Source: Chloroflexota bacterium
GTDB lineage: Bacteria; Chloroflexota; Limnocylindria; Limnocylindrales; CSP1-4
Assembly: GCA_034434735.1 (NCBI GenBank)
Contig: DAOTYQ010000086.1
Coordinates: 1-58,839 of the forward strand
Length of the DNA stretch: 58,839 nt
Direction of reading: 5' to 3'
Of this stretch, positions 1 to 58,839 are shown piece after piece. How positions within the stretch are numbered: the stretch's first letter is position 1; the number at the start of each line of letters is the position of its first letter. A program made the translations under genes and the position numbers. A model generated the notes under the pieces. It was not told where the DNA came from, ran no database searches, and worked only from the letters and a program-made list of their open reading frames with translations.

Positions 1-687
1 AAGTCGAGATCGCCATGCGCCGCTGCCTTTCCAACTTCCTCGAGGAGTGTCATCCTGTCTGTGGCCATCGCCTGCGGTCCTCCCAGCTGTCGCTCGATAT
101 CTGCTGGAAGCCTAGGCGGTGGCCGCTCCGCAGTGAAGCACCCCCGCAATTTCCACCACGTCCTGGGACACTACTCCGACCCCGATCACCCCTGGCGGCG
201 ATATCGTGCGATCCTACCACGGTGACAACGTCGCTGACCGCTTACCGGCCAGGATCGCTGTTCTCCGACAGACCGGGTCGGTGCTGAGGGATGGGGGTCG
301 CCGTTCCTTGGTAGTCAGTGGAGCGTGCAACAGAAAGACGACGGGGTCCCAGGGGGTCCGATCTCGGTCCGAGGGTTGCGGACGCGACCGTGGTCGAAAC
401 CAGCCGTCGCAAGGCGACGCGACCGCGTGTCCCTGGTCCGGATCGTGCGCTCGGCCGCGGATCGTGTGCTCGTTCGGTCGACTGGAGGACAGGCTGTACC
501 GACGGGCTCGTCGCCAGATCGGCGTCCGCGGAGGAAGGTGGGCGCGGAGGATGCCGGACACGAAAGCGCCCGAAGGAACCGTCCGTCCTGGCTCGCGGCT
601 GGTGCAGGCACCGGCTGCGTCGCCATCATCAGAGGCCCCTTCGGGCACCACGAACCCTACCCTCCCGCCGGCCGCTCGACAAGACGG

Positions 688-749
688 TTATCCACGAACT
701 CCGACGGTTGCCGCGCGCCGGCGAGCGACTTGTCCACGCCCCGTCCACA
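688..749 (+). promoter_or_regulatory. DnaA-box-like 9-mers (unit A)
   Basis: TTATCCACG at 688-696 and TTGTCCACG at 730-738, same orientation, 42 bp apart, plus GTCCACA at 743-749. Each is an 8/9 match to TTATCCACA or TTGTCCACA. Function not shown. Confidence 0.35.
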
Positions 750-969
750 CCGGCCCGACGGGGTGCAGTCTCGGGCGGGGCTGAGGCGTCGGCCGCGGGC
801 TGGGGCGACGGTCGTCGGCGGAGCCCCGGCCGGGCCCACGAAAACGCCCGAAGGAACCGCCGATCCGAGGTCGACACCGGGTGATGCAGAGCACCTCCGG
901 TACCGTTCGGTCCAGGGCCCCTTCGGGCAGAGATCAGCGTACGCAGCGACCGGTCCCCTGCCAAGGGGG

Positions 970-1020
970 TTGTCCACGAACTTCGCGATTTGCGGCCGCC
1001 CGCGGCCCGACTTGTCCACC
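970..1020 (+). promoter_or_regulatory. DnaA-box-like 9-mers (unit B)
   Basis: TTGTCCACG at 970-978 and TTGTCCACC at 1012-1020, same orientation and the same 42-bp spacing as unit A. Confidence 0.35.
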
Positions 1021-1102
1021 GCCCGCCAACATCGAGCCCGAGCTGGGTTCCCCCTCCCCTCCCGCCCGCTCCGAGGCCAGACGACGTCGGCCCCGCAACC
1101 GC

Positions 1103-1726
1103 TCAGTCGAGCTCGAGCGGCCAGACGCGGCCGCCCTCGACGAGCGGCCGGCCGGCTCCGTCGAGGCTGCCCGACCAGGCCGAGCGCCGGAGGCCGGGCG
1201 GCGAGCCGGGCTCGAGGGACCACGTCCGCTCGGCGAGCCGAGCGACGCGAGCCCGGCCCGACACGGGTCGGAGAAACCGGTCGACGGTGACGGTCGGCAG
1301 CTCGATCGCTTCCCCGACGGACAACCCTTCCCCGACGGCGGCGACGAGGGCGAAGGGGCCGAAGCCGTCCACCACGTCGACGACGGCGCCGGCCGCCCAG
1401 GGCAGCGAGAGGTGCTCGACCCCGTTCGGGGTGACGAGGTTGCCGTGCAGGGCGCCCTCCGCGAGCTCCGGATGAAGGGTCAAGAGCCCGCTCGCGCTCG
1501 TCGCCTCCAGGCGCGTCGGCCGCCCCGCCGGATCGAGCTCCAACAGGACGGCATGCTCGACGCCGCCCGCCCGCAAGAGGCTCCACCGCCAGCGCCGGCC
1601 GCGCCGACCCTCGGCGACCGACCAGAGGAGACGCCGTTCGCTCCCGAGGCTAACGGCGCCCCCAGCTCGGAGCCAGGACATCGACCCGTCCCCGCCAGCC
1701 TCGCGGTCGGCGGCCGGCTCGGCCAT
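1103..1726 (-). CDS. Hypothetical protein (207 aa)
   Basis: ORF starts 4 nt downstream of the hflX stop on the same strand and has GC-rich third positions. No family recognised. Confidence 0.55.
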   Translation of the reverse strand: MAEPAADREAGGDGSMSWLRAGGAVSLGSERRLLWSVAEGRRGRRWRWSLLRAGGVEHAVLLELDPAGRPTRLEATSASGLLTLHPELAEGALHGNLVTPNGVEHLSLPWAAGAVVDVVDGFGPFALVAAVGEGLSVGEAIELPTVTVDRFLRPVSGRARVARLAERTWSLEPGSPPGLRRSAWSGSLDGAGRPLVEGGRVWPLELD

Positions 1727-1730
1727 CGCT

Positions 1731-3113
1731 CTAGGCCCGGCGGCGGCCCTCGGCGAGGGCCGGAAGGCCGAGCACCTCCGCAGGCGCCACCTCGCTCGGC
1801 GGTGGCGCCTCGGCTCGACGCCGGCGTCCGTCGCGGGTTGCGACGGCCCGGAGCTCGGCGGCGAGCGCCGGCGAGACCCGGCCCCGAACCCGAACCCCCT
1901 CGGGTCGATACTCGAGCTCGACGGTCCCCCGCTCCCGGACCCGAGCCAGGAGTTCGCCGGCCTGGTACGGGAGGAGGACGTCGACGGGGACCCAAAGGTC
2001 GGCCAGGAGGGCCGAGACGGCGGCCCGGAGCGTGTCGATCCCGAAGCCGGTCCGGGCCGAGACCGGGACCGCCTCGCCGAGGGCAGGGGCTGAGAGCTCG
2101 GCCGAGCGAGCAGCCGGCTCGAGGAGGTCGACCTTGTTCAGGGCGACGACGCGGGGCTTGTCCCCCGCCCCGAGCTCGGCGAGGACCTGCTGGACCGTCG
2201 CCCGGTGCTCGGGGGCGTGCGGATCGGCGACGTCGACGACCTCGATGAGGGCGTCGGCCCGGGTCACCTCCTCAAGGGTCGCCCGGAAGGCGTCGACGAG
2301 CTGGTGGGGGAGCTTGTGGATGAAGCCGACGGTGTCGGTGACGATGGCCGTCTGACCCTCGCCGAGGCGGACGAGCCGGCTCGTCGGGTCGAGGGTGGCG
2401 AAGAGCCGGTCCTCGGCCCGGACGACCTCGGCTCCGACGAGGGCGTTGAGGAGCGTGCTCTTGCCGGCGTTCGTGTAGCCGACGATGGAGATCGCCGGGA
2501 TGAGGCGCCGGTCCCGTCCGCGAGCCGCAGTCGCGCGTTGACGGCGGACCTGCTCGACCCGCTCGCGGAGGGTCTTGATCCGCTCCCGGATGACCCGCCG
2601 GTCGGTCTCAAGCTGGGTCTCGCCCGGGCCCCGGGTGCCGATCCCGCCGCCGGTTCGGGAGAGGTGGGTCCAGAGGCGGGTCAGGCGGGGGAGCTGGTAC
2701 TCGAGCTGGGCGAGCTCGACCTGGAGGCGCCCCTCGTGGGTCTGGGCGTGCTGGGCGAAGATGTCGAGGATGAGCCGGCTCCGGTCGATGACCTTGACCC
2801 CGAGGAGCCCCTCGAGCCGGCGCTGCTGAGCCGGGGAGAGCTCGTCGTCGGCGACGAGGAGCGTGAAGCCGGTCTCGTGCTTCGCGGCGACGAGGGACTC
2901 GGCCTTGCCCTTGCCGACGTACCAATTCGGGTCGACGTGGCGGCGCCGCTGCCACTCGGCGCCGACGACGACGGCGCCCGCCGTGTCGGCGAGGCTCGCC
3001 AGTTCGGCGAGCGAGTCGGCGGCCGTCCAGCCGCCGTCCTCGCCGGTCTCGACGGCGATGAGGAAGGCGCGCTCGACGGGCGGCGCCAGATCGATCGTTG
3101 TCGTTCGTGCCAT
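1731..3113 (-). CDS. hflX: GTPase HflX
   Basis: N-terminal HflX domain (LILDIFAQHAQTHEGRLQVELAQLEY). G motifs GYTNAGKSTLLNAL, DTVGF and NKVD. Confidence 0.95.
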   Translation of the reverse strand: MARTTTIDLAPPVERAFLIAVETGEDGGWTAADSLAELASLADTAGAVVVGAEWQRRRHVDPNWYVGKGKAESLVAAKHETGFTLLVADDELSPAQQRRLEGLLGVKVIDRSRLILDIFAQHAQTHEGRLQVELAQLEYQLPRLTRLWTHLSRTGGGIGTRGPGETQLETDRRVIRERIKTLRERVEQVRRQRATAARGRDRRLIPAISIVGYTNAGKSTLLNALVGAEVVRAEDRLFATLDPTSRLVRLGEGQTAIVTDTVGFIHKLPHQLVDAFRATLEEVTRADALIEVVDVADPHAPEHRATVQQVLAELGAGDKPRVVALNKVDLLEPAARSAELSAPALGEAVPVSARTGFGIDTLRAAVSALLADLWVPVDVLLPYQAGELLARVRERGTVELEYRPEGVRVRGRVSPALAAELRAVATRDGRRRRAEAPPPSEVAPAEVLGLPALAEGRRRA

Positions 3114-3199
3114 CGCTGCCAGGATAGCCGAGGGGGCGACTCGGCGACGACGGCGCTCCGGGCGGCGCGGCCGCGCATCCTCCCCTCCCCTACCCGACC

Positions 3200-4243
3200 C
3201 TAGCGGCCCCTCCCGGCGGCGGCGCGGGCCGCGGACCTCGCCCGGCTGCCGCCACCGGCCGTCGCGACGACGGGCCGGACGGCCTCGAGGACGGCCGGCA
3301 GCGGGTCGACCGTCGCGTCGATCCAGCGGACCCCGCCCTCCCCGCGGAACCAGATCCGCTGGCGTCGGGCGAAGGCGACGTTGCGGCGGGCATCGAGCTC
3401 GATGGCCGCCTCGAGGTCGAGCGTCCCGTCGAGGACGGCCCAGGCCTCCCGATAGCCGATGGCGCTGAAGGCGGGCAGGTTCGGGTCGTACCGCTCCCGG
3501 AGGCGCGCCGCCTCGTCGAGGAGGCCCGCCTCGAACTGGGCCCGGGCCCGGGCCGCGATCCAGGCCCGGTGCGTCGTCGGCTCGACGTCGAGGACGAGCC
3601 AGCAGGCCGGCCCGGGATAGCCGCGGAAGGGCGGCGGCGGGCGATCCCCGGCGAGGAGGGCGACCTCGAGGGCGCGGACGACCCGCCGCGGGTTGGCGAG
3701 GTCGACGCTCGCCGCCCGGCCCGGGGCGATCCGCCGCAGCTCGGCGGCCAGGGCCGCCGGCCCCTCGGCCTCGAGGCGCCGCTCGAGCTCGCGCCGGAGC
3801 GTCGGGTCGTGGGGCAGGGCGTCGGGGTCGAGCCCCCGGGCGACGGCCCGGAGGTAGAGGCCGGTCCCGCCGACGAGGAGGGCGACCCGGCCCCGGCGGG
3901 CGATCTCGGCGAGCGCCGACCGGGCGTGGCGGACGAAGTCGGCGACGCTGAAGGGCTCGTCGGGATCGACGAGGTCGAGGCCGTGGTGGGGGACGCGGGC
4001 CCGCTCCGCCGGACCGACCTTTGCCGTGCCTATGTCGAGACCCCGGTAGACCTGGCGCGAGTCGGCCGAGATGATCGCGGCCTCGATCCCTACGGCGGCG
4101 AGGGCCTCGGCGAGTCGGAGCGACAGCCCGGTCTTGCCGGTCGCCGTCGGACCGCCGATGACGACGAGGGGCGGCGCCCCGGACGCGGGGATGCGCTCCG
4201 ATGCCGGGTCCGCGACCTCGCCGCGCCCCTCAGGCGCCGACAC
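3200..4243 (-). CDS. miaA: tRNA dimethylallyltransferase MiaA
   Basis: P-loop GGPTATGKTGLS and DSRQVYRGLDIGTAK. This is the C-terminal part of track ORF 3200..4672. Start placed at GTG 4243, overlapping the miaB stop; the start is uncertain. Confidence 0.9.
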   Translation of the reverse strand: MSAPEGRGEVADPASERIPASGAPPLVVIGGPTATGKTGLSLRLAEALAAVGIEAAIISADSRQVYRGLDIGTAKVGPAERARVPHHGLDLVDPDEPFSVADFVRHARSALAEIARRGRVALLVGGTGLYLRAVARGLDPDALPHDPTLRRELERRLEAEGPAALAAELRRIAPGRAASVDLANPRRVVRALEVALLAGDRPPPPFRGYPGPACWLVLDVEPTTHRAWIAARARAQFEAGLLDEAARLRERYDPNLPAFSAIGYREAWAVLDGTLDLEAAIELDARRNVAFARRQRIWFRGEGGVRWIDATVDPLPAVLEAVRPVVATAGGGSRARSAARAAAGRGR

Positions 4244-5864
4244 GGGTCCCGCGGAGCGAGTACGGCCCGGCGTGCTCGATCCGGACCTCGACGAACTCGC
4301 CGACGAGGGCCGCCGGTCCGCTGAAGTGGACGAGCTTGTTCTGGCGGGTTCGGCCGGCGAGGGCCACCTCGCCCGGGTTCGGCCGAGGTGGACGGCTCCC
4401 CTCCCCCGTCGGCTCGTGGTCGTGGCTCCGGGGCGGAACGACCTCGTCGACGAGGACCTCGACGACCCGCCCGAGCCAGGACCGGTTCCGCTCGAGGCCG
4501 ATCGCCTCCTGGACGCGGAGGAGCTCGTTGAGGCGACGACGCTTCTCCTCCGGCGGGACGTCGTCGGCGAGCTTCGTCGCCGCTGTCCCCGGTCGCTCCG
4601 AGTAGGCGGCGGCAAAGACCTGGTCGTAGCGGACGGTCCGGAGGAGCTCGAGGGTCGCCTCGAACTGGGCACCGGTCTCGCCGCAGAAGCCGACGATGAC
4701 GTCGGTGCTCAGGGCCAGGTCGGGGACGGCGGCTCGGAGACGCTCGACCCGCTCGAGGTAGTGGCCGATCGTGTACTGGCGACCCATCCGCCGCAGGACC
4801 GCGTCGTCGCCGGACTGGACCGGCAGGTGGAGGTGCTCGCAGACGGACGCGCACTCGGCCATGGCTGCGATGAGCCGATCGGAGAGGTCCCAGGGGTGGC
4901 TCGTCACGAAGCGAAGCCGCGGGATGGCCGGCCGCCCGTCGGCGGTCCGGAGCCCGTCGATGGCCCGGATGAGTTCGGCCAGATCGGGCCGGCCCCGGAG
5001 GTCGAGCCGGCGACCGGCCCACCGTTCGGCGGCGACGTGGGCGAAGCGCGGCTCCGGCGGGAGGTCGTGGCCGTAGCTGTTCACGTTCTGGCCGAGGAGG
5101 GTGACCTCCCGGTAGCCGGCTTCGGCGAGCTTTCGCGCCTCGGCGAGGACCTCGTCGAAGGGTCGGCTCCGTTCGGGGCCGCGGCTCAGCGGGACGATGC
5201 AGTAGGTGCACGTCTTGTCGCAGCCGTAGATGATCGGCAGCCAGGCCGAAATCCGGCTCGATCGGGCGACGATCCCCCCGGCGACGGCGGCGGCTCGAGC
5301 CTCGGGCAGGTGGACGGCGTCCGACACCGGCCGGCCGCCGACGGTCGTCGTCGCCGCGCTCGCTGCGACGGCGCCGCGGCCGATGGCGGCCTGGGCCGAG
5401 GCGAGACCGAGCCGCTCGACGATCTCGGGCTCCTCGTCGGGCCGGAGGAAGAGGTCGACGGCCGGGAAGCGCCGGGCGAGGGTTGCCCGCGAGGTCTCTC
5501 GAACCGCACAGCCGGTCAGGACGACCCGGAGCCGCGGGTTCGATGCCTTCAGGCGCCGGAGCTGGCCCTGGCGCCCGATGACCTTCGCCTCGGCCGCCTC
5601 GCGGATGGCGCAGGTGTTGATGACGATGAGGTCGGCTGCCTCGAAGGAGGGCGCCGGCTCGCAGCCGGCCGCGAGGAGGCGCCCGGCCATCTCCTCCGAA
5701 TCGCTCTTGTTCATCTGGCAGCCGAGGGTCCAGATGGCGAAGCGCGGCAGGACCGCGCCGTCGGGACGGTACTCGCTGAGGCGCGGGTCGACGGCCGGTG
5801 CCGCCGGTCGGGGCGACGGCTCGACGGCGGTCCGATCGAGGACGGGCAAGAGACGGATGCTCAT
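4230..5864 (-). CDS. miaB: tRNA-2-methylthio-N6-dimethylallyladenosine synthase MiaB (radical SAM)
   Basis: N-terminal TLGCQMN motif, radical-SAM CDKTCTYC, and a TRAM-like C-terminus. Confidence 0.95.
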   Translation of the reverse strand: MSIRLLPVLDRTAVEPSPRPAAPAVDPRLSEYRPDGAVLPRFAIWTLGCQMNKSDSEEMAGRLLAAGCEPAPSFEAADLIVINTCAIREAAEAKVIGRQGQLRRLKASNPRLRVVLTGCAVRETSRATLARRFPAVDLFLRPDEEPEIVERLGLASAQAAIGRGAVAASAATTTVGGRPVSDAVHLPEARAAAVAGGIVARSSRISAWLPIIYGCDKTCTYCIVPLSRGPERSRPFDEVLAEARKLAEAGYREVTLLGQNVNSYGHDLPPEPRFAHVAAERWAGRRLDLRGRPDLAELIRAIDGLRTADGRPAIPRLRFVTSHPWDLSDRLIAAMAECASVCEHLHLPVQSGDDAVLRRMGRQYTIGHYLERVERLRAAVPDLALSTDVIVGFCGETGAQFEATLELLRTVRYDQVFAAAYSERPGTAATKLADDVPPEEKRRRLNELLRVQEAIGLERNRSWLGRVVEVLVDEVVPPRSHDHEPTGEGSRPPRPNPGEVALAGRTRQNKLVHFSGPAALVGEFVEVRIEHAGPYSLRGTRVGA

Positions 5865-6835
5865 CGATCGACGAGTGTAGCCCCATCGGGCCGCGCCGAT
5901 CGGCGCCGGGTCGCCCGCGCGGCGACCGCCCTCCGCCGTCGGGCGAGGGCGGCTCGGAAGCGGCGACCGACGGCGGCCGGGACGAGGACGCTCCGGGCGG
6001 CAGCGGCGTACGGGCCGTCGTCGCCGTGGTAGTCGGTCCCGCCGGTGGCGAGGAGGCGGAAGCGGGTAGCGAGGCTGGCGAGGGCCGCCACGACGTCGAG
6101 CGGGTAGCCGCGGTAGTGAACCTCGAGCCCACCGAGTCCGGCCGCGACGAGCTCGCCGAGGAGGCCGGGCTCGGCGAGGAGGTCGGCCGGGTGGGCGAGG
6201 ACGGCGAGACCGCCGGCCTCGCGGACGAGGGCGATGGCGGTCGCCGGATCGGGCTCCGGCCGAGGCACGTAGGCTGGCCCGCCCCGGCCGATGAGCCGCT
6301 CGAAGGCGTCGGCGACGCTCGTCGCGTGGCCGGCCGCGACGAGGGCCCGGGCGATGGTCGGCCGCCCCAGGGCGTCGGTCCGGCCCAGATCGAGGTCTGC
6401 CAGCGCGGTTTCGATCGGGAGGCCGAGATCGCGGAGCCGGGCCACCATCGCCTCAAACCGGCGGCGCCGCCCGGCCCGGAGCTCGGCCAGCCTCGCCTCG
6501 AGCCGGGCGTCGGCGGGATCGAGGCCGTAGCCGAGGATGTGGAGCTCCCGCTCGCCGAGCTGGGCGTTCAGCTCGACGCCGGCCACGAGCTCGAGGCCGG
6601 CCGGGAGGGGCGGCGCCTCGGCTGCCCGGAGCTCGCGGACGGCGGCGAGCGTGTCGTGGTCGGTGATCGCCAGGAGCCGGACGCGGGCCGCCGCGGCCGC
6701 CGCGACGAGGGCGGTCGGCTCGAGGACGCCGTCGGAGCGGCGGGTTTGGGTGTGGAGGTCGACGGTCGTCGGCCTTGCCGGGGCGCCGGCTCGTCGGTAG
6801 CGACCGCTCGTCTCCTCGGTCGACGGGTCCGCCAC
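5861..6835 (-). CDS. PHP-domain phosphoesterase (TrpH/YciV-like)
   Basis: Motifs VDLHTQT..SDG, ITDHDT, HILGYG, VLAHP and GGTDYHG. Overlaps the miaB start by 4 nt. Confidence 0.85.
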   Translation of the reverse strand: MADPSTEETSGRYRRAGAPARPTTVDLHTQTRRSDGVLEPTALVAAAAAARVRLLAITDHDTLAAVRELRAAEAPPLPAGLELVAGVELNAQLGERELHILGYGLDPADARLEARLAELRAGRRRRFEAMVARLRDLGLPIETALADLDLGRTDALGRPTIARALVAAGHATSVADAFERLIGRGGPAYVPRPEPDPATAIALVREAGGLAVLAHPADLLAEPGLLGELVAAGLGGLEVHYRGYPLDVVAALASLATRFRLLATGGTDYHGDDGPYAAAARSVLVPAAVGRRFRAALARRRRAVAARATRRRSARPDGATLVDR

Positions 6836-6844
6836 CGATCGACC

Positions 6845-7678
6845 TCAGAGCTCGACGATCCGGGAGATCCGCTCGATGGCGACGGCGCGGCCAGTCGCCC
6901 GATCGACGTCGATCTGGGTGGCGTTGAGGACGACGGGTCCCTCGCCGACCTCGAAGCGGGTCGGCAGGGCGTTGAGGAAGCGTGGCAGGACCGTCCGGGG
7001 CGCGAAGCCGATGATCGAGTGGAGGGGGCCGGTCATCCCGATGTCGGTCTGGTAGGCCGTCCCCTTCGGGAGGATCCGTTCGTCGGCGGTGGCGACGTGG
7101 GTGTGGGTCCCGAGGACGGCGCTGACCCGGCCGTCGAGATAGAGGCCGAAGGCGTTCTTCTCGGAGGTGACCTCGGCGTGGAAGTCGACGATCCGGACGG
7201 GCGGGAGCGGCTCGGACGCCTCGTCGAGGAGGCGGTCGGCCTCGGTGAAGGGATTGTCTATGGGCGTCATGTAGGTCCGACCCTGGAGGTTCAGGACGGC
7301 GATCTCGGTCCCGTCGGCGGCGCCGTAAATCCCCCAGCCGCGGCCGGGCACGTCCCGGGTCCCGTAGTTGAGGGGCCGGAGGATCCGCTCGTCGCGCTCG
7401 AGGATCGGGTAGATCTCCCGCTTGTCCCAAATGTGGTTGCCGGACGTGATGACGTCGACACCGGCAGCGAAGAGGGCCTCGGCGATGGGACCCGTGAGGC
7501 CCATCCCGCCGGCGAGGTTCTCGCCGTTGGCGGTGACGAAGTCGATCCGCCGCTCGCGCCGAAGGGCCGGGAGGGTGGCTTCGACCGCCTGCCGGCCGGG
7601 CTTGCCGATGACGTCGCCGATCATGACGATCCGACAGGCGCCGGCCGGCTTCGGCGCCCCGGTCCGCGGCTGGGCCAT
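6845..7678 (-). CDS. ymdB: YmdB-type metallophosphoesterase (2',3'-cyclic-nucleotide phosphodiesterase family)
   Basis: Motifs MIGDVIGKPGR, ANGEN, TSGNHIWD and GTHTHV. This is the C-terminal 277 codons of track ORF 6845..9817. Start at ATG 7678; ATG 7624 is also possible. Confidence 0.9.
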   Translation of the reverse strand: MAQPRTGAPKPAGACRIVMIGDVIGKPGRQAVEATLPALRRERRIDFVTANGENLAGGMGLTGPIAEALFAAGVDVITSGNHIWDKREIYPILERDERILRPLNYGTRDVPGRGWGIYGAADGTEIAVLNLQGRTYMTPIDNPFTEADRLLDEASEPLPPVRIVDFHAEVTSEKNAFGLYLDGRVSAVLGTHTHVATADERILPKGTAYQTDIGMTGPLHSIIGFAPRTVLPRFLNALPTRFEVGEGPVVLNATQIDVDRATGRAVAIERISRIVEL

Positions 7679-7704
7679 GCCGTCGCCGACGGGCCCCGGA
7701 CCGG

Positions 7705-9240
7705 CTACTTCGCGTACTCCACGGCCCGCGTCTCGCGGATGACGGTGACCTTGATCTGGCCTGGATAGGTCAGCGTCTCCTCGATCTTGCGGACGATATC
7801 GCGGGCGAGCCGGCTGGCCGAGAGGTCGTCGATCTCGTCCGGCCGGACGAGGATCCGGACCTCGCGGCCGGCCTGGACGGCGAAGGACCGCTCGACGCCG
7901 GCGAAGCTGTTGGCGATGGCCTGGAGATCCTCGAGGCGCTTCAGGTACGTCTCGACGGTCTCGCCCCGGGCGCCGGGCCGAGCGGCGCTGATGGCGTCGG
8001 CAACCTGGACGATCGGCGCTTCCAGGCACGCGTACTCGACCTCCTGGTGGTGGGCGGCGATCCCGTTGACGACCTTGAAAGGCAGGTTGTGGCGCTGGGC
8101 GATCTGGGCGCCGATGGCGGCGTGGGCCCCCTCGACCTCGTGGTCGACGGCCTTGCCGATGTCGTGGAGGAGCCCGCCGGCCTTCGCCGCGGCGACGTCG
8201 GCCCCGAGCTCGGCGGCGATGATCGCCGCCAGGCGGCTCGTCTCGACCGAGTGGAGGAGGACGTTCTGGCCGTAGCTCGTGCGGAACTTCAGGCGGCCGA
8301 GGAGCCGAATGAGCTCCGGCGGCAGCCCGGGAACGCCGGCGTCGTAGGCGGCCTGCTCGCCGGCCTGGCGGATGACGAGCTCCACCTCGGCCCGCGCCTT
8401 GGCGACGACGTCCTCGATCCGGCCCGGATGGATCCGACCGTCGGCGATGAGCTTGGTCAGGGCGAGGCGGGCGATCTCGCGGCGGATCGGGTCGAAGCCC
8501 GAGACGACGACGGTCTCGGGCGTGTCGTCGATGATGAGGTCGCAGCCGGTCGCCTGCTCGAGGGCCCGGATGTTGCGACCCTCGCGGCCGATGATCCGGC
8601 CCTTCATCTCGTCGTTCGGCAGGTGGATGACCGTGACGGTGTGCTCGGCTGTGTGGTCGGCGGCGACCCGCTGCATCGCCGTCACGATGATCTCGCGGGC
8701 CTTCTCGTTTGCCTCCTCTCGCGCCCGGCGCTCGATGGCCCGGGCGAGCTTGACGGCGTCGTGCTCCGCCTCCTCGCGGACCGCCTCGATGAGGAGGGTC
8801 TTGGCGTCCTCGGCCGAAAGCCCGCTGACCCGCTCGAGGGCTGCGACCTGCTCGGCTCGGAGGCGATGGACCTCCTCGCGGGCGTGCTCGATCTCGCGCT
8901 CCCGCTCGAGGAGCTTGCGCTGGCGCTCTTCGAGGAGGTCGGCTCGCTCGTCGAGCTGGGCGTCTCGGGCGAGGAGTCGCCGTTCGAGGGCGTTGAGCTC
9001 GGCCCGCTTGGCGCGGGCCTCCTCCTCGGCCTCCTGGGCGAGGCGCAGCTTCTCGTCCTTTGCCTCGAGGATGAGGTCCTTCTGGCGTTCGCGGGCCTCG
9101 GCGATGATCCGCTTCGCCTCGGCCTGGGCGGCTCGGATGACCTGCGGCGCCCAGACCTTGCCGGCGAGGAGGAAGCCGAGACCGACCCCGACGGCGGCGG
9201 CGAGGAGCGCCGCGATGAGGGCGACCGGTAGCTCGATCAT
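7705..9240 (-). CDS. rny: Ribonuclease Y
   Basis: N-terminal TM helix, long charged coiled coil, KH motif [11 protein letters not shown] and HD motif LLHDIGKA. Confidence 0.95.
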
Positions 9241-9408
9241 GGTGCTCGTGTCCTCCGCACCGACCGCTGCCGCGGTCGGCGGTGTGGATGTTCGGTTCGG
9301 GCATCGGTGCTCCCGGCGGCGGAAGGGCTCCGTTCGCGCCGCCCGGCGCCGCCGATGCCGGCGTGGGCAGGTCCGCGACCGGCCTCGGCGGCCGGCCCGG
9401 ATTGGCGG

Positions 9409-9933
9409 CTAGTCTACGCCGAACCGCCGAAGCGGGTCGTCGGGAAGGTCGCCGTCGGCGACGACGGTGCGGGCGAGGTCGGCGGCCAGATCGGGGGCGA
9501 AGCCCGCCCGGGCCAGGAGGGCGTAGGCCCGGGCCCGGCGGCGGGCCGGGTCGGCGATCCGGGCGAGGGCGGCCCGACGGCGGTCCAAGAGGCGCTGGGC
9601 GGCTGCCGCGTCGGCGGCACCACCCTCGACCGAGACGGACGACCGACGGTCGCCGGCCGCAGCGTCGGCCGCCTCGGTCGCCGCAGTTGCGCCGGTCTCG
9701 GCGTCGCGTTCGGCGAGGACGGCCTCGACGACGGCGTCGTCGATCCCCCGGAGGCGGAGCTCGCGCCGCAGGGCGAGGGCGCCGCGCGGCCGGGTCCGGT
9801 CTCGAGCGGCGACCCAAGCCCGGGCGAAGGCGAGGTCGTCCAGGTAGCCCGCGGCGAGGAGGCGGGCGACGGCGGCCTCGACGAGCCGTTCTGGGTAACC
9901 TGCCCCGAGGAGGCGTCGGCGAACCTCGGCCAC
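9409..9933 (-). CDS. recX: RecA regulator RecX
   Basis: RecX three-helix repeats (AEVRRRLLGAGYPERLVEAAVARLLAAGYLDDLAFARAWV). Lies immediately downstream of recA. The GTG at 9933 is the first canonical start, but the RecX-like sequence continues upstream (see findings). Confidence 0.8.
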   Translation of the reverse strand: MAEVRRRLLGAGYPERLVEAAVARLLAAGYLDDLAFARAWVAARDRTRPRGALALRRELRLRGIDDAVVEAVLAERDAETGATAATEAADAAAGDRRSSVSVEGGAADAAAAQRLLDRRRAALARIADPARRRARAYALLARAGFAPDLAADLARTVVADGDLPDDPLRRFGVD

Positions 9934-10045
9934 GGAGCGTGGCCGGGCCTCGAGGAAGCGGGCGGCGGCGTCGAGGACCGGACCGACCTCGGCGAGGCCG
10001 CCTCGCTCCGCTCGGCGATCGGCGGGGGTGCGGCGGGTGCGCGTC

Positions 10046-11116
10046 CTACTCGACCTCCTCGATCCCCTCCACCGGGAGCCGGATCTCGTTCATCCGGGCC
10101 CGGATCCGGGCCTCGATCTCCTCGCCGACGGTGGGGTTCGTCCGGAGGAACTCCTTCGCCGCCTCCCGGCCCTGGCCGAGGCGGGTCTCCCCGAAGGTGA
10201 ACCAGGCGCCCGTCTTCGTCACGATGTCCATCGCCACGCCGACGTCGAGGAGGCCGCCCTCGCGACTGATTCCCTCCCCGTACATGACGTCGAACTCGGC
10301 GACCCGGAAGGGCGGCGCGACCTTGTTCTTGACGACCTTGACCCGGACCCGGCTGCCGATGGACTCGCTCCCGCTCTTGATCGTCTCGACTCGTCGGATG
10401 TCGAGCCGGACCGAGGCGTAGAACTTCAGGGCTCGTCCGCCGGGCGTCGTCTCGGGGTTGCCGAACATGACCCCGATCTTCTCCCGGAGCTGGTTCGTGA
10501 AGACGAGGGCCGTGTTCGAGCGGCTCACCGCCCCGGTGAGCTTGCGGAGGGCCTGGCTCATGAGCCGGGCCTGGACGCCGACGAAGCTGTCGCCCATCTC
10601 GCCCTCGATCTCGGCCCGGGGCACGAGGGCGGCGACGGAGTCGACGACGACGCAGTCGACGCCGCCGGAGCGGATGAGCGTCTCGGTGATCTCGAGGGCC
10701 TGCTCGCCCGTGTCCGGCTGGCTGACGAGGAGCTCGTCGACGTTGACCCCGCAGGCTCGGGCGTAGCCCGGATCGAGGGCGTGCTCGACGTCGATGAAGG
10801 CCGCCACGCCGCCCCGCCGCTGGGCCTCGGCGATGATGTGCTGGCAGAGGGTCGTCTTACCCGACGACTCGGGACCGAAGATCTCGGTGATCCGGCCGCG
10901 CGGGATCCCGCCGACCCCGAGGGCGAGGTCGAGGGCGATCGACCCGGTCGGGATCGCCTCGACCTGGAGCTTCTCGGCCGAGCCGAGGCGCATGATGGCG
11001 CCTCGGCCGAACTGCTTTTCGATGGAAAGGATCGCCGCCTCGACGGCACGGGAGCGCTCGCTCGCCGCCCGCTCCCCGTTCCGCGTCTCGCTCGGTCGTT
11101 CGCCCGTCATCGCCAT
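10046..11116 (-). CDS. recA: Recombinase RecA
   Basis: Motifs [15 protein letters not shown] and [35 protein letters not shown] (Walker A), with AGGAG 9 nt upstream of the ATG. Confidence 0.97.
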
Positions 11117-11185
11117 GGTCGCTCGCTCCTGTCGTGGGCGGTCACGGTCGACGGAGCGAGCGCCGCGAACGCCCGCCCGGCCGGC

Positions 11186-11353
11186 TCAGCCCTCGGCCTC
11201 CGCCTCCGGCTCGACTTCCGGTCGCGGTTTCCGCGGTGGGCGGATGACCTCGACCTGCATCGGCGGCTCTGAGAGCGGTTCGAGCCTCGGCTGCGTGACC
11301 TTGTCCTTCGGCTTCTTCTTCGGCTCGCGGTGCGGACGGTCTCGAGAACCCAT
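11186..11353 (-). CDS. Small Lys/Pro/Glu-rich protein (55 aa), unknown function
   Basis: Below the track length cutoff. ATG preceded by GGAGG with a 7-nt spacer. Mostly G/C-ending codons (AAG, CCG, GAG). Translation MGSRDRPHREPKKKPKDKVTQPRLEPLSEPPMQVEVIRPPRKPRPEVEPEAEAEG. Fills the tgt-recA gap. Confidence 0.4.
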   Translation of the reverse strand: MGSRDRPHREPKKKPKDKVTQPRLEPLSEPPMQVEVIRPPRKPRPEVEPEAEAEG

Positions 11354-11395
11354 GCGATCGCCTCCGCATCGAACTCCAGGATATCGAGGGGCCCT

Positions 11396-12580
11396 TCACG
11401 CCGACTTCACCGCGGCATCGCCGACCGTCGTCCGACCGGCTCGCAGCCGGAGGTCCGGGAGGCTGGTGGGGAACGTCCCGGCCCGCAGTGCCGCGCGGAT
11501 CCTGGCCATGAAGTCTAGGGTGAAGGTGAGGTTGTGGCAAGTTGCGAGCCGGTAGGCGAGGAGCTCCCGGGCTCGGAAGAGATGGGCGAGGTAGGCTCGC
11601 GAAAAGGTCCGACAGCAGATGCACGGGCAGTCCTCCTGGACCGGGGCCGGGTCGTCGAGGAAGCGGGCGTTTCGGATGTTCAGCTTGCCGCCGGGGATCC
11701 AGAGCTGGCCGTTCCGAGCGACCCGGGCCGGCAGGACCGAGTCGAAGAGGTCGACCCCGCGGTCGACGGCCTCGAGCAGGTCCGCCGGGGAGCCGAGGCC
11801 CATGAGGTACCGCGGTCGCGGGTCGGCACCGAGGGTCTCGACGACGACGTCGATGGCCGCCGCCCGCTGGCTCGGGGTCTCGTCGCCGGCCAGGCCGCCG
11901 ATGCAGAGCCCGTCGAAGGGGAGGCCGGCGATGAAGCGGGTCGAGGCGGCCCGGAGGTCGGGCTCGAGCCCGCCCTGGATGATCCCGAAGAGGGCCTGGT
12001 CCGCGCGCCGGTGGGCGGCGAGGGACCGCTCGGCCCAGCGATGCGTCCGCTCCGTCGCCGCCGCCACGATCGCTCGATCCGAGGCGGCTGGCGGGACGGG
12101 TTGGTCGAAGGCGACCGCGACGTCGGCGCCGAGGGCTTCCTGGACTTCGATGGCGAACTCCGGCGTGAAGCGCCGGAGCGAGCCGTCGAGGTGGCTCCGG
12201 AAGGTGACCCCGTCGTCGTCGACGACCCGCAGGTCGCCGAGGGAGACGACCTGGAAGCCGCCCGAGTCGGTGAGGATCGGTCGATCCCAGGCCATGAACC
12301 GATGCAGGCCCCCGAGGCGGGCGATCCGCTCGTGGCCGGGGCGCTCGGAGAGGTGGTACGTGTTGGCGAGGATGATCGTCGCCCCGACGGCCCGCAGGTC
12401 GGCCGGGTCGAGGGCCTTGACCGTCGCGTTCGTCCCGACCGGCATGAACTGGGGTGTCTCGACGACGCCGTGCGACAGAGAGAGGCGGCCGAGGCGAGCC
12501 CGGCTGGCGCCCTCGGCCGGGGGTGGGACGACGATCTCGAACCGGGCGGCCCCACTCACCCGAGGACCCTCCGCCCGCAC
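11396..12580 (-). CDS. tgt: Queuine tRNA-ribosyltransferase (tRNA-guanine transglycosylase)
   Basis: Motifs ETPQFMPVGT and LTDSGGFQ, and zinc motif CPCICC...H. Confidence 0.95.
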   Translation of the reverse strand: MRAEGPRVSGAARFEIVVPPPAEGASRARLGRLSLSHGVVETPQFMPVGTNATVKALDPADLRAVGATIILANTYHLSERPGHERIARLGGLHRFMAWDRPILTDSGGFQVVSLGDLRVVDDDGVTFRSHLDGSLRRFTPEFAIEVQEALGADVAVAFDQPVPPAASDRAIVAAATERTHRWAERSLAAHRRADQALFGIIQGGLEPDLRAASTRFIAGLPFDGLCIGGLAGDETPSQRAAAIDVVVETLGADPRPRYLMGLGSPADLLEAVDRGVDLFDSVLPARVARNGQLWIPGGKLNIRNARFLDDPAPVQEDCPCICCRTFSRAYLAHLFRARELLAYRLATCHNLTFTLDFMARIRAALRAGTFPTSLPDLRLRAGRTTVGDAAVKSA

Positions 12581-12620
12581 CGGTCCCGGCCGCCCCGCTC
12601 CGGGCCGGGCCGCCGGCCGG

Positions 12621-12848
12621 TCAGCGGACCCGGTCGATGAGCCATGCCAGGACCGAGAGGACGACCGAGACGAGGAGCATCGTCGCCAGCGGGATGTAGA
12701 TGACGAGTCCGTCCCGCTCGATCCGGATGTCGCCGGGCAGTCGCCCGACGAATGGAATCTTCGGGGCGACGACGAGGATCGCCCCGAGGACGACGAGGAC
12801 GATCCCGAGGCCGATGAGGATCCGACCGATCGGTGCGAGATCGGGCAT
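12621..12848 (-). CDS. DUF2905-type small membrane protein
   Basis: 75 aa with two hydrophobic helices flanking GRLPGDIRIERDG. This is the usual location next to ruvB. Confidence 0.8.
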   Translation of the reverse strand: MPDLAPIGRILIGLGIVLVVLGAILVVAPKIPFVGRLPGDIRIERDGLVIYIPLATMLLVSVVLSVLAWLIDRVR

Positions 12849-12875
12849 CGACGACCTCCGTTCCAGGTGGCCGAC

Positions 12876-13958
12876 TCAGCGCCCGGATGGACCGGCGGCG
12901 ATGTCCCAGATGGGCGCCATCTCGGCCTCGGCCCGCCGCGGCGGCGGGATCTCGTACCCGAGACGAGCGAGGTGGGCCCGGGCTGCCTCGGTGGCGACCC
13001 GACCCTGTGGGGTCCGGTCGAGGAAGCCGAGCCGGAGGAGGTACGGCTCGTAGACGTCCTCGATGGTCTCGACCTCCTCGGCCAGGACGGCGGCCAGGGC
13101 CGCGACGCCGACGGGTCCCGAGCCGAACTTCTGGACGATGGCGGCGAGGAGGCGGCGGTCGGTCCCGTCGAGGCCGGCCTCGTCGATCTCGAGGTTGGTC
13201 ATCGTCGCCTCCACGGCCGCCTCGTCGATCCGGCCCGAACCGTGGACCTGGGCATGATCCCGGACCCGCCGCAGGAGGCGGTTGACGACCCGGGGCGTGC
13301 CACGCCCGCGGCGGGCGATGGCTCGGGCGGCCGCCTCGTCGATGGCGACGCCGAGGATCCGGGCCGACCGGAGGACGATGGCGGTCAGCTCGTCCAAGGC
13401 GTAGAAGTCGAGCCGGTAGGTTGCCCCGAAGCGATCGAGGAGCGGGCTGCTCAGCCGCCCGGCCCGGGTCGTCGCGCCGACCACGGTGAAGGGCTTGACG
13501 CTGAGCCGGAGCGAGCGGGCCGAGGGTCCCTTCCCGATCATGACGTCGACGACGAGGTCCTCCATCGCCGAGTAGAGGGTCTCTTCGATGGGCTTACCGA
13601 GGCGATGGATCTCGTCGATGAAGAGGACGTCCCGCTCGTCGAGGGCGGTCAGGATGGCGGCCAGGTCGCCCCGCCGCTCGAGGGCCGGCCCCGACGTATA
13701 GCGGATGTTCACCCCGAGCTCACGGGCGACGATGGTGGCGAGGGTCGTCTTGCCGAGCCCGGGTGGCCCGTAGAGGAGGATGTGATCGGCCGCCTCTCCC
13801 CTCCCCCGGGCGGCGGCGAGGAGGACGGAGAGGTTCGCCTTGACGTCCCGCTGCCCGATGTATTCGTCGAGGGAACGGGGCCGGAGGGTCGCCTCGGTGA
13901 TCCGGTCGACCTCGTCGAGGACGTCGGCGGCGAGGACCCGGAGGACGTCGTCGGTCAC
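12876..13958 (-). CDS. ruvB: Holliday junction helicase RuvB
   Basis: Motifs [12 protein letters not shown] and Walker [15 protein letters not shown]. Start set at GTG 13958, internal to track ORF 12876..14081. Confidence 0.95.
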
Positions 13959-14065
13959 GGCCCTCAGTCTAGCACGACCCGTGGGTCTTTCGTACGCATG
14001 TTCGAACGCGGCTCGTGGGTCGGGAACTCCGAGTCCGGGACTAGGACTTCTGGCATCATTGGCGC

Positions 14066-14542
14066 ATGCGACTCTCGGCACGCTCGCAGTACGGGCTGCG
14101 AGCGCTCATCGACCTCGTCCGCCACGGCTCCGAGGGCCCGATCCCCCTGGCCGTCCTCGCCGAGCGGAACAACCTGCCGCCGAAGTTCCTCGAGCAGATC
14201 CTCGCCGTCCTCAAGCACGCCGGCCTGGTCCGGACGACCCTCGGCGCCCGCGGCGGCTATACCCTCGCCGCCGACCCCCGGAGCGTCACCATCGGCCGGG
14301 TCATCCGCCTCCTCGACGGCGCCCTGGCTCCGCTCTCCTGCGTCTCCCTCCGCTACTACGAGCCCTGCACCTGCCCCGACGAGGCGACCTGCGCCCTCCG
14401 CGACGTCATGATCGACGTCCGCGACGCCATCCTTTCGGTCCTCGATCGGGAGACCCTGGCCGAGCTCGCTGCCCGCCAGGGCCGAGCATCCATCGATCCG
14501 CGCGGCCTCCACGCCGATGCCCTCGCCGGACTCCGGCCATGA
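14066..14542 (+). CDS. Rrf2-family transcriptional regulator (Cys-rich, possible Fe-S sensor)
   Basis: N-terminal wHTH ([17 protein letters not shown]..., [19 protein letters not shown]). Cys cluster C-x8-C-x-C-x5-C. Confidence 0.9.
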
Positions 14543-15054
14543 CCGGTCAGGAAGCGGCTGGCACGGCCGACGGCCGCCCCTATCGACCGTCCGTCGGCCT
14601 CTGCGTCTTCAACGCCGACGGCCTCGTCTGGGTCGGCCACCGAGCCCGCGACGACGGGCCGGGCTGGCAGATGCCCCAAGGCGGCATCGACGAGGACGAG
14701 ACGCCGCTGGCGGCCGGGCTCCGGGAACTCGCCGAGGAGACGGGGATCCGGAGCGTCGTCCTCCTCGGCGAGACGAGCGACTGGCTGACATACGACCTGC
14801 CGCCCGATCTGCCGCGACCGCCGCGCTGGGCGAACCGATACCGCGGTCAGCGCCAGAAGTGGCTCGCCCTCCGCTTCGTCGGTTCCGAGGACGAGATCGA
14901 CCTCGAGGCCGAGGAGCGCGAGTTCGACGCTTGGCGGTGGGTTCCCCTCGCCGCCGTCCCGGAGCTCGTCGTTCCCTTCAAGCGGCCCGTCTACGAGCGG
15001 GTCGCCGCCGAGTTCGCCCGCTTCGCCCGGCCGACCCCAACCGAGAACCGCTGA
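14539..15054 (+). CDS. rppH: Nudix hydrolase, RNA pyrophosphohydrolase RppH-like
   Basis: Motif YRPSVGLCVFN, Nudix box GGIDEDETPLAAGLRELAEETGI, and QRQKWLALRF. Its ATG overlaps the Rrf2 stop (ATGA). Confidence 0.85.
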   Translation: MTGQEAAGTADGRPYRPSVGLCVFNADGLVWVGHRARDDGPGWQMPQGGIDEDETPLAAGLRELAEETGIRSVVLLGETSDWLTYDLPPDLPRPPRWANRYRGQRQKWLALRFVGSEDEIDLEAEEREFDAWRWVPLAAVPELVVPFKRPVYERVAAEFARFARPTPTENR

Positions 15055-15082
15055 AGCCGAGCCCGCCCTCGCCGGCGCCGTC

Positions 15083-15670
15083 TCAACCGCGGACGAGGCT
15101 GCGCAGGGCGGCCTTGACCCGTTCCTCGAGGCTCGCCCCGGCGTCCGGCGTCGCCAGGGCCGCCCGGGCCGCGGCGCGGGCTTCGGCCTGCGAGTAGCCG
15201 AGGGCGAGGAGGGCCGCCACGACGTCCGACTCGCCGCTGCCCGCCGGACCGGTGCCGGCGGCCGTCGCCGCCGCGGCGACCTTCTCGCGGAGCTCGAAGA
15301 TGATCCGCTCGGCCAGCTTTCGGCCGACGCCGGGCACGGCGGTCAGGACCGCCTGATCGTCCTGGAGGATCGCCAGCTGGAGGTCGGCCGGCGGTCGCGA
15401 CCCGACGATGGCGAGAGCGACCTTCGGGCCCACCCCGTTGACGGTGAGGAGGAGATCGAAGAACCCGAGCTCCTCGGCCGAGCGGAAGCCGTAGAGGGCC
15501 TGCTGGTCCTCGCGGACCAGGTGGTGGACGTGGAGCTTGAGACGCTCCCCGGGGCGGGCGGCGGCGAGGACGGCCGGAGGCGCGAAGACCCGGTAGCCGA
15601 CCCCGCCGACCTCGAGGACGAGGGCGTCGGCACCGATGGCCCCGACGACGCCGTCGAGGGAGGCGATCAT
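15083..15670 (-). CDS. ruvA: Holliday junction DNA helicase subunit RuvA
   Basis: Motifs MIASLDGVV...VGGVGYRV and HhH region LLTVNGVGPKVAL / LTAVPGVGRKLAERI. Confidence 0.95.
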   Translation of the reverse strand: MIASLDGVVGAIGADALVLEVGGVGYRVFAPPAVLAAARPGERLKLHVHHLVREDQQALYGFRSAEELGFFDLLLTVNGVGPKVALAIVGSRPPADLQLAILQDDQAVLTAVPGVGRKLAERIIFELREKVAAAATAAGTGPAGSGESDVVAALLALGYSQAEARAAARAALATPDAGASLEERVKAALRSLVRG

Positions 15671-16272
15671 CGCCCCGGGCGGCGACCGAGCTCCTCGGCC
15701 TCCCGCGCCAGGGCCTCGGCGACGGCGACCTCGAAGGCCGTCCGACCCCGTCGGACGGGCCCGGCGGCGGCGAGGTCGAGGGGTCCCGCGGCGGCGCCGA
15801 CCCCGAGCGGCCAGCTCTGGGCGGCCCAGACGGCGACGGCGAGGGCGTCGGCGGCGTCGTCGGGCGTCGGTGGCTCGTCGAGCCCCAGGATCCGGGCGAC
15901 CATGGTGGCGACCTGCGTCTTGTCGGCCCGACCCGCCCCGGTGACGGCGATCTTCACCGCCGAAGGGGTCGCCTCGACGTGCGGCACGCCCCGCTCGGCG
16001 GCGGCGAGGAGGACGACGCCGCGCGCCTGGCCGACGGCGAAGGCCGTCTGGGCGTTCCGGGAGAAGAAGACCCGTTCGACGGCGAGGACGTCGGGCTGGT
16101 AGAGATCGATGAGCTCGAGGACGGTGGCGTGGATCGTGAGGAGCCGGGCCGGGAGGCCGGCGTCGGGGCTGGTCGTCCGGCAGCCGGCGTCGAGGGCGCG
16201 GAGGCCGCCGGTCCGCTCGACGACCCCGTAGCCGACGGCGGCCGTCCCGGGATCGATCCCGAGGATGATCAC
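15667..16272 (-). CDS. ruvC: Holliday junction resolvase RuvC
   Basis: Motifs MIILGIDPGTAAVGYGVV and LAVERVFF..NAQTA. 4-nt overlaps with both yebC and ruvA. Confidence 0.95.
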   Translation of the reverse strand: MIILGIDPGTAAVGYGVVERTGGLRALDAGCRTTSPDAGLPARLLTIHATVLELIDLYQPDVLAVERVFFSRNAQTAFAVGQARGVVLLAAAERGVPHVEATPSAVKIAVTGAGRADKTQVATMVARILGLDEPPTPDDAADALAVAVWAAQSWPLGVGAAAGPLDLAAAGPVRRGRTAFEVAVAEALAREAEELGRRPGR

Positions 16273-17021
16273 CCGGCGACCTCGGCGAAGACGTCCTCCG
16301 GGATGTCGAAGTTCGCCGTCACCCGCTGGACGTCGTCGAGCTCCTCGAGGGCGTCGATGAGCCGGAGGGCGGCGCGGGCGCGCTCGGGATCGAGGCTGAT
16401 GGTCTGGCGGGCGACCATCGCCGTCTCGGCCGACTCGATCGGCAGCCCGGCGGCCTCGAGGGCCCGTCGCACCGACTCCAGATCGCTGGGCGACGTGTAG
16501 ACCTCGACCCGGTCGGGATCGTCGGTGTCGACGTCCTCGGCCCCGGCATCGATGGCGGCGAGGGCGATCTCTTCGGCGTCCCGCCCACGGCGCGGGACCG
16601 TGATGATGCCCCGTTGCTCGAACTGCCAGGCCACGGCCCCGGCGCCGGCGAGCTGGCCACCGTGCTTGGAGAAGACCGACCGGACGTCGGCCGCGGTCCG
16701 GTTCCGGTTGTCGGTGGCGGCCTCGACGAGGATCGCCACGCCGCCGGGCCCGTAGCCCTCGTAGACGATCTCCTCGTACTGGTCCGCTTCACCGCCTCCC
16801 ACGGCTCGCTCGATGGCGCGCCGGATGTTCTCCTGGGGCATGTTGATCGAGCGCGCCTTTTCGATGGCGAGCCGGAGCCGATAGTTCGCCTCCGGATCGC
16901 CCCCACCCTGGCGGGCGGCGACGGAGATCTCGCGAGCGACCTTCGTGAAGAGGGCACCCCGCTTCGCGTCGTTGGCGCTCTTCTGGCGCTTGATCTGGGA
17001 CCATTTCGAGTGCCCGGACAT
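16269..17021 (-). CDS. yebC: YebC/PmpR-family transcriptional regulator
   Basis: Motif MSGHSKWSQIKRQKSANDAKRGALFTK. Confidence 0.95.
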   Translation of the reverse strand: MSGHSKWSQIKRQKSANDAKRGALFTKVAREISVAARQGGGDPEANYRLRLAIEKARSINMPQENIRRAIERAVGGGEADQYEEIVYEGYGPGGVAILVEAATDNRNRTAADVRSVFSKHGGQLAGAGAVAWQFEQRGIITVPRRGRDAEEIALAAIDAGAEDVDTDDPDRVEVYTSPSDLESVRRALEAAGLPIESAETAMVARQTISLDPERARAALRLIDALEELDDVQRVTANFDIPEDVFAEVAG

Positions 17022-17158
17022 CGCGCCGGAGTATAGCGGACTATGATGAGCCGGCCGGCCCCCTCCCCGGGCGTCGCCCGGTTCGTCCGTAGGCCGGGCT
17101 CCCGCCGACCCCGTCCCACCCGAGATGGGCCACCGATCTGACAGCGCGAGAGGATCCG

Positions 17159-19234
17159 ATGGCGAAGAGCGTTGACATCCCCCACCTTCGGAGCGTCGTC
17201 CTGGCCGGACACGCCGGAGCCGGCAAGACGACGCTGGCCGAGCAGCTCCTCTACGTCGGTGGTGCGATCGGCCGCCTCGGCCGGGTCGACGACGGCACGG
17301 CGAGCCTCGACTTCGAGCCCGAAGAGCAGAAGCGCCACGAGTCGCTCAGCCTGGCCGTCGCGAGCCTCGACCACGCCGAGCACCGGATCACCATCGTCGA
17401 CACCCCCGGCTACGCCGACTTCTTCGCCGAGGTCGTCGAAGGCATGGCCGCGGCCGATGCGGCGATCCTCGTCATGGATGCGTCCGGCGGGATCGAGGCG
17501 GGCCTCGAGGCGGCCGTCCGGCTCGCCCGGGCCAGTGACCTGCCCGCCCTCTTCGTCGTCAACAAGGCCGATCGCGAGAACGCCGACCCGCTGCGTGCCC
17601 TCGACGCCCTCCGGGGCGCCTTCGGCCCGAAGCTCGCCCCGCTCCAGATCCCCATCGGCGCAGCCGAGACCTTCGCCGGCTACGTCGATCTCGTCCATCG
17701 CCGGGCCTATCGCCTCGATGGCGGACGCGAAGCGGAAGTCCCTCTGCCAAGCGAGCTGGCGGAGGAGGTCGCCCGGCGTCGGGATCAGCTCCTCGAGGCC
17801 GCCGCGGAGGCCGATGACGACGTCCTGGCCAAATACCTCGAGGGCGAGGAGATCGGCGGCGAGGAGCTGGACGCCTGCCTCCACCGGGGCGTCCGCGACC
17901 GGGTCCTCGCTCCTGTTTTGGTGACGAGCGCGGGGAAAGGGATCGGGATTCGCGGTCTCCTCGACGCCATCGTCCGGTACCTGCCGGCCCCGTCCGAGCT
18001 CCCGCTCGTGGCGGCCGTCGACGCCCGATCGGGCGAGACGGTCCGCCTCGAGCGCGACCCGGCCGGCCCGCTCGTCGTCCGCGCCTTCAAGACGAGCGCC
18101 GACCCCTTTGTCGGCCGCCTGACCTACCTGCGCGTCCTCTCAGGGACCCTCCGCGCCCAGACGACCGTCTACAACGCCGACCGTGGTGAGGACGAGCGGG
18201 TCGGCGCGCTCCTCGTCCTCCACGGCAAGGATCAGGAGCCGGTCGGTGAGCTCCGAGCCGGCGAGATCGGCGCCGTCGCCAAGCTCACCGTCACCCAGGT
18301 CGGGGATGCCCTCTCGACCCGGGAGCGCCCGTTCCGCCTCCCGCCCCTCGACTTCCCCGCCCCGACCCTCCGGGTCGCCATCGAGCCGCAGACGAAGGCC
18401 GACCTCGACAAGATGAGCTCGGCCATCGCCCGGATGCTCGAGGAGGAGCCGGCGGCTCGGGTCGAGCGGAGCGAGGCCGGCGAACAAGTCCTCCTCGCCA
18501 TGGGCGAGGCCCACGTCGCCGTCATCGCCGAGCGCCTGAAGCGGAAGTTCGGGGTCTCTATCGTCACCAAGCCCCCCAAGGTCGCCTACCGGGAGACGAT
18601 CCGCGGCCGGACCCAGGTCCACGGCCGCTACAAGAAGCAGACCGGCGGGCACGGCATGTTCGCCGACGTCTGGCTCGAGCTCGAGCCGAACCCCGGCGGC
18701 GGGGTCGAGTTCGCCGAGCGGATCGTCGGTGGGGTCGTCCCCAAGCAGTTCTTCCCGGGCGTCGAGAAGGGAATCCGCGAGGCGGCCGCCGAGGGCGTCC
18801 TCGCCGGCTACCCCCTCGTCGACTTCAAGGCGACCCTCTACGACGGGCAGTACCACACCGTCGACTCGAACGAGCTCAGCTTCAAGATCGCCGCCTCCAT
18901 GGCCCTCAAGCAGGGCGTCATGCAGTGCAACCCGGTCCTCATGGAGCCGATCATGCTCGTCGAGGTTCGGGTCCCCGAGGCGGCCATGGGCGACGTGAGC
19001 CGGGATTTGAGCGGCCGCCGAGGCCGGGTCCTCGGCATGGAGCCGGCCGGCGACGGGATGCAGGTCATCACCGCCCACGTCCCGGAGGCCGAGCTCTACA
19101 ACTACGCCACCGAGCTCCGCTCGCTCACCGGCGGCCGGGGCACCTTCACCGCCCGCTTCGACCACTACGAGGACGTGCCGCCCCACATCGCCCAGAAGAT
19201 CATCGAGGCCCACAAGAAGGAGCAGGCCGGCTAG
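17159..19234 (+). CDS. Elongation factor G paralogue (EF-G2-like GTPase)
   Basis: Five-domain EF-G architecture. G1 is AGHAGAGKTT, G3 is DTPGYADF (Tyr where canonical factors have the catalytic His), and G4 is NKAD. Confidence 0.9.
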   Translation: MAKSVDIPHLRSVVLAGHAGAGKTTLAEQLLYVGGAIGRLGRVDDGTASLDFEPEEQKRHESLSLAVASLDHAEHRITIVDTPGYADFFAEVVEGMAAADAAILVMDASGGIEAGLEAAVRLARASDLPALFVVNKADRENADPLRALDALRGAFGPKLAPLQIPIGAAETFAGYVDLVHRRAYRLDGGREAEVPLPSELAEEVARRRDQLLEAAAEADDDVLAKYLEGEEIGGEELDACLHRGVRDRVLAPVLVTSAGKGIGIRGLLDAIVRYLPAPSELPLVAAVDARSGETVRLERDPAGPLVVRAFKTSADPFVGRLTYLRVLSGTLRAQTTVYNADRGEDERVGALLVLHGKDQEPVGELRAGEIGAVAKLTVTQVGDALSTRERPFRLPPLDFPAPTLRVAIEPQTKADLDKMSSAIARMLEEEPAARVERSEAGEQVLLAMGEAHVAVIAERLKRKFGVSIVTKPPKVAYRETIRGRTQVHGRYKKQTGGHGMFADVWLELEPNPGGGVEFAERIVGGVVPKQFFPGVEKGIREAAAEGVLAGYPLVDFKATLYDGQYHTVDSNELSFKIAASMALKQGVMQCNPVLMEPIMLVEVRVPEAAMGDVSRDLSGRRGRVLGMEPAGDGMQVITAHVPEAELYNYATELRSLTGGRGTFTARFDHYEDVPPHIAQKIIEAHKKEQAG

Positions 19235-20070
19235 ACGGCACCCGCGGGAGGAGTGGCGGTACCGGCGCCGTCGAGCGAGGCGGCGAGCCGGAGGGCGGCC
19301 GCCAGGTCGAGGCGTCCCTCGTAGATGGCCCGCCCGACGATGGCCCCGGCGCAGCCGAGGGCGGCCACGGCGGCCAGGTCGTCGAGGGAACGGATGCCGC
19401 CCGAAGCGAGGATCGTCCCGCGGCCACGTCGCACGAGCCGGCCGAGGAGATCGAGGTCCGGCCCGGCGAGGCGACCGTCGCGGTCGATGGCGGTGACGAC
19501 GAAGGTGGCCATGCCCGCGGCGGCGAGCTGCTCGAGGGCCGCTTCCACCGCGACCCCGCTCGCATCGGGTCGCCACCCCTCGCCGACGGCGCGACCGCCC
19601 CGGACGTCGAGGGCGGCGGCGACCCGATCGGCGCCGACGGCGGCCACGAGCTCGGCTCCGAGCTCGGGCGTGCGGAGGAGGGCGGTGCCGAGGACGACCC
19701 GGCGGACACCGGCCTCCAGCCAGGCCTCGGCCGCCGGCCGCGACCGGATCCCCCCGCCGAGCTGGCAGGCGAGCTGCCCACCGAGACCCGCCAGGATCGC
19801 CCGGACGGCGGCCCGATTGGCAGCGCTGCCCCGGCCATCGCGGGCTGCATCGAGGTCGACGACGTGGAGCCAGCGGGCGCCGGCGGCGGCAAAGTCCTCG
19901 GCGACGGCGAGCGGGTCGGTCGCGTAGCGGGTCTCCCGGTCGAAGTCGCCGCCGACGAGCCGAACGACGCGGCCCGCCCGGAGGTCGATGGCCGGAAGGA
20001 GGACGAAGGGCTGGCTGCGGCCGGATCCGGCGACCTCGGTCGGGTGGGGTTGGCTTGACGACTCGCGCAT
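19231..20070 (-). CDS. hisA: ProFAR isomerase HisA (HisA/PriA type)
   Basis: Motifs LLPAIDLRAGRVVRL, LHVVDLDAA, QLGGGIRS and ASGGIRSLDDL. Confidence 0.92.
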   Translation of the reverse strand: MRESSSQPHPTEVAGSGRSQPFVLLPAIDLRAGRVVRLVGGDFDRETRYATDPLAVAEDFAAAGARWLHVVDLDAARDGRGSAANRAAVRAILAGLGGQLACQLGGGIRSRPAAEAWLEAGVRRVVLGTALLRTPELGAELVAAVGADRVAAALDVRGGRAVGEGWRPDASGVAVEAALEQLAAAGMATFVVTAIDRDGRLAGPDLDLLGRLVRRGRGTILASGGIRSLDDLAAVAALGCAGAIVGRAIYEGRLDLAAALRLAASLDGAGTATPPAGAV

Positions 20071-20106
20071 CGGCTTGCTACGATCCTCTCGCTATCTTTG
20101 TAGCAC

Positions 20107-20120
20107 GCTAGCATGCTAGC
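20107..20120. promoter_or_regulatory. Perfect 14-bp palindrome GCTAGCATGCTAGC, candidate operator
   Basis: Self-complementary over all 14 positions. Two CTAG motifs are 8 bp apart. Lies within a TAGCA x3 run of 8-bp period (20101, 20109, 20117). Overlaps TAGCAT hexamers that fit a -10 pattern on both strands. Sits in a local AT-richer patch of the hisA/yerC divergent spacer. Confidence 0.5.
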
Positions 20121-20167
20121 ATAGTCTGGCCGTCGATTCCGACGGCCCCAAGGAGACGACGCGACCC

Positions 20168-20548
20168 ATGCTCCCCCGGGACGACTCCTGGCGGACGCCG
20201 GAGACGACCGCCCTCTTCGAAGCGATCCTTCGCCTGCGGACCGTCGACGAGGCCGAGCGCTTCTTCCGCGATCTCTGCACGCTCGGCGAGCTCCACGACA
20301 TGGCCCAGCGGTGGGCCGTCGTCCGACTCCTCGACCAAGGGCTCCACTACGCCGAGATCTCCCGGCGCACCGGCGCCAGCACCGCGACGATCACCCGGAT
20401 CGCCGCCTGGCTCCACCACGGCGAGGGCGGTTACCGCCTCATCCTCGACCGGATGGCCGGGCGCGAGGGCGCCGAACCCGGCCCACAACCGGGCGCCGCC
20501 GGATCGCGGGAGGCGGCCGACCGGGCCGCCTCGGCGCCGGGTCGATGA
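20168..20548 (+). CDS. TrpR-related YerC/YecD-family DNA-binding protein
   Basis: Motifs FFRDLCTLGELHDMAQRWAVVRLL and ISRRTGASTATITRI match the YerC/YecD signature (FF.D.CT...QR, GASTATI.R). Its stop overlaps the hisG ATG. Confidence 0.85.
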   Translation: MLPRDDSWRTPETTALFEAILRLRTVDEAERFFRDLCTLGELHDMAQRWAVVRLLDQGLHYAEISRRTGASTATITRIAAWLHHGEGGYRLILDRMAGREGAEPGPQPGAAGSREAADRAASAPGR

Positions 20549-21405
20549 GCCGCCGCCTCCGGCTCGCGGTCCCGAACAAGGGGCGCCTCGTCGAGCCGAG
20601 CCTCGCCCTCCTCCACGACGCCGGCCTCGTCTTCGAGGAGCACGACCGCAGCCTGGTCGCCCGGGTCCAGAACTTCGATCTCGACATCCTCTTCGTCCGG
20701 ACGAACGACGTCATCGAGTTCGTCGGGGACGGCGTCGCCGACCTCGGGATCACCGGCGTCGACCTCCTCGCCGAGGCAAACGCCGAGTTACCGCGGATCC
20801 GCGGCCTCGGCTTCGGCCGTTGCCGGTTGGCGGCCGCCGTCCCGAACGACACCCCGTACCAGGTCGTCGAGGACCTGGCCGGCCTGCGGGTCGCGACGGC
20901 CCATCCGAACACGGCCCGCCGCTTCTTTGCCGAACGGCGGATCCCGGTCGACGTCATCCCGATCTCGGGGGCCGTCGAGGTCGCTCCCCGCCTCGGTCTC
21001 GCCGAGGCGATCGTCGACCTCGTCTCCACCGGCTCGACCCTGGCCATGAACGGCCTCCGTCCCATCGGCGACATCCTCGACTCGGAGGCCGTCCTCGTCG
21101 CCAATCCGGTCGCCCACCGCGAGCGGGCGAGGGACCTGGCGGCCATCGACACGATGCTCGGGGCGGTCATCGCCGCCCGCGACAAGAAGTACGTCATGAT
21201 GAACGCCCCGGCGGCCAAGCTGCCCGAGCTCGAGGCCCTCCTGCCGGGGCTCGAGTCGCCGTCGGTCATCCCCCTCGCCCACGAGGGGATGATCGCCATC
21301 CACTCCGTCGTCGGCGCCGACGAAGTCTGGGGGCTCCTGCCGCGCCTCAAGGCGGCCGGGGCCTCGGGGATCCTCGTCCTGCCCATCGAGAAGATCGTCC
21401 CGTGA
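20545..21405 (+). CDS. hisG: ATP phosphoribosyltransferase, long form
   Basis: Motifs LRLAVPNKGRL and DLVSTGSTL, with a C-terminal regulatory domain. 286 aa. Internal ATG of track ORF 20311..21405. Confidence 0.93.
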   Translation: MSRRLRLAVPNKGRLVEPSLALLHDAGLVFEEHDRSLVARVQNFDLDILFVRTNDVIEFVGDGVADLGITGVDLLAEANAELPRIRGLGFGRCRLAAAVPNDTPYQVVEDLAGLRVATAHPNTARRFFAERRIPVDVIPISGAVEVAPRLGLAEAIVDLVSTGSTLAMNGLRPIGDILDSEAVLVANPVAHRERARDLAAIDTMLGAVIAARDKKYVMMNAPAAKLPELEALLPGLESPSVIPLAHEGMIAIHSVVGADEVWGLLPRLKAAGASGILVLPIEKIVP

Positions 21406-22757
21406 CCGCCTCCTCCGTCGCCCTTCGGCTCCGTCGGCTCGACCTCGCCGCCACCGACCCAGCCGCCGTCGCCGAGCGGACGGCTCTCGTCCGCCGGGGG
21501 GCCGTGCCAGACCCGGCCGCCCGTGACGCGGCCCGGCGGATCGTCGAGGCCGTCGAGCGCGAGGGCGCCGCCGCGGTGCGCGAGGCGAACCGGCGCTTCG
21601 GGGGCGGCCTCGCCGACGGCCGGCTCTTCCTCGAGGCCCGCGACCTGACCGCCGCTCGAGACCGACTCGGCCCGCAGGTCCGCGCCGCCCTCGAGGCGGC
21701 CGTCGCCGCCGTCCGTCGCTTCGCCGAGGCCCAGCGTCCGCCGTCGATCCGCGTCGTCACCGTCGAGGGGGTCGAGATCGAGCGCCGCTGGGTCCCCCTC
21801 GCCCGGGTCGGCGCCTACGCACCGGGGGGCCGGGCCGCCTACCCGTCGTCCCTCGTCATGGGCGTCGTTCCCGGCCAGGTCGCCGGGGTCGAGGAGATCG
21901 TCGGCGCCGCCCCAGCCGGGCCGGACGGAGAGCTCCATCCCGTCCTCGCCGGGGCCGCTGGGCTCCTCGGGCTCGAGCGGGTCCTCGTCGCCGGCGGCGC
22001 CCAGGCCGTGGCCGCCCTCGCCCTCGGTCTCGCCGACGAGGGCTTCGCCCCCGTCGACCGGATCGTCGGCCCGGGGAACGCCTACGTCACGGCCGCCAAG
22101 CTCGAGCTCGCCGGCCGGACCGGCATCGACCTCCCGGCCGGCCCGTCGGAGGGGATGGTCCTCGCCGACGGAACGGCGGATCCGGAGATCGCCGCCGCCG
22201 ATCTCCTGACCCAGGCCGAGCACGGGCCGGACTCGCCGGCGATCCTCGTCACCACCGACCCGGCCGTCGCCGACGCCGTCGAGGCTGCCCTCCTCCGCCA
22301 GCTCGCCGTCGCCCCCCGGCGGGAGATCCTCGAGGCCGCTCTCGCCACCCACGGGCGGATCGTCCTCGCTCCGGATCTCGAGGCGGCCGTCGGCTTCGTC
22401 AACGCCTACGCCCCCGAGCACCTCTCCATCGAGGTCGCCGACCCCGAGGCCGTCGCCACCCGGATCCGGAGTGCGGGCTCCGTCTTCGTCGGGCGATGGG
22501 CGCCCGAGTCGGCCGGCGACTACGCGACCGGCGCGAACCACGTTCTCCCGACCGGCGGCCTGGCCCGGGCCTGCGGCGCCCTTGCCGTCGAGCAGTACGG
22601 ACGCTACCTCCAGATCCAGCGCCTCTCCGAGGCGGGGCTCGCCGCCCTCCGCTCGACCATCGGCGAGCTCGCCGCGGCCGAGGGTCTCCCCGCCCACCGG
22701 GCCGCCGTCGAGATCCGCTTCGCCCGCCGCGGGGCCGAAGGGGAGACCGGACGATGA
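21402..22757 (+). CDS. hisD: Histidinol dehydrogenase
   Basis: Motifs GPGNAYVTAAK, QAEHGPDS and YAPEHL. GTG start overlaps the hisG stop (GTGA). Confidence 0.93.
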   Translation: MTASSVALRLRRLDLAATDPAAVAERTALVRRGAVPDPAARDAARRIVEAVEREGAAAVREANRRFGGGLADGRLFLEARDLTAARDRLGPQVRAALEAAVAAVRRFAEAQRPPSIRVVTVEGVEIERRWVPLARVGAYAPGGRAAYPSSLVMGVVPGQVAGVEEIVGAAPAGPDGELHPVLAGAAGLLGLERVLVAGGAQAVAALALGLADEGFAPVDRIVGPGNAYVTAAKLELAGRTGIDLPAGPSEGMVLADGTADPEIAAADLLTQAEHGPDSPAILVTTDPAVADAVEAALLRQLAVAPRREILEAALATHGRIVLAPDLEAAVGFVNAYAPEHLSIEVADPEAVATRIRSAGSVFVGRWAPESAGDYATGANHVLPTGGLARACGALAVEQYGRYLQIQRLSEAGLAALRSTIGELAAAEGLPAHRAAVEIRFARRGAEGETGR

Positions 22758-23932
22758 GCCCGACCCCGGTCACCTTCGCGTCGCCGGTCGCGCCCGCGGG
22801 CTACGCCTGGGAGGCGACGACCGAGCAGGTCGCCGTCCGCTACGGCCTCGCCCCGGAGGCGATCGTCCGCTTCGACCTCAACACCGCCCCGGCCCCCCCG
22901 GCCATCGCCGCCCGGGTCCTCGCCGAAGGTCGCTTCGACGTCCCGATCAGCGAGTACCCCCCGAGCGACTATCGGCGCCTCGTCGAGGCCGCGGCGACCC
23001 GCTACGGTGTGGCGCCCGACGAGATCCTCGTCGGGGCGGGCGCCGACGAGGTCCTCGACCTCTGCGCCAAGGCCTTCCTCCCTCCGGGTGGAGTCGCCGT
23101 CGTCCCGATCCCGACCTACGCCATGTACCGGGTCCTGACGGAGCAGCGCCCAGCGACGGTCGTCGGCGTCCGGCGTCGACCGGCCGACGAGGGCTGGCGG
23201 CTCGACGGCGAGGCGGTCCGGGCGGCGGCGGGTGGGGCCGACCTGGTCTGGCTCTGTGATCCGAACAACCCGACGGGTGGCGGCGAGCCCGCCGGGGCGA
23301 TCGACGCCCTCCTCGACGGCCTCGTCGTCGACGCCGAGGCTGCGGGCCGGCCGACGCCGATCGTCGTCCTCGACGAGGCGTACGCCGAGTTCGTCGGCCG
23401 CGACCGGGTCGAGTGGCATCGGCGCTGGCCGAACGTCGTCACCGTCCGAACGCTCTCGAAGGCGTACGCCGTCGCCGGTGCCCGGGTCGGTTTCGCCGTC
23501 GCCGCCCGCCCCCTCATCGCCCGCCTGGAGCCGTACCGTCCGCCCGGCTCGGTGAGCGTCCCCTCCGTCGCCATCGGCACCGCCGTCCTCTCCGACCCGG
23601 CAGCCCGCACCGAAAACCTGGCCCGGGTCGCGACCGAGCGGCCCCGCCTGGCAGCGGCCCTGACGGCCGTCGGCTGGCGCGTGGAGCCATCGGTGACGAA
23701 CTTCCTCCTCGTCGACTTTGGCCGACCCGAGCGCGCGGCGGCCGTCGCCGAGGCGCTCCTGCGGCGCGGTCTCGTCCCGCGCACCTTCGGGGCCGGCCAC
23801 GTCCTCGCCGGCCACCTCCGCTTCACGGTCCGGGCGCCGGCCGAGAACGACCGGCTCATCGCGGCGGCCCGGGAGATCGAGTTCGATCCCGCGCCCGCTG
23901 CGGCGCCCAACGAGGAAGGGACGGCCCGATGA
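22754..23932 (+). CDS. hisC: Histidinol-phosphate aminotransferase
   Basis: Motifs CDPNNPTG, VLDEAYAEF and PLP-Lys motif TLSKAYAVAGARVG. ATGA overlap with hisD. Confidence 0.92.
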   Translation: MSPTPVTFASPVAPAGYAWEATTEQVAVRYGLAPEAIVRFDLNTAPAPPAIAARVLAEGRFDVPISEYPPSDYRRLVEAAATRYGVAPDEILVGAGADEVLDLCAKAFLPPGGVAVVPIPTYAMYRVLTEQRPATVVGVRRRPADEGWRLDGEAVRAAAGGADLVWLCDPNNPTGGGEPAGAIDALLDGLVVDAEAAGRPTPIVVLDEAYAEFVGRDRVEWHRRWPNVVTVRTLSKAYAVAGARVGFAVAARPLIARLEPYRPPGSVSVPSVAIGTAVLSDPAARTENLARVATERPRLAAALTAVGWRVEPSVTNFLLVDFGRPERAAAVAEALLRRGLVPRTFGAGHVLAGHLRFTVRAPAENDRLIAAAREIEFDPAPAAAPNEEGTAR

Positions 23933-24558
23933 GCGACGAACCGACGCGGTCCACGGCCGCCGACTCCGCCGCGTCGCGGCGGGCAGCCGTCGCGCGCGAG
24001 ACCCGGGAGACGACGGTCCGGGTCGAACTCGACCTCGACGGGACGGGCGAGACGACCGTCGCCACCGGGATCGGCTTCTACGATCACCTCCTGGCGAGCC
24101 TCGCCCACCACGCCTGCTTCGATCTGCGCATCGAGGCCCGCGGCGACCTCGACGTCGACGAGCACCACACCGTCGAGGACGTCGCCCTCTGCCTCGGAAG
24201 CGCCCTCGGCGCCGCGCTCGGCGAGCGGGCCCGGATCCGCCGCTTCGGGGATGCCGCCGTGCCGATGGACGAAGCGCTGGCGGAGGCCGTCGTCGACGTC
24301 GGTGGGCGGCCCTACACCGTCGTCGACCTCGCCTTTCGGGGCGAACGGGTCGGTGGCCTGCCCCTCCAGCTCGTCGAGCACGCCATCGAGGCCTTTGCTC
24401 GGAGCGCCGGCGCGACGGTCCACCTCCGCGGGCGGGGCCGGAACGACCATCACCTCGCCGAAGCGGCCTTCAAGGCCCTCGGGCGGGCCCTCCGCGTCGC
24501 CTGCGAGCTCGATCCGCGGCGGGTCGGCGTCGCCTCGACGAAGGGGGTCCTCGGATGA
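23929..24558 (+). CDS. hisB: Imidazoleglycerol-phosphate dehydratase
   Basis: Motifs [33 protein letters not shown] and [18 protein letters not shown] overlap with hisC. Confidence 0.95.
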
Positions 24559-25244
24559 CCACGGCGCTCGCGCCGAACGCGGCGGCCCGGCCACCGCTCC
24601 GGGTCGCCGTCGTCGACTACGGGGCCGGCAACCTCGTCAGCATCGAGCAGGCCCTCGTCGCCGTCGGCGGCCACCCTCGGCGCGCCCGGCGACCGGACGA
24701 GCTCGCGGGCGCCGACCTCCTCGTCGTCCCGGGGGTCGGGGCGGCCCGACCGGCCATGGCTCGCCTCGGGCGCCAGGGCCTCGTCGAGCCGATCCGGGAC
24801 TGGATCGCCGCCGACCGGCCGTTCCTGGGGATCTGCCTCGGCTTCCAGCTCCTCTTCGAGGGGAGCGACGAGGATGGCGCAGAGACCCTCGGCGTCCTGA
24901 CCGGGCGGACGGTCCGCCTCGTCGACGCGCCGACCCTCCCCCACATCGGCTGGAACCAGGTCGAGCGGACCCGACCGCACCCCGTCTTCGACGGGATCGC
25001 CGACGGGGCCGATTTCTACTTCGTCCACTCCTACGCCGGCGCGCCGACCGGGTCTTCGACCGGCGCGATCCTGGCCTGGACGACCCACGGCCGGCCCTTC
25101 GTCTCGGCCGTCGCCGTCGGCAACCTCATCGGGGTTCAGTTCCACCCCGAGCGCTCGGGTCGGGACGGCCTCCGGTTCCTGGCCAACGTCCTCGCCCTCG
25201 CGACGCCCCAGACCGGGGCGGCTCGCCTCGAGCGGACGGCCTGA
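24555..25244 (+). CDS. hisH: Imidazole glycerol phosphate synthase, glutaminase subunit
   Basis: Motifs VVDYGAGNL, catalytic GICLGFQLL, and [12 protein letters not shown] overlap with hisB. Confidence 0.95.
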
Positions 25245-26026
25245 TGCTCCGCCGCCGCGTCATCCCGTGCCTCGACGTCGCCGGGGGCCGGGTCGTCAAG
25301 GGGACGCGTTTCGTCGACCTCGTCGACGAGGGCGACCCACCGACCCTCGCCGAGCGCTACGCGGCCGAGGGCGCCGACGAGCTCGTCTTCCTCGACATCA
25401 CTGCCGCCCCGGAGGGGCGCTCGACGCTCCTCGAGGTCGTCGAGCGGACCGCCCGCCGCGCCTTCATTCCGCTGACCGTCGGCGGCGGCGTCCGCTCCGT
25501 CGTCGACATGCGGGCCGTCCTCCGGGCGGGCGCCGACAAGGTCTCTCTCAACACGGCGGCCGTCGCCGACCCGAGCCTCATCCGGCGGTGTGCCCGACGC
25601 TTCGGCAGCCAGGCCGTCGTCGTCGCCATCGATGCGCGGCGTCGGCCGGCCGCCGAGGGGGCCGCTCCGAGCTGGGAGGTCGTCGTCGCCGGGGGACGGC
25701 GGCCGACGGGGCTCGACGCCGTCGCCTGGGCGGAGCGGGCGGTCGACCTCGGTGCCGGCGAGCTCCTCGTCACCTCCATCGATCGAGACGGGACGCGCTC
25801 GGGCTACGACACCGACCTGCTGCGGGCCGTCACCGCTCGGGTCGGGGTCCCGGTCATCGCCTCGGGCGGCGCCGCCGGCCCGGCCGACTTCGTCGCCGCC
25901 GTCCGCGACGGTGGCGCCGACGCGGTCCTGGCGGCCTCGATCTTCCACCGTCGGCTCGTCTCCATCGCGGCGGTCAAGGCGGCCATGGCGGCGGCCGGGA
26001 TCCCGGTCCGACCGGTCGAGGGTTAG
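25244..26026 (+). CDS. hisF: Imidazole glycerol phosphate synthase, cyclase subunit
   Basis: Motifs [30 protein letters not shown] and ASGGAG. Its ATG shares one base with the hisH stop (TGATG). Confidence 0.95.
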
Positions 26027-26027
26027 C

Positions 26028-26789
26028 GTGGGCGAGATCGGACCGCGCGACCCCGTACCGGCCCTCGACGCGGCGGCGCCCACCGGTGAGCTCCCCTCGG
26101 TCCGCTTCGGTGCCGACGGCCTCGCTCCGGCCGTGGTCGTCGATGCGGCGAGCGGCCGGGTCCTCATGCTCGCCTACATGGACGCCGAGGCCCTCGCGGC
26201 GACCGTCGCCAGCGGCGAGGTCCACTTCCACTCGCGCTCGCGGGGCCGTCTCTGGCGGAAGGGCGAGACGAGCGGCAACGTCCTCCGGCTCCGGAGCATC
26301 GCCCTCGACTGCGATGCCGACGCCCTCCTCGTCCGGGCGGAGCCCGCCGGTCCGACGTGCCATCGGGGGACGCTGAGCTGCTTCGATCCGGAACCGCCCG
26401 GGGCAGCGCCGACGGTCGCCCAGGCCGGGAGCGGCGGGGCCGCTCCCGCCCCGACCAGAACCAGCGAGGCGGGCTTCGGCTGGCTCGACGTCCTGGCGAC
26501 GACCATCGCCGAGCGGGCGGCGACGCGGCCGGCGGGGTCGTACACGGCTCGTCTCCTGGCCAGGGGCCCCGAGGCCGTCGGTCGGAAGGTCGTCGAGGAG
26601 GCCGTCGAGGTCCTCCTCGCCGCCAAGGACGATGCGGCTGCGGCGACCGGCGAGGCCCGGGCGGTGGCACAGGGAGCCCTCGCCACCGAGGCGGCCGACC
26701 TCCTCTACCACCTCCTCGTCCTCCTCGCCGAGCGCGATCTCCCGCCGGCGCGGGTCGTCGAGGTCTTGCGGCAGCGGCACCGGCCGTAG
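26028..26789 (+). CDS. hisI: Bifunctional phosphoribosyl-AMP cyclohydrolase / phosphoribosyl-ATP pyrophosphatase
   Basis: HisI part SRSRGRLWRKGETSGN...DCDADALL...GPTCH. HisE part SYTARLL...EEAVEVLLAAK...EAADLLYHLLVLL. GTG at 26028 lies 1 nt after the hisF stop. Confidence 0.9.
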   Translation: MGEIGPRDPVPALDAAAPTGELPSVRFGADGLAPAVVVDAASGRVLMLAYMDAEALAATVASGEVHFHSRSRGRLWRKGETSGNVLRLRSIALDCDADALLVRAEPAGPTCHRGTLSCFDPEPPGAAPTVAQAGSGGAAPAPTRTSEAGFGWLDVLATTIAERAATRPAGSYTARLLARGPEAVGRKVVEEAVEVLLAAKDDAAAATGEARAVAQGALATEAADLLYHLLVLLAERDLPPARVVEVLRQRHRP

Positions 26790-26854
26790 GAACGACTCGC
26801 CTCGGCGCCCGCGATCGCCGCCGCCGAGGAGCCGGCGGTGGACCGCCGGAGCGG

Positions 26855-28204
26855 CTACGGCCTGGGCTCGACGAGGCGGCCCGTGCGCCGGATCCGCCGT
26901 CCCATCCCGACCCGCCAGTAGCGGCCGGCGAGGGGTGCCGGGATCGGCTCGTCGTGGGCGGTGGGCCGATGGCCGTTGATCGCGACCGCGCCGCCGGCGA
27001 TGAGCCGTCGGGCTTCGCTGCGCGAGGCGGCAAGGCCCGTCTCGGCCAAAAAGACGGCGACCGGGGCGGCGGCCAGGTGGGCCGGGACGTCGAAGCCGTC
27101 CGCTTCGCGCCAGAGGGCCTCGAGGAGCTCGGGGTCCTCGACTGGCTCGTCGGAGAAGGCGACGGCCGACATCTGCTCGGCTCGTCGGGCAGCCTCCGCC
27201 CCGTGGACGCGGGCCGTGAGGTCTCGGGCGAGGGTCCGCTGGGGGATCCGTGCCTCGGGCCGAGCGGCGCCCTCCTCGAGCAGACCGTCGATCTCGGCCC
27301 GGGCCAGGAGGGTGAAGAAGCGGAGGTACATCGGCGTGTCCGCGTCGGCGGCGTTCAGCCAGTACTGGTAAAAGGCGAAGGGCGAGGTGAGCGCGGGATC
27401 GAGCCACACCGACGTCCCGGCGGTCGTCTTGCCGAACTTCTCGCCCGAGGGGAGGGTCAGGAGCGGGTAACAGAGCCCGTGGGCGAGCTCCTGCCCACTC
27501 CCCTCCTCGCCGCCGCCGAGGACCCGCCGGATCAGCTCGAGACCGGCCGTGATGTTCCCCCACTGGTCGGCACCGCCCATCTGGAGCTCGACACCGTGGA
27601 CCCGGTAGAGGTGGAGGAAGTCGTAGGCCTGCAGGAGCATGTAGCTGAACTCGGTGTACGAGAGGCCCCGCTCGAGCCGGGTTCGGACCGACTCCTTGTC
27701 GAGCATGTAGGGGACGGTGAAGTGCTTCCCGACATCGCGGAGGAACTCGATGAGGGAGAGCCGCCCGAGCCACTCCGCGTTGTCGACCATGAGGGCGGCG
27801 CCCGATCCGGCGTCGAAGTCGAGGAAGCGCTCGAGCTGCCGGCGGATCGCCGCCGCGTTGTCGGCGAGCGTGTCGGGATCGAGGAGGGGGCGCTCCTGGC
27901 TTCGGCCCGAAGGGTCGCCGATCAGCCCGGTCCCGCCACCGACGACGACGACAGGTCGGCCGCCGCGGCGCTGGAGGTGGAGGAGCCCGAAGATCGGCAC
28001 GAGGTTCCCGATGTGGAGGGAGCGGGCCGTCGGGTCGAAGCCGTTGTAGCCGGCGATGGGGCGGCCCGTCGCCAGGCGGGCGGCGAGGCCGGGTGTCGCA
28101 GCGTGGAGCATTCCCCGCCAGCGGAGCTCGTCGAGCAGCCCGGCCAGGCCCTGAGCCGGTTCGGCTCGCGGTCCCGGCTGCGCGAGCGAGGGGGATGGCG
28201 TCAC
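26855..28204 (-). CDS. tyrS: Tyrosine--tRNA ligase
   Basis: HIGH-type motif SLHIGNLV, KMSKS-type motif KFGKT, and a C-terminal S4-like domain. Confidence 0.95.
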   Translation of the reverse strand: MTPSPSLAQPGPRAEPAQGLAGLLDELRWRGMLHAATPGLAARLATGRPIAGYNGFDPTARSLHIGNLVPIFGLLHLQRRGGRPVVVVGGGTGLIGDPSGRSQERPLLDPDTLADNAAAIRRQLERFLDFDAGSGAALMVDNAEWLGRLSLIEFLRDVGKHFTVPYMLDKESVRTRLERGLSYTEFSYMLLQAYDFLHLYRVHGVELQMGGADQWGNITAGLELIRRVLGGGEEGSGQELAHGLCYPLLTLPSGEKFGKTTAGTSVWLDPALTSPFAFYQYWLNAADADTPMYLRFFTLLARAEIDGLLEEGAARPEARIPQRTLARDLTARVHGAEAARRAEQMSAVAFSDEPVEDPELLEALWREADGFDVPAHLAAAPVAVFLAETGLAASRSEARRLIAGGAVAINGHRPTAHDEPIPAPLAGRYWRVGMGRRIRRTGRLVEPRP

Positions 28205-28287
28205 GATCGGAGCGGCCGGGCCGTCCCGGCGACGATGGCCATGTCTGGGAAGCTCATCTCGACGCCTATGCTATCGTCAGCGGCGGC

Positions 28288-31044
28288 ATGAATACCAGCC
28301 TCGCGCGGCGCCAGCGCCAGCGCCGCCTCGGCAACGGCCGGCGCGGCTCGGGCGGGCGGCGGGCGGCGGTGGTCGTCGCCATCGCCCTTCCCCTCTTCCT
28401 CTTCGGGACCTTCGTCGCCGTCGGCCTGGTCGGCCTCGCCGGGGTCGTCCTCGCCTACAACCACTACGCGCAAGGGCTACCGGACCCGCGGACGGTCTTC
28501 GAGAACCTCACCTTCGACCAGCAGACGATCGTCTACGACCGAACCGGGACCGTCGAGCTCGCCCGCCTCGGTTCCGCCCGGCGCGAGCTCGTGACCTTCG
28601 ACGAGATCCCGCCCGAACTCATCGACGCGACGACGGCCATCGAGGACAAGACCTTCTGGGAGAACGTCGGCTTCGACCCCCTCGGCTTCGTCTCGGCGGC
28701 CATCGATACCCTCGCCGGCCGCGAGCGCGGCGGCTCGACCATCACCCAGCAGCTCGTCCGAGCCCGCCTCCTCCCCAAAGAAGCCTTCGCGGGCTCCATT
28801 TACGAGCGCAAGATCCGCGAGATCATCCAGTCGATCCGACTCACCCAGGAATACCCGGGCGTCGAGGGAAAGCAGGAGATCATCACGGCCTACCTGAATC
28901 AAAACTTCTACGGCAACCAGAGCTACGGCGTCAAGGCAGCCGCTCGAGGCTACTGGAACAAGGACCTCTCGGAGCTCAGCCTGGCGCAGATGGCACTCCT
29001 GGCGGCGATCCCCCAGTCGCCGACCAACTTCGACCTCCGCCGGAACGCCATCGAGGAGTGCAGCGTCGAGGTGGCCGAGGACGAGGAATGCCCGCCCGAC
29101 AAGGTTCGCCTCGTCGTCCCGGCCGACCGGGAGGTGGTCATCCGGCGGAACTACATCCTCGATCTCATGAAGACCCGGAGCGTCCTCTCGGGGAGCCGCC
29201 ACACGCTGGCCGACTACGAGGCGGCGAAGCGGGAGCCGGTCGTCCTGACGCCGCCGCCCACGCCACGCTGGATCGCCCCGCACTTCGTCTGGCAGGTTCG
29301 ACGCGAGCTCGGGACGATCCTCTGCGGGGCGGAGCAGGCCGACGCGTGCGAGCGGGTCGACACGGGTGGCTTCCGGGTCATCACGACCCTCGATGTGTCG
29401 ATGCAGCAGACGGCCGAGAAGTGGGTCTACGTCGCCGCCCGAGCCCCCCACGCTCGGAACCCGGACCCGATCCTGGAGCGCTACAAGATCCCGAAGAGCG
29501 ACTGGGCGTGGATCAAGTCACTCCGGGGACGGAACATCCACAACGCGGCGGCCGGGATCATGGACGCTCGAACCGGCGAGATCCTCGCCTACGTCGGGTC
29601 GGCCGGTTACTACGAACAGGGCAATGCCCGCTTCCAGCCCCAGTACGACGTCCTCGGCGACGGCATGCGCCAGCCTGGGTCGGCCATCAAGCCGATCCAC
29701 TACGCCATCGGGATCGACGACCGCGTCCTCACCGCGGCAACCCTCTTCATGGAGGTCGTCACGAACTTCGCTCCGCCGAATCAGAAGGCGTACTACCCGA
29801 CCCAGGCCGACGGCTACGAGCGGGGCCCGGTCCGCCTCCGGTCGGCCCTCCAGTTCTCCCTCAACATCCCGGCCATCAAGGCGGGGATCATCATGGGCCT
29901 CGACCATCTCTTCGCCCGGGCCAAGGACTTCGGCCTTCGCTACGCCCGGAACGCCATCCCCGTCGTCAGCATGTCCATCGGGACCATCGAAGTCCGACCC
30001 ATCGACATGCTCACCGCCTATGCGACGCTCGCCAACGCCGGGGTCCGCATGCCCCGCCAGGTCCTCCGGGAGGTAACCGATCGCTCCGGCGTCCGGATCT
30101 GGCCGACGACCGACAGCCCACCGAAGGGCGAGCGGGTCATCAGCCCCCAGGCGGCCTACATCGTGACCGACATCCTCGCCGGCAACACCGATCCCTCGGT
30201 CAATCCCTACTGGGGCGAGTGGCGGATCATGGATGGCAAGACTCGGCGCGAGGCCGCCTACAAGACGGGGACGACGCAGGACAACCGCGATGTCGCCGCG
30301 TACGGCTACGTTGCCCCGCCCGAGGACCCGAAGGCCCCGCAGATCGTCGTCGGCGTCTGGATGGGGAACAGCAACAACGAGCCGAACAAGGGCAGCCTCT
30401 CCCTCGACTCGTCGGCACCACTCTGGTCGCGGATCATGACCGAGGTGACGCGGGGCCTCCCCCTCGCCCGTTTCCGGGACGCTCGGCCGGGCAGGATCGT
30501 GACCGCCAAGATCGACGCCCACAGTGGCCTGCTGCCGGGGCCCTTCACGACGCGGACCGTGGACGAGATCTTCATCGACGGCACGGTCCCGCGGAGGGTC
30601 GACGATACGAAGATCGCCCTGGAGATCGACTCGGCGACGGGACTCCTCTGGCAAGAGGGCTGTGCTGGACCGCCGGTCACGCAGGGGTTCCTCGACCTGA
30701 GTCGGGTCGAGGCGAACTTCCCCGAGTGGCAGAAAGCGAACGCCGGCTGGATCGAGCGGGCGCGACGGGGCGTCGGCGTCGCCGGCGGCCCGAAGCGGAC
30801 CCGGACGATGTACTTCTACAACCGGGCCTTCGCCCCCTTCGGTCGCACGTGGGGCGCGCCGTTCGCTCCGACGGAGACGTGCACCCCCCTGCCCTCGCCC
30901 TCCCCCTCGCCGGAGCCGAGCTGCGATCCCCTCGCTCCCGAGGGGTGCCCGTCGCTACCACCCGAGCCGAGTCCGCCGCCCGGGCCCGGTGGCGGCGGGG
31001 GCGGCGGCAAGCCACGGCCGAGCCCAACGCTTTCGCCGAGCTGA
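28288..31044 (+). CDS. Class A penicillin-binding protein (glycosyltransferase + transpeptidase)
   Basis: N-terminal TM helix. GT51 motifs AIEDKTFWEN and RGGSTITQQL. Transpeptidase motifs GSAIKP (SxxK) and KTGTT. Pro/Ser/Gly-rich tail. ATG 28288 is internal to track ORF 28093..31044. Confidence 0.93.
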   Translation: MNTSLARRQRQRRLGNGRRGSGGRRAAVVVAIALPLFLFGTFVAVGLVGLAGVVLAYNHYAQGLPDPRTVFENLTFDQQTIVYDRTGTVELARLGSARRELVTFDEIPPELIDATTAIEDKTFWENVGFDPLGFVSAAIDTLAGRERGGSTITQQLVRARLLPKEAFAGSIYERKIREIIQSIRLTQEYPGVEGKQEIITAYLNQNFYGNQSYGVKAAARGYWNKDLSELSLAQMALLAAIPQSPTNFDLRRNAIEECSVEVAEDEECPPDKVRLVVPADREVVIRRNYILDLMKTRSVLSGSRHTLADYEAAKREPVVLTPPPTPRWIAPHFVWQVRRELGTILCGAEQADACERVDTGGFRVITTLDVSMQQTAEKWVYVAARAPHARNPDPILERYKIPKSDWAWIKSLRGRNIHNAAAGIMDARTGEILAYVGSAGYYEQGNARFQPQYDVLGDGMRQPGSAIKPIHYAIGIDDRVLTAATLFMEVVTNFAPPNQKAYYPTQADGYERGPVRLRSALQFSLNIPAIKAGIIMGLDHLFARAKDFGLRYARNAIPVVSMSIGTIEVRPIDMLTAYATLANAGVRMPRQVLREVTDRSGVRIWPTTDSPPKGERVISPQAAYIVTDILAGNTDPSVNPYWGEWRIMDGKTRREAAYKTGTTQDNRDVAAYGYVAPPEDPKAPQIVVGVWMGNSNNEPNKGSLSLDSSAPLWSRIMTEVTRGLPLARFRDARPGRIVTAKIDAHSGLLPGPFTTRTVDEIFIDGTVPRRVDDTKIALEIDSATGLLWQEGCAGPPVTQGFLDLSRVEANFPEWQKANAGWIERARRGVGVAGGPKRTRTMYFYNRAFAPFGRTWGAPFAPTETCTPLPSPSPSPEPSCDPLAPEGCPSLPPEPSPPPGPGGGGGGGKPRPSPTLSPS

Positions 31045-31077
31045 GGGCGATCCGGCCGGAGCCGCCGAAGGCACCGA

Positions 31078-33423
<2,346 letters not shown>

Positions 33424-33433
33424 GGTCGGGGGC

Positions 33434-34213
33434 TCAGCGGCTCGCGGCCGGCGCCGGCGGTCGTGGGCGCGAGACGGCCGGATGGTCGGCGATGGCGAGT
33501 CGCCAGGGCAGCAGGCGCCACGGGTCGCCGGCGTAGTCGACGCCGACCCGCGGGCCGACCGCCACGGCCGGCTCCGGCTCGCCGGCCGGCCGCCCGAGGA
33601 GGCGCAGCGGCGAGCCCGGGTCGCACAGATCGACGCCCGACCAACTCGGGTCGAGGCCGAGGACGGCCCCGACGAGGCCGGGCCCGCTGGCCAACCGCTC
33701 GGTAGGGAGGGCCTCGATCCGGGCGAGCTCGCGGGCGACCCGCTCCGGCAACCAGCGATGGCGGGACGCAGCGACGGTAACCCTGGCCTGCCGCATCGCC
33801 TCGAGGCCGACGAGGGGTTCGATGGCTCGGACGAGGACCGCCGCCGGCGACCCGGCGGGTTCCGTCACGACGTTCAGGCAGTCGTACATGCCGTAGACAC
33901 GGTAGACGTAGGCGTGGCCCGGCGGCCCGAACATGACCCTGTTCCGGGCCGTCGGCCCGAAGCGGGCGTGACAGGCTCGGTCCTCGACCCCGATGTACGC
34001 CTCGACCTCGACGATCCGGCCCGCCCGGACGACATCGCCCGGGCCGTGGCGGACGACGATGGCGCCAAGGAGAGCCCGGGCCACTTCGAGGGTCGGACCG
34101 GCGAGGCGTGCCCGCGCCACGAGGGCGAGGTCCCCGAGGAGGTCCGCCGCCTCACCGGACCCGAGGACCGAGGGCGGGCTGCAATGCTCAAGCCGGGGTG
34201 CCGTAGAGGCCAC
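33434..34213 (-). CDS. mpg: DNA-3-methyladenine glycosylase (Mpg/AAG family)
   Basis: Motifs IVEVEAYIG..D.ACHA and FGPPGHAYVYRVYGMYDCLNVV. The start is uncertain because the ORF overlaps the cvpA end. Confidence 0.88.
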   Translation of the reverse strand: MASTAPRLEHCSPPSVLGSGEAADLLGDLALVARARLAGPTLEVARALLGAIVVRHGPGDVVRAGRIVEVEAYIGVEDRACHARFGPTARNRVMFGPPGHAYVYRVYGMYDCLNVVTEPAGSPAAVLVRAIEPLVGLEAMRQARVTVAASRHRWLPERVARELARIEALPTERLASGPGLVGAVLGLDPSWSGVDLCDPGSPLRLLGRPAGEPEPAVAVGPRVGVDYAGDPWRLLPWRLAIADHPAVSRPRPPAPAASR

Positions 34214-34778
34214 GGACCGCGTCGGGAACGAACCCGCCGAGGACGGCGAAGAAGGCCGGCACGAGGGTTCCTCGGAACAGGACGGCCGTCCCCGACGGAT
34301 CGTAGGCGTTGAAGAGGTCGCGGAGCACGGCGAGTTCGTTCGGGTTCGGCGCGATGCCCGGGAGCCGGAAGAAGGAGTCGAGGACGACGATCATCGCCCC
34401 GAGGATGACGCAGCCCTGGACGACGCCGACGGCACCGCCGAGGAGCTCGTCGAGGAAGCTCGCCCGGGCGAAGAGCGGCTGGGGCCGATAGAAGCCCTGG
34501 ATGACGAGGCTGAAGGCGATGCTCGCCGCGACGAAGACGACGCCGTAGCCGATCATGAAGCTGTACTCGCGCGGCAGGTGGGTCCAGTTGGCCGCCAGGA
34601 ACGCCCCGAGCGGGTCACGGAGCTGGCTGGCGAGGAGGAAGGAAAAGGTGATCGCCGCCACTCCGAGGAGCCTGCGGATCGTCCCCTGGATCACCCCGAG
34701 GATGAACATGGCGAAGAGGAAGAGGATGGCCAGCAGGTCAAAGAGGTAGATCGACCGCAGAAATTCGGCTACGTCCAC
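34188..34778 (-). CDS. cvpA: CvpA-family membrane protein
   Basis: Four hydrophobic segments and the motif FDLLAILFLFAMFILGVIQG typical of CvpA. GTG 34778 has GGGGAG 7 nt upstream and is internal to track ORF 34188..35417. Confidence 0.85.
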   Translation of the reverse strand: MDVAEFLRSIYLFDLLAILFLFAMFILGVIQGTIRRLLGVAAITFSFLLASQLRDPLGAFLAANWTHLPREYSFMIGYGVVFVAASIAFSLVIQGFYRPQPLFARASFLDELLGGAVGVVQGCVILGAMIVVLDSFFRLPGIAPNPNELAVLRDLFNAYDPSGTAVLFRGTLVPAFFAVLGGFVPDAVRGLYGTPA

Positions 34779-35007
34779 CGAGCGCTCCCCAAACTGTCCA
34801 GCCGGAGCACGGTGCCCCGACGGCCGATGGGCAAGGGTATCAGCGCCCGTGGCGCGGCCGCAAGGCGCACCGCGCAGGACGGTGTTCGGCGCCGGCTCGT
34901 GGCTGCCCGCCGCTGGGATCGTGCCTTCGGAGCCACGACGACCGTTGGACTCGCCGCGACCGCAGCGGCGGCGGGGCCTTCGCTCCCGTCCCTGCCGGGA
35001 CCGCTCG

Positions 35008-37506
35008 CTAGCTCCGGATCCGGCCGGCGACCTCGCGGCCGAGCGCTTCGACGACCGTGGCCATGACCGCCTCGATCTCCTCCTCGGTGAGGGTCCGCCC
35101 CTCGGCCCAAAAGGTGAGCCGGTAGGCGAGGCTCCGTTCGCCGGCTCCGAGGGGTGCCCCCCGATAGAGATCGAAGAGCCGGAGGCGGCGCAGAAGCGGG
35201 CCGGCCGATCGCCGGATCGCCTCGGCGACCCGAGCGGCCGGTACCTCGTCGGCGACGACGACCGCGAGGTCGCGCTCGACGGCGGGGTGCCGCGGCGGCG
35301 CGGCGACCTTCGGCGGCTCGATCCTGCCGGCCCCGAGCCCGCGGACGGCGAGCTCGGCGACGACGAGCCGCTCGCGAACTTCGAGCTCGTCGAGACGCGC
35401 CGGATGGAGTTCTCCAACGATCCCGACGAGGCCGAGCTCGCCCGCTCCGTCGACGAGGGGTGCCGTCAGCCGCGCCGTCCGACCGGGATGGAAGGCGGGT
35501 TCATCCTCCTCGACGGTGAAGGTCGGCGTCCCATACCCGAGCACCGCCGCCAGGAGCTCGACGAGCCCCTTGGCGTCGTCGAGATCGAAGCTCCGCCGGG
35601 GCAGGAGTGGCGACGGCGGATGGGCGACCCCGCAGAGGGCGATCCCGAGGCGCCACCACTCCACCGGGCCGGTGGCCGCCCGCCCGTAGCCCTTGCCGAC
35701 CTCGAAGACGGCGACGCCCGGCCGGCCGCGCCGGAGGTTGAGGACGACGACGTCGATGAGGCTCGGAAGGAGGTTCTGACGGAGGACCGAGTGGAGGCTC
35801 GACAGCGGGTTCGTCACCCGGATCGGGGTCAGGACCGGGTCCGGATCGTCGAGGGACGGGACGGGCCGGCGGAGCCGGTAGGCCTCGAGCGCCTCCGGGG
35901 CGACGAGGGCGTGGGTGACGACCTCGGCCAGTCCGGCTCCGACGAGGGCGGCACGGACGGCGTCCCGGACGGCGGTGATCGAGGGGCGGTATCGCGGCAT
36001 CGGCGTGTCGGGCAACGTGCCCGGCACGAGCTCGTAGCCGCGGACGCGAGCGATCTCCTCGGCGATGTCGGCCTCGATGGCGAGATCCCGTCGCCAGGGC
36101 GGGACGACGGCGACGAGGCTCTCGGTCGGAGCGGCGGCTACGCTCCGCGGCGCCTCGCCGGCGACGATGGGGATCCGGACTTCCCCGCCGGCCGGTTCCG
36201 TCTCGACGCCGACCCGGGCGAGGAGGCGGCGCTGCTCCTCGGTCGACAGCTCGCTTCCCAGGAGCCGGTTGACCCGAGCCGGGCGGAAGGCAAGCCGGGC
36301 CCGCTCCGGCTCGTGGGGGTTCGTGTCGACCCGGCCGCGGGCGACGGTACCGCCGGCCCAGGCGAGGATGAGTCGAGCCGTCCGGTCGGCACCGAGGCGG
36401 GCGAGGCCGAACTCCTGGCCCTTCTCGAAGCGGAGGCTCGCCTCCGACCGGAGTCCGTACCGGAAGGCCGTCCGGCGGATGCTGACCGGATCGAAGATCG
36501 CCGACTCGATGATGACCGAGCGCGTCGTCTCGCCGACCTCGGAGCCGGCCCCGCCCATGACCCCGGCGATGGCGAGGGGTCCCCGCGAGTCGGCGATGAG
36601 GAGCGTCTCCGGGTCGAGTTGCCGGATCTCGTGATCGATGGTTTCCAGCGATTCGCCGGCTCGAGCTCGGCGGACCACGATCCGCCCCCCCTCGACGGCC
36701 GCGGCGTCGAAGGTGTGGATCGGCTTGCCGAGCTCGAGCATGACGTAGTTCGAGGCGTCGACGACGTTGCTGACCGGTCGCAGCCCCGCGGCGATGAGCC
36801 GCATCTGGACCCGATCTGGCGCGGGTCCCACCCGGACACCGTCGACCCAGCGGCCGACGAAGCGCGTGCAGAGGGCGGGCTCCTCCACCCTGACCGAGAG
36901 CAGCTCGTCCACCGGCGGACCATCCTCGACCACCCCGGTCGGCGGGAGGCGGACCGGGGCCCCGGTGGCGGCGCTCACCTCGCGGGCCAGACCGACCAGC
37001 GAGAGCGCGTCACCGCGGTTCGGCTTGACGTCGACGTCGAGGACGACGTCGCCGAAGAGGTCCGCCAGGGGCCGTCCGATCGGTGCGTCGGGCGGCAGGA
37101 TGAGGATCCCGTCGGCGTCGGTCGTGAGCCGCAGCTCGTCGCCGGAGCAGAGCATCCCGTCGCTGACGACCCCGAGCTTCTCGGCCCGCTCGATCCGCCG
37201 ACTGCCGGGCAGGACCGCCCCCGGCAGGGCGACCGGGACCCGCTGGCCGGCGGCGATGTTCGTCGCCCCGCAGACGATCTCACGGATGGCGCCGTCGCCG
37301 ACGTCGACCCGGACCAGGGAGAGCCGCTCGCTGTTCGGATGCCGTTCGACCGCGACGAGTTCGCCGACGACGACCGACTGCCAGTCCGCACCCCAGCGCT
37401 CGATGCCCTTCACCTCCATCCCGAGGAGGGTGAGCCGTTCGGCGAGCTGCTCGGGCGTCAGCTCGATCTCGACGTAGTCGGCCAGCCAGGAGAGCGGGAC
37501 CCTCAC
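35008..37506 (-). CDS. pheT: Phenylalanine--tRNA ligase beta subunit
   Basis: Motif VRVPLSWLADYVEI, N-terminal tRNA-binding domain, B3/4 and B5 domains, and a C-terminal FDX-ACB domain. GTG 37506 overlaps the pheS stop (GTGA). Confidence 0.95.
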   Translation of the reverse strand: MRVPLSWLADYVEIELTPEQLAERLTLLGMEVKGIERWGADWQSVVVGELVAVERHPNSERLSLVRVDVGDGAIREIVCGATNIAAGQRVPVALPGAVLPGSRRIERAEKLGVVSDGMLCSGDELRLTTDADGILILPPDAPIGRPLADLFGDVVLDVDVKPNRGDALSLVGLAREVSAATGAPVRLPPTGVVEDGPPVDELLSVRVEEPALCTRFVGRWVDGVRVGPAPDRVQMRLIAAGLRPVSNVVDASNYVMLELGKPIHTFDAAAVEGGRIVVRRARAGESLETIDHEIRQLDPETLLIADSRGPLAIAGVMGGAGSEVGETTRSVIIESAIFDPVSIRRTAFRYGLRSEASLRFEKGQEFGLARLGADRTARLILAWAGGTVARGRVDTNPHEPERARLAFRPARVNRLLGSELSTEEQRRLLARVGVETEPAGGEVRIPIVAGEAPRSVAAAPTESLVAVVPPWRRDLAIEADIAEEIARVRGYELVPGTLPDTPMPRYRPSITAVRDAVRAALVGAGLAEVVTHALVAPEALEAYRLRRPVPSLDDPDPVLTPIRVTNPLSSLHSVLRQNLLPSLIDVVVLNLRRGRPGVAVFEVGKGYGRAATGPVEWWRLGIALCGVAHPPSPLLPRRSFDLDDAKGLVELLAAVLGYGTPTFTVEEDEPAFHPGRTARLTAPLVDGAGELGLVGIVGELHPARLDELEVRERLVVAELAVRGLGAGRIEPPKVAAPPRHPAVERDLAVVVADEVPAARVAEAIRRSAGPLLRRLRLFDLYRGAPLGAGERSLAYRLTFWAEGRTLTEEEIEAVMATVVEALGREVAGRIRS

Positions 37507-38549
37507 CGGAACTGCTCCAGGAAGCGCAGGTCGTTCTCGAGGTAGTAGCGCAGGTCGGCGACGGCGTGGCGAAGGTTGGCGATCCGTTCGACGCCCATCC
37601 CGAAGGCGAAGCCCTGGTAGCGCTCGGGATCGAGACCCCCGTACTGAAGGACGACGGGATGGACCATGCCCGCCCCGAGGATCGTCATCCAGCCGGTCCG
37701 AGAGCAGGCCGGACAACCGGCCCCGTCGCAGACGACGCAGCCGACGTCGAAGGCGACCGAGGGCTCCGTGAACGGGTAGTAACCGGGCCGGAAGCGGGTC
37801 GGACGCCCGCTCCCGAAGAGGGCGCCGGCGAACTCGTCGAGGAGGCCCCGCAAATCGGCCATCGACGTCCCCTCGTCGATCATGAGCCCCTCGACCTGGA
37901 AGAACTCGAAGCCGTGGGAGGCGTCGACGGCCTCGTAGCGGAAGCACCGTCCCGGGAGGAGGGCCCGGATCGGGGGCCGCTCCTGGGCCATGACCCGGAT
38001 CTGACCGGGCGAGGTGTGGGTCCGGAGCAGGTACCCGTCGAGGTCGACGTAGAGGGTGTCCCAGAGGTCCCGGGCCGGGTGGTCGACCGGGATGTTCAGC
38101 ATCTGGAAGTTGTAGACGTCGGTCTCGACCTCGGGCCCCTCGTAGACGACGAAGCCGAACTGGCCGAAGACGTCGGCGATGGCCGCGATGGTCTCGTTGA
38201 TCGGGTGGCGGGTCCCCCGGGGCACCGGCCGCCCGGGGAGGCTGACGTCGACGCGCTCGGCGGCGATCCGAGCGGCGATGGCCTCGGCGCGGAGCGCGTC
38301 TCGGCGGGCGGCGAAGGCGGCCTCGAGCGCCTCCCGGACGGCGTTGGCGACGGCACCGACCCGCGGCCGATCCTCGGGCGGGAGGGCGCCGATGCCGCGC
38401 AGGACCGTCGTCAGGCGGCCCTTCTTGCCGAGGGCCTCCACCTGGAGCCGGTCGAGGCTCGCCAGGTCAGACGCGCGGGCGACGGCCGCGAGGGTCTCCT
38501 CGCGGAGGCGCTCGAGCTGCCGGGTCAGCCCGGCCAGATCGACGGACAC
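37503..38549 (-). CDS. pheS: Phenylalanine--tRNA ligase alpha subunit
   Basis: Motif FQMLNIPVDHPARDLWDT plus class II motifs (FRPGYYPFTEPS, GFAFGMGVERI). Confidence 0.96.
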   Translation of the reverse strand: MSVDLAGLTRQLERLREETLAAVARASDLASLDRLQVEALGKKGRLTTVLRGIGALPPEDRPRVGAVANAVREALEAAFAARRDALRAEAIAARIAAERVDVSLPGRPVPRGTRHPINETIAAIADVFGQFGFVVYEGPEVETDVYNFQMLNIPVDHPARDLWDTLYVDLDGYLLRTHTSPGQIRVMAQERPPIRALLPGRCFRYEAVDASHGFEFFQVEGLMIDEGTSMADLRGLLDEFAGALFGSGRPTRFRPGYYPFTEPSVAFDVGCVVCDGAGCPACSRTGWMTILGAGMVHPVVLQYGGLDPERYQGFAFGMGVERIANLRHAVADLRYYLENDLRFLEQFR

Positions 38550-38609
38550 GGCTGGGGCGATGGATGGCTGGCAGCCGCTCGGCCTGGCACGACGGCGAGC
38601 GCCGGGCCG

Positions 38610-38960
38610 TCAGGCCTCGCGGGCGACAGCGGCGATCCGCCCGAAGGTCTCGGCGTCGCGGACGGCGATGTCGGCGAGGATCTTCCGATCGAGGGCGACG
38701 TTCGCCCGGCGGAGACCGGCGACGAGACGGCCGTAGGTCAGGCCGTGGAGCCGGGCGGCCGCATTGATCCGGACGATCCAGAGCTGGCGGAGCTGCCGCT
38801 TGCGCTGCTTCCGGTCCCGGGTCGCGTAGGCGAGGGCGTGGAGGAGCGCCTCGCGGGCCGGCTTGACGAGCTTCGACCGGGTCCCCTTCCGACCCTCGGC
38901 CGCCTCGAGGAGGCGCTTGTGACGGCGGTGGGCGGTGACCCCACGCTTGACACGAGTCAT
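38610..38960 (-). CDS. rplT: 50S ribosomal protein L20
   Basis: Motifs MTRVKRGVTAHRRHKRLL and RRQLRQLWIVRINAAAR. Confidence 0.97.
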   Translation of the reverse strand: MTRVKRGVTAHRRHKRLLEAAEGRKGTRSKLVKPAREALLHALAYATRDRKQRKRQLRQLWIVRINAAARLHGLTYGRLVAGLRRANVALDRKILADIAVRDAETFGRIAAVAREA

Positions 38961-38975
38961 CGTCGGCTCGCCTTT

Positions 38976-39173
38976 CTAGAGGTACGGGAGGAGGCGCCGG
39001 ATCTGGCGGGCATGCTCGGGGCCGAGGATCGCCTTGCCCTGGTAGCGGCGGGTCCGCCGCGAGGGCTTGATCTCGAGGTGGTGGCCCCGCCAGGCCTTGA
39101 CGCGGATGTACTTGCCGCTCCCGCTGACGCCGATGCGCTTCGCCGCGGCGCGGTGGCTCTTCATCTTCGGCAC
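38976..39173 (-). CDS. rpmI: 50S ribosomal protein L35
   Basis: Motif MPKMKSHRAAAKR. 65 aa. Confidence 0.95.
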   Translation of the reverse strand: MPKMKSHRAAAKRIGVSGSGKYIRVKAWRGHHLEIKPSRRTRRYQGKAILGPEHARQIRRLLPYL

Positions 39174-39180
39174 GTTTCGA

Positions 39181-47687: not shown

Positions 47688-48452
47688 CTACGAACCTCCC
47701 GGGGACGGCGACGGCTCGGGCCGGGCGTACCGGAGCGTCACGGTCCCCGCATAGGCCGGCACGACGACCCGCTCGGGCTCGGCGAAGGAGAGGCCGAGGC
47801 CGAAGGCGTCGACGCGGTTGACGACGAAGTCGACGAAGCCAGCCGAGGCAGTGAGCCGGTCGTAGAGGCCTGGCGGCCCGACGACCGCGATCTGGTACGG
47901 CGGAGCGAGGTACGCGGAGTTGACGAGGACCGACCCGCCGATGTCGAGGATCGCCGTGGAGACCGTCACCCGCTCGCCGTTGACGGCGATGGCCTCGGCC
48001 CCGGCCAGCCAGAGCTCCTCCACGAGGGTCCGGATGTCGTCGCTGTGGACGAGGGCGTCGGCCGGGTTCGCCCCCGGCGGCAACGGTCCGGCCGCGTCGG
48101 TGAGCTGGAGGACGAGACCGGGCCCCTCGACGGCGACGAGGCCGGCCGCGATCCGGGCCGCCTCGATCTGTCGGTTCAGCTCGGCGACGAGGGCGGCGCT
48201 CCCCTCGCCACGTCGCTGGAGCTCGCGGATCTGCTCGTTCAGCTCGAGGATCCGGGCCTTGAGAGCGTCCTGATCGCGCTGGAGCGAGAGGACCGTCTCG
48301 ATGAGCGGTGCCCGTTCCTGCGACGTGTAACGGACCCTGGGCCCCTCGGACCGAAGCTGGGCGGCAACGAGGAACCCGAGGGCGAGCAGGGCAGCTCCAA
48401 GGGTGATCTGCCAGGAGGGAGTCCGCCGGAGGCGGGCGACCAGGTCGCTCAT
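47688..48452 (-). CDS. DUF881-family protein (paralogue)
   Basis: Same architecture as its neighbour: TM helix, coiled coil, and the motifs GPGLVLQL, LVEELWLAGAEAIAVNGERV and PPYQIAVVG. Confidence 0.88.
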   Translation of the reverse strand: MSDLVARLRRTPSWQITLGAALLALGFLVAAQLRSEGPRVRYTSQERAPLIETVLSLQRDQDALKARILELNEQIRELQRRGEGSAALVAELNRQIEAARIAAGLVAVEGPGLVLQLTDAAGPLPPGANPADALVHSDDIRTLVEELWLAGAEAIAVNGERVTVSTAILDIGGSVLVNSAYLAPPYQIAVVGPPGLYDRLTASAGFVDFVVNRVDAFGLGLSFAEPERVVVPAYAGTVTLRYARPEPSPSPGGS

Positions 48453-49870
48453 TCCTTCCCTCCCCCGCCGTCGGCCCCGTCGGGAGGACGGACCGACCGC
48501 CGTCGCCGCCGGATCGCGAGGCCGACCCCAACGGCGGCGAGCCCCAGGACGGCGAGACCGGCGACGGCGGCGCCTCGACCGAGGTCAGCCCCTGCGCCGT
48601 CACCCGGCAGCGCGGGACCAGGGGCGGCCGGGCTCGGACCGGATCCGCCGCCGCCGGTACTGGGACGCGGCTGCGGACTCGCTCCCGGGGCCGCCCGCCA
48701 GTCGTCGGGGATCGGCCCGGGCGGGGCCGGCTGGGGGCCGTAGCGCCTCGGCGGAGCCGCGCCGAGGTCGGCCAGCCAGGCCGCTTCGAAGCCGGCGAGG
48801 TCGACGCCGAGGGCGGCCCGGAACGCCTCGTCGTCGGTGACCCCATCGGCGTAGGCTCGGACGAGGCGGCCCACGGCGTCCCGCCCGAAGCGGCGGACGA
48901 GGAAGTCGACGGCCGAGACGCTCTCGCTGTAGGCGAGGAAGAAGGCGTCCCGGCGGGTCGGGAATTGGGCCGTCAGCCCGGAGAGGGGCTGCAGCGTGCC
49001 GTCCCGAACGGCGGCCGCGACGGCCGAGCGATCGCTCGATCCGTAGCCCTCGGAGAGGTAGACGGCGAGACCCTCGTTCAGCCAGCGCGGCGGAAAGTGG
49101 TAGGGGTTGCGGACCGCCGTGTCGAAGACGAGGTGGGTGAGCTCGTGGGGAATGACGACCCCGACCCAGGGGCTGTCGAGGAGGCCCGGCCCGATCTGGG
49201 CGAAGAGGGTTCGGATCTCGGCGTTGGCCTGCCCCCCGACGTTCTCGCGGGTCCCCGGACCGAGGGCGTCGTAGAAGGCCGCCTGGTCGGCGTAGATGAA
49301 GAAGTCGATCGGCCGCTCCTCGCGGACGCCGAAGAGGGCCTCGGCCGCGGCGACCGCCTCCTCGGCGATCCGGAGGACCCGCGCGCCGAAGGCCGCGCCC
49401 CCCTCGACCCAGTGGACCCGGACGAGATCGCCCGCCCGGGTCTGCCAGCGAAACCGGTCGTCGGCGTAGACGAGGTGGACGGGCGGGCCGAGCCAGGTTC
49501 GGCCGTCGGCGACCGTTAGCCGCCAGCGAGCCGTCAGCGGCGTGTTCGGCAGCAGGTGGGGCCGCTCGACGTCGAGGCTGAAGCCGAGGGTCGTCGTCCC
49601 GGGGTCGGGCGGCGGCACCAGGCGGACCGTGGGGACGGTGCCGTCGGCGATCCAGAGGAGGAACTCGACTCTCGTGACGGGGCCGAGGCCGGAGACCGGC
49701 TGGCGGAACTCGATCGGCCGGCCGAAGCTCACCTCGGCGCTCGGCGTCCCGAAGGTCGGCTCGGCGGCGGCGGCCGCGCCGGCGCCGGCCGCCAGGACCC
49801 CGCCGGCGACGAGCGTCGCACCGAGCCACCGGCCGCGTCGTGATCCCCGCCACTCGGGCATGGCCGTCAC
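48449..49870 (-). CDS. Secreted, C-terminally membrane-anchored zinc metallopeptidase (peptidase MA-like)
   Basis: Signal peptide, HELTH...NEGLAVY (HExxH + E), a Pro-rich linker, and a C-terminal TM helix followed by RRRRR. Confidence 0.8.
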   Translation of the reverse strand: MTAMPEWRGSRRGRWLGATLVAGGVLAAGAGAAAAAEPTFGTPSAEVSFGRPIEFRQPVSGLGPVTRVEFLLWIADGTVPTVRLVPPPDPGTTTLGFSLDVERPHLLPNTPLTARWRLTVADGRTWLGPPVHLVYADDRFRWQTRAGDLVRVHWVEGGAAFGARVLRIAEEAVAAAEALFGVREERPIDFFIYADQAAFYDALGPGTRENVGGQANAEIRTLFAQIGPGLLDSPWVGVVIPHELTHLVFDTAVRNPYHFPPRWLNEGLAVYLSEGYGSSDRSAVAAAVRDGTLQPLSGLTAQFPTRRDAFFLAYSESVSAVDFLVRRFGRDAVGRLVRAYADGVTDDEAFRAALGVDLAGFEAAWLADLGAAPPRRYGPQPAPPGPIPDDWRAAPGASPQPRPSTGGGGSGPSPAAPGPALPGDGAGADLGRGAAVAGLAVLGLAAVGVGLAIRRRRRSVRPPDGADGGGGKE

Positions 49871-51486
49871 TCGCCCCAGGCGAGGCCGGCGAAGCGGAGC
49901 GATCCGAGTCCGTTCTGGCCGGCGCCGAGGAGGCCGGCCCGCGAGAGGGCCCAGCCGTCGCCGTAGGCCACGGGGATGACCGGCACGTCTCGGGCCACGA
50001 TCGTCTCGGCGGCCGTGTAGCCGGTCCGGGCCGCCGCCGGGTCGGCGGTGGCCAGGGCCGCCTCGATGGCCGCATCGAATTCGGGCGAGCTCCAGCCGCC
50101 GTAGTTGTTCGTCCTGCCGGTGCCGAGAAGGAGGCCGAGGAAGTCGTTCGGCCCCGGGTAGTCGGCGATCCAGGAGAGGGCCCAGAAGGCCGGTGGGTCG
50201 TGATCGAGGCGGGCGAAGTAGTCCTCGAAGGGCATCACCTCGGCGGAGGTCGACACGCTGAGGACGGTCCGGATCTCGGAGACGATCGCCTCCTCCCAGC
50301 CCGTGCCGCTGCTCACGAAGGTGATCGGCGGGAACCCGACCCCGTTCGGATACCCGGCCTCGGCGAGGACCGCCCGGGCGCCCTCGGGGTCGTACCGAGG
50401 GCCGAAGTCGCCTTCGGGCCGGCCGGGGATGCCGGGTGGGACCATGCTCGTCGCCGGCGTCGCCGTGCCGCTCGAGGTGAGCTCGACGAGGCGCCGCCAG
50501 TCCACGGCCCAGGCGAAGGCCCGGCGGACGCGCGGGTCGTCGAAGGGCGGTCGGCGGGTGTCGAAGCCGACGTAGGTCAGGCCGAGGGCGGGCACCCTCC
50601 GCAGGGCCGGGCCGAGCTCGCGATCCCAGGCGATCCAGGTCGCGTCACTCGAGTCGATCGGCGTGTAGTCGACCTCGCCGGCCTCGAAGACGGCCACCGG
50701 ACTCCGGCCGCCGAGATCCGTCACGAGCTCCAATCGTCGAATGGCCGGAGCGCCGGCCCAGTAGTGCGCGTTCGCCTCGAGGCTGAGGGCCGCCTCGGAG
50801 ACCGCGGCGAGCCGATAGCCGCCGCTGGCCACGAAGGCGGCCGGCGTGAGGGCCGCCGGATCGTGGCCGACGGCCGGGGGGACGACGGCAAAGGTGGGGC
50901 CGGCGACGATGGCCGGCAGGTCCGCCCCGGGTCGGAGGAGGTCGACGACGACCCGGGTCGGGCCCTCGGTCCGGACGCCGACCTGTTCGGGATCGCGCAC
51001 CGACCCCGTCCGGTAGGCTTCCGCTCCGACGACGTCGTCGAAGAGGGAGGCGAGGGGCGAGGGGGCGGTGGGGTCGATGACCCGGAGCCAGCTCCGGACG
51101 ACGTCGGCGGCCGTGAGCGGCGAGCCGTCGGAGAAGCGGAGGCCCGGTCGGAGATCGAAGACGACGCGCCGGCCGCCGGCCTCGACCGTCCAACCCGCGG
51201 CGAGGGCCGGCCGCAGGACGAGGTCGGCGTCGAAGGTCGTCAGGCTCTCGAAGACGGCGCCGACGACGGCGGCGCTCGCCGCATCGCCCGCCGCCGCCGG
51301 GTCGAGGGTCGCCGGGGGGCCGACGACGATGCGGGCCGTCTCCCGCCCGGCCGCCCGACCGATCTCCGGGCTGGAGCTGCCGACGAGGGCGGCGCCCAGG
51401 GTGAGGAGGACGACCGCCGCGGCCCAGCCGCGGCTCCGTCGGGGGCCGGCCCCACCCCGCCGGCGCCCGCTCAGTGAAGCTGCCAC
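49867..51486 (-). CDS. Family 5 (peptide/nickel type) ABC solute-binding protein, no cognate permease nearby
   Basis: Signal peptide. Motifs TLDPAAAGDAASAAVVGAVFESL, LRFSDGSPLTAADV and GGWSSPEFD. 4-nt overlap with the peptidase gene. Confidence 0.85.
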   Translation of the reverse strand: MAASLSGRRRGGAGPRRSRGWAAAVVLLTLGAALVGSSSPEIGRAAGRETARIVVGPPATLDPAAAGDAASAAVVGAVFESLTTFDADLVLRPALAAGWTVEAGGRRVVFDLRPGLRFSDGSPLTAADVVRSWLRVIDPTAPSPLASLFDDVVGAEAYRTGSVRDPEQVGVRTEGPTRVVVDLLRPGADLPAIVAGPTFAVVPPAVGHDPAALTPAAFVASGGYRLAAVSEAALSLEANAHYWAGAPAIRRLELVTDLGGRSPVAVFEAGEVDYTPIDSSDATWIAWDRELGPALRRVPALGLTYVGFDTRRPPFDDPRVRRAFAWAVDWRRLVELTSSGTATPATSMVPPGIPGRPEGDFGPRYDPEGARAVLAEAGYPNGVGFPPITFVSSGTGWEEAIVSEIRTVLSVSTSAEVMPFEDYFARLDHDPPAFWALSWIADYPGPNDFLGLLLGTGRTNNYGGWSSPEFDAAIEAALATADPAAARTGYTAAETIVARDVPVIPVAYGDGWALSRAGLLGAGQNGLGSLRFAGLAWGE

Positions 51487-51650
51487 CAGGCCATCGTGCG
51501 ACGGGGAATGGCGCCGGCTGGACCTTCGAGCGGGCGAACCTCATCGAGGAGCCGCTCGATGGCGACCGGCGGCCGCCGTGCTCGGCGGGGCGGCATCGGC
51601 TCGGCCGCGAAGCCGGCGAGAAGGGCGACGATGCAGACCCAACGGCGCAT
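51471..51650 (-). CDS. Possible small signal-peptide protein (59 aa)
   Basis: ATG 51650 is followed by MRRWVCIVALLAGFAAEP. TATACT lies 6 nt upstream of the ATG and there is no SD. The ORF overlaps the SBP start by 16 nt. Weak call. Confidence 0.3.
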   Translation of the reverse strand: MRRWVCIVALLAGFAAEPMPPRRARRPPVAIERLLDEVRPLEGPAGAIPRRTMAWWQLH

Positions 51651-51844
51651 GGCCCGAGTATAGGGAGTTCCGCGACCGAGCCCGAGGAGGGCGGCCTCGG
51701 CCGGGCCGGTGCCTGGCGGTCGGTCGGCGACGGCGCATCGGCCCGTGGTCGGCCAACGAAAGGAGGCCCCGCCGAACCACACCGCCGGGGGAACGATGTC
51801 TGGAGCAGGGCCTCGCTTACCCTAACGAGCTCGGCCCCGAAACG

Positions 51845-52897
51845 TTAGGGGTGGGCATCGGTCCCGCGCTCCGATTCCGGCCGTTCGACGACGGCCAGAT
51901 CGCGCCGCCGCCCGAACCGGCGGATGACCCGGTAGCGGTTTCGCTTCGACAGGCGGGCTCGCTCGGGCGGTGGGAGGGTGCTCGACTCGCGGCGCTCGTG
52001 GCGGATCACCGGCAAGCGGAGCGCGATGGCCCGCCGGGGCGGCCGGCCCTCGCCCTCGTCGCGGAGGACGAGGCTCCACCAGACGTCGAGGTAGCGGTCG
52101 AAGCGAAAGCCCTCGTCGAGCGGCCCCCGAGCGACGTAGTCCGAGCGCCGGAAGGCGAGCCAGTCGCCAGCGATGGCCGCCGCCTCGCCCTCGGCGATCT
52201 CCCGGAAATGGCGAAGGTCGGGCGAGACGAGCCCCGGGGTCCCGACGACGGCGACGGACGGGTCGGCCAAAGCGGCGACGGTCGGCCGGACGGCGTCGCC
52301 GACCAGCTCGACCCGCCCATCGGTGAGGACGACGACCTCGGCTGCGGCCCGTCGGATCCCGGCGTTGAGGGCGGCGGCGTGCCCGACGCGAGCAGCCGTC
52401 AGGACGACCTCGGTGGCGAGGCCCGGCCCGCCCGGATCGACGGCGTCGACGAGGGCCAGGGCGGCCGCCTGCTCGGGGCTCGGGTCGTCGCCGACGATGA
52501 CGAGCTGGGTGCCGTCGGGCGCGTGCTCGGTCAGGCTCGCCAGGGCACGCCGGACGTCGGCCGGCCACTCGGTGGCGACGAGGACGATGGTCGCCAGACC
52601 GACCGGGGCCTCCGCGAGACGGGCGGGGACGTCGCCGCTTCGCCCGTAGCGGCGCCGCCCGGCGACCTCGACGGTCGGCGGGTAGGCGCGCGCGAGCCGA
52701 AAGGCGAGGCCGTCGTCGACGATCGCCCAGCCGGCGGCCTCGATCCGAGCCCGGAGGGCATCGGCGGTCGGCCAGTCGCGGTCGGCTCGGGCCTGGGCCC
52801 GGGCCTCGGCGAGGGCGACGATCTCCGACGGCGGGGTTTCGAGGCCGGCCTCGGCGCCGGTGGCGGTGGGTCGCTCGGGTTCGGGATCGGACGGCAC
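51845..52897 (-). CDS. Family 2 glycosyltransferase with an N-terminal CysRS-C-terminal-like helical domain
   Basis: N-terminus ALAEARAQARADRDWPTADALRARIEAAGWAIVDDG resembles the C-terminal motif of cysteinyl-tRNA synthetases. This is followed by a GT-A fold (IVLVAT..., LVIVGDD, AAALNAGIR). Confidence 0.8.
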   Translation of the reverse strand: MPSDPEPERPTATGAEAGLETPPSEIVALAEARAQARADRDWPTADALRARIEAAGWAIVDDGLAFRLARAYPPTVEVAGRRRYGRSGDVPARLAEAPVGLATIVLVATEWPADVRRALASLTEHAPDGTQLVIVGDDPSPEQAAALALVDAVDPGGPGLATEVVLTAARVGHAAALNAGIRRAAAEVVVLTDGRVELVGDAVRPTVAALADPSVAVVGTPGLVSPDLRHFREIAEGEAAAIAGDWLAFRRSDYVARGPLDEGFRFDRYLDVWWSLVLRDEGEGRPPRRAIALRLPVIRHERRESSTLPPPERARLSKRNRYRVIRRFGRRRDLAVVERPESERGTDAHP

Positions 52898-52967
52898 CCG
52901 CCGAGCGTAGCGCGTCCCGCCGCCGTCGGTGGGCGGGACGGTCGACCGTCGGGGGCGAGGTGGGCAC

Positions 52968-53043
52968 TGGCGCCCCCGGAGAGATTCGAACTCCCGACGC
53001 AGGCCTTAGGACGGCCTCGCTCTATCCACTGAGCTACGGGGGC
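52968..53043 (-). tRNA. tRNA-Arg (anticodon CCT), CCA encoded
   Basis: Sequence GCCCCCGTAGCTCAGTGGATAGAGCGAGGCCGTCCTAAGGCCTGCGTCGGGAGTTCGAATCTCTCCGGGGGCGCCA with anticodon loop GTCCTAA. Confidence 0.93.
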
Positions 53044-53129
53044 GCGCCGATTCATCCTACCGCGGGGCGCCCGCCGGGGCGCCGACCGAGCGTTTCGGGC
53101 GACCGACGTACAATCCGACGCCGGAGCCG

Positions 53130-53429
53130 ATGACCGACACCCCTCCCCTCCTCCTCTACCGGCGGGCCGGCTGCCACCTCTGCGACGACGCGCGCTCGGT
53201 CGTCGCTGCCCTCCTGGCTCGACGGGCGGCGGCGGGTCACCCCGTCCCCGACCTCCGAGAGGTCGACATCGAGGCCGACCCGGACCTCGAAGCCCGCTAC
53301 GCCTTCACGATCCCCGTCCTCGAGTTCGGCGGCCAGCGCCTCGAGCTGGCGACGAGCGCCCGTCGCATCGCCGGCTTCCTCGCCCGGATCCTCGGCGAGG
53401 AGGCGTCCGCCGCGGAGGCGCCATCGTGA
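53130..53429 (+). CDS. Glutaredoxin-like protein (DUF836 type)
   Basis: 99 aa with CHLC redox motif and IPVLEFGG. TACAAT at 53109-53114 lies upstream. Confidence 0.8.
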   Translation: MTDTPPLLLYRRAGCHLCDDARSVVAALLARRAAAGHPVPDLREVDIEADPDLEARYAFTIPVLEFGGQRLELATSARRIAGFLARILGEEASAAEAPS

Positions 53430-54235
53430 CCGGCGAGCTGTCCTTCGGCCTCGCCGTGGCGGCCGGCGTCCTCTCCTTCCTCTCGCCCTGCGTCCTGCCC
53501 CTCGTGCCGGCCTACCTCGGCCAGCTCACCGCCGTCGCCGTCGCCGGCAGCGGAGTGGGGCGAGCGAGCCGCTGGCTCGCCCTCCGGCACGCGACGGCCT
53601 ACGTCGCCGGCTTCACGACCGTCTTCACCGTGCTCGGCGTGACGGCGACCTACGCCGCCGGCCCGCTCTTCGACTACGTCGGCCCGGCCCGGACCATCGG
53701 TGGCGTCATCCTCGTCGTCCTCGGGGCGTCCCTCGCCGGCCTCGTCCGGCTGCCGATCCTCGACCGGGTCTGGCGCCCCCTCGAACCCGCCGCCCAGGCC
53801 GGTCTGGCCGGCGCCGCGGCCGGCGTCGTCACGCCGCTCTCTGGTGGCAGCGGCCGGATCGCCGGCTTCGGCCGCTGGCTGGCGACGACCCGATCGGGGC
53901 TCCTCGTCTCCTTCGCCCTCGGTGCCATCTTCGCCGTCGGCTGGACGCCGTGCATCGGGATCGTCCTCGGGGCGATCCTGACCTTGGCGGCGAACAGCGC
54001 CACGGCGGCCGTGGGTGGCCTCCTCCTGGTCGGCTTCTCGCTCGGCCTCGGCATCCCGTTCCTCGCCCTCGGCCTCGTCTACGACCGGGCACCCGCCCTC
54101 GTTCGGCCGATGGTCCGCCGCGGCCGCCTCGTGGCCGGCCTGGGCGGGCTCCTCGTCGCCGCCATCGGCCTGGCGATGATCTTCGACTGGCTGATCCTCC
54201 TGCCCCGCTGGTTCGGCTTCTTCAGCCTTGTCTAG
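53426..54235 (+). CDS. ccdA: Cytochrome c-type biogenesis / thiol-disulfide transporter CcdA (DsbD core)
   Basis: Motif LSFLSPCVLPLVPAYL, a second Cys in GWTPCIG, and six TM segments. Confidence 0.92.
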   Translation: MTGELSFGLAVAAGVLSFLSPCVLPLVPAYLGQLTAVAVAGSGVGRASRWLALRHATAYVAGFTTVFTVLGVTATYAAGPLFDYVGPARTIGGVILVVLGASLAGLVRLPILDRVWRPLEPAAQAGLAGAAAGVVTPLSGGSGRIAGFGRWLATTRSGLLVSFALGAIFAVGWTPCIGIVLGAILTLAANSATAAVGGLLLVGFSLGLGIPFLALGLVYDRAPALVRPMVRRGRLVAGLGGLLVAAIGLAMIFDWLILLPRWFGFFSLV

Positions 54236-54944
54236 TCCGACCGACTTCGCCTCCGGCCCGCCCCCCGTCCGCCGTCGGCTCGCCATCGGCCCCTTTGACG
54301 CCCGCCGGCTCGCCCTCATCATCGTCGTCGTCGGCCTGGCGACCCTCGGCCTCGTCGTCGTCAGCCGTCCGCTCGCCAGCGTCGGACCGGGCGGTCCGCG
54401 GGACCCCGCGGCGACCCCGTACCTCGTCGCCTCCCCGGTCGAGGGACTCGCCCCCGGCGAGTTCGCCCCAGAGCTCGAGATCAGCGGACCCGACGGCGCC
54501 CCGACACCGCTCCGCGATCTCGATGGCCGGCCCGTCCGCCTCGCTGAGCTCCGCGGCCAGGGCGTCTGGCTGAACTTCTGGGCGAGCTGGTGCCCGCCCT
54601 GTCAGGCCGAGACGCCGGTCCTCCGCGACGTCGCCGCCGCCTACGCCAGCCGGGGCCTCGTCCTCGTCGGGATCAGCGTCCAGGAGACGACCGTCGACGA
54701 CGTCCGCGCCTACGCCGAGCGCTACGAGCTCGGCTACGTCGTCGCCGCCGATCTGACGGGCGACGTCTTCCGGCGCTATCGGATCTTCGCCCTGCCGACC
54801 CAGATCTTCATCGACCCGACGGGCCGGGTCCGGCGGATCGTGAACGGCCCCGTCGACGCGGCGCGCGCCGCCCGCTTCGTCGAGGAGATCCTGCCGCCGA
54901 GCGCGCCGTCGGCCGCGCCGTCCGCACCGCCGTCGACGCCCTGA
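54228..54944 (+). CDS. TlpA/ResA-family membrane-anchored thiol-disulfide oxidoreductase
   Basis: TM anchor, WASWCPPC active site and ALPTQIFID. TTG start overlaps the ccdA end by 8 nt. Confidence 0.9.
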   Translation: MSSPTDFASGPPPVRRRLAIGPFDARRLALIIVVVGLATLGLVVVSRPLASVGPGGPRDPAATPYLVASPVEGLAPGEFAPELEISGPDGAPTPLRDLDGRPVRLAELRGQGVWLNFWASWCPPCQAETPVLRDVAAAYASRGLVLVGISVQETTVDDVRAYAERYELGYVVAADLTGDVFRRYRIFALPTQIFIDPTGRVRRIVNGPVDAARAARFVEEILPPSAPSAAPSAPPSTP

Positions 54945-54987
54945 CCTCGGCCGACCCGACCCGCCCGGCCGCGTCGGCCAGGGTTCC

Positions 54988-55854
54988 TCAGGCCGATTCG
55001 GCCGCCAGGGGCTCGAAGCGATAGCGGTCCCGCTCGGCGACGAGCCGCCCGACGGGCGCGGTCGGTTCGTGGGAGCAGACGACGAGCCAGCCTTCGGCGG
55101 CCGCCCGCCGGAAGAGGGCCGCCTTTCGGGCGACCGAGGTGAGGGGAAAGTCGTCGTAGGTCGTGATCCAGCGCGGGTTCGCCGCCCAGGGTCGGGGGGC
55201 GAGGTCGCCGGCGAAGCAGCAGACGCCGTCGCGGCCCCGAACGACGACGACCTGGTGGCCGCCCGAATGGCCGCCGGTCCGGACGACGGACAGGCCCGGC
55301 AGGATCTCGACGTCGCCGTCGACGGCCGAGGCGCTCAGCCGATCGACGAGGGGGCGCAGTCGCGGCTGGTCGTAGGCCATGGCGAGGCGGGCGTTCCGGC
55401 GCAGGGCGATGGCGAGCTCTGCCGCCTGGACGACGACGGACGCCCGTGGGAACCGAAGCCCACCCGTCGCGTCGCCGATCCCGCCGGCGTGGTCGGTGTG
55501 GAGATGGCTGAGGACGACGAGATCGACGTCGCCCGGCCCGAGCCCGGCCTCGGCCAGCGCGCCCTCGACGCTCGGGCCCTCGAAGCCGATCCGGTCGGCC
55601 GTTGCCGGGTCGAGGTCGCCCAACCCGCTCTCGACGAGGACCCGCCGGTCGGCCGTCTCGACGAGGAGGCAGTTGGCGGCGACCCAGACCCGGTCGAGGG
55701 GATCGAGCTCGGCGCGGACGAGCGGTTCCCAGAGGACCCGCGGGACCGGCCCGAAGAGGGCTCCGGCGTCGGTTCGGAAGCGGCCGGCCCGCAGGAGCCG
55801 GATCCGGACGCCGCCGAGGTCGACGTCCCAGCCGACGATGGCCGGACTGCTCAT
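54988..55854 (-). CDS. MBL-fold metallo-hydrolase
   Basis: HxHxDH motif SHLHTDHAGG, with later His/Asp ligands. Confidence 0.88.
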   Translation of the reverse strand: MSSPAIVGWDVDLGGVRIRLLRAGRFRTDAGALFGPVPRVLWEPLVRAELDPLDRVWVAANCLLVETADRRVLVESGLGDLDPATADRIGFEGPSVEGALAEAGLGPGDVDLVVLSHLHTDHAGGIGDATGGLRFPRASVVVQAAELAIALRRNARLAMAYDQPRLRPLVDRLSASAVDGDVEILPGLSVVRTGGHSGGHQVVVVRGRDGVCCFAGDLAPRPWAANPRWITTYDDFPLTSVARKAALFRRAAAEGWLVVCSHEPTAPVGRLVAERDRYRFEPLAAESA

Positions 55855-55864
55855 CGGACCGCCC

Positions 55865-56470
55865 TCATCGGCCGGCCTTCGCTCGCTCGATGATCCGGCG
55901 CCGGGCGTCGAAGTCGCGGTGGAAGGCGGAGGCCGTCGGCTCGGACTGACCCTGGTACTTCGAGCCGAGCTCGGGGCTTCCGTACGGCCGCTCGACCGGC
56001 GAGGTCAGCCGGAAGAAGCTGATCTGCCCGATCTTCATCCCGTAGTAGAGGGCGATCGGGAGGTTGGCGACGTTCGAGAGCTCGAGGGTGAGGTTCCCCT
56101 TCCAGCCCGGGTCGACGTAGCCGGCCGTCGAGTGGATGAGGAGGCCGAGCCGCCCGAGGGAGCTCTTGCCCTCGAGTCGGGCGACGAGGTCGTCGGGCAG
56201 CTCGACCCACTCGAGGGTCTGGCCGAGGACGAACTCGCCGGGGTGGAGGATGAACGGTTCGTCGTCCTCGATCCGGAGGAGCTCGGTCAGGTCGGGCTGG
56301 GGGTTCCGGAGGTCGATGTACGGGTAGCGGTTGTTCCGGAAGACCCGAAAGCTTCGGTCGAGGTGGAGGTCGACCGACGACGGCTGGAGGTCGGCCGGGT
56401 CGTAGGGCCGGATGACGATCCGACCGGCCTCGATGGCGGCCCGGATGTCGCGGTCGGCGAGGACGCTCAC
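55865..56470 (-). CDS. dcd: dCTP deaminase
   Basis: Motifs SSVDLHL and [35 protein letters not shown] start overlaps the nrdR stop (GTGA). Confidence 0.93.
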
Positions 56471-56937
56471 TGGCCGCCTCCGGAGCGATCGGCATAGAGG
56501 GCGTCGACCTCGCGTTTGAGGGTCTCGAGGTCCTCGAAGCTCTGGTAGACCGAGGCGAAGCGGATGTAGGCGATGTGATCGAGCTCGCGCAGCCGGGCCA
56601 TGGCCAGCTCGCCGATCTCGGCCGAGCTCACCTCGGTCGCCCCCCGCGCCCGGAGGCGGGCCTCGATGGCGTCGGCCGCCCGCTCGACCGCGTCGTCGGG
56701 CACGGGCCGCCGGGTAAGGGCCTTGCGGAGGCCGGCGACGAGCTTCGCCCGGTCATACTCCTCGCGGCGGCCGTCGCGCTTCACGACCACGAGGCGGGCC
56801 GTCTCGACGCGCTCGTAGGTCGTGAAGCGAAAGCCGCAGGCCGAGCACTCGCGGCGCCGCCGGATGGCAAAGGCCTCGTCGAGGTCCCGCGAATCGACGA
56901 CCCGCGTGTCGGGGGCCTCGCACTGGGGGCAGCGCAT
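56467..56937 (-). CDS. nrdR: Transcriptional repressor NrdR
   Basis: Zinc ribbon MRCPQC...CSAC, followed by an ATP-cone ([16 protein letters not shown]). Confidence 0.96.
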
Positions 56938-57100
56938 GATTCCTCCCGTCTCGTCGATCGTGGTGGGCGCCCGCCAACGATAGCACCCGAGGGGGCCGCC
57001 CCGTGGCCGGCCGAGGTCGGATCGGTGGCGGGTCGGCTCGGCGCCCGCTCGCCGCGCACGGCCATCCGCCGGCCCTCGTCCCGCGTCGGCCGGCGGGCCG

Positions 57101-57664
57101 CTAGCGCTCGAGGGGTCCGAGGGGGGTCCGGCGTTCGATCTCGGCCCGCCAGCGGAGCGCCTCGCCCGCCCCGCGGGCGATCGCCTCGCGGGCGTGGACG
57201 AGGTTCAGGTAGCCCCGCTTGATGGCGGTGTCGCCCTCCAGGGCCCGGCCGCCCCGGCTCCCGGCGGCGAGGATCCCGCAGCCGTGCTCGACGAAGTCGA
57301 GGGCCCGTTCGGCCCGCTCGAGGCCCTCGACGAGCGCCCGCCGGAAGCCGGCCACGGCCTCGGGCCCGCCGAGGGCAGCCGCCTCGGCGGCGTAGCGGCG
57401 GACCGCGTCGCGGGCGGCGTCGATGGTCGGCCCGATCTCGGCCGCCTCGAGCTCGTGGCGCCGGACGGCGTCGACCCGCTCGATGGCGCCGGCCAGAGAG
57501 GCATCGATCCGGGCGGCCAGATCGCCCACCCGCCGCCGAAAGAAATACGCCTCCCGGGTCTCGGCGAGGGCCCGGGCGAGGCGTCGGGCGAGGACGGCCG
57601 TCGCCGCCGCCAGGGCGAGGAAGGCGACGAGGGGGAAGAGGAACGGGACCGTCCCGGGCCCCAT
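57101..57664 (-). CDS. Hypothetical membrane-anchored helical protein (187 aa)
   Basis: One N-terminal TM helix (FLFPLVAFLALAAATAVLA) followed by an Ala/Arg/Glu-rich helical region. Codon signature is like the neighbouring genes. No family recognised. Confidence 0.6.
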   Translation of the reverse strand: MGPGTVPFLFPLVAFLALAAATAVLARRLARALAETREAYFFRRRVGDLAARIDASLAGAIERVDAVRRHELEAAEIGPTIDAARDAVRRYAAEAAALGGPEAVAGFRRALVEGLERAERALDFVEHGCGILAAGSRGGRALEGDTAIKRGYLNLVHAREAIARGAGEALRWRAEIERRTPLGPLER

Positions 57665-57737
57665 CGGCTAGGCTCCCACCCCGGCGACCCTCGACCGAAA
57701 ATCGCGCCGGCCGCGCCGCACCGTCGCCCGTCCCGGC

Positions 57738-58724
57738 TCAGGTCGTCCCGGCCTCGCGCCGCCGGCGGAGCTCGGCGACGAGGGCCCGGCCGACCTCGAA
57801 GAGGTCGCCGACGACGTAGAGGTCGGCGTATTCGGCGAGCGGCGCATCGGGGTCGCGGTTCACGGCGACGATGGTCTCGGCCGTCTGCATCCCGACCTTG
57901 TGCTGGATCGCTCCGCTGACGCCGAGGCCGAGGTAGAGGCGCGGTTTTACGACCTTGCCGGTCTGGCCGATCTGGCGGGCGTAGCCGATCCAGCCGGCGT
58001 CGACCGGCGCCCGGGTGGCGCCGACCGTCCCGCCGAGGAGCGCCGCGAGCTCCTCGAGGAGAGCGAAGCCCTCGGCCCCGCCGACACCCCGTCCGCCGAC
58101 GACGACGACCGGCGCTTCCTCGAGGGGGATCTCGCCGGCCGTCTCGAGGATCCGCTCCAGGCGTCGGACCGGCGGGCCGAGCGCGACGGCCGTGGCCGTC
58201 CGGGCGACGACGCGCCCCGGGGCGTCGGCCGGGGCGGCATCGACGGAGCTCGGCCGGACCGTGACGATCCCCGGCGGGCCGACGAACCGGCTCCGGACGA
58301 CGAGCTTGCCGCCGAAGATCGTCTTCACCGCCGTCGGCCCCTCGGAGCCGACCTCGACGGCGACGGCGTTCGCCAGGACCGGCCGGTCGAGGAGGACGGA
58401 GAGGGCGCCGGCCACGTCCCGCCCGTCGGGACTGGCGCCGACGAGGATCGGGCCGTCCTCCGGCTCGACGATGGCGGCCGTCTCGGCGGCGACTCGCGGC
58501 GCGGGGGCGAGGTCGGCCAGCTCGGGTAGCTCGACGGTCAGGACCTCGGGGAGATAGGCGGCCAGGCTGGCACCCGCCGTGCCGGCATCGGCTCCGACGA
58601 GGACCCCGACGACGGGTCGGCCGAGGGCCTCGCCGAGCCGGCGGCCGAGGGTGGCAACCTCCGTCGAGAGGCGCGTCGGGCGGCCGTCGACGACCTCCCC
58701 GACGACGACGACGCGGCCGCTCAC
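57738..58724 (-). CDS. etfA: Electron transfer flavoprotein alpha subunit
   Basis: C-terminal FAD-binding region ATRAPVDAGW...QIGQTGKVVKPRLYLGLGVSGAIQH..G. GTG start overlaps the etfB stop. Confidence 0.93.
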   Translation of the reverse strand: MSGRVVVVGEVVDGRPTRLSTEVATLGRRLGEALGRPVVGVLVGADAGTAGASLAAYLPEVLTVELPELADLAPAPRVAAETAAIVEPEDGPILVGASPDGRDVAGALSVLLDRPVLANAVAVEVGSEGPTAVKTIFGGKLVVRSRFVGPPGIVTVRPSSVDAAPADAPGRVVARTATAVALGPPVRRLERILETAGEIPLEEAPVVVVGGRGVGGAEGFALLEELAALLGGTVGATRAPVDAGWIGYARQIGQTGKVVKPRLYLGLGVSGAIQHKVGMQTAETIVAVNRDPDAPLAEYADLYVVGDLFEVGRALVAELRRRREAGTT

Positions 58725-58839
58725 GGCAGGAGCCGCCGGGCGGCGAGGAAGTCGGCGATCTCCCGGGCCGCCTCCACCGCCGACGCCCGGATCGTCCGCG
58801 TCGCCCCGCGGGCCGGCGGCGGATCGACGGCAACGACGG
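58721..58839 (-). CDS. etfB: Electron transfer flavoprotein beta subunit, 3' end only
   Basis: Partial ORF running off the window edge. My translation is ...VVAVDPPPARGATRTIRASAVEAAREIADFLAARRLLP*. The position directly upstream of etfA with a GTGA overlap is typical. Confidence 0.7.
   Translation of the reverse strand, partial: VVAVDPPPARGATRTIRASAVEAAREIADFLAARRLLP

Follow-up and report, generated by a model that had tools for sequence, protein, structure and literature searches.

Predicted tandem small RNA genes with DnaA-box-like promoter sites in Limnocylindria (Chloroflexota)

In the window, by which we mean the whole 58,839-bp stretch of DNA that was analysed, positions 69-1102 are non-coding and have hflX, miaA and a hypothetical gene as neighbours. 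The stretch had been described as gene-free, with shadow open reading frames (ORFs) only, and our data bear this out as regards protein-coding genes. GC content at the codon positions of 69-1102 showed no periodicity in any frame (0.68-0.72 at all three positions), in comparison to 0.80/0.50/0.92 for hflX and 0.79/0.59/0.91 for a neighbouring ORF, and a Pfam search with four of its shadow ORFs gave no matches. GC content had been put at about 64% for 1-360 and higher elsewhere; we computed 63.6% for 1-360, 69.9% for 69-1102 and 73.7% for the whole window.

We observed two diverged direct repeats in this stretch, one joining 559-595 to 837-873 (81% identity, spacing 278 nt) and the other joining 722-743 to 1004-1025 (77% identity, spacing 282 nt). 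Pairwise alignment of the two units, which we refer to as copy A and copy B (Table 1), recovered four conserved blocks that keep their order; the units have diverged too far for Tandem Repeats Finder to call the ~280-bp period. The original prediction had read this arrangement as a decayed tandem duplication with four surviving blocks. The ordered blocks stand, but the decay does not: the interiors of the window copies are 87-88% identical to their counterparts in the Limnocylindria locus L001 and only 63% identical to each other, which suggests that the two units are maintained paralogous genes and not a decaying duplication. The complementary 9-mers GCCCGAAGG and CCTTCGGGC are present in both units, as had been predicted, at 568-576/638-646 and at 846-854/920-928. 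Unit spacing varies, from 282 nt in the window to 363 nt in L001, and the length of the spacer between the units is not conserved. Downstream of copy B, 150-560 is not conserved with L001, and therefore no third copy or other shared element lies there.

Table 1. Features of the two predicted small RNA genes and their upstream regions, with coordinates in the window.
Feature	Coordinates	Strand	Remarks
Predicted small RNA gene, copy A	838..928	-	Unit 2 of the original prediction; would be transcribed first; covariance model, fold, orthology
Hairpin, copy A	846-928	-	5' GCCCGAAGGGGCC paired with GGUUCCUUCGGGC
Tail, copy A	838-845	-	GUUUUCGU
Predicted transcription start, copy A	G928 or preceding base	-
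-10 hexamer, copy A	936..941	-	TACGCT; read from sequence
-35 hexamer, copy A	959..964	-	TTGGCA; 17 nt upstream of -10
Proximal box, copy A	970..978	-	CGTGGACAA on minus, TTGTCCACG on plus
Distal box, copy A	1012..1020	-	GGTGGACAA on minus; 42 bp upstream of proximal box
Degenerate third repeat, copy A	1023-1031	-	TGTTGGCGG; 11 bp upstream of distal box; TGTTGG element also in L001
Predicted small RNA gene, copy B	560..646	-	Unit 1 of the original prediction; covariance model, fold, orthology
Hairpin, copy B	568-646	-
Tail, copy B	560-567	-	GCUUUCGU
Predicted transcription start, copy B	G646 or preceding base	-
-10 hexamer, copy B	654..659	-	TAGGGT; read from sequence
-35 hexamer, copy B	677..682	-	TTGTCG; 17 nt upstream of -10
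Proximal box, copy B	688..696	-	CGTGGATAA on minus, TTATCCACG on plus
Distal box pair, copy B	730..749	-	CGTGGACAA (730-738) and TGTGGACGG (741-749), 11 bp apart
Spacer, copy A terminator to copy B boxes	750..837	no strand	GC 80-85%; 24-nt tandem repeat at 772-819

In each unit a closing helix of GCCCGAAGGGGCC paired with GGUUCCUUCGGGC is followed by a U-rich tail. The predicted minimum free energy on the minus strand was -54.1 kcal/mol for copy A (z -3.2; plus-strand fold -40.8 kcal/mol) and -56.5 kcal/mol for copy B (z -3.8; 0 of 200 shuffles as stable; plus-strand fold -49.2). A covariance model matched the minus strand of copy A with 85 bits (E 4e-17), compared to 21.9 bits on the plus strand, and that of copy B with 71 bits (E 8e-14), compared to 31.3 bits. 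Copy A is the orthologue of 12234-12315 in L001 (88% interior identity) and copy B that of 12597-12675 (87%).

Base pairing was assessed in an alignment of 20 homologues. Here 94.1% of cells were paired, compared to 36-46% when the partners were slid by 1-3 columns, and the covariation score was 0.35, compared to 0.05-0.09 in the slid controls. Neither the percentage paired nor the covariation score was matched by any of 500 shuffles, and compensatory changes were seen in 14 of the 30 pairs. The original prediction had proposed a stem-loop closed by the complementary 9-mers and had suggested looking for covariation in relatives. The 9-mers do form the base of a conserved, covarying hairpin, but the RNA is that of the minus strand. 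Position 6 of the closing helix is mostly A-U (73 copies), with 12 copies that have G-C and 12 that have G·U, and among 101 copies G·U occupies position 10 in 82 and position 11 in 99. By hand tally, G·U pairs occupy 113 of 594 alignment cells; on the opposite strand these would be A·C mismatches. These conserved G·U pairs determine which strand is read, and we assign the RNA to the minus strand accordingly.

The hairpin interior ranges from 1 to 6 predicted sub-hairpins across the family while the ends stay constant; the window copies have one hairpin apiece. Relatives carry one to several interior hairpins with CUUG or GNRA tetraloops or a repeated GAGAUCACAUCAA loop. By count, the loop classes are CUUG (48), GCAA (42), CAC within GAUCACAUC (26), GCGA (17) and others, with no GGA class. 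The tail holds on average 4.5 U in the 9 nt past the stem, and a simple terminator scan called neither window copy because the stem is long and interrupted. A K-turn at the internal loop beside the closing helix was considered and dropped by eye, since the GA pairs it requires are inconsistent across homologues.

Both copies are preceded by the same arrangement of TTGnnn, 17 nt, TAnnnT and 7 nt, after which the hairpin begins. The metagenome set was gathered with a pattern that fixes the -10 hexamer and the 5' strand of the helix, and the conservation of these two elements within that set is therefore by construction. Independent support for both comes from copies found by searches without that pattern and from covariance-model matches: TAnnnT lies at -13 to -8 in 11 of 11 copies from a search without that requirement and in 8 of 8 more that were reached through the boxes or the covariance model. 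The arrangement seen most often places TTG 17-18 nt upstream of the -10 hexamer (57 of 101 copies), and 87 of 98 copies have T at -36. A simple promoter and terminator scan of 1-1800, the criteria of which exclude weak -35 hexamers and long interrupted stems, made no call.

Upstream of these promoters we observed a group of DnaA-box-like sites. TTRTCCAC occurs four times in the whole window (688, 730, 970 and 1012), always on the plus strand and 42 bp apart within each unit, in comparison to a chance expectation of 0.26, and none of 100 shuffles reached four. The boxes are thus as the original prediction had described them, in one orientation and noticed nowhere else in the window, and the extra GTCCACA it had placed at 743-749 is there. 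With up to one mismatch to TTRTCCACA, six sites were found in the window, namely these four and two isolated intragenic ones. The consensus was taken from published boxes: TTATCCACA is the high-affinity DnaA box of E. coli and B. subtilis and TTGTCCACA that of M. tuberculosis and S. coelicolor (PMC4285127, Table 1).

The distal pair of copy B lies 42 and 53 bp upstream of its proximal box, and many metagenome copies share this 11-bp pairing, as do L001, L003, L005 and L008. Across the family, 96 of 99 non-redundant promoters carry, at -51 or -50, a 9-mer that departs from the DnaA box at no more than one position, and the proximal box has the consensus gAAnyT-C-GTGGA-Y-AA-G. Further forward boxes recur at -93, or at -84 in other subfamilies, and reverse boxes of the canonical form YTGTCCACA are found in other subfamilies at -106 and -117, 11 bp apart. 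Since the distances of all these sites to the sigma-70-type promoter are fixed, the boxes behave as transcription-factor sites and not as an origin. The proximal box reads CGTGGAYAA, in which the last DnaA-box base is non-canonical (T occurs there in 2 of 97 copies), and it is flanked beyond the 9-mer by a conserved A-rich GAAnyT. This base and this flank could point to a different factor from DnaA or to an additional contact with polymerase. We found GTGGAYAA 20 times in 279 kb of Limnocylindria DNA: 17 of the sites are upstream of known copies, and two of the other three are also at RNA gene copies, one a variant and one cut by a contig end.

We observed the RNA gene after hflX and a conserved hypothetical gene in Limnocylindria loci L001, L003, L004, L005 and L008, often as a tandem pair, and the HflX proteins of the genomes that share it are 69-80% identical. 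L007 and L009, which have hflX and the hypothetical gene, contain no copy in the DNA fetched. The gene is also present in other gene contexts, with lengths of 72-277 nt, in at least about 100 metagenome contigs; a scan of soil and freshwater metagenomes gave at least 120 contigs that matched the family pattern. Among the matches listed for the fetched loci and the window, 108 of 137 pattern matches also carry the 3' half of the helix, nearly all of them together with a box near -50. A scan of viral contigs with the family pattern served as a negative control and gave 7 matches, all 7 of them without the 3' helix strand and the boxes, so that chance matches look different from family copies. 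Upstream genes differ by lineage, with hflX and the hypothetical gene in one and moaA in another. The RNA gene thus appears to be widespread among the uncultured Chloroflexota of soil and freshwater.

Only two tRNAs reached the gathering threshold when the whole window was searched with Rfam 15. At E values up to 10, the search of 1-1500 returned only chance matches to eukaryotic families (one microRNA and one lncRNA), and homologues in 16 other loci (L003, L005 and 14 metagenome loci) matched no family. Literature searches on the DnaA box or regulon, on small or non-coding RNA and on Chloroflexi or Limnocylindria turned up no earlier description. The structured RNA family is well supported and apparently previously undescribed.

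Taken together, these data make it probable that 540-1031 holds two tandem, stand-alone small RNA genes on the minus strand with box-controlled promoters. Two paralogous structured RNAs had been one of several options offered for this stretch, and the covarying hairpin and conserved promoters favour that option, on the minus strand. Each paralogue would be transcribed independently from its own sigma-70-type promoter (TTGnnn, 17 nt, TAnnnT), with a start ~7 nt past the -10 hexamer, in effect on the G that opens the hairpin. The RNA so produced would be one long hairpin, 79-83 nt without its tail and about 80-90 nt with it. Its two termini would come together in a 13-bp closing helix with the U-rich tail next to it, and this helix would for this reason double as an intrinsic terminator. 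Upstream, three GTGGAYAA-type direct repeats on one face of the helix, the proximal one at -51 and the others 42 and 53 bp further, may bind a transcription factor that activates the promoter.

We consider it unlikely that the locus is instead a cis-acting leader, in which a promoter and a regulated terminator (attenuator) would control read-through into the downstream gene and no trans-acting RNA would be made. A leader would agree with a hairpin that runs from the predicted transcription start to a terminator, with a next gene that has the same orientation in 39 of 59 loci, often 30-100 nt away, and with the purine nucleoside phosphorylase (PNP) gene found downstream in 21 loci of one subfamily. 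In the other 20 of the 59 loci, however, the closest gene downstream is convergent, as is the next called gene of the same-species contig L201, where an oxidoreductase lies downstream. The downstream genes also vary widely (PNP, MFS transporter, NUDIX, EamA and others), and the window has two successive units followed by ~380 nt of unconserved DNA. No antiterminator pairing is evident, because nearly all bases are engaged in the one hairpin. Since the downstream gene can be convergent and the flanks differ between lineages, the RNA gene appears to be independent of its flanking genes.

A role of the boxes in acting on DnaA itself, whether as an origin or as a datA/DARS-like site that titrates or recharges it, with the hairpins incidental, is more doubtful still. 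Six to seven box-like 9-mers lie within ~340 bp in one orientation and with 11-bp and 42-bp phasing, the outer boxes of other subfamilies are canonical, and such boxes are otherwise almost absent from the 279 kb of related DNA. Against these points, the boxes stay within 1 nt of a fixed register to the -35/-10 promoter and the RNA in 96 of 99 cases, and a titration site is disfavoured because it would not need such a register. The whole unit is moreover tandemly duplicated in neighbourhoods that differ by lineage, and the hairpin shows covariation and G·U pairs at the level of the RNA. The oriC-like reading, which the original prediction had entertained, loses further ground on gene content and composition. 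A dnaA gene was found neither in the window nor beside any RNA copy: tblastn with an approximate E. coli DnaA sequence as query gave no hit in the window and, over 200 loci, only an unrelated Legionella locus. There is no AT-rich stretch, the lowest GC content of any 40-nt window in 1-1400 being 55%, and cumulative GC skew has no minimum or maximum assignable to the site, which sits at the left edge of the window.

It is very improbable that the hairpins do no more than terminate transcription of the hflX operon, with their duplication due to chance and the apparent promoters and boxes chance matches or relics. In favour of this, the gene next upstream shares the strand of the RNA gene in 70 of 81 cases, and each hairpin is GC-rich with a U-rich tail. 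However, ordinary terminators are not conserved in sequence between genomes as far apart as these are in HflX, nor across unrelated gene contexts, and here the hairpin, whose interior varies between constant ends, stands at set distances from the -10 hexamer, the -35 TTG and the boxes. Two further readings that had been raised, the remains of a protein-coding gene and iterons left by an old integrated replicon, have next to no chance of being right: long shadow ORFs do span the region, and one gene caller gave a 287-aa ORF there in contig L202, but codon periodicity and Pfam matches are absent, the conserved blocks track promoter and RNA features and not a reading frame, and no replication gene adjoins repeats whose core of 8-9 bp, recurring after 11 or 42 bp, differs from the 17-22-bp direct repeats by a rep gene that define plasmid-type iterons.

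The two predicted small RNA genes share features with several known systems. CsrB and RsmX/Y/Z are encoded by stand-alone small RNA genes with an intrinsic terminator, often in several paralogues and sometimes in tandem; the number of their stem-loop repeats varies between homologues, and a transcription-factor site lies upstream at a fixed distance from the promoter. The genes described here are alike in being paralogous and tandem, in their variable number of stem-loops and in their fixed upstream site. In contrast to the Csr/Rsm RNAs, their loops are CUUG, GNRA or GAGAUCACAUCAA and not GGA, the Rfam models do not match, the upstream site resembles a DnaA box and not a GacA site, the window copies have one hairpin each, and the host belongs to the Chloroflexota and not the Proteobacteria. 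A conserved closing helix formed by the 5' and 3' ends around a variable interior is also found in 6S RNA and the bacterial Y RNAs, which act by protein binding; the window RNAs differ from these in their length of 79-83 nt and in having no central bubble, no tRNA-like module, no Rfam match and no adjoining rsr.

The upstream region resembles DnaA-regulated promoters, such as those of dnaA and nrdAB in E. coli and sda in B. subtilis, in its phased 9-mers of the TTATCCACA/TTGTCCACA type (PMC4285127, Table 1) before a sigma-70-type promoter, but the predicted product is a small RNA and not a protein, and the last base of the proximal box is off consensus. With datA and DARS1/2 of E. coli and the DnaA-box clusters of B. 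subtilis it has in common three to five boxes of defined orientation and helical phase away from dnaA; it differs from them in the fixed register to a promoter and RNA gene and in the duplication of the whole unit. Like oriC, it groups DnaA-type boxes in non-coding DNA of slightly lower GC content, but no linked dnaA and no AT-rich unwinding element were found, and it occurs in two tandem copies and in varied neighbourhoods. CcnA of Caulobacter is reported to be a non-coding RNA that modulates the master cell-cycle regulators CtrA and GcrA (PMC8959179). If the boxes bind DnaA, the RNA described here would likewise be tied to replication and cell-cycle control; the regulators named for CcnA are CtrA and GcrA and not DnaA, and CcnA has no similarity in sequence or structure to the RNA described here.

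The protein that binds the boxes may be DnaA, a tentative assignment that we put forward because the sites match TTRTCCACA at 8 of 9 positions, which makes it the best candidate. With somewhat less confidence, we infer from the near absence of single-stranded sequence in the RNA that its target could be a protein, for which it would serve as a sponge or scaffold, and not an mRNA reached by base pairing. A broader proposal, which we regard as possible but doubtful, is that the boxes are true DnaA sites and that a DnaA-controlled small RNA serves as a riboregulator coupling replication initiation to another process. The level of the RNA would then report the state of the replication initiator, and the coupled process might be, for example, nucleotide supply or the status of ribosomes and translation. 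In a stronger form of this proposal, the tandem box arrays would also feed back on DnaA availability in the manner of datA/DARS, modulated by transcription of the locus.

In conclusion, these observations add a structured RNA family that seems not to have been described before, is abundant in metagenomes of soil and freshwater (at least 120 contigs) and belongs to the Limnocylindria, a lineage known almost only through metagenome-assembled genomes. For a small RNA its promoter is laid out unusually, with three to five DnaA-box-type sites in helical phase and at set distances. Literature combining DnaA with small or non-coding RNA yielded no DnaA-controlled small RNA, and should DnaA bind the boxes, we know of no earlier small RNA placed directly under the control of the replication initiator. 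The clean signature of box, promoter and closing helix makes the family easy to annotate and to test, and the locus illustrates that a DnaA-like box cluster outside genes need not mean an origin. If the riboregulator proposal is true, the state of replication would be coupled to another process in a large uncultured bacterial lineage.

We found that 69-1102 is non-coding: its GC content is 0.68-0.72 at all three codon positions in every frame, compared with 0.80/0.50/0.92 in hflX, and its shadow ORFs have no Pfam match. The original prediction described the sequence correctly. Four conserved blocks recur in the same order in two units spaced about 280 bp apart, the complementary 9-mers GCCCGAAGG and CCTTCGGGC sit where they had been placed, and 1-360 has a GC content of 63.6% (window, 73.7%). 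The 58.8 kb contain four copies of the DnaA-box-like TTRTCCAC, all within 69-1102, in one orientation and 42 bp apart in each unit; the chance expectation is 0.26, and none of 100 shuffles reached four. Among the explanations then proposed, two paralogous structured RNAs is now favoured by minus-strand hairpins, covariation and covariance-model matches. We regard two paralogous stand-alone small-RNA genes as the most likely identity of the locus, and copy A (transcribed first) and copy B are very probably RNA genes, judging from sequence. Both units share one layout when read on the minus strand.

Features of the window and, where a locus is named, of related loci
Feature	Position	Strand	Details
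miaA	3200-4672	minus	
hflX	1731-3113	minus	
Conserved hypothetical ORF	1103-1726	minus	207 aa
Copy A, candidate RNA gene	838-928	minus	covariance model, 85 bits
Copy B, candidate RNA gene	560-646	minus	covariance model, 71 bits
Distal boxes		minus	GTGGAYAA box and a second box 11 bp further upstream
Proximal box		minus	TTCGTGGAYAAC, 42 bp downstream of distal GTGGAYAA box
-35 hexamer		minus	TTGGCA (copy A), TTGTCG (copy B)
-35 to -10 spacer		minus	17 nt, both copies
-10 hexamer		minus	TACGCT / TAGGGT, then 7 nt to hairpin
Long hairpin		minus	base: GCCCGAAGGGGCC paired with GGUUCCUUCGGGC
Tail after hairpin		minus	GUUUUCGU or GCUUUCGU
24-nt tandem repeat	772-819		CGGGCGGGGCTGAGGCGTCGGCCG, 1.9 copies; very GC-rich spacer between the RNA genes
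15-nt direct repeat	439-472		CGGATCGTG(C/T)GCTCG, downstream of copy B
ATG	68	minus	putative gene start only
Second hairpin of PNP-linked subfamily	L114 ~5345-5400; also L101, L082, L138, L161, L179, L180, L189		CCCGaCGGGACGUGAUCGGCAUCCCGGUGUCGAUACUUCCGUCGGG

The minus-strand folding energies are -54.1 and -56.5 kcal/mol (z -3.2 and -3.8). Plus-strand folds are weaker (-40.8 and -49.2 kcal/mol), since the G·U pairs of the helix turn into A·C mismatches on that strand. A covariance model built from 20 short family members gave exactly two matches in the window, copies A and B. The consensus of the 20-sequence alignment is a single irregular hairpin, with standard pairs in 94.1% of cells compared to 36-46% after shifting partners by 1-3 columns, a covariation score of 0.35 compared to 0.05-0.09 in these shifted controls, and compensatory changes at 14 of 30 pairs. 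Neither the percentage paired nor the covariation score was matched in 500 shuffles. The closing helix is almost invariant in sequence. Among the matches listed (101 distinct copies), 73 have A-U at helix position 6, 12 have G-C and 12 have G·U; a G·U pair occupies position 10 in 82 copies and position 11 in 99. The interior forms one to several predicted hairpins across the family, capped mainly by CUUG (48), GCAA (42), GCGA (17) and GUGA (10) tetraloops; a repeated loop, GA-GAU-CAC-AUC-AA, caps 26 hairpins. Little single-stranded sequence is left in the predicted folds.

Related loci were fetched around the hflX homologues of 80 genomes. Copies of the unit follow hflX and the hypothetical gene in L001, L003, L005 and L008 (two each) and in L004 (one). 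In L001 the copies are 363 nt apart, compared with 282 in the window, and the gene after the RNA pair differs, being an apparent transporter. The tandem duplication had been thought decayed. Instead, the window copies are 87-88% identical in their interiors to their positional L001 counterparts and 63% identical to each other, so the pair is an old, maintained duplication on sequence grounds. A metagenome scan with TANNNTNNNNNNTGCCCGRAGGGGC matched at least 120 contigs, and all fetched loci plus the window hold at least 137 matches. Among the 137 matches listed, 108 also include the 3' helix strand, at 72-277 nt, and almost all of these carry a GTGGA box at -50. Seven matches in viral contigs have neither 3' strand nor box and show how chance matches look. 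The search pattern fixed the -10 and the 5' strand, whose conservation in the metagenome copies is thus set by construction, and left the 3' strand, -35, boxes and interior free; copies obtained by other routes have the same -10 (11 of 11, and 8 more). Taxonomy is that of the genome-derived loci only. Tandem pairs are common (L111, L122, L128, L149, L164, L171). In L125, L127 and L152 the first paralogue measures 276-277 nt and has as many as six predicted hairpins, against 82 nt for the second, a great divergence in size with the same ends and promoter kept. No Rfam 15 family matches the RNA, the outcome of a check proposed earlier for 1-1102, and we found no description of the family in the literature searched.

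Among the matches listed, 96 of 99 non-redundant promoters carry at -51/-50 a 9-mer that matches the DnaA box in at least eight positions. Forward boxes also occur 42 bp upstream of this 9-mer, at -93 (Limnocylindria type), or 33 bp upstream, at -84, and reverse-oriented boxes (consensus YTGTCCACA) at -106 and -117, 11 bp apart; spacings of 11, 33 and 42 bp place all boxes on one helix face. High-affinity DnaA boxes are TTGTCCACA in M. tuberculosis and S. coelicolor and TTATCCACA in E. coli and B. subtilis (PMC4285127, Table 1). The proximal-box consensus is gAAnyT-C-GTGGA-Y-AA-G, with conservation extending into the flank past the 9-mer, and, among the matches listed, only 2 of 97 copies have the canonical base where the DnaA box ends in A. 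GTGGAYAA occurs 20 times in 279 kb of Limnocylindria DNA, 17 times upstream of already identified copies; two of the other three are also at RNA-gene copies, one a variant and one cut by a contig end. The proximal box ends 4-5 bases before the -35, a placement that we infer to be typical of an activator site rather than a repressor.

A dedicated leader of the next gene was rejected: 20 of 59 loci have that gene in convergent orientation, among them the same-species contig L201, where an oxidoreductase is called next. The boxes had also suggested an oriC-like locus, a reading that we dismiss, as tblastn with DnaA revealed no dnaA gene, either in the window or beside a copy of the unit, no 40-nt window falls below 55% GC, and the unit is duplicated and has neighbourhoods that differ by lineage (downstream of hflX and the hypothetical gene in one lineage, flanked by moaA and a purine nucleoside phosphorylase (PNP) gene in another).

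The genes to the right of 69-1102 (the hypothetical ORF, hflX and miaA) are all on the minus strand. The window belongs to a Chloroflexota bacterium of the class Limnocylindria. Its HflX shares 92% identity with the counterpart in MAG KatS3mg065 and 69-80% with those of other Limnocylindria MAGs. The 207-aa ORF, directly after hflX and before the RNA genes, has homologues at 37-61% identity in many Limnocylindria loci and no sequence match in Pfam, NCBIfam or PDB; by sequence comparison it is a lineage-specific protein with no assigned function, and its synteny with the RNA pair is conserved. As listed, the miaA ORF encodes 490 aa, and its true start is probably further downstream because the IPP-transferase domain spans only residues 207-444 and the first ~160 residues are low-complexity and Ser/Arg/Pro-rich. 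Other samples yielded three same-species contigs (L201-L203) with 99.9% identity to 176-3134. Left of 176 they agree with one another and depart from the window, L201 continuing into a convergent Pyr_redox_3/Lys_Orn_oxgnase gene; the break at about 176 would reflect either a rearrangement between strains or a join made in assembly, so sequence downstream of copy B varies between strains or assemblies. Neither the 24-nt nor the 15-nt repeat is conserved in L001. Downstream of the RNA genes, a motif absent from the window, CCGATAAGGnnAGTTATGTCCG, is common to L001 (~12905-12935) and L201 (~3150-3175) in two different contexts; with its ATAA/TTAT inverted halves it may be an operator. The PNP-linked subfamily has a second conserved hairpin between the RNA terminator and the PNP start, without an Rfam match, which may serve the PNP gene as a leader element of its own. 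In L190, 976-1015 (minus strand) scores 28.2 bits with the Guanidine-II (mini-ykkC) riboswitch model, below the gathering score of 32 (E 0.05), and lies ~60 nt downstream of that locus's RNA copy.

For the two small-RNA genes, a factor on the phased boxes would recruit or stabilise RNA polymerase at a promoter with a good -10 and a weak -35. DnaA is the best candidate, and its binding there is a possibility that we put forward tentatively. Transcription would start at the first helix G or the adjoining base and stop at the U-rich tail, giving a blunt, almost fully paired hairpin of ~80-90 nt. The defining features of CsrB/RsmZ, 6S RNA and Y RNAs are absent from the window RNA, and the likeness to each lies in a proposed protein-binding mode. 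Because the RNA has almost no unpaired sequence, hairpin number varies among homologues and the loops are structural tetraloops or a repeated motif, we suggest, more tentatively still, that it may act by binding protein, as a sponge or scaffold, rather than by pairing with mRNA.
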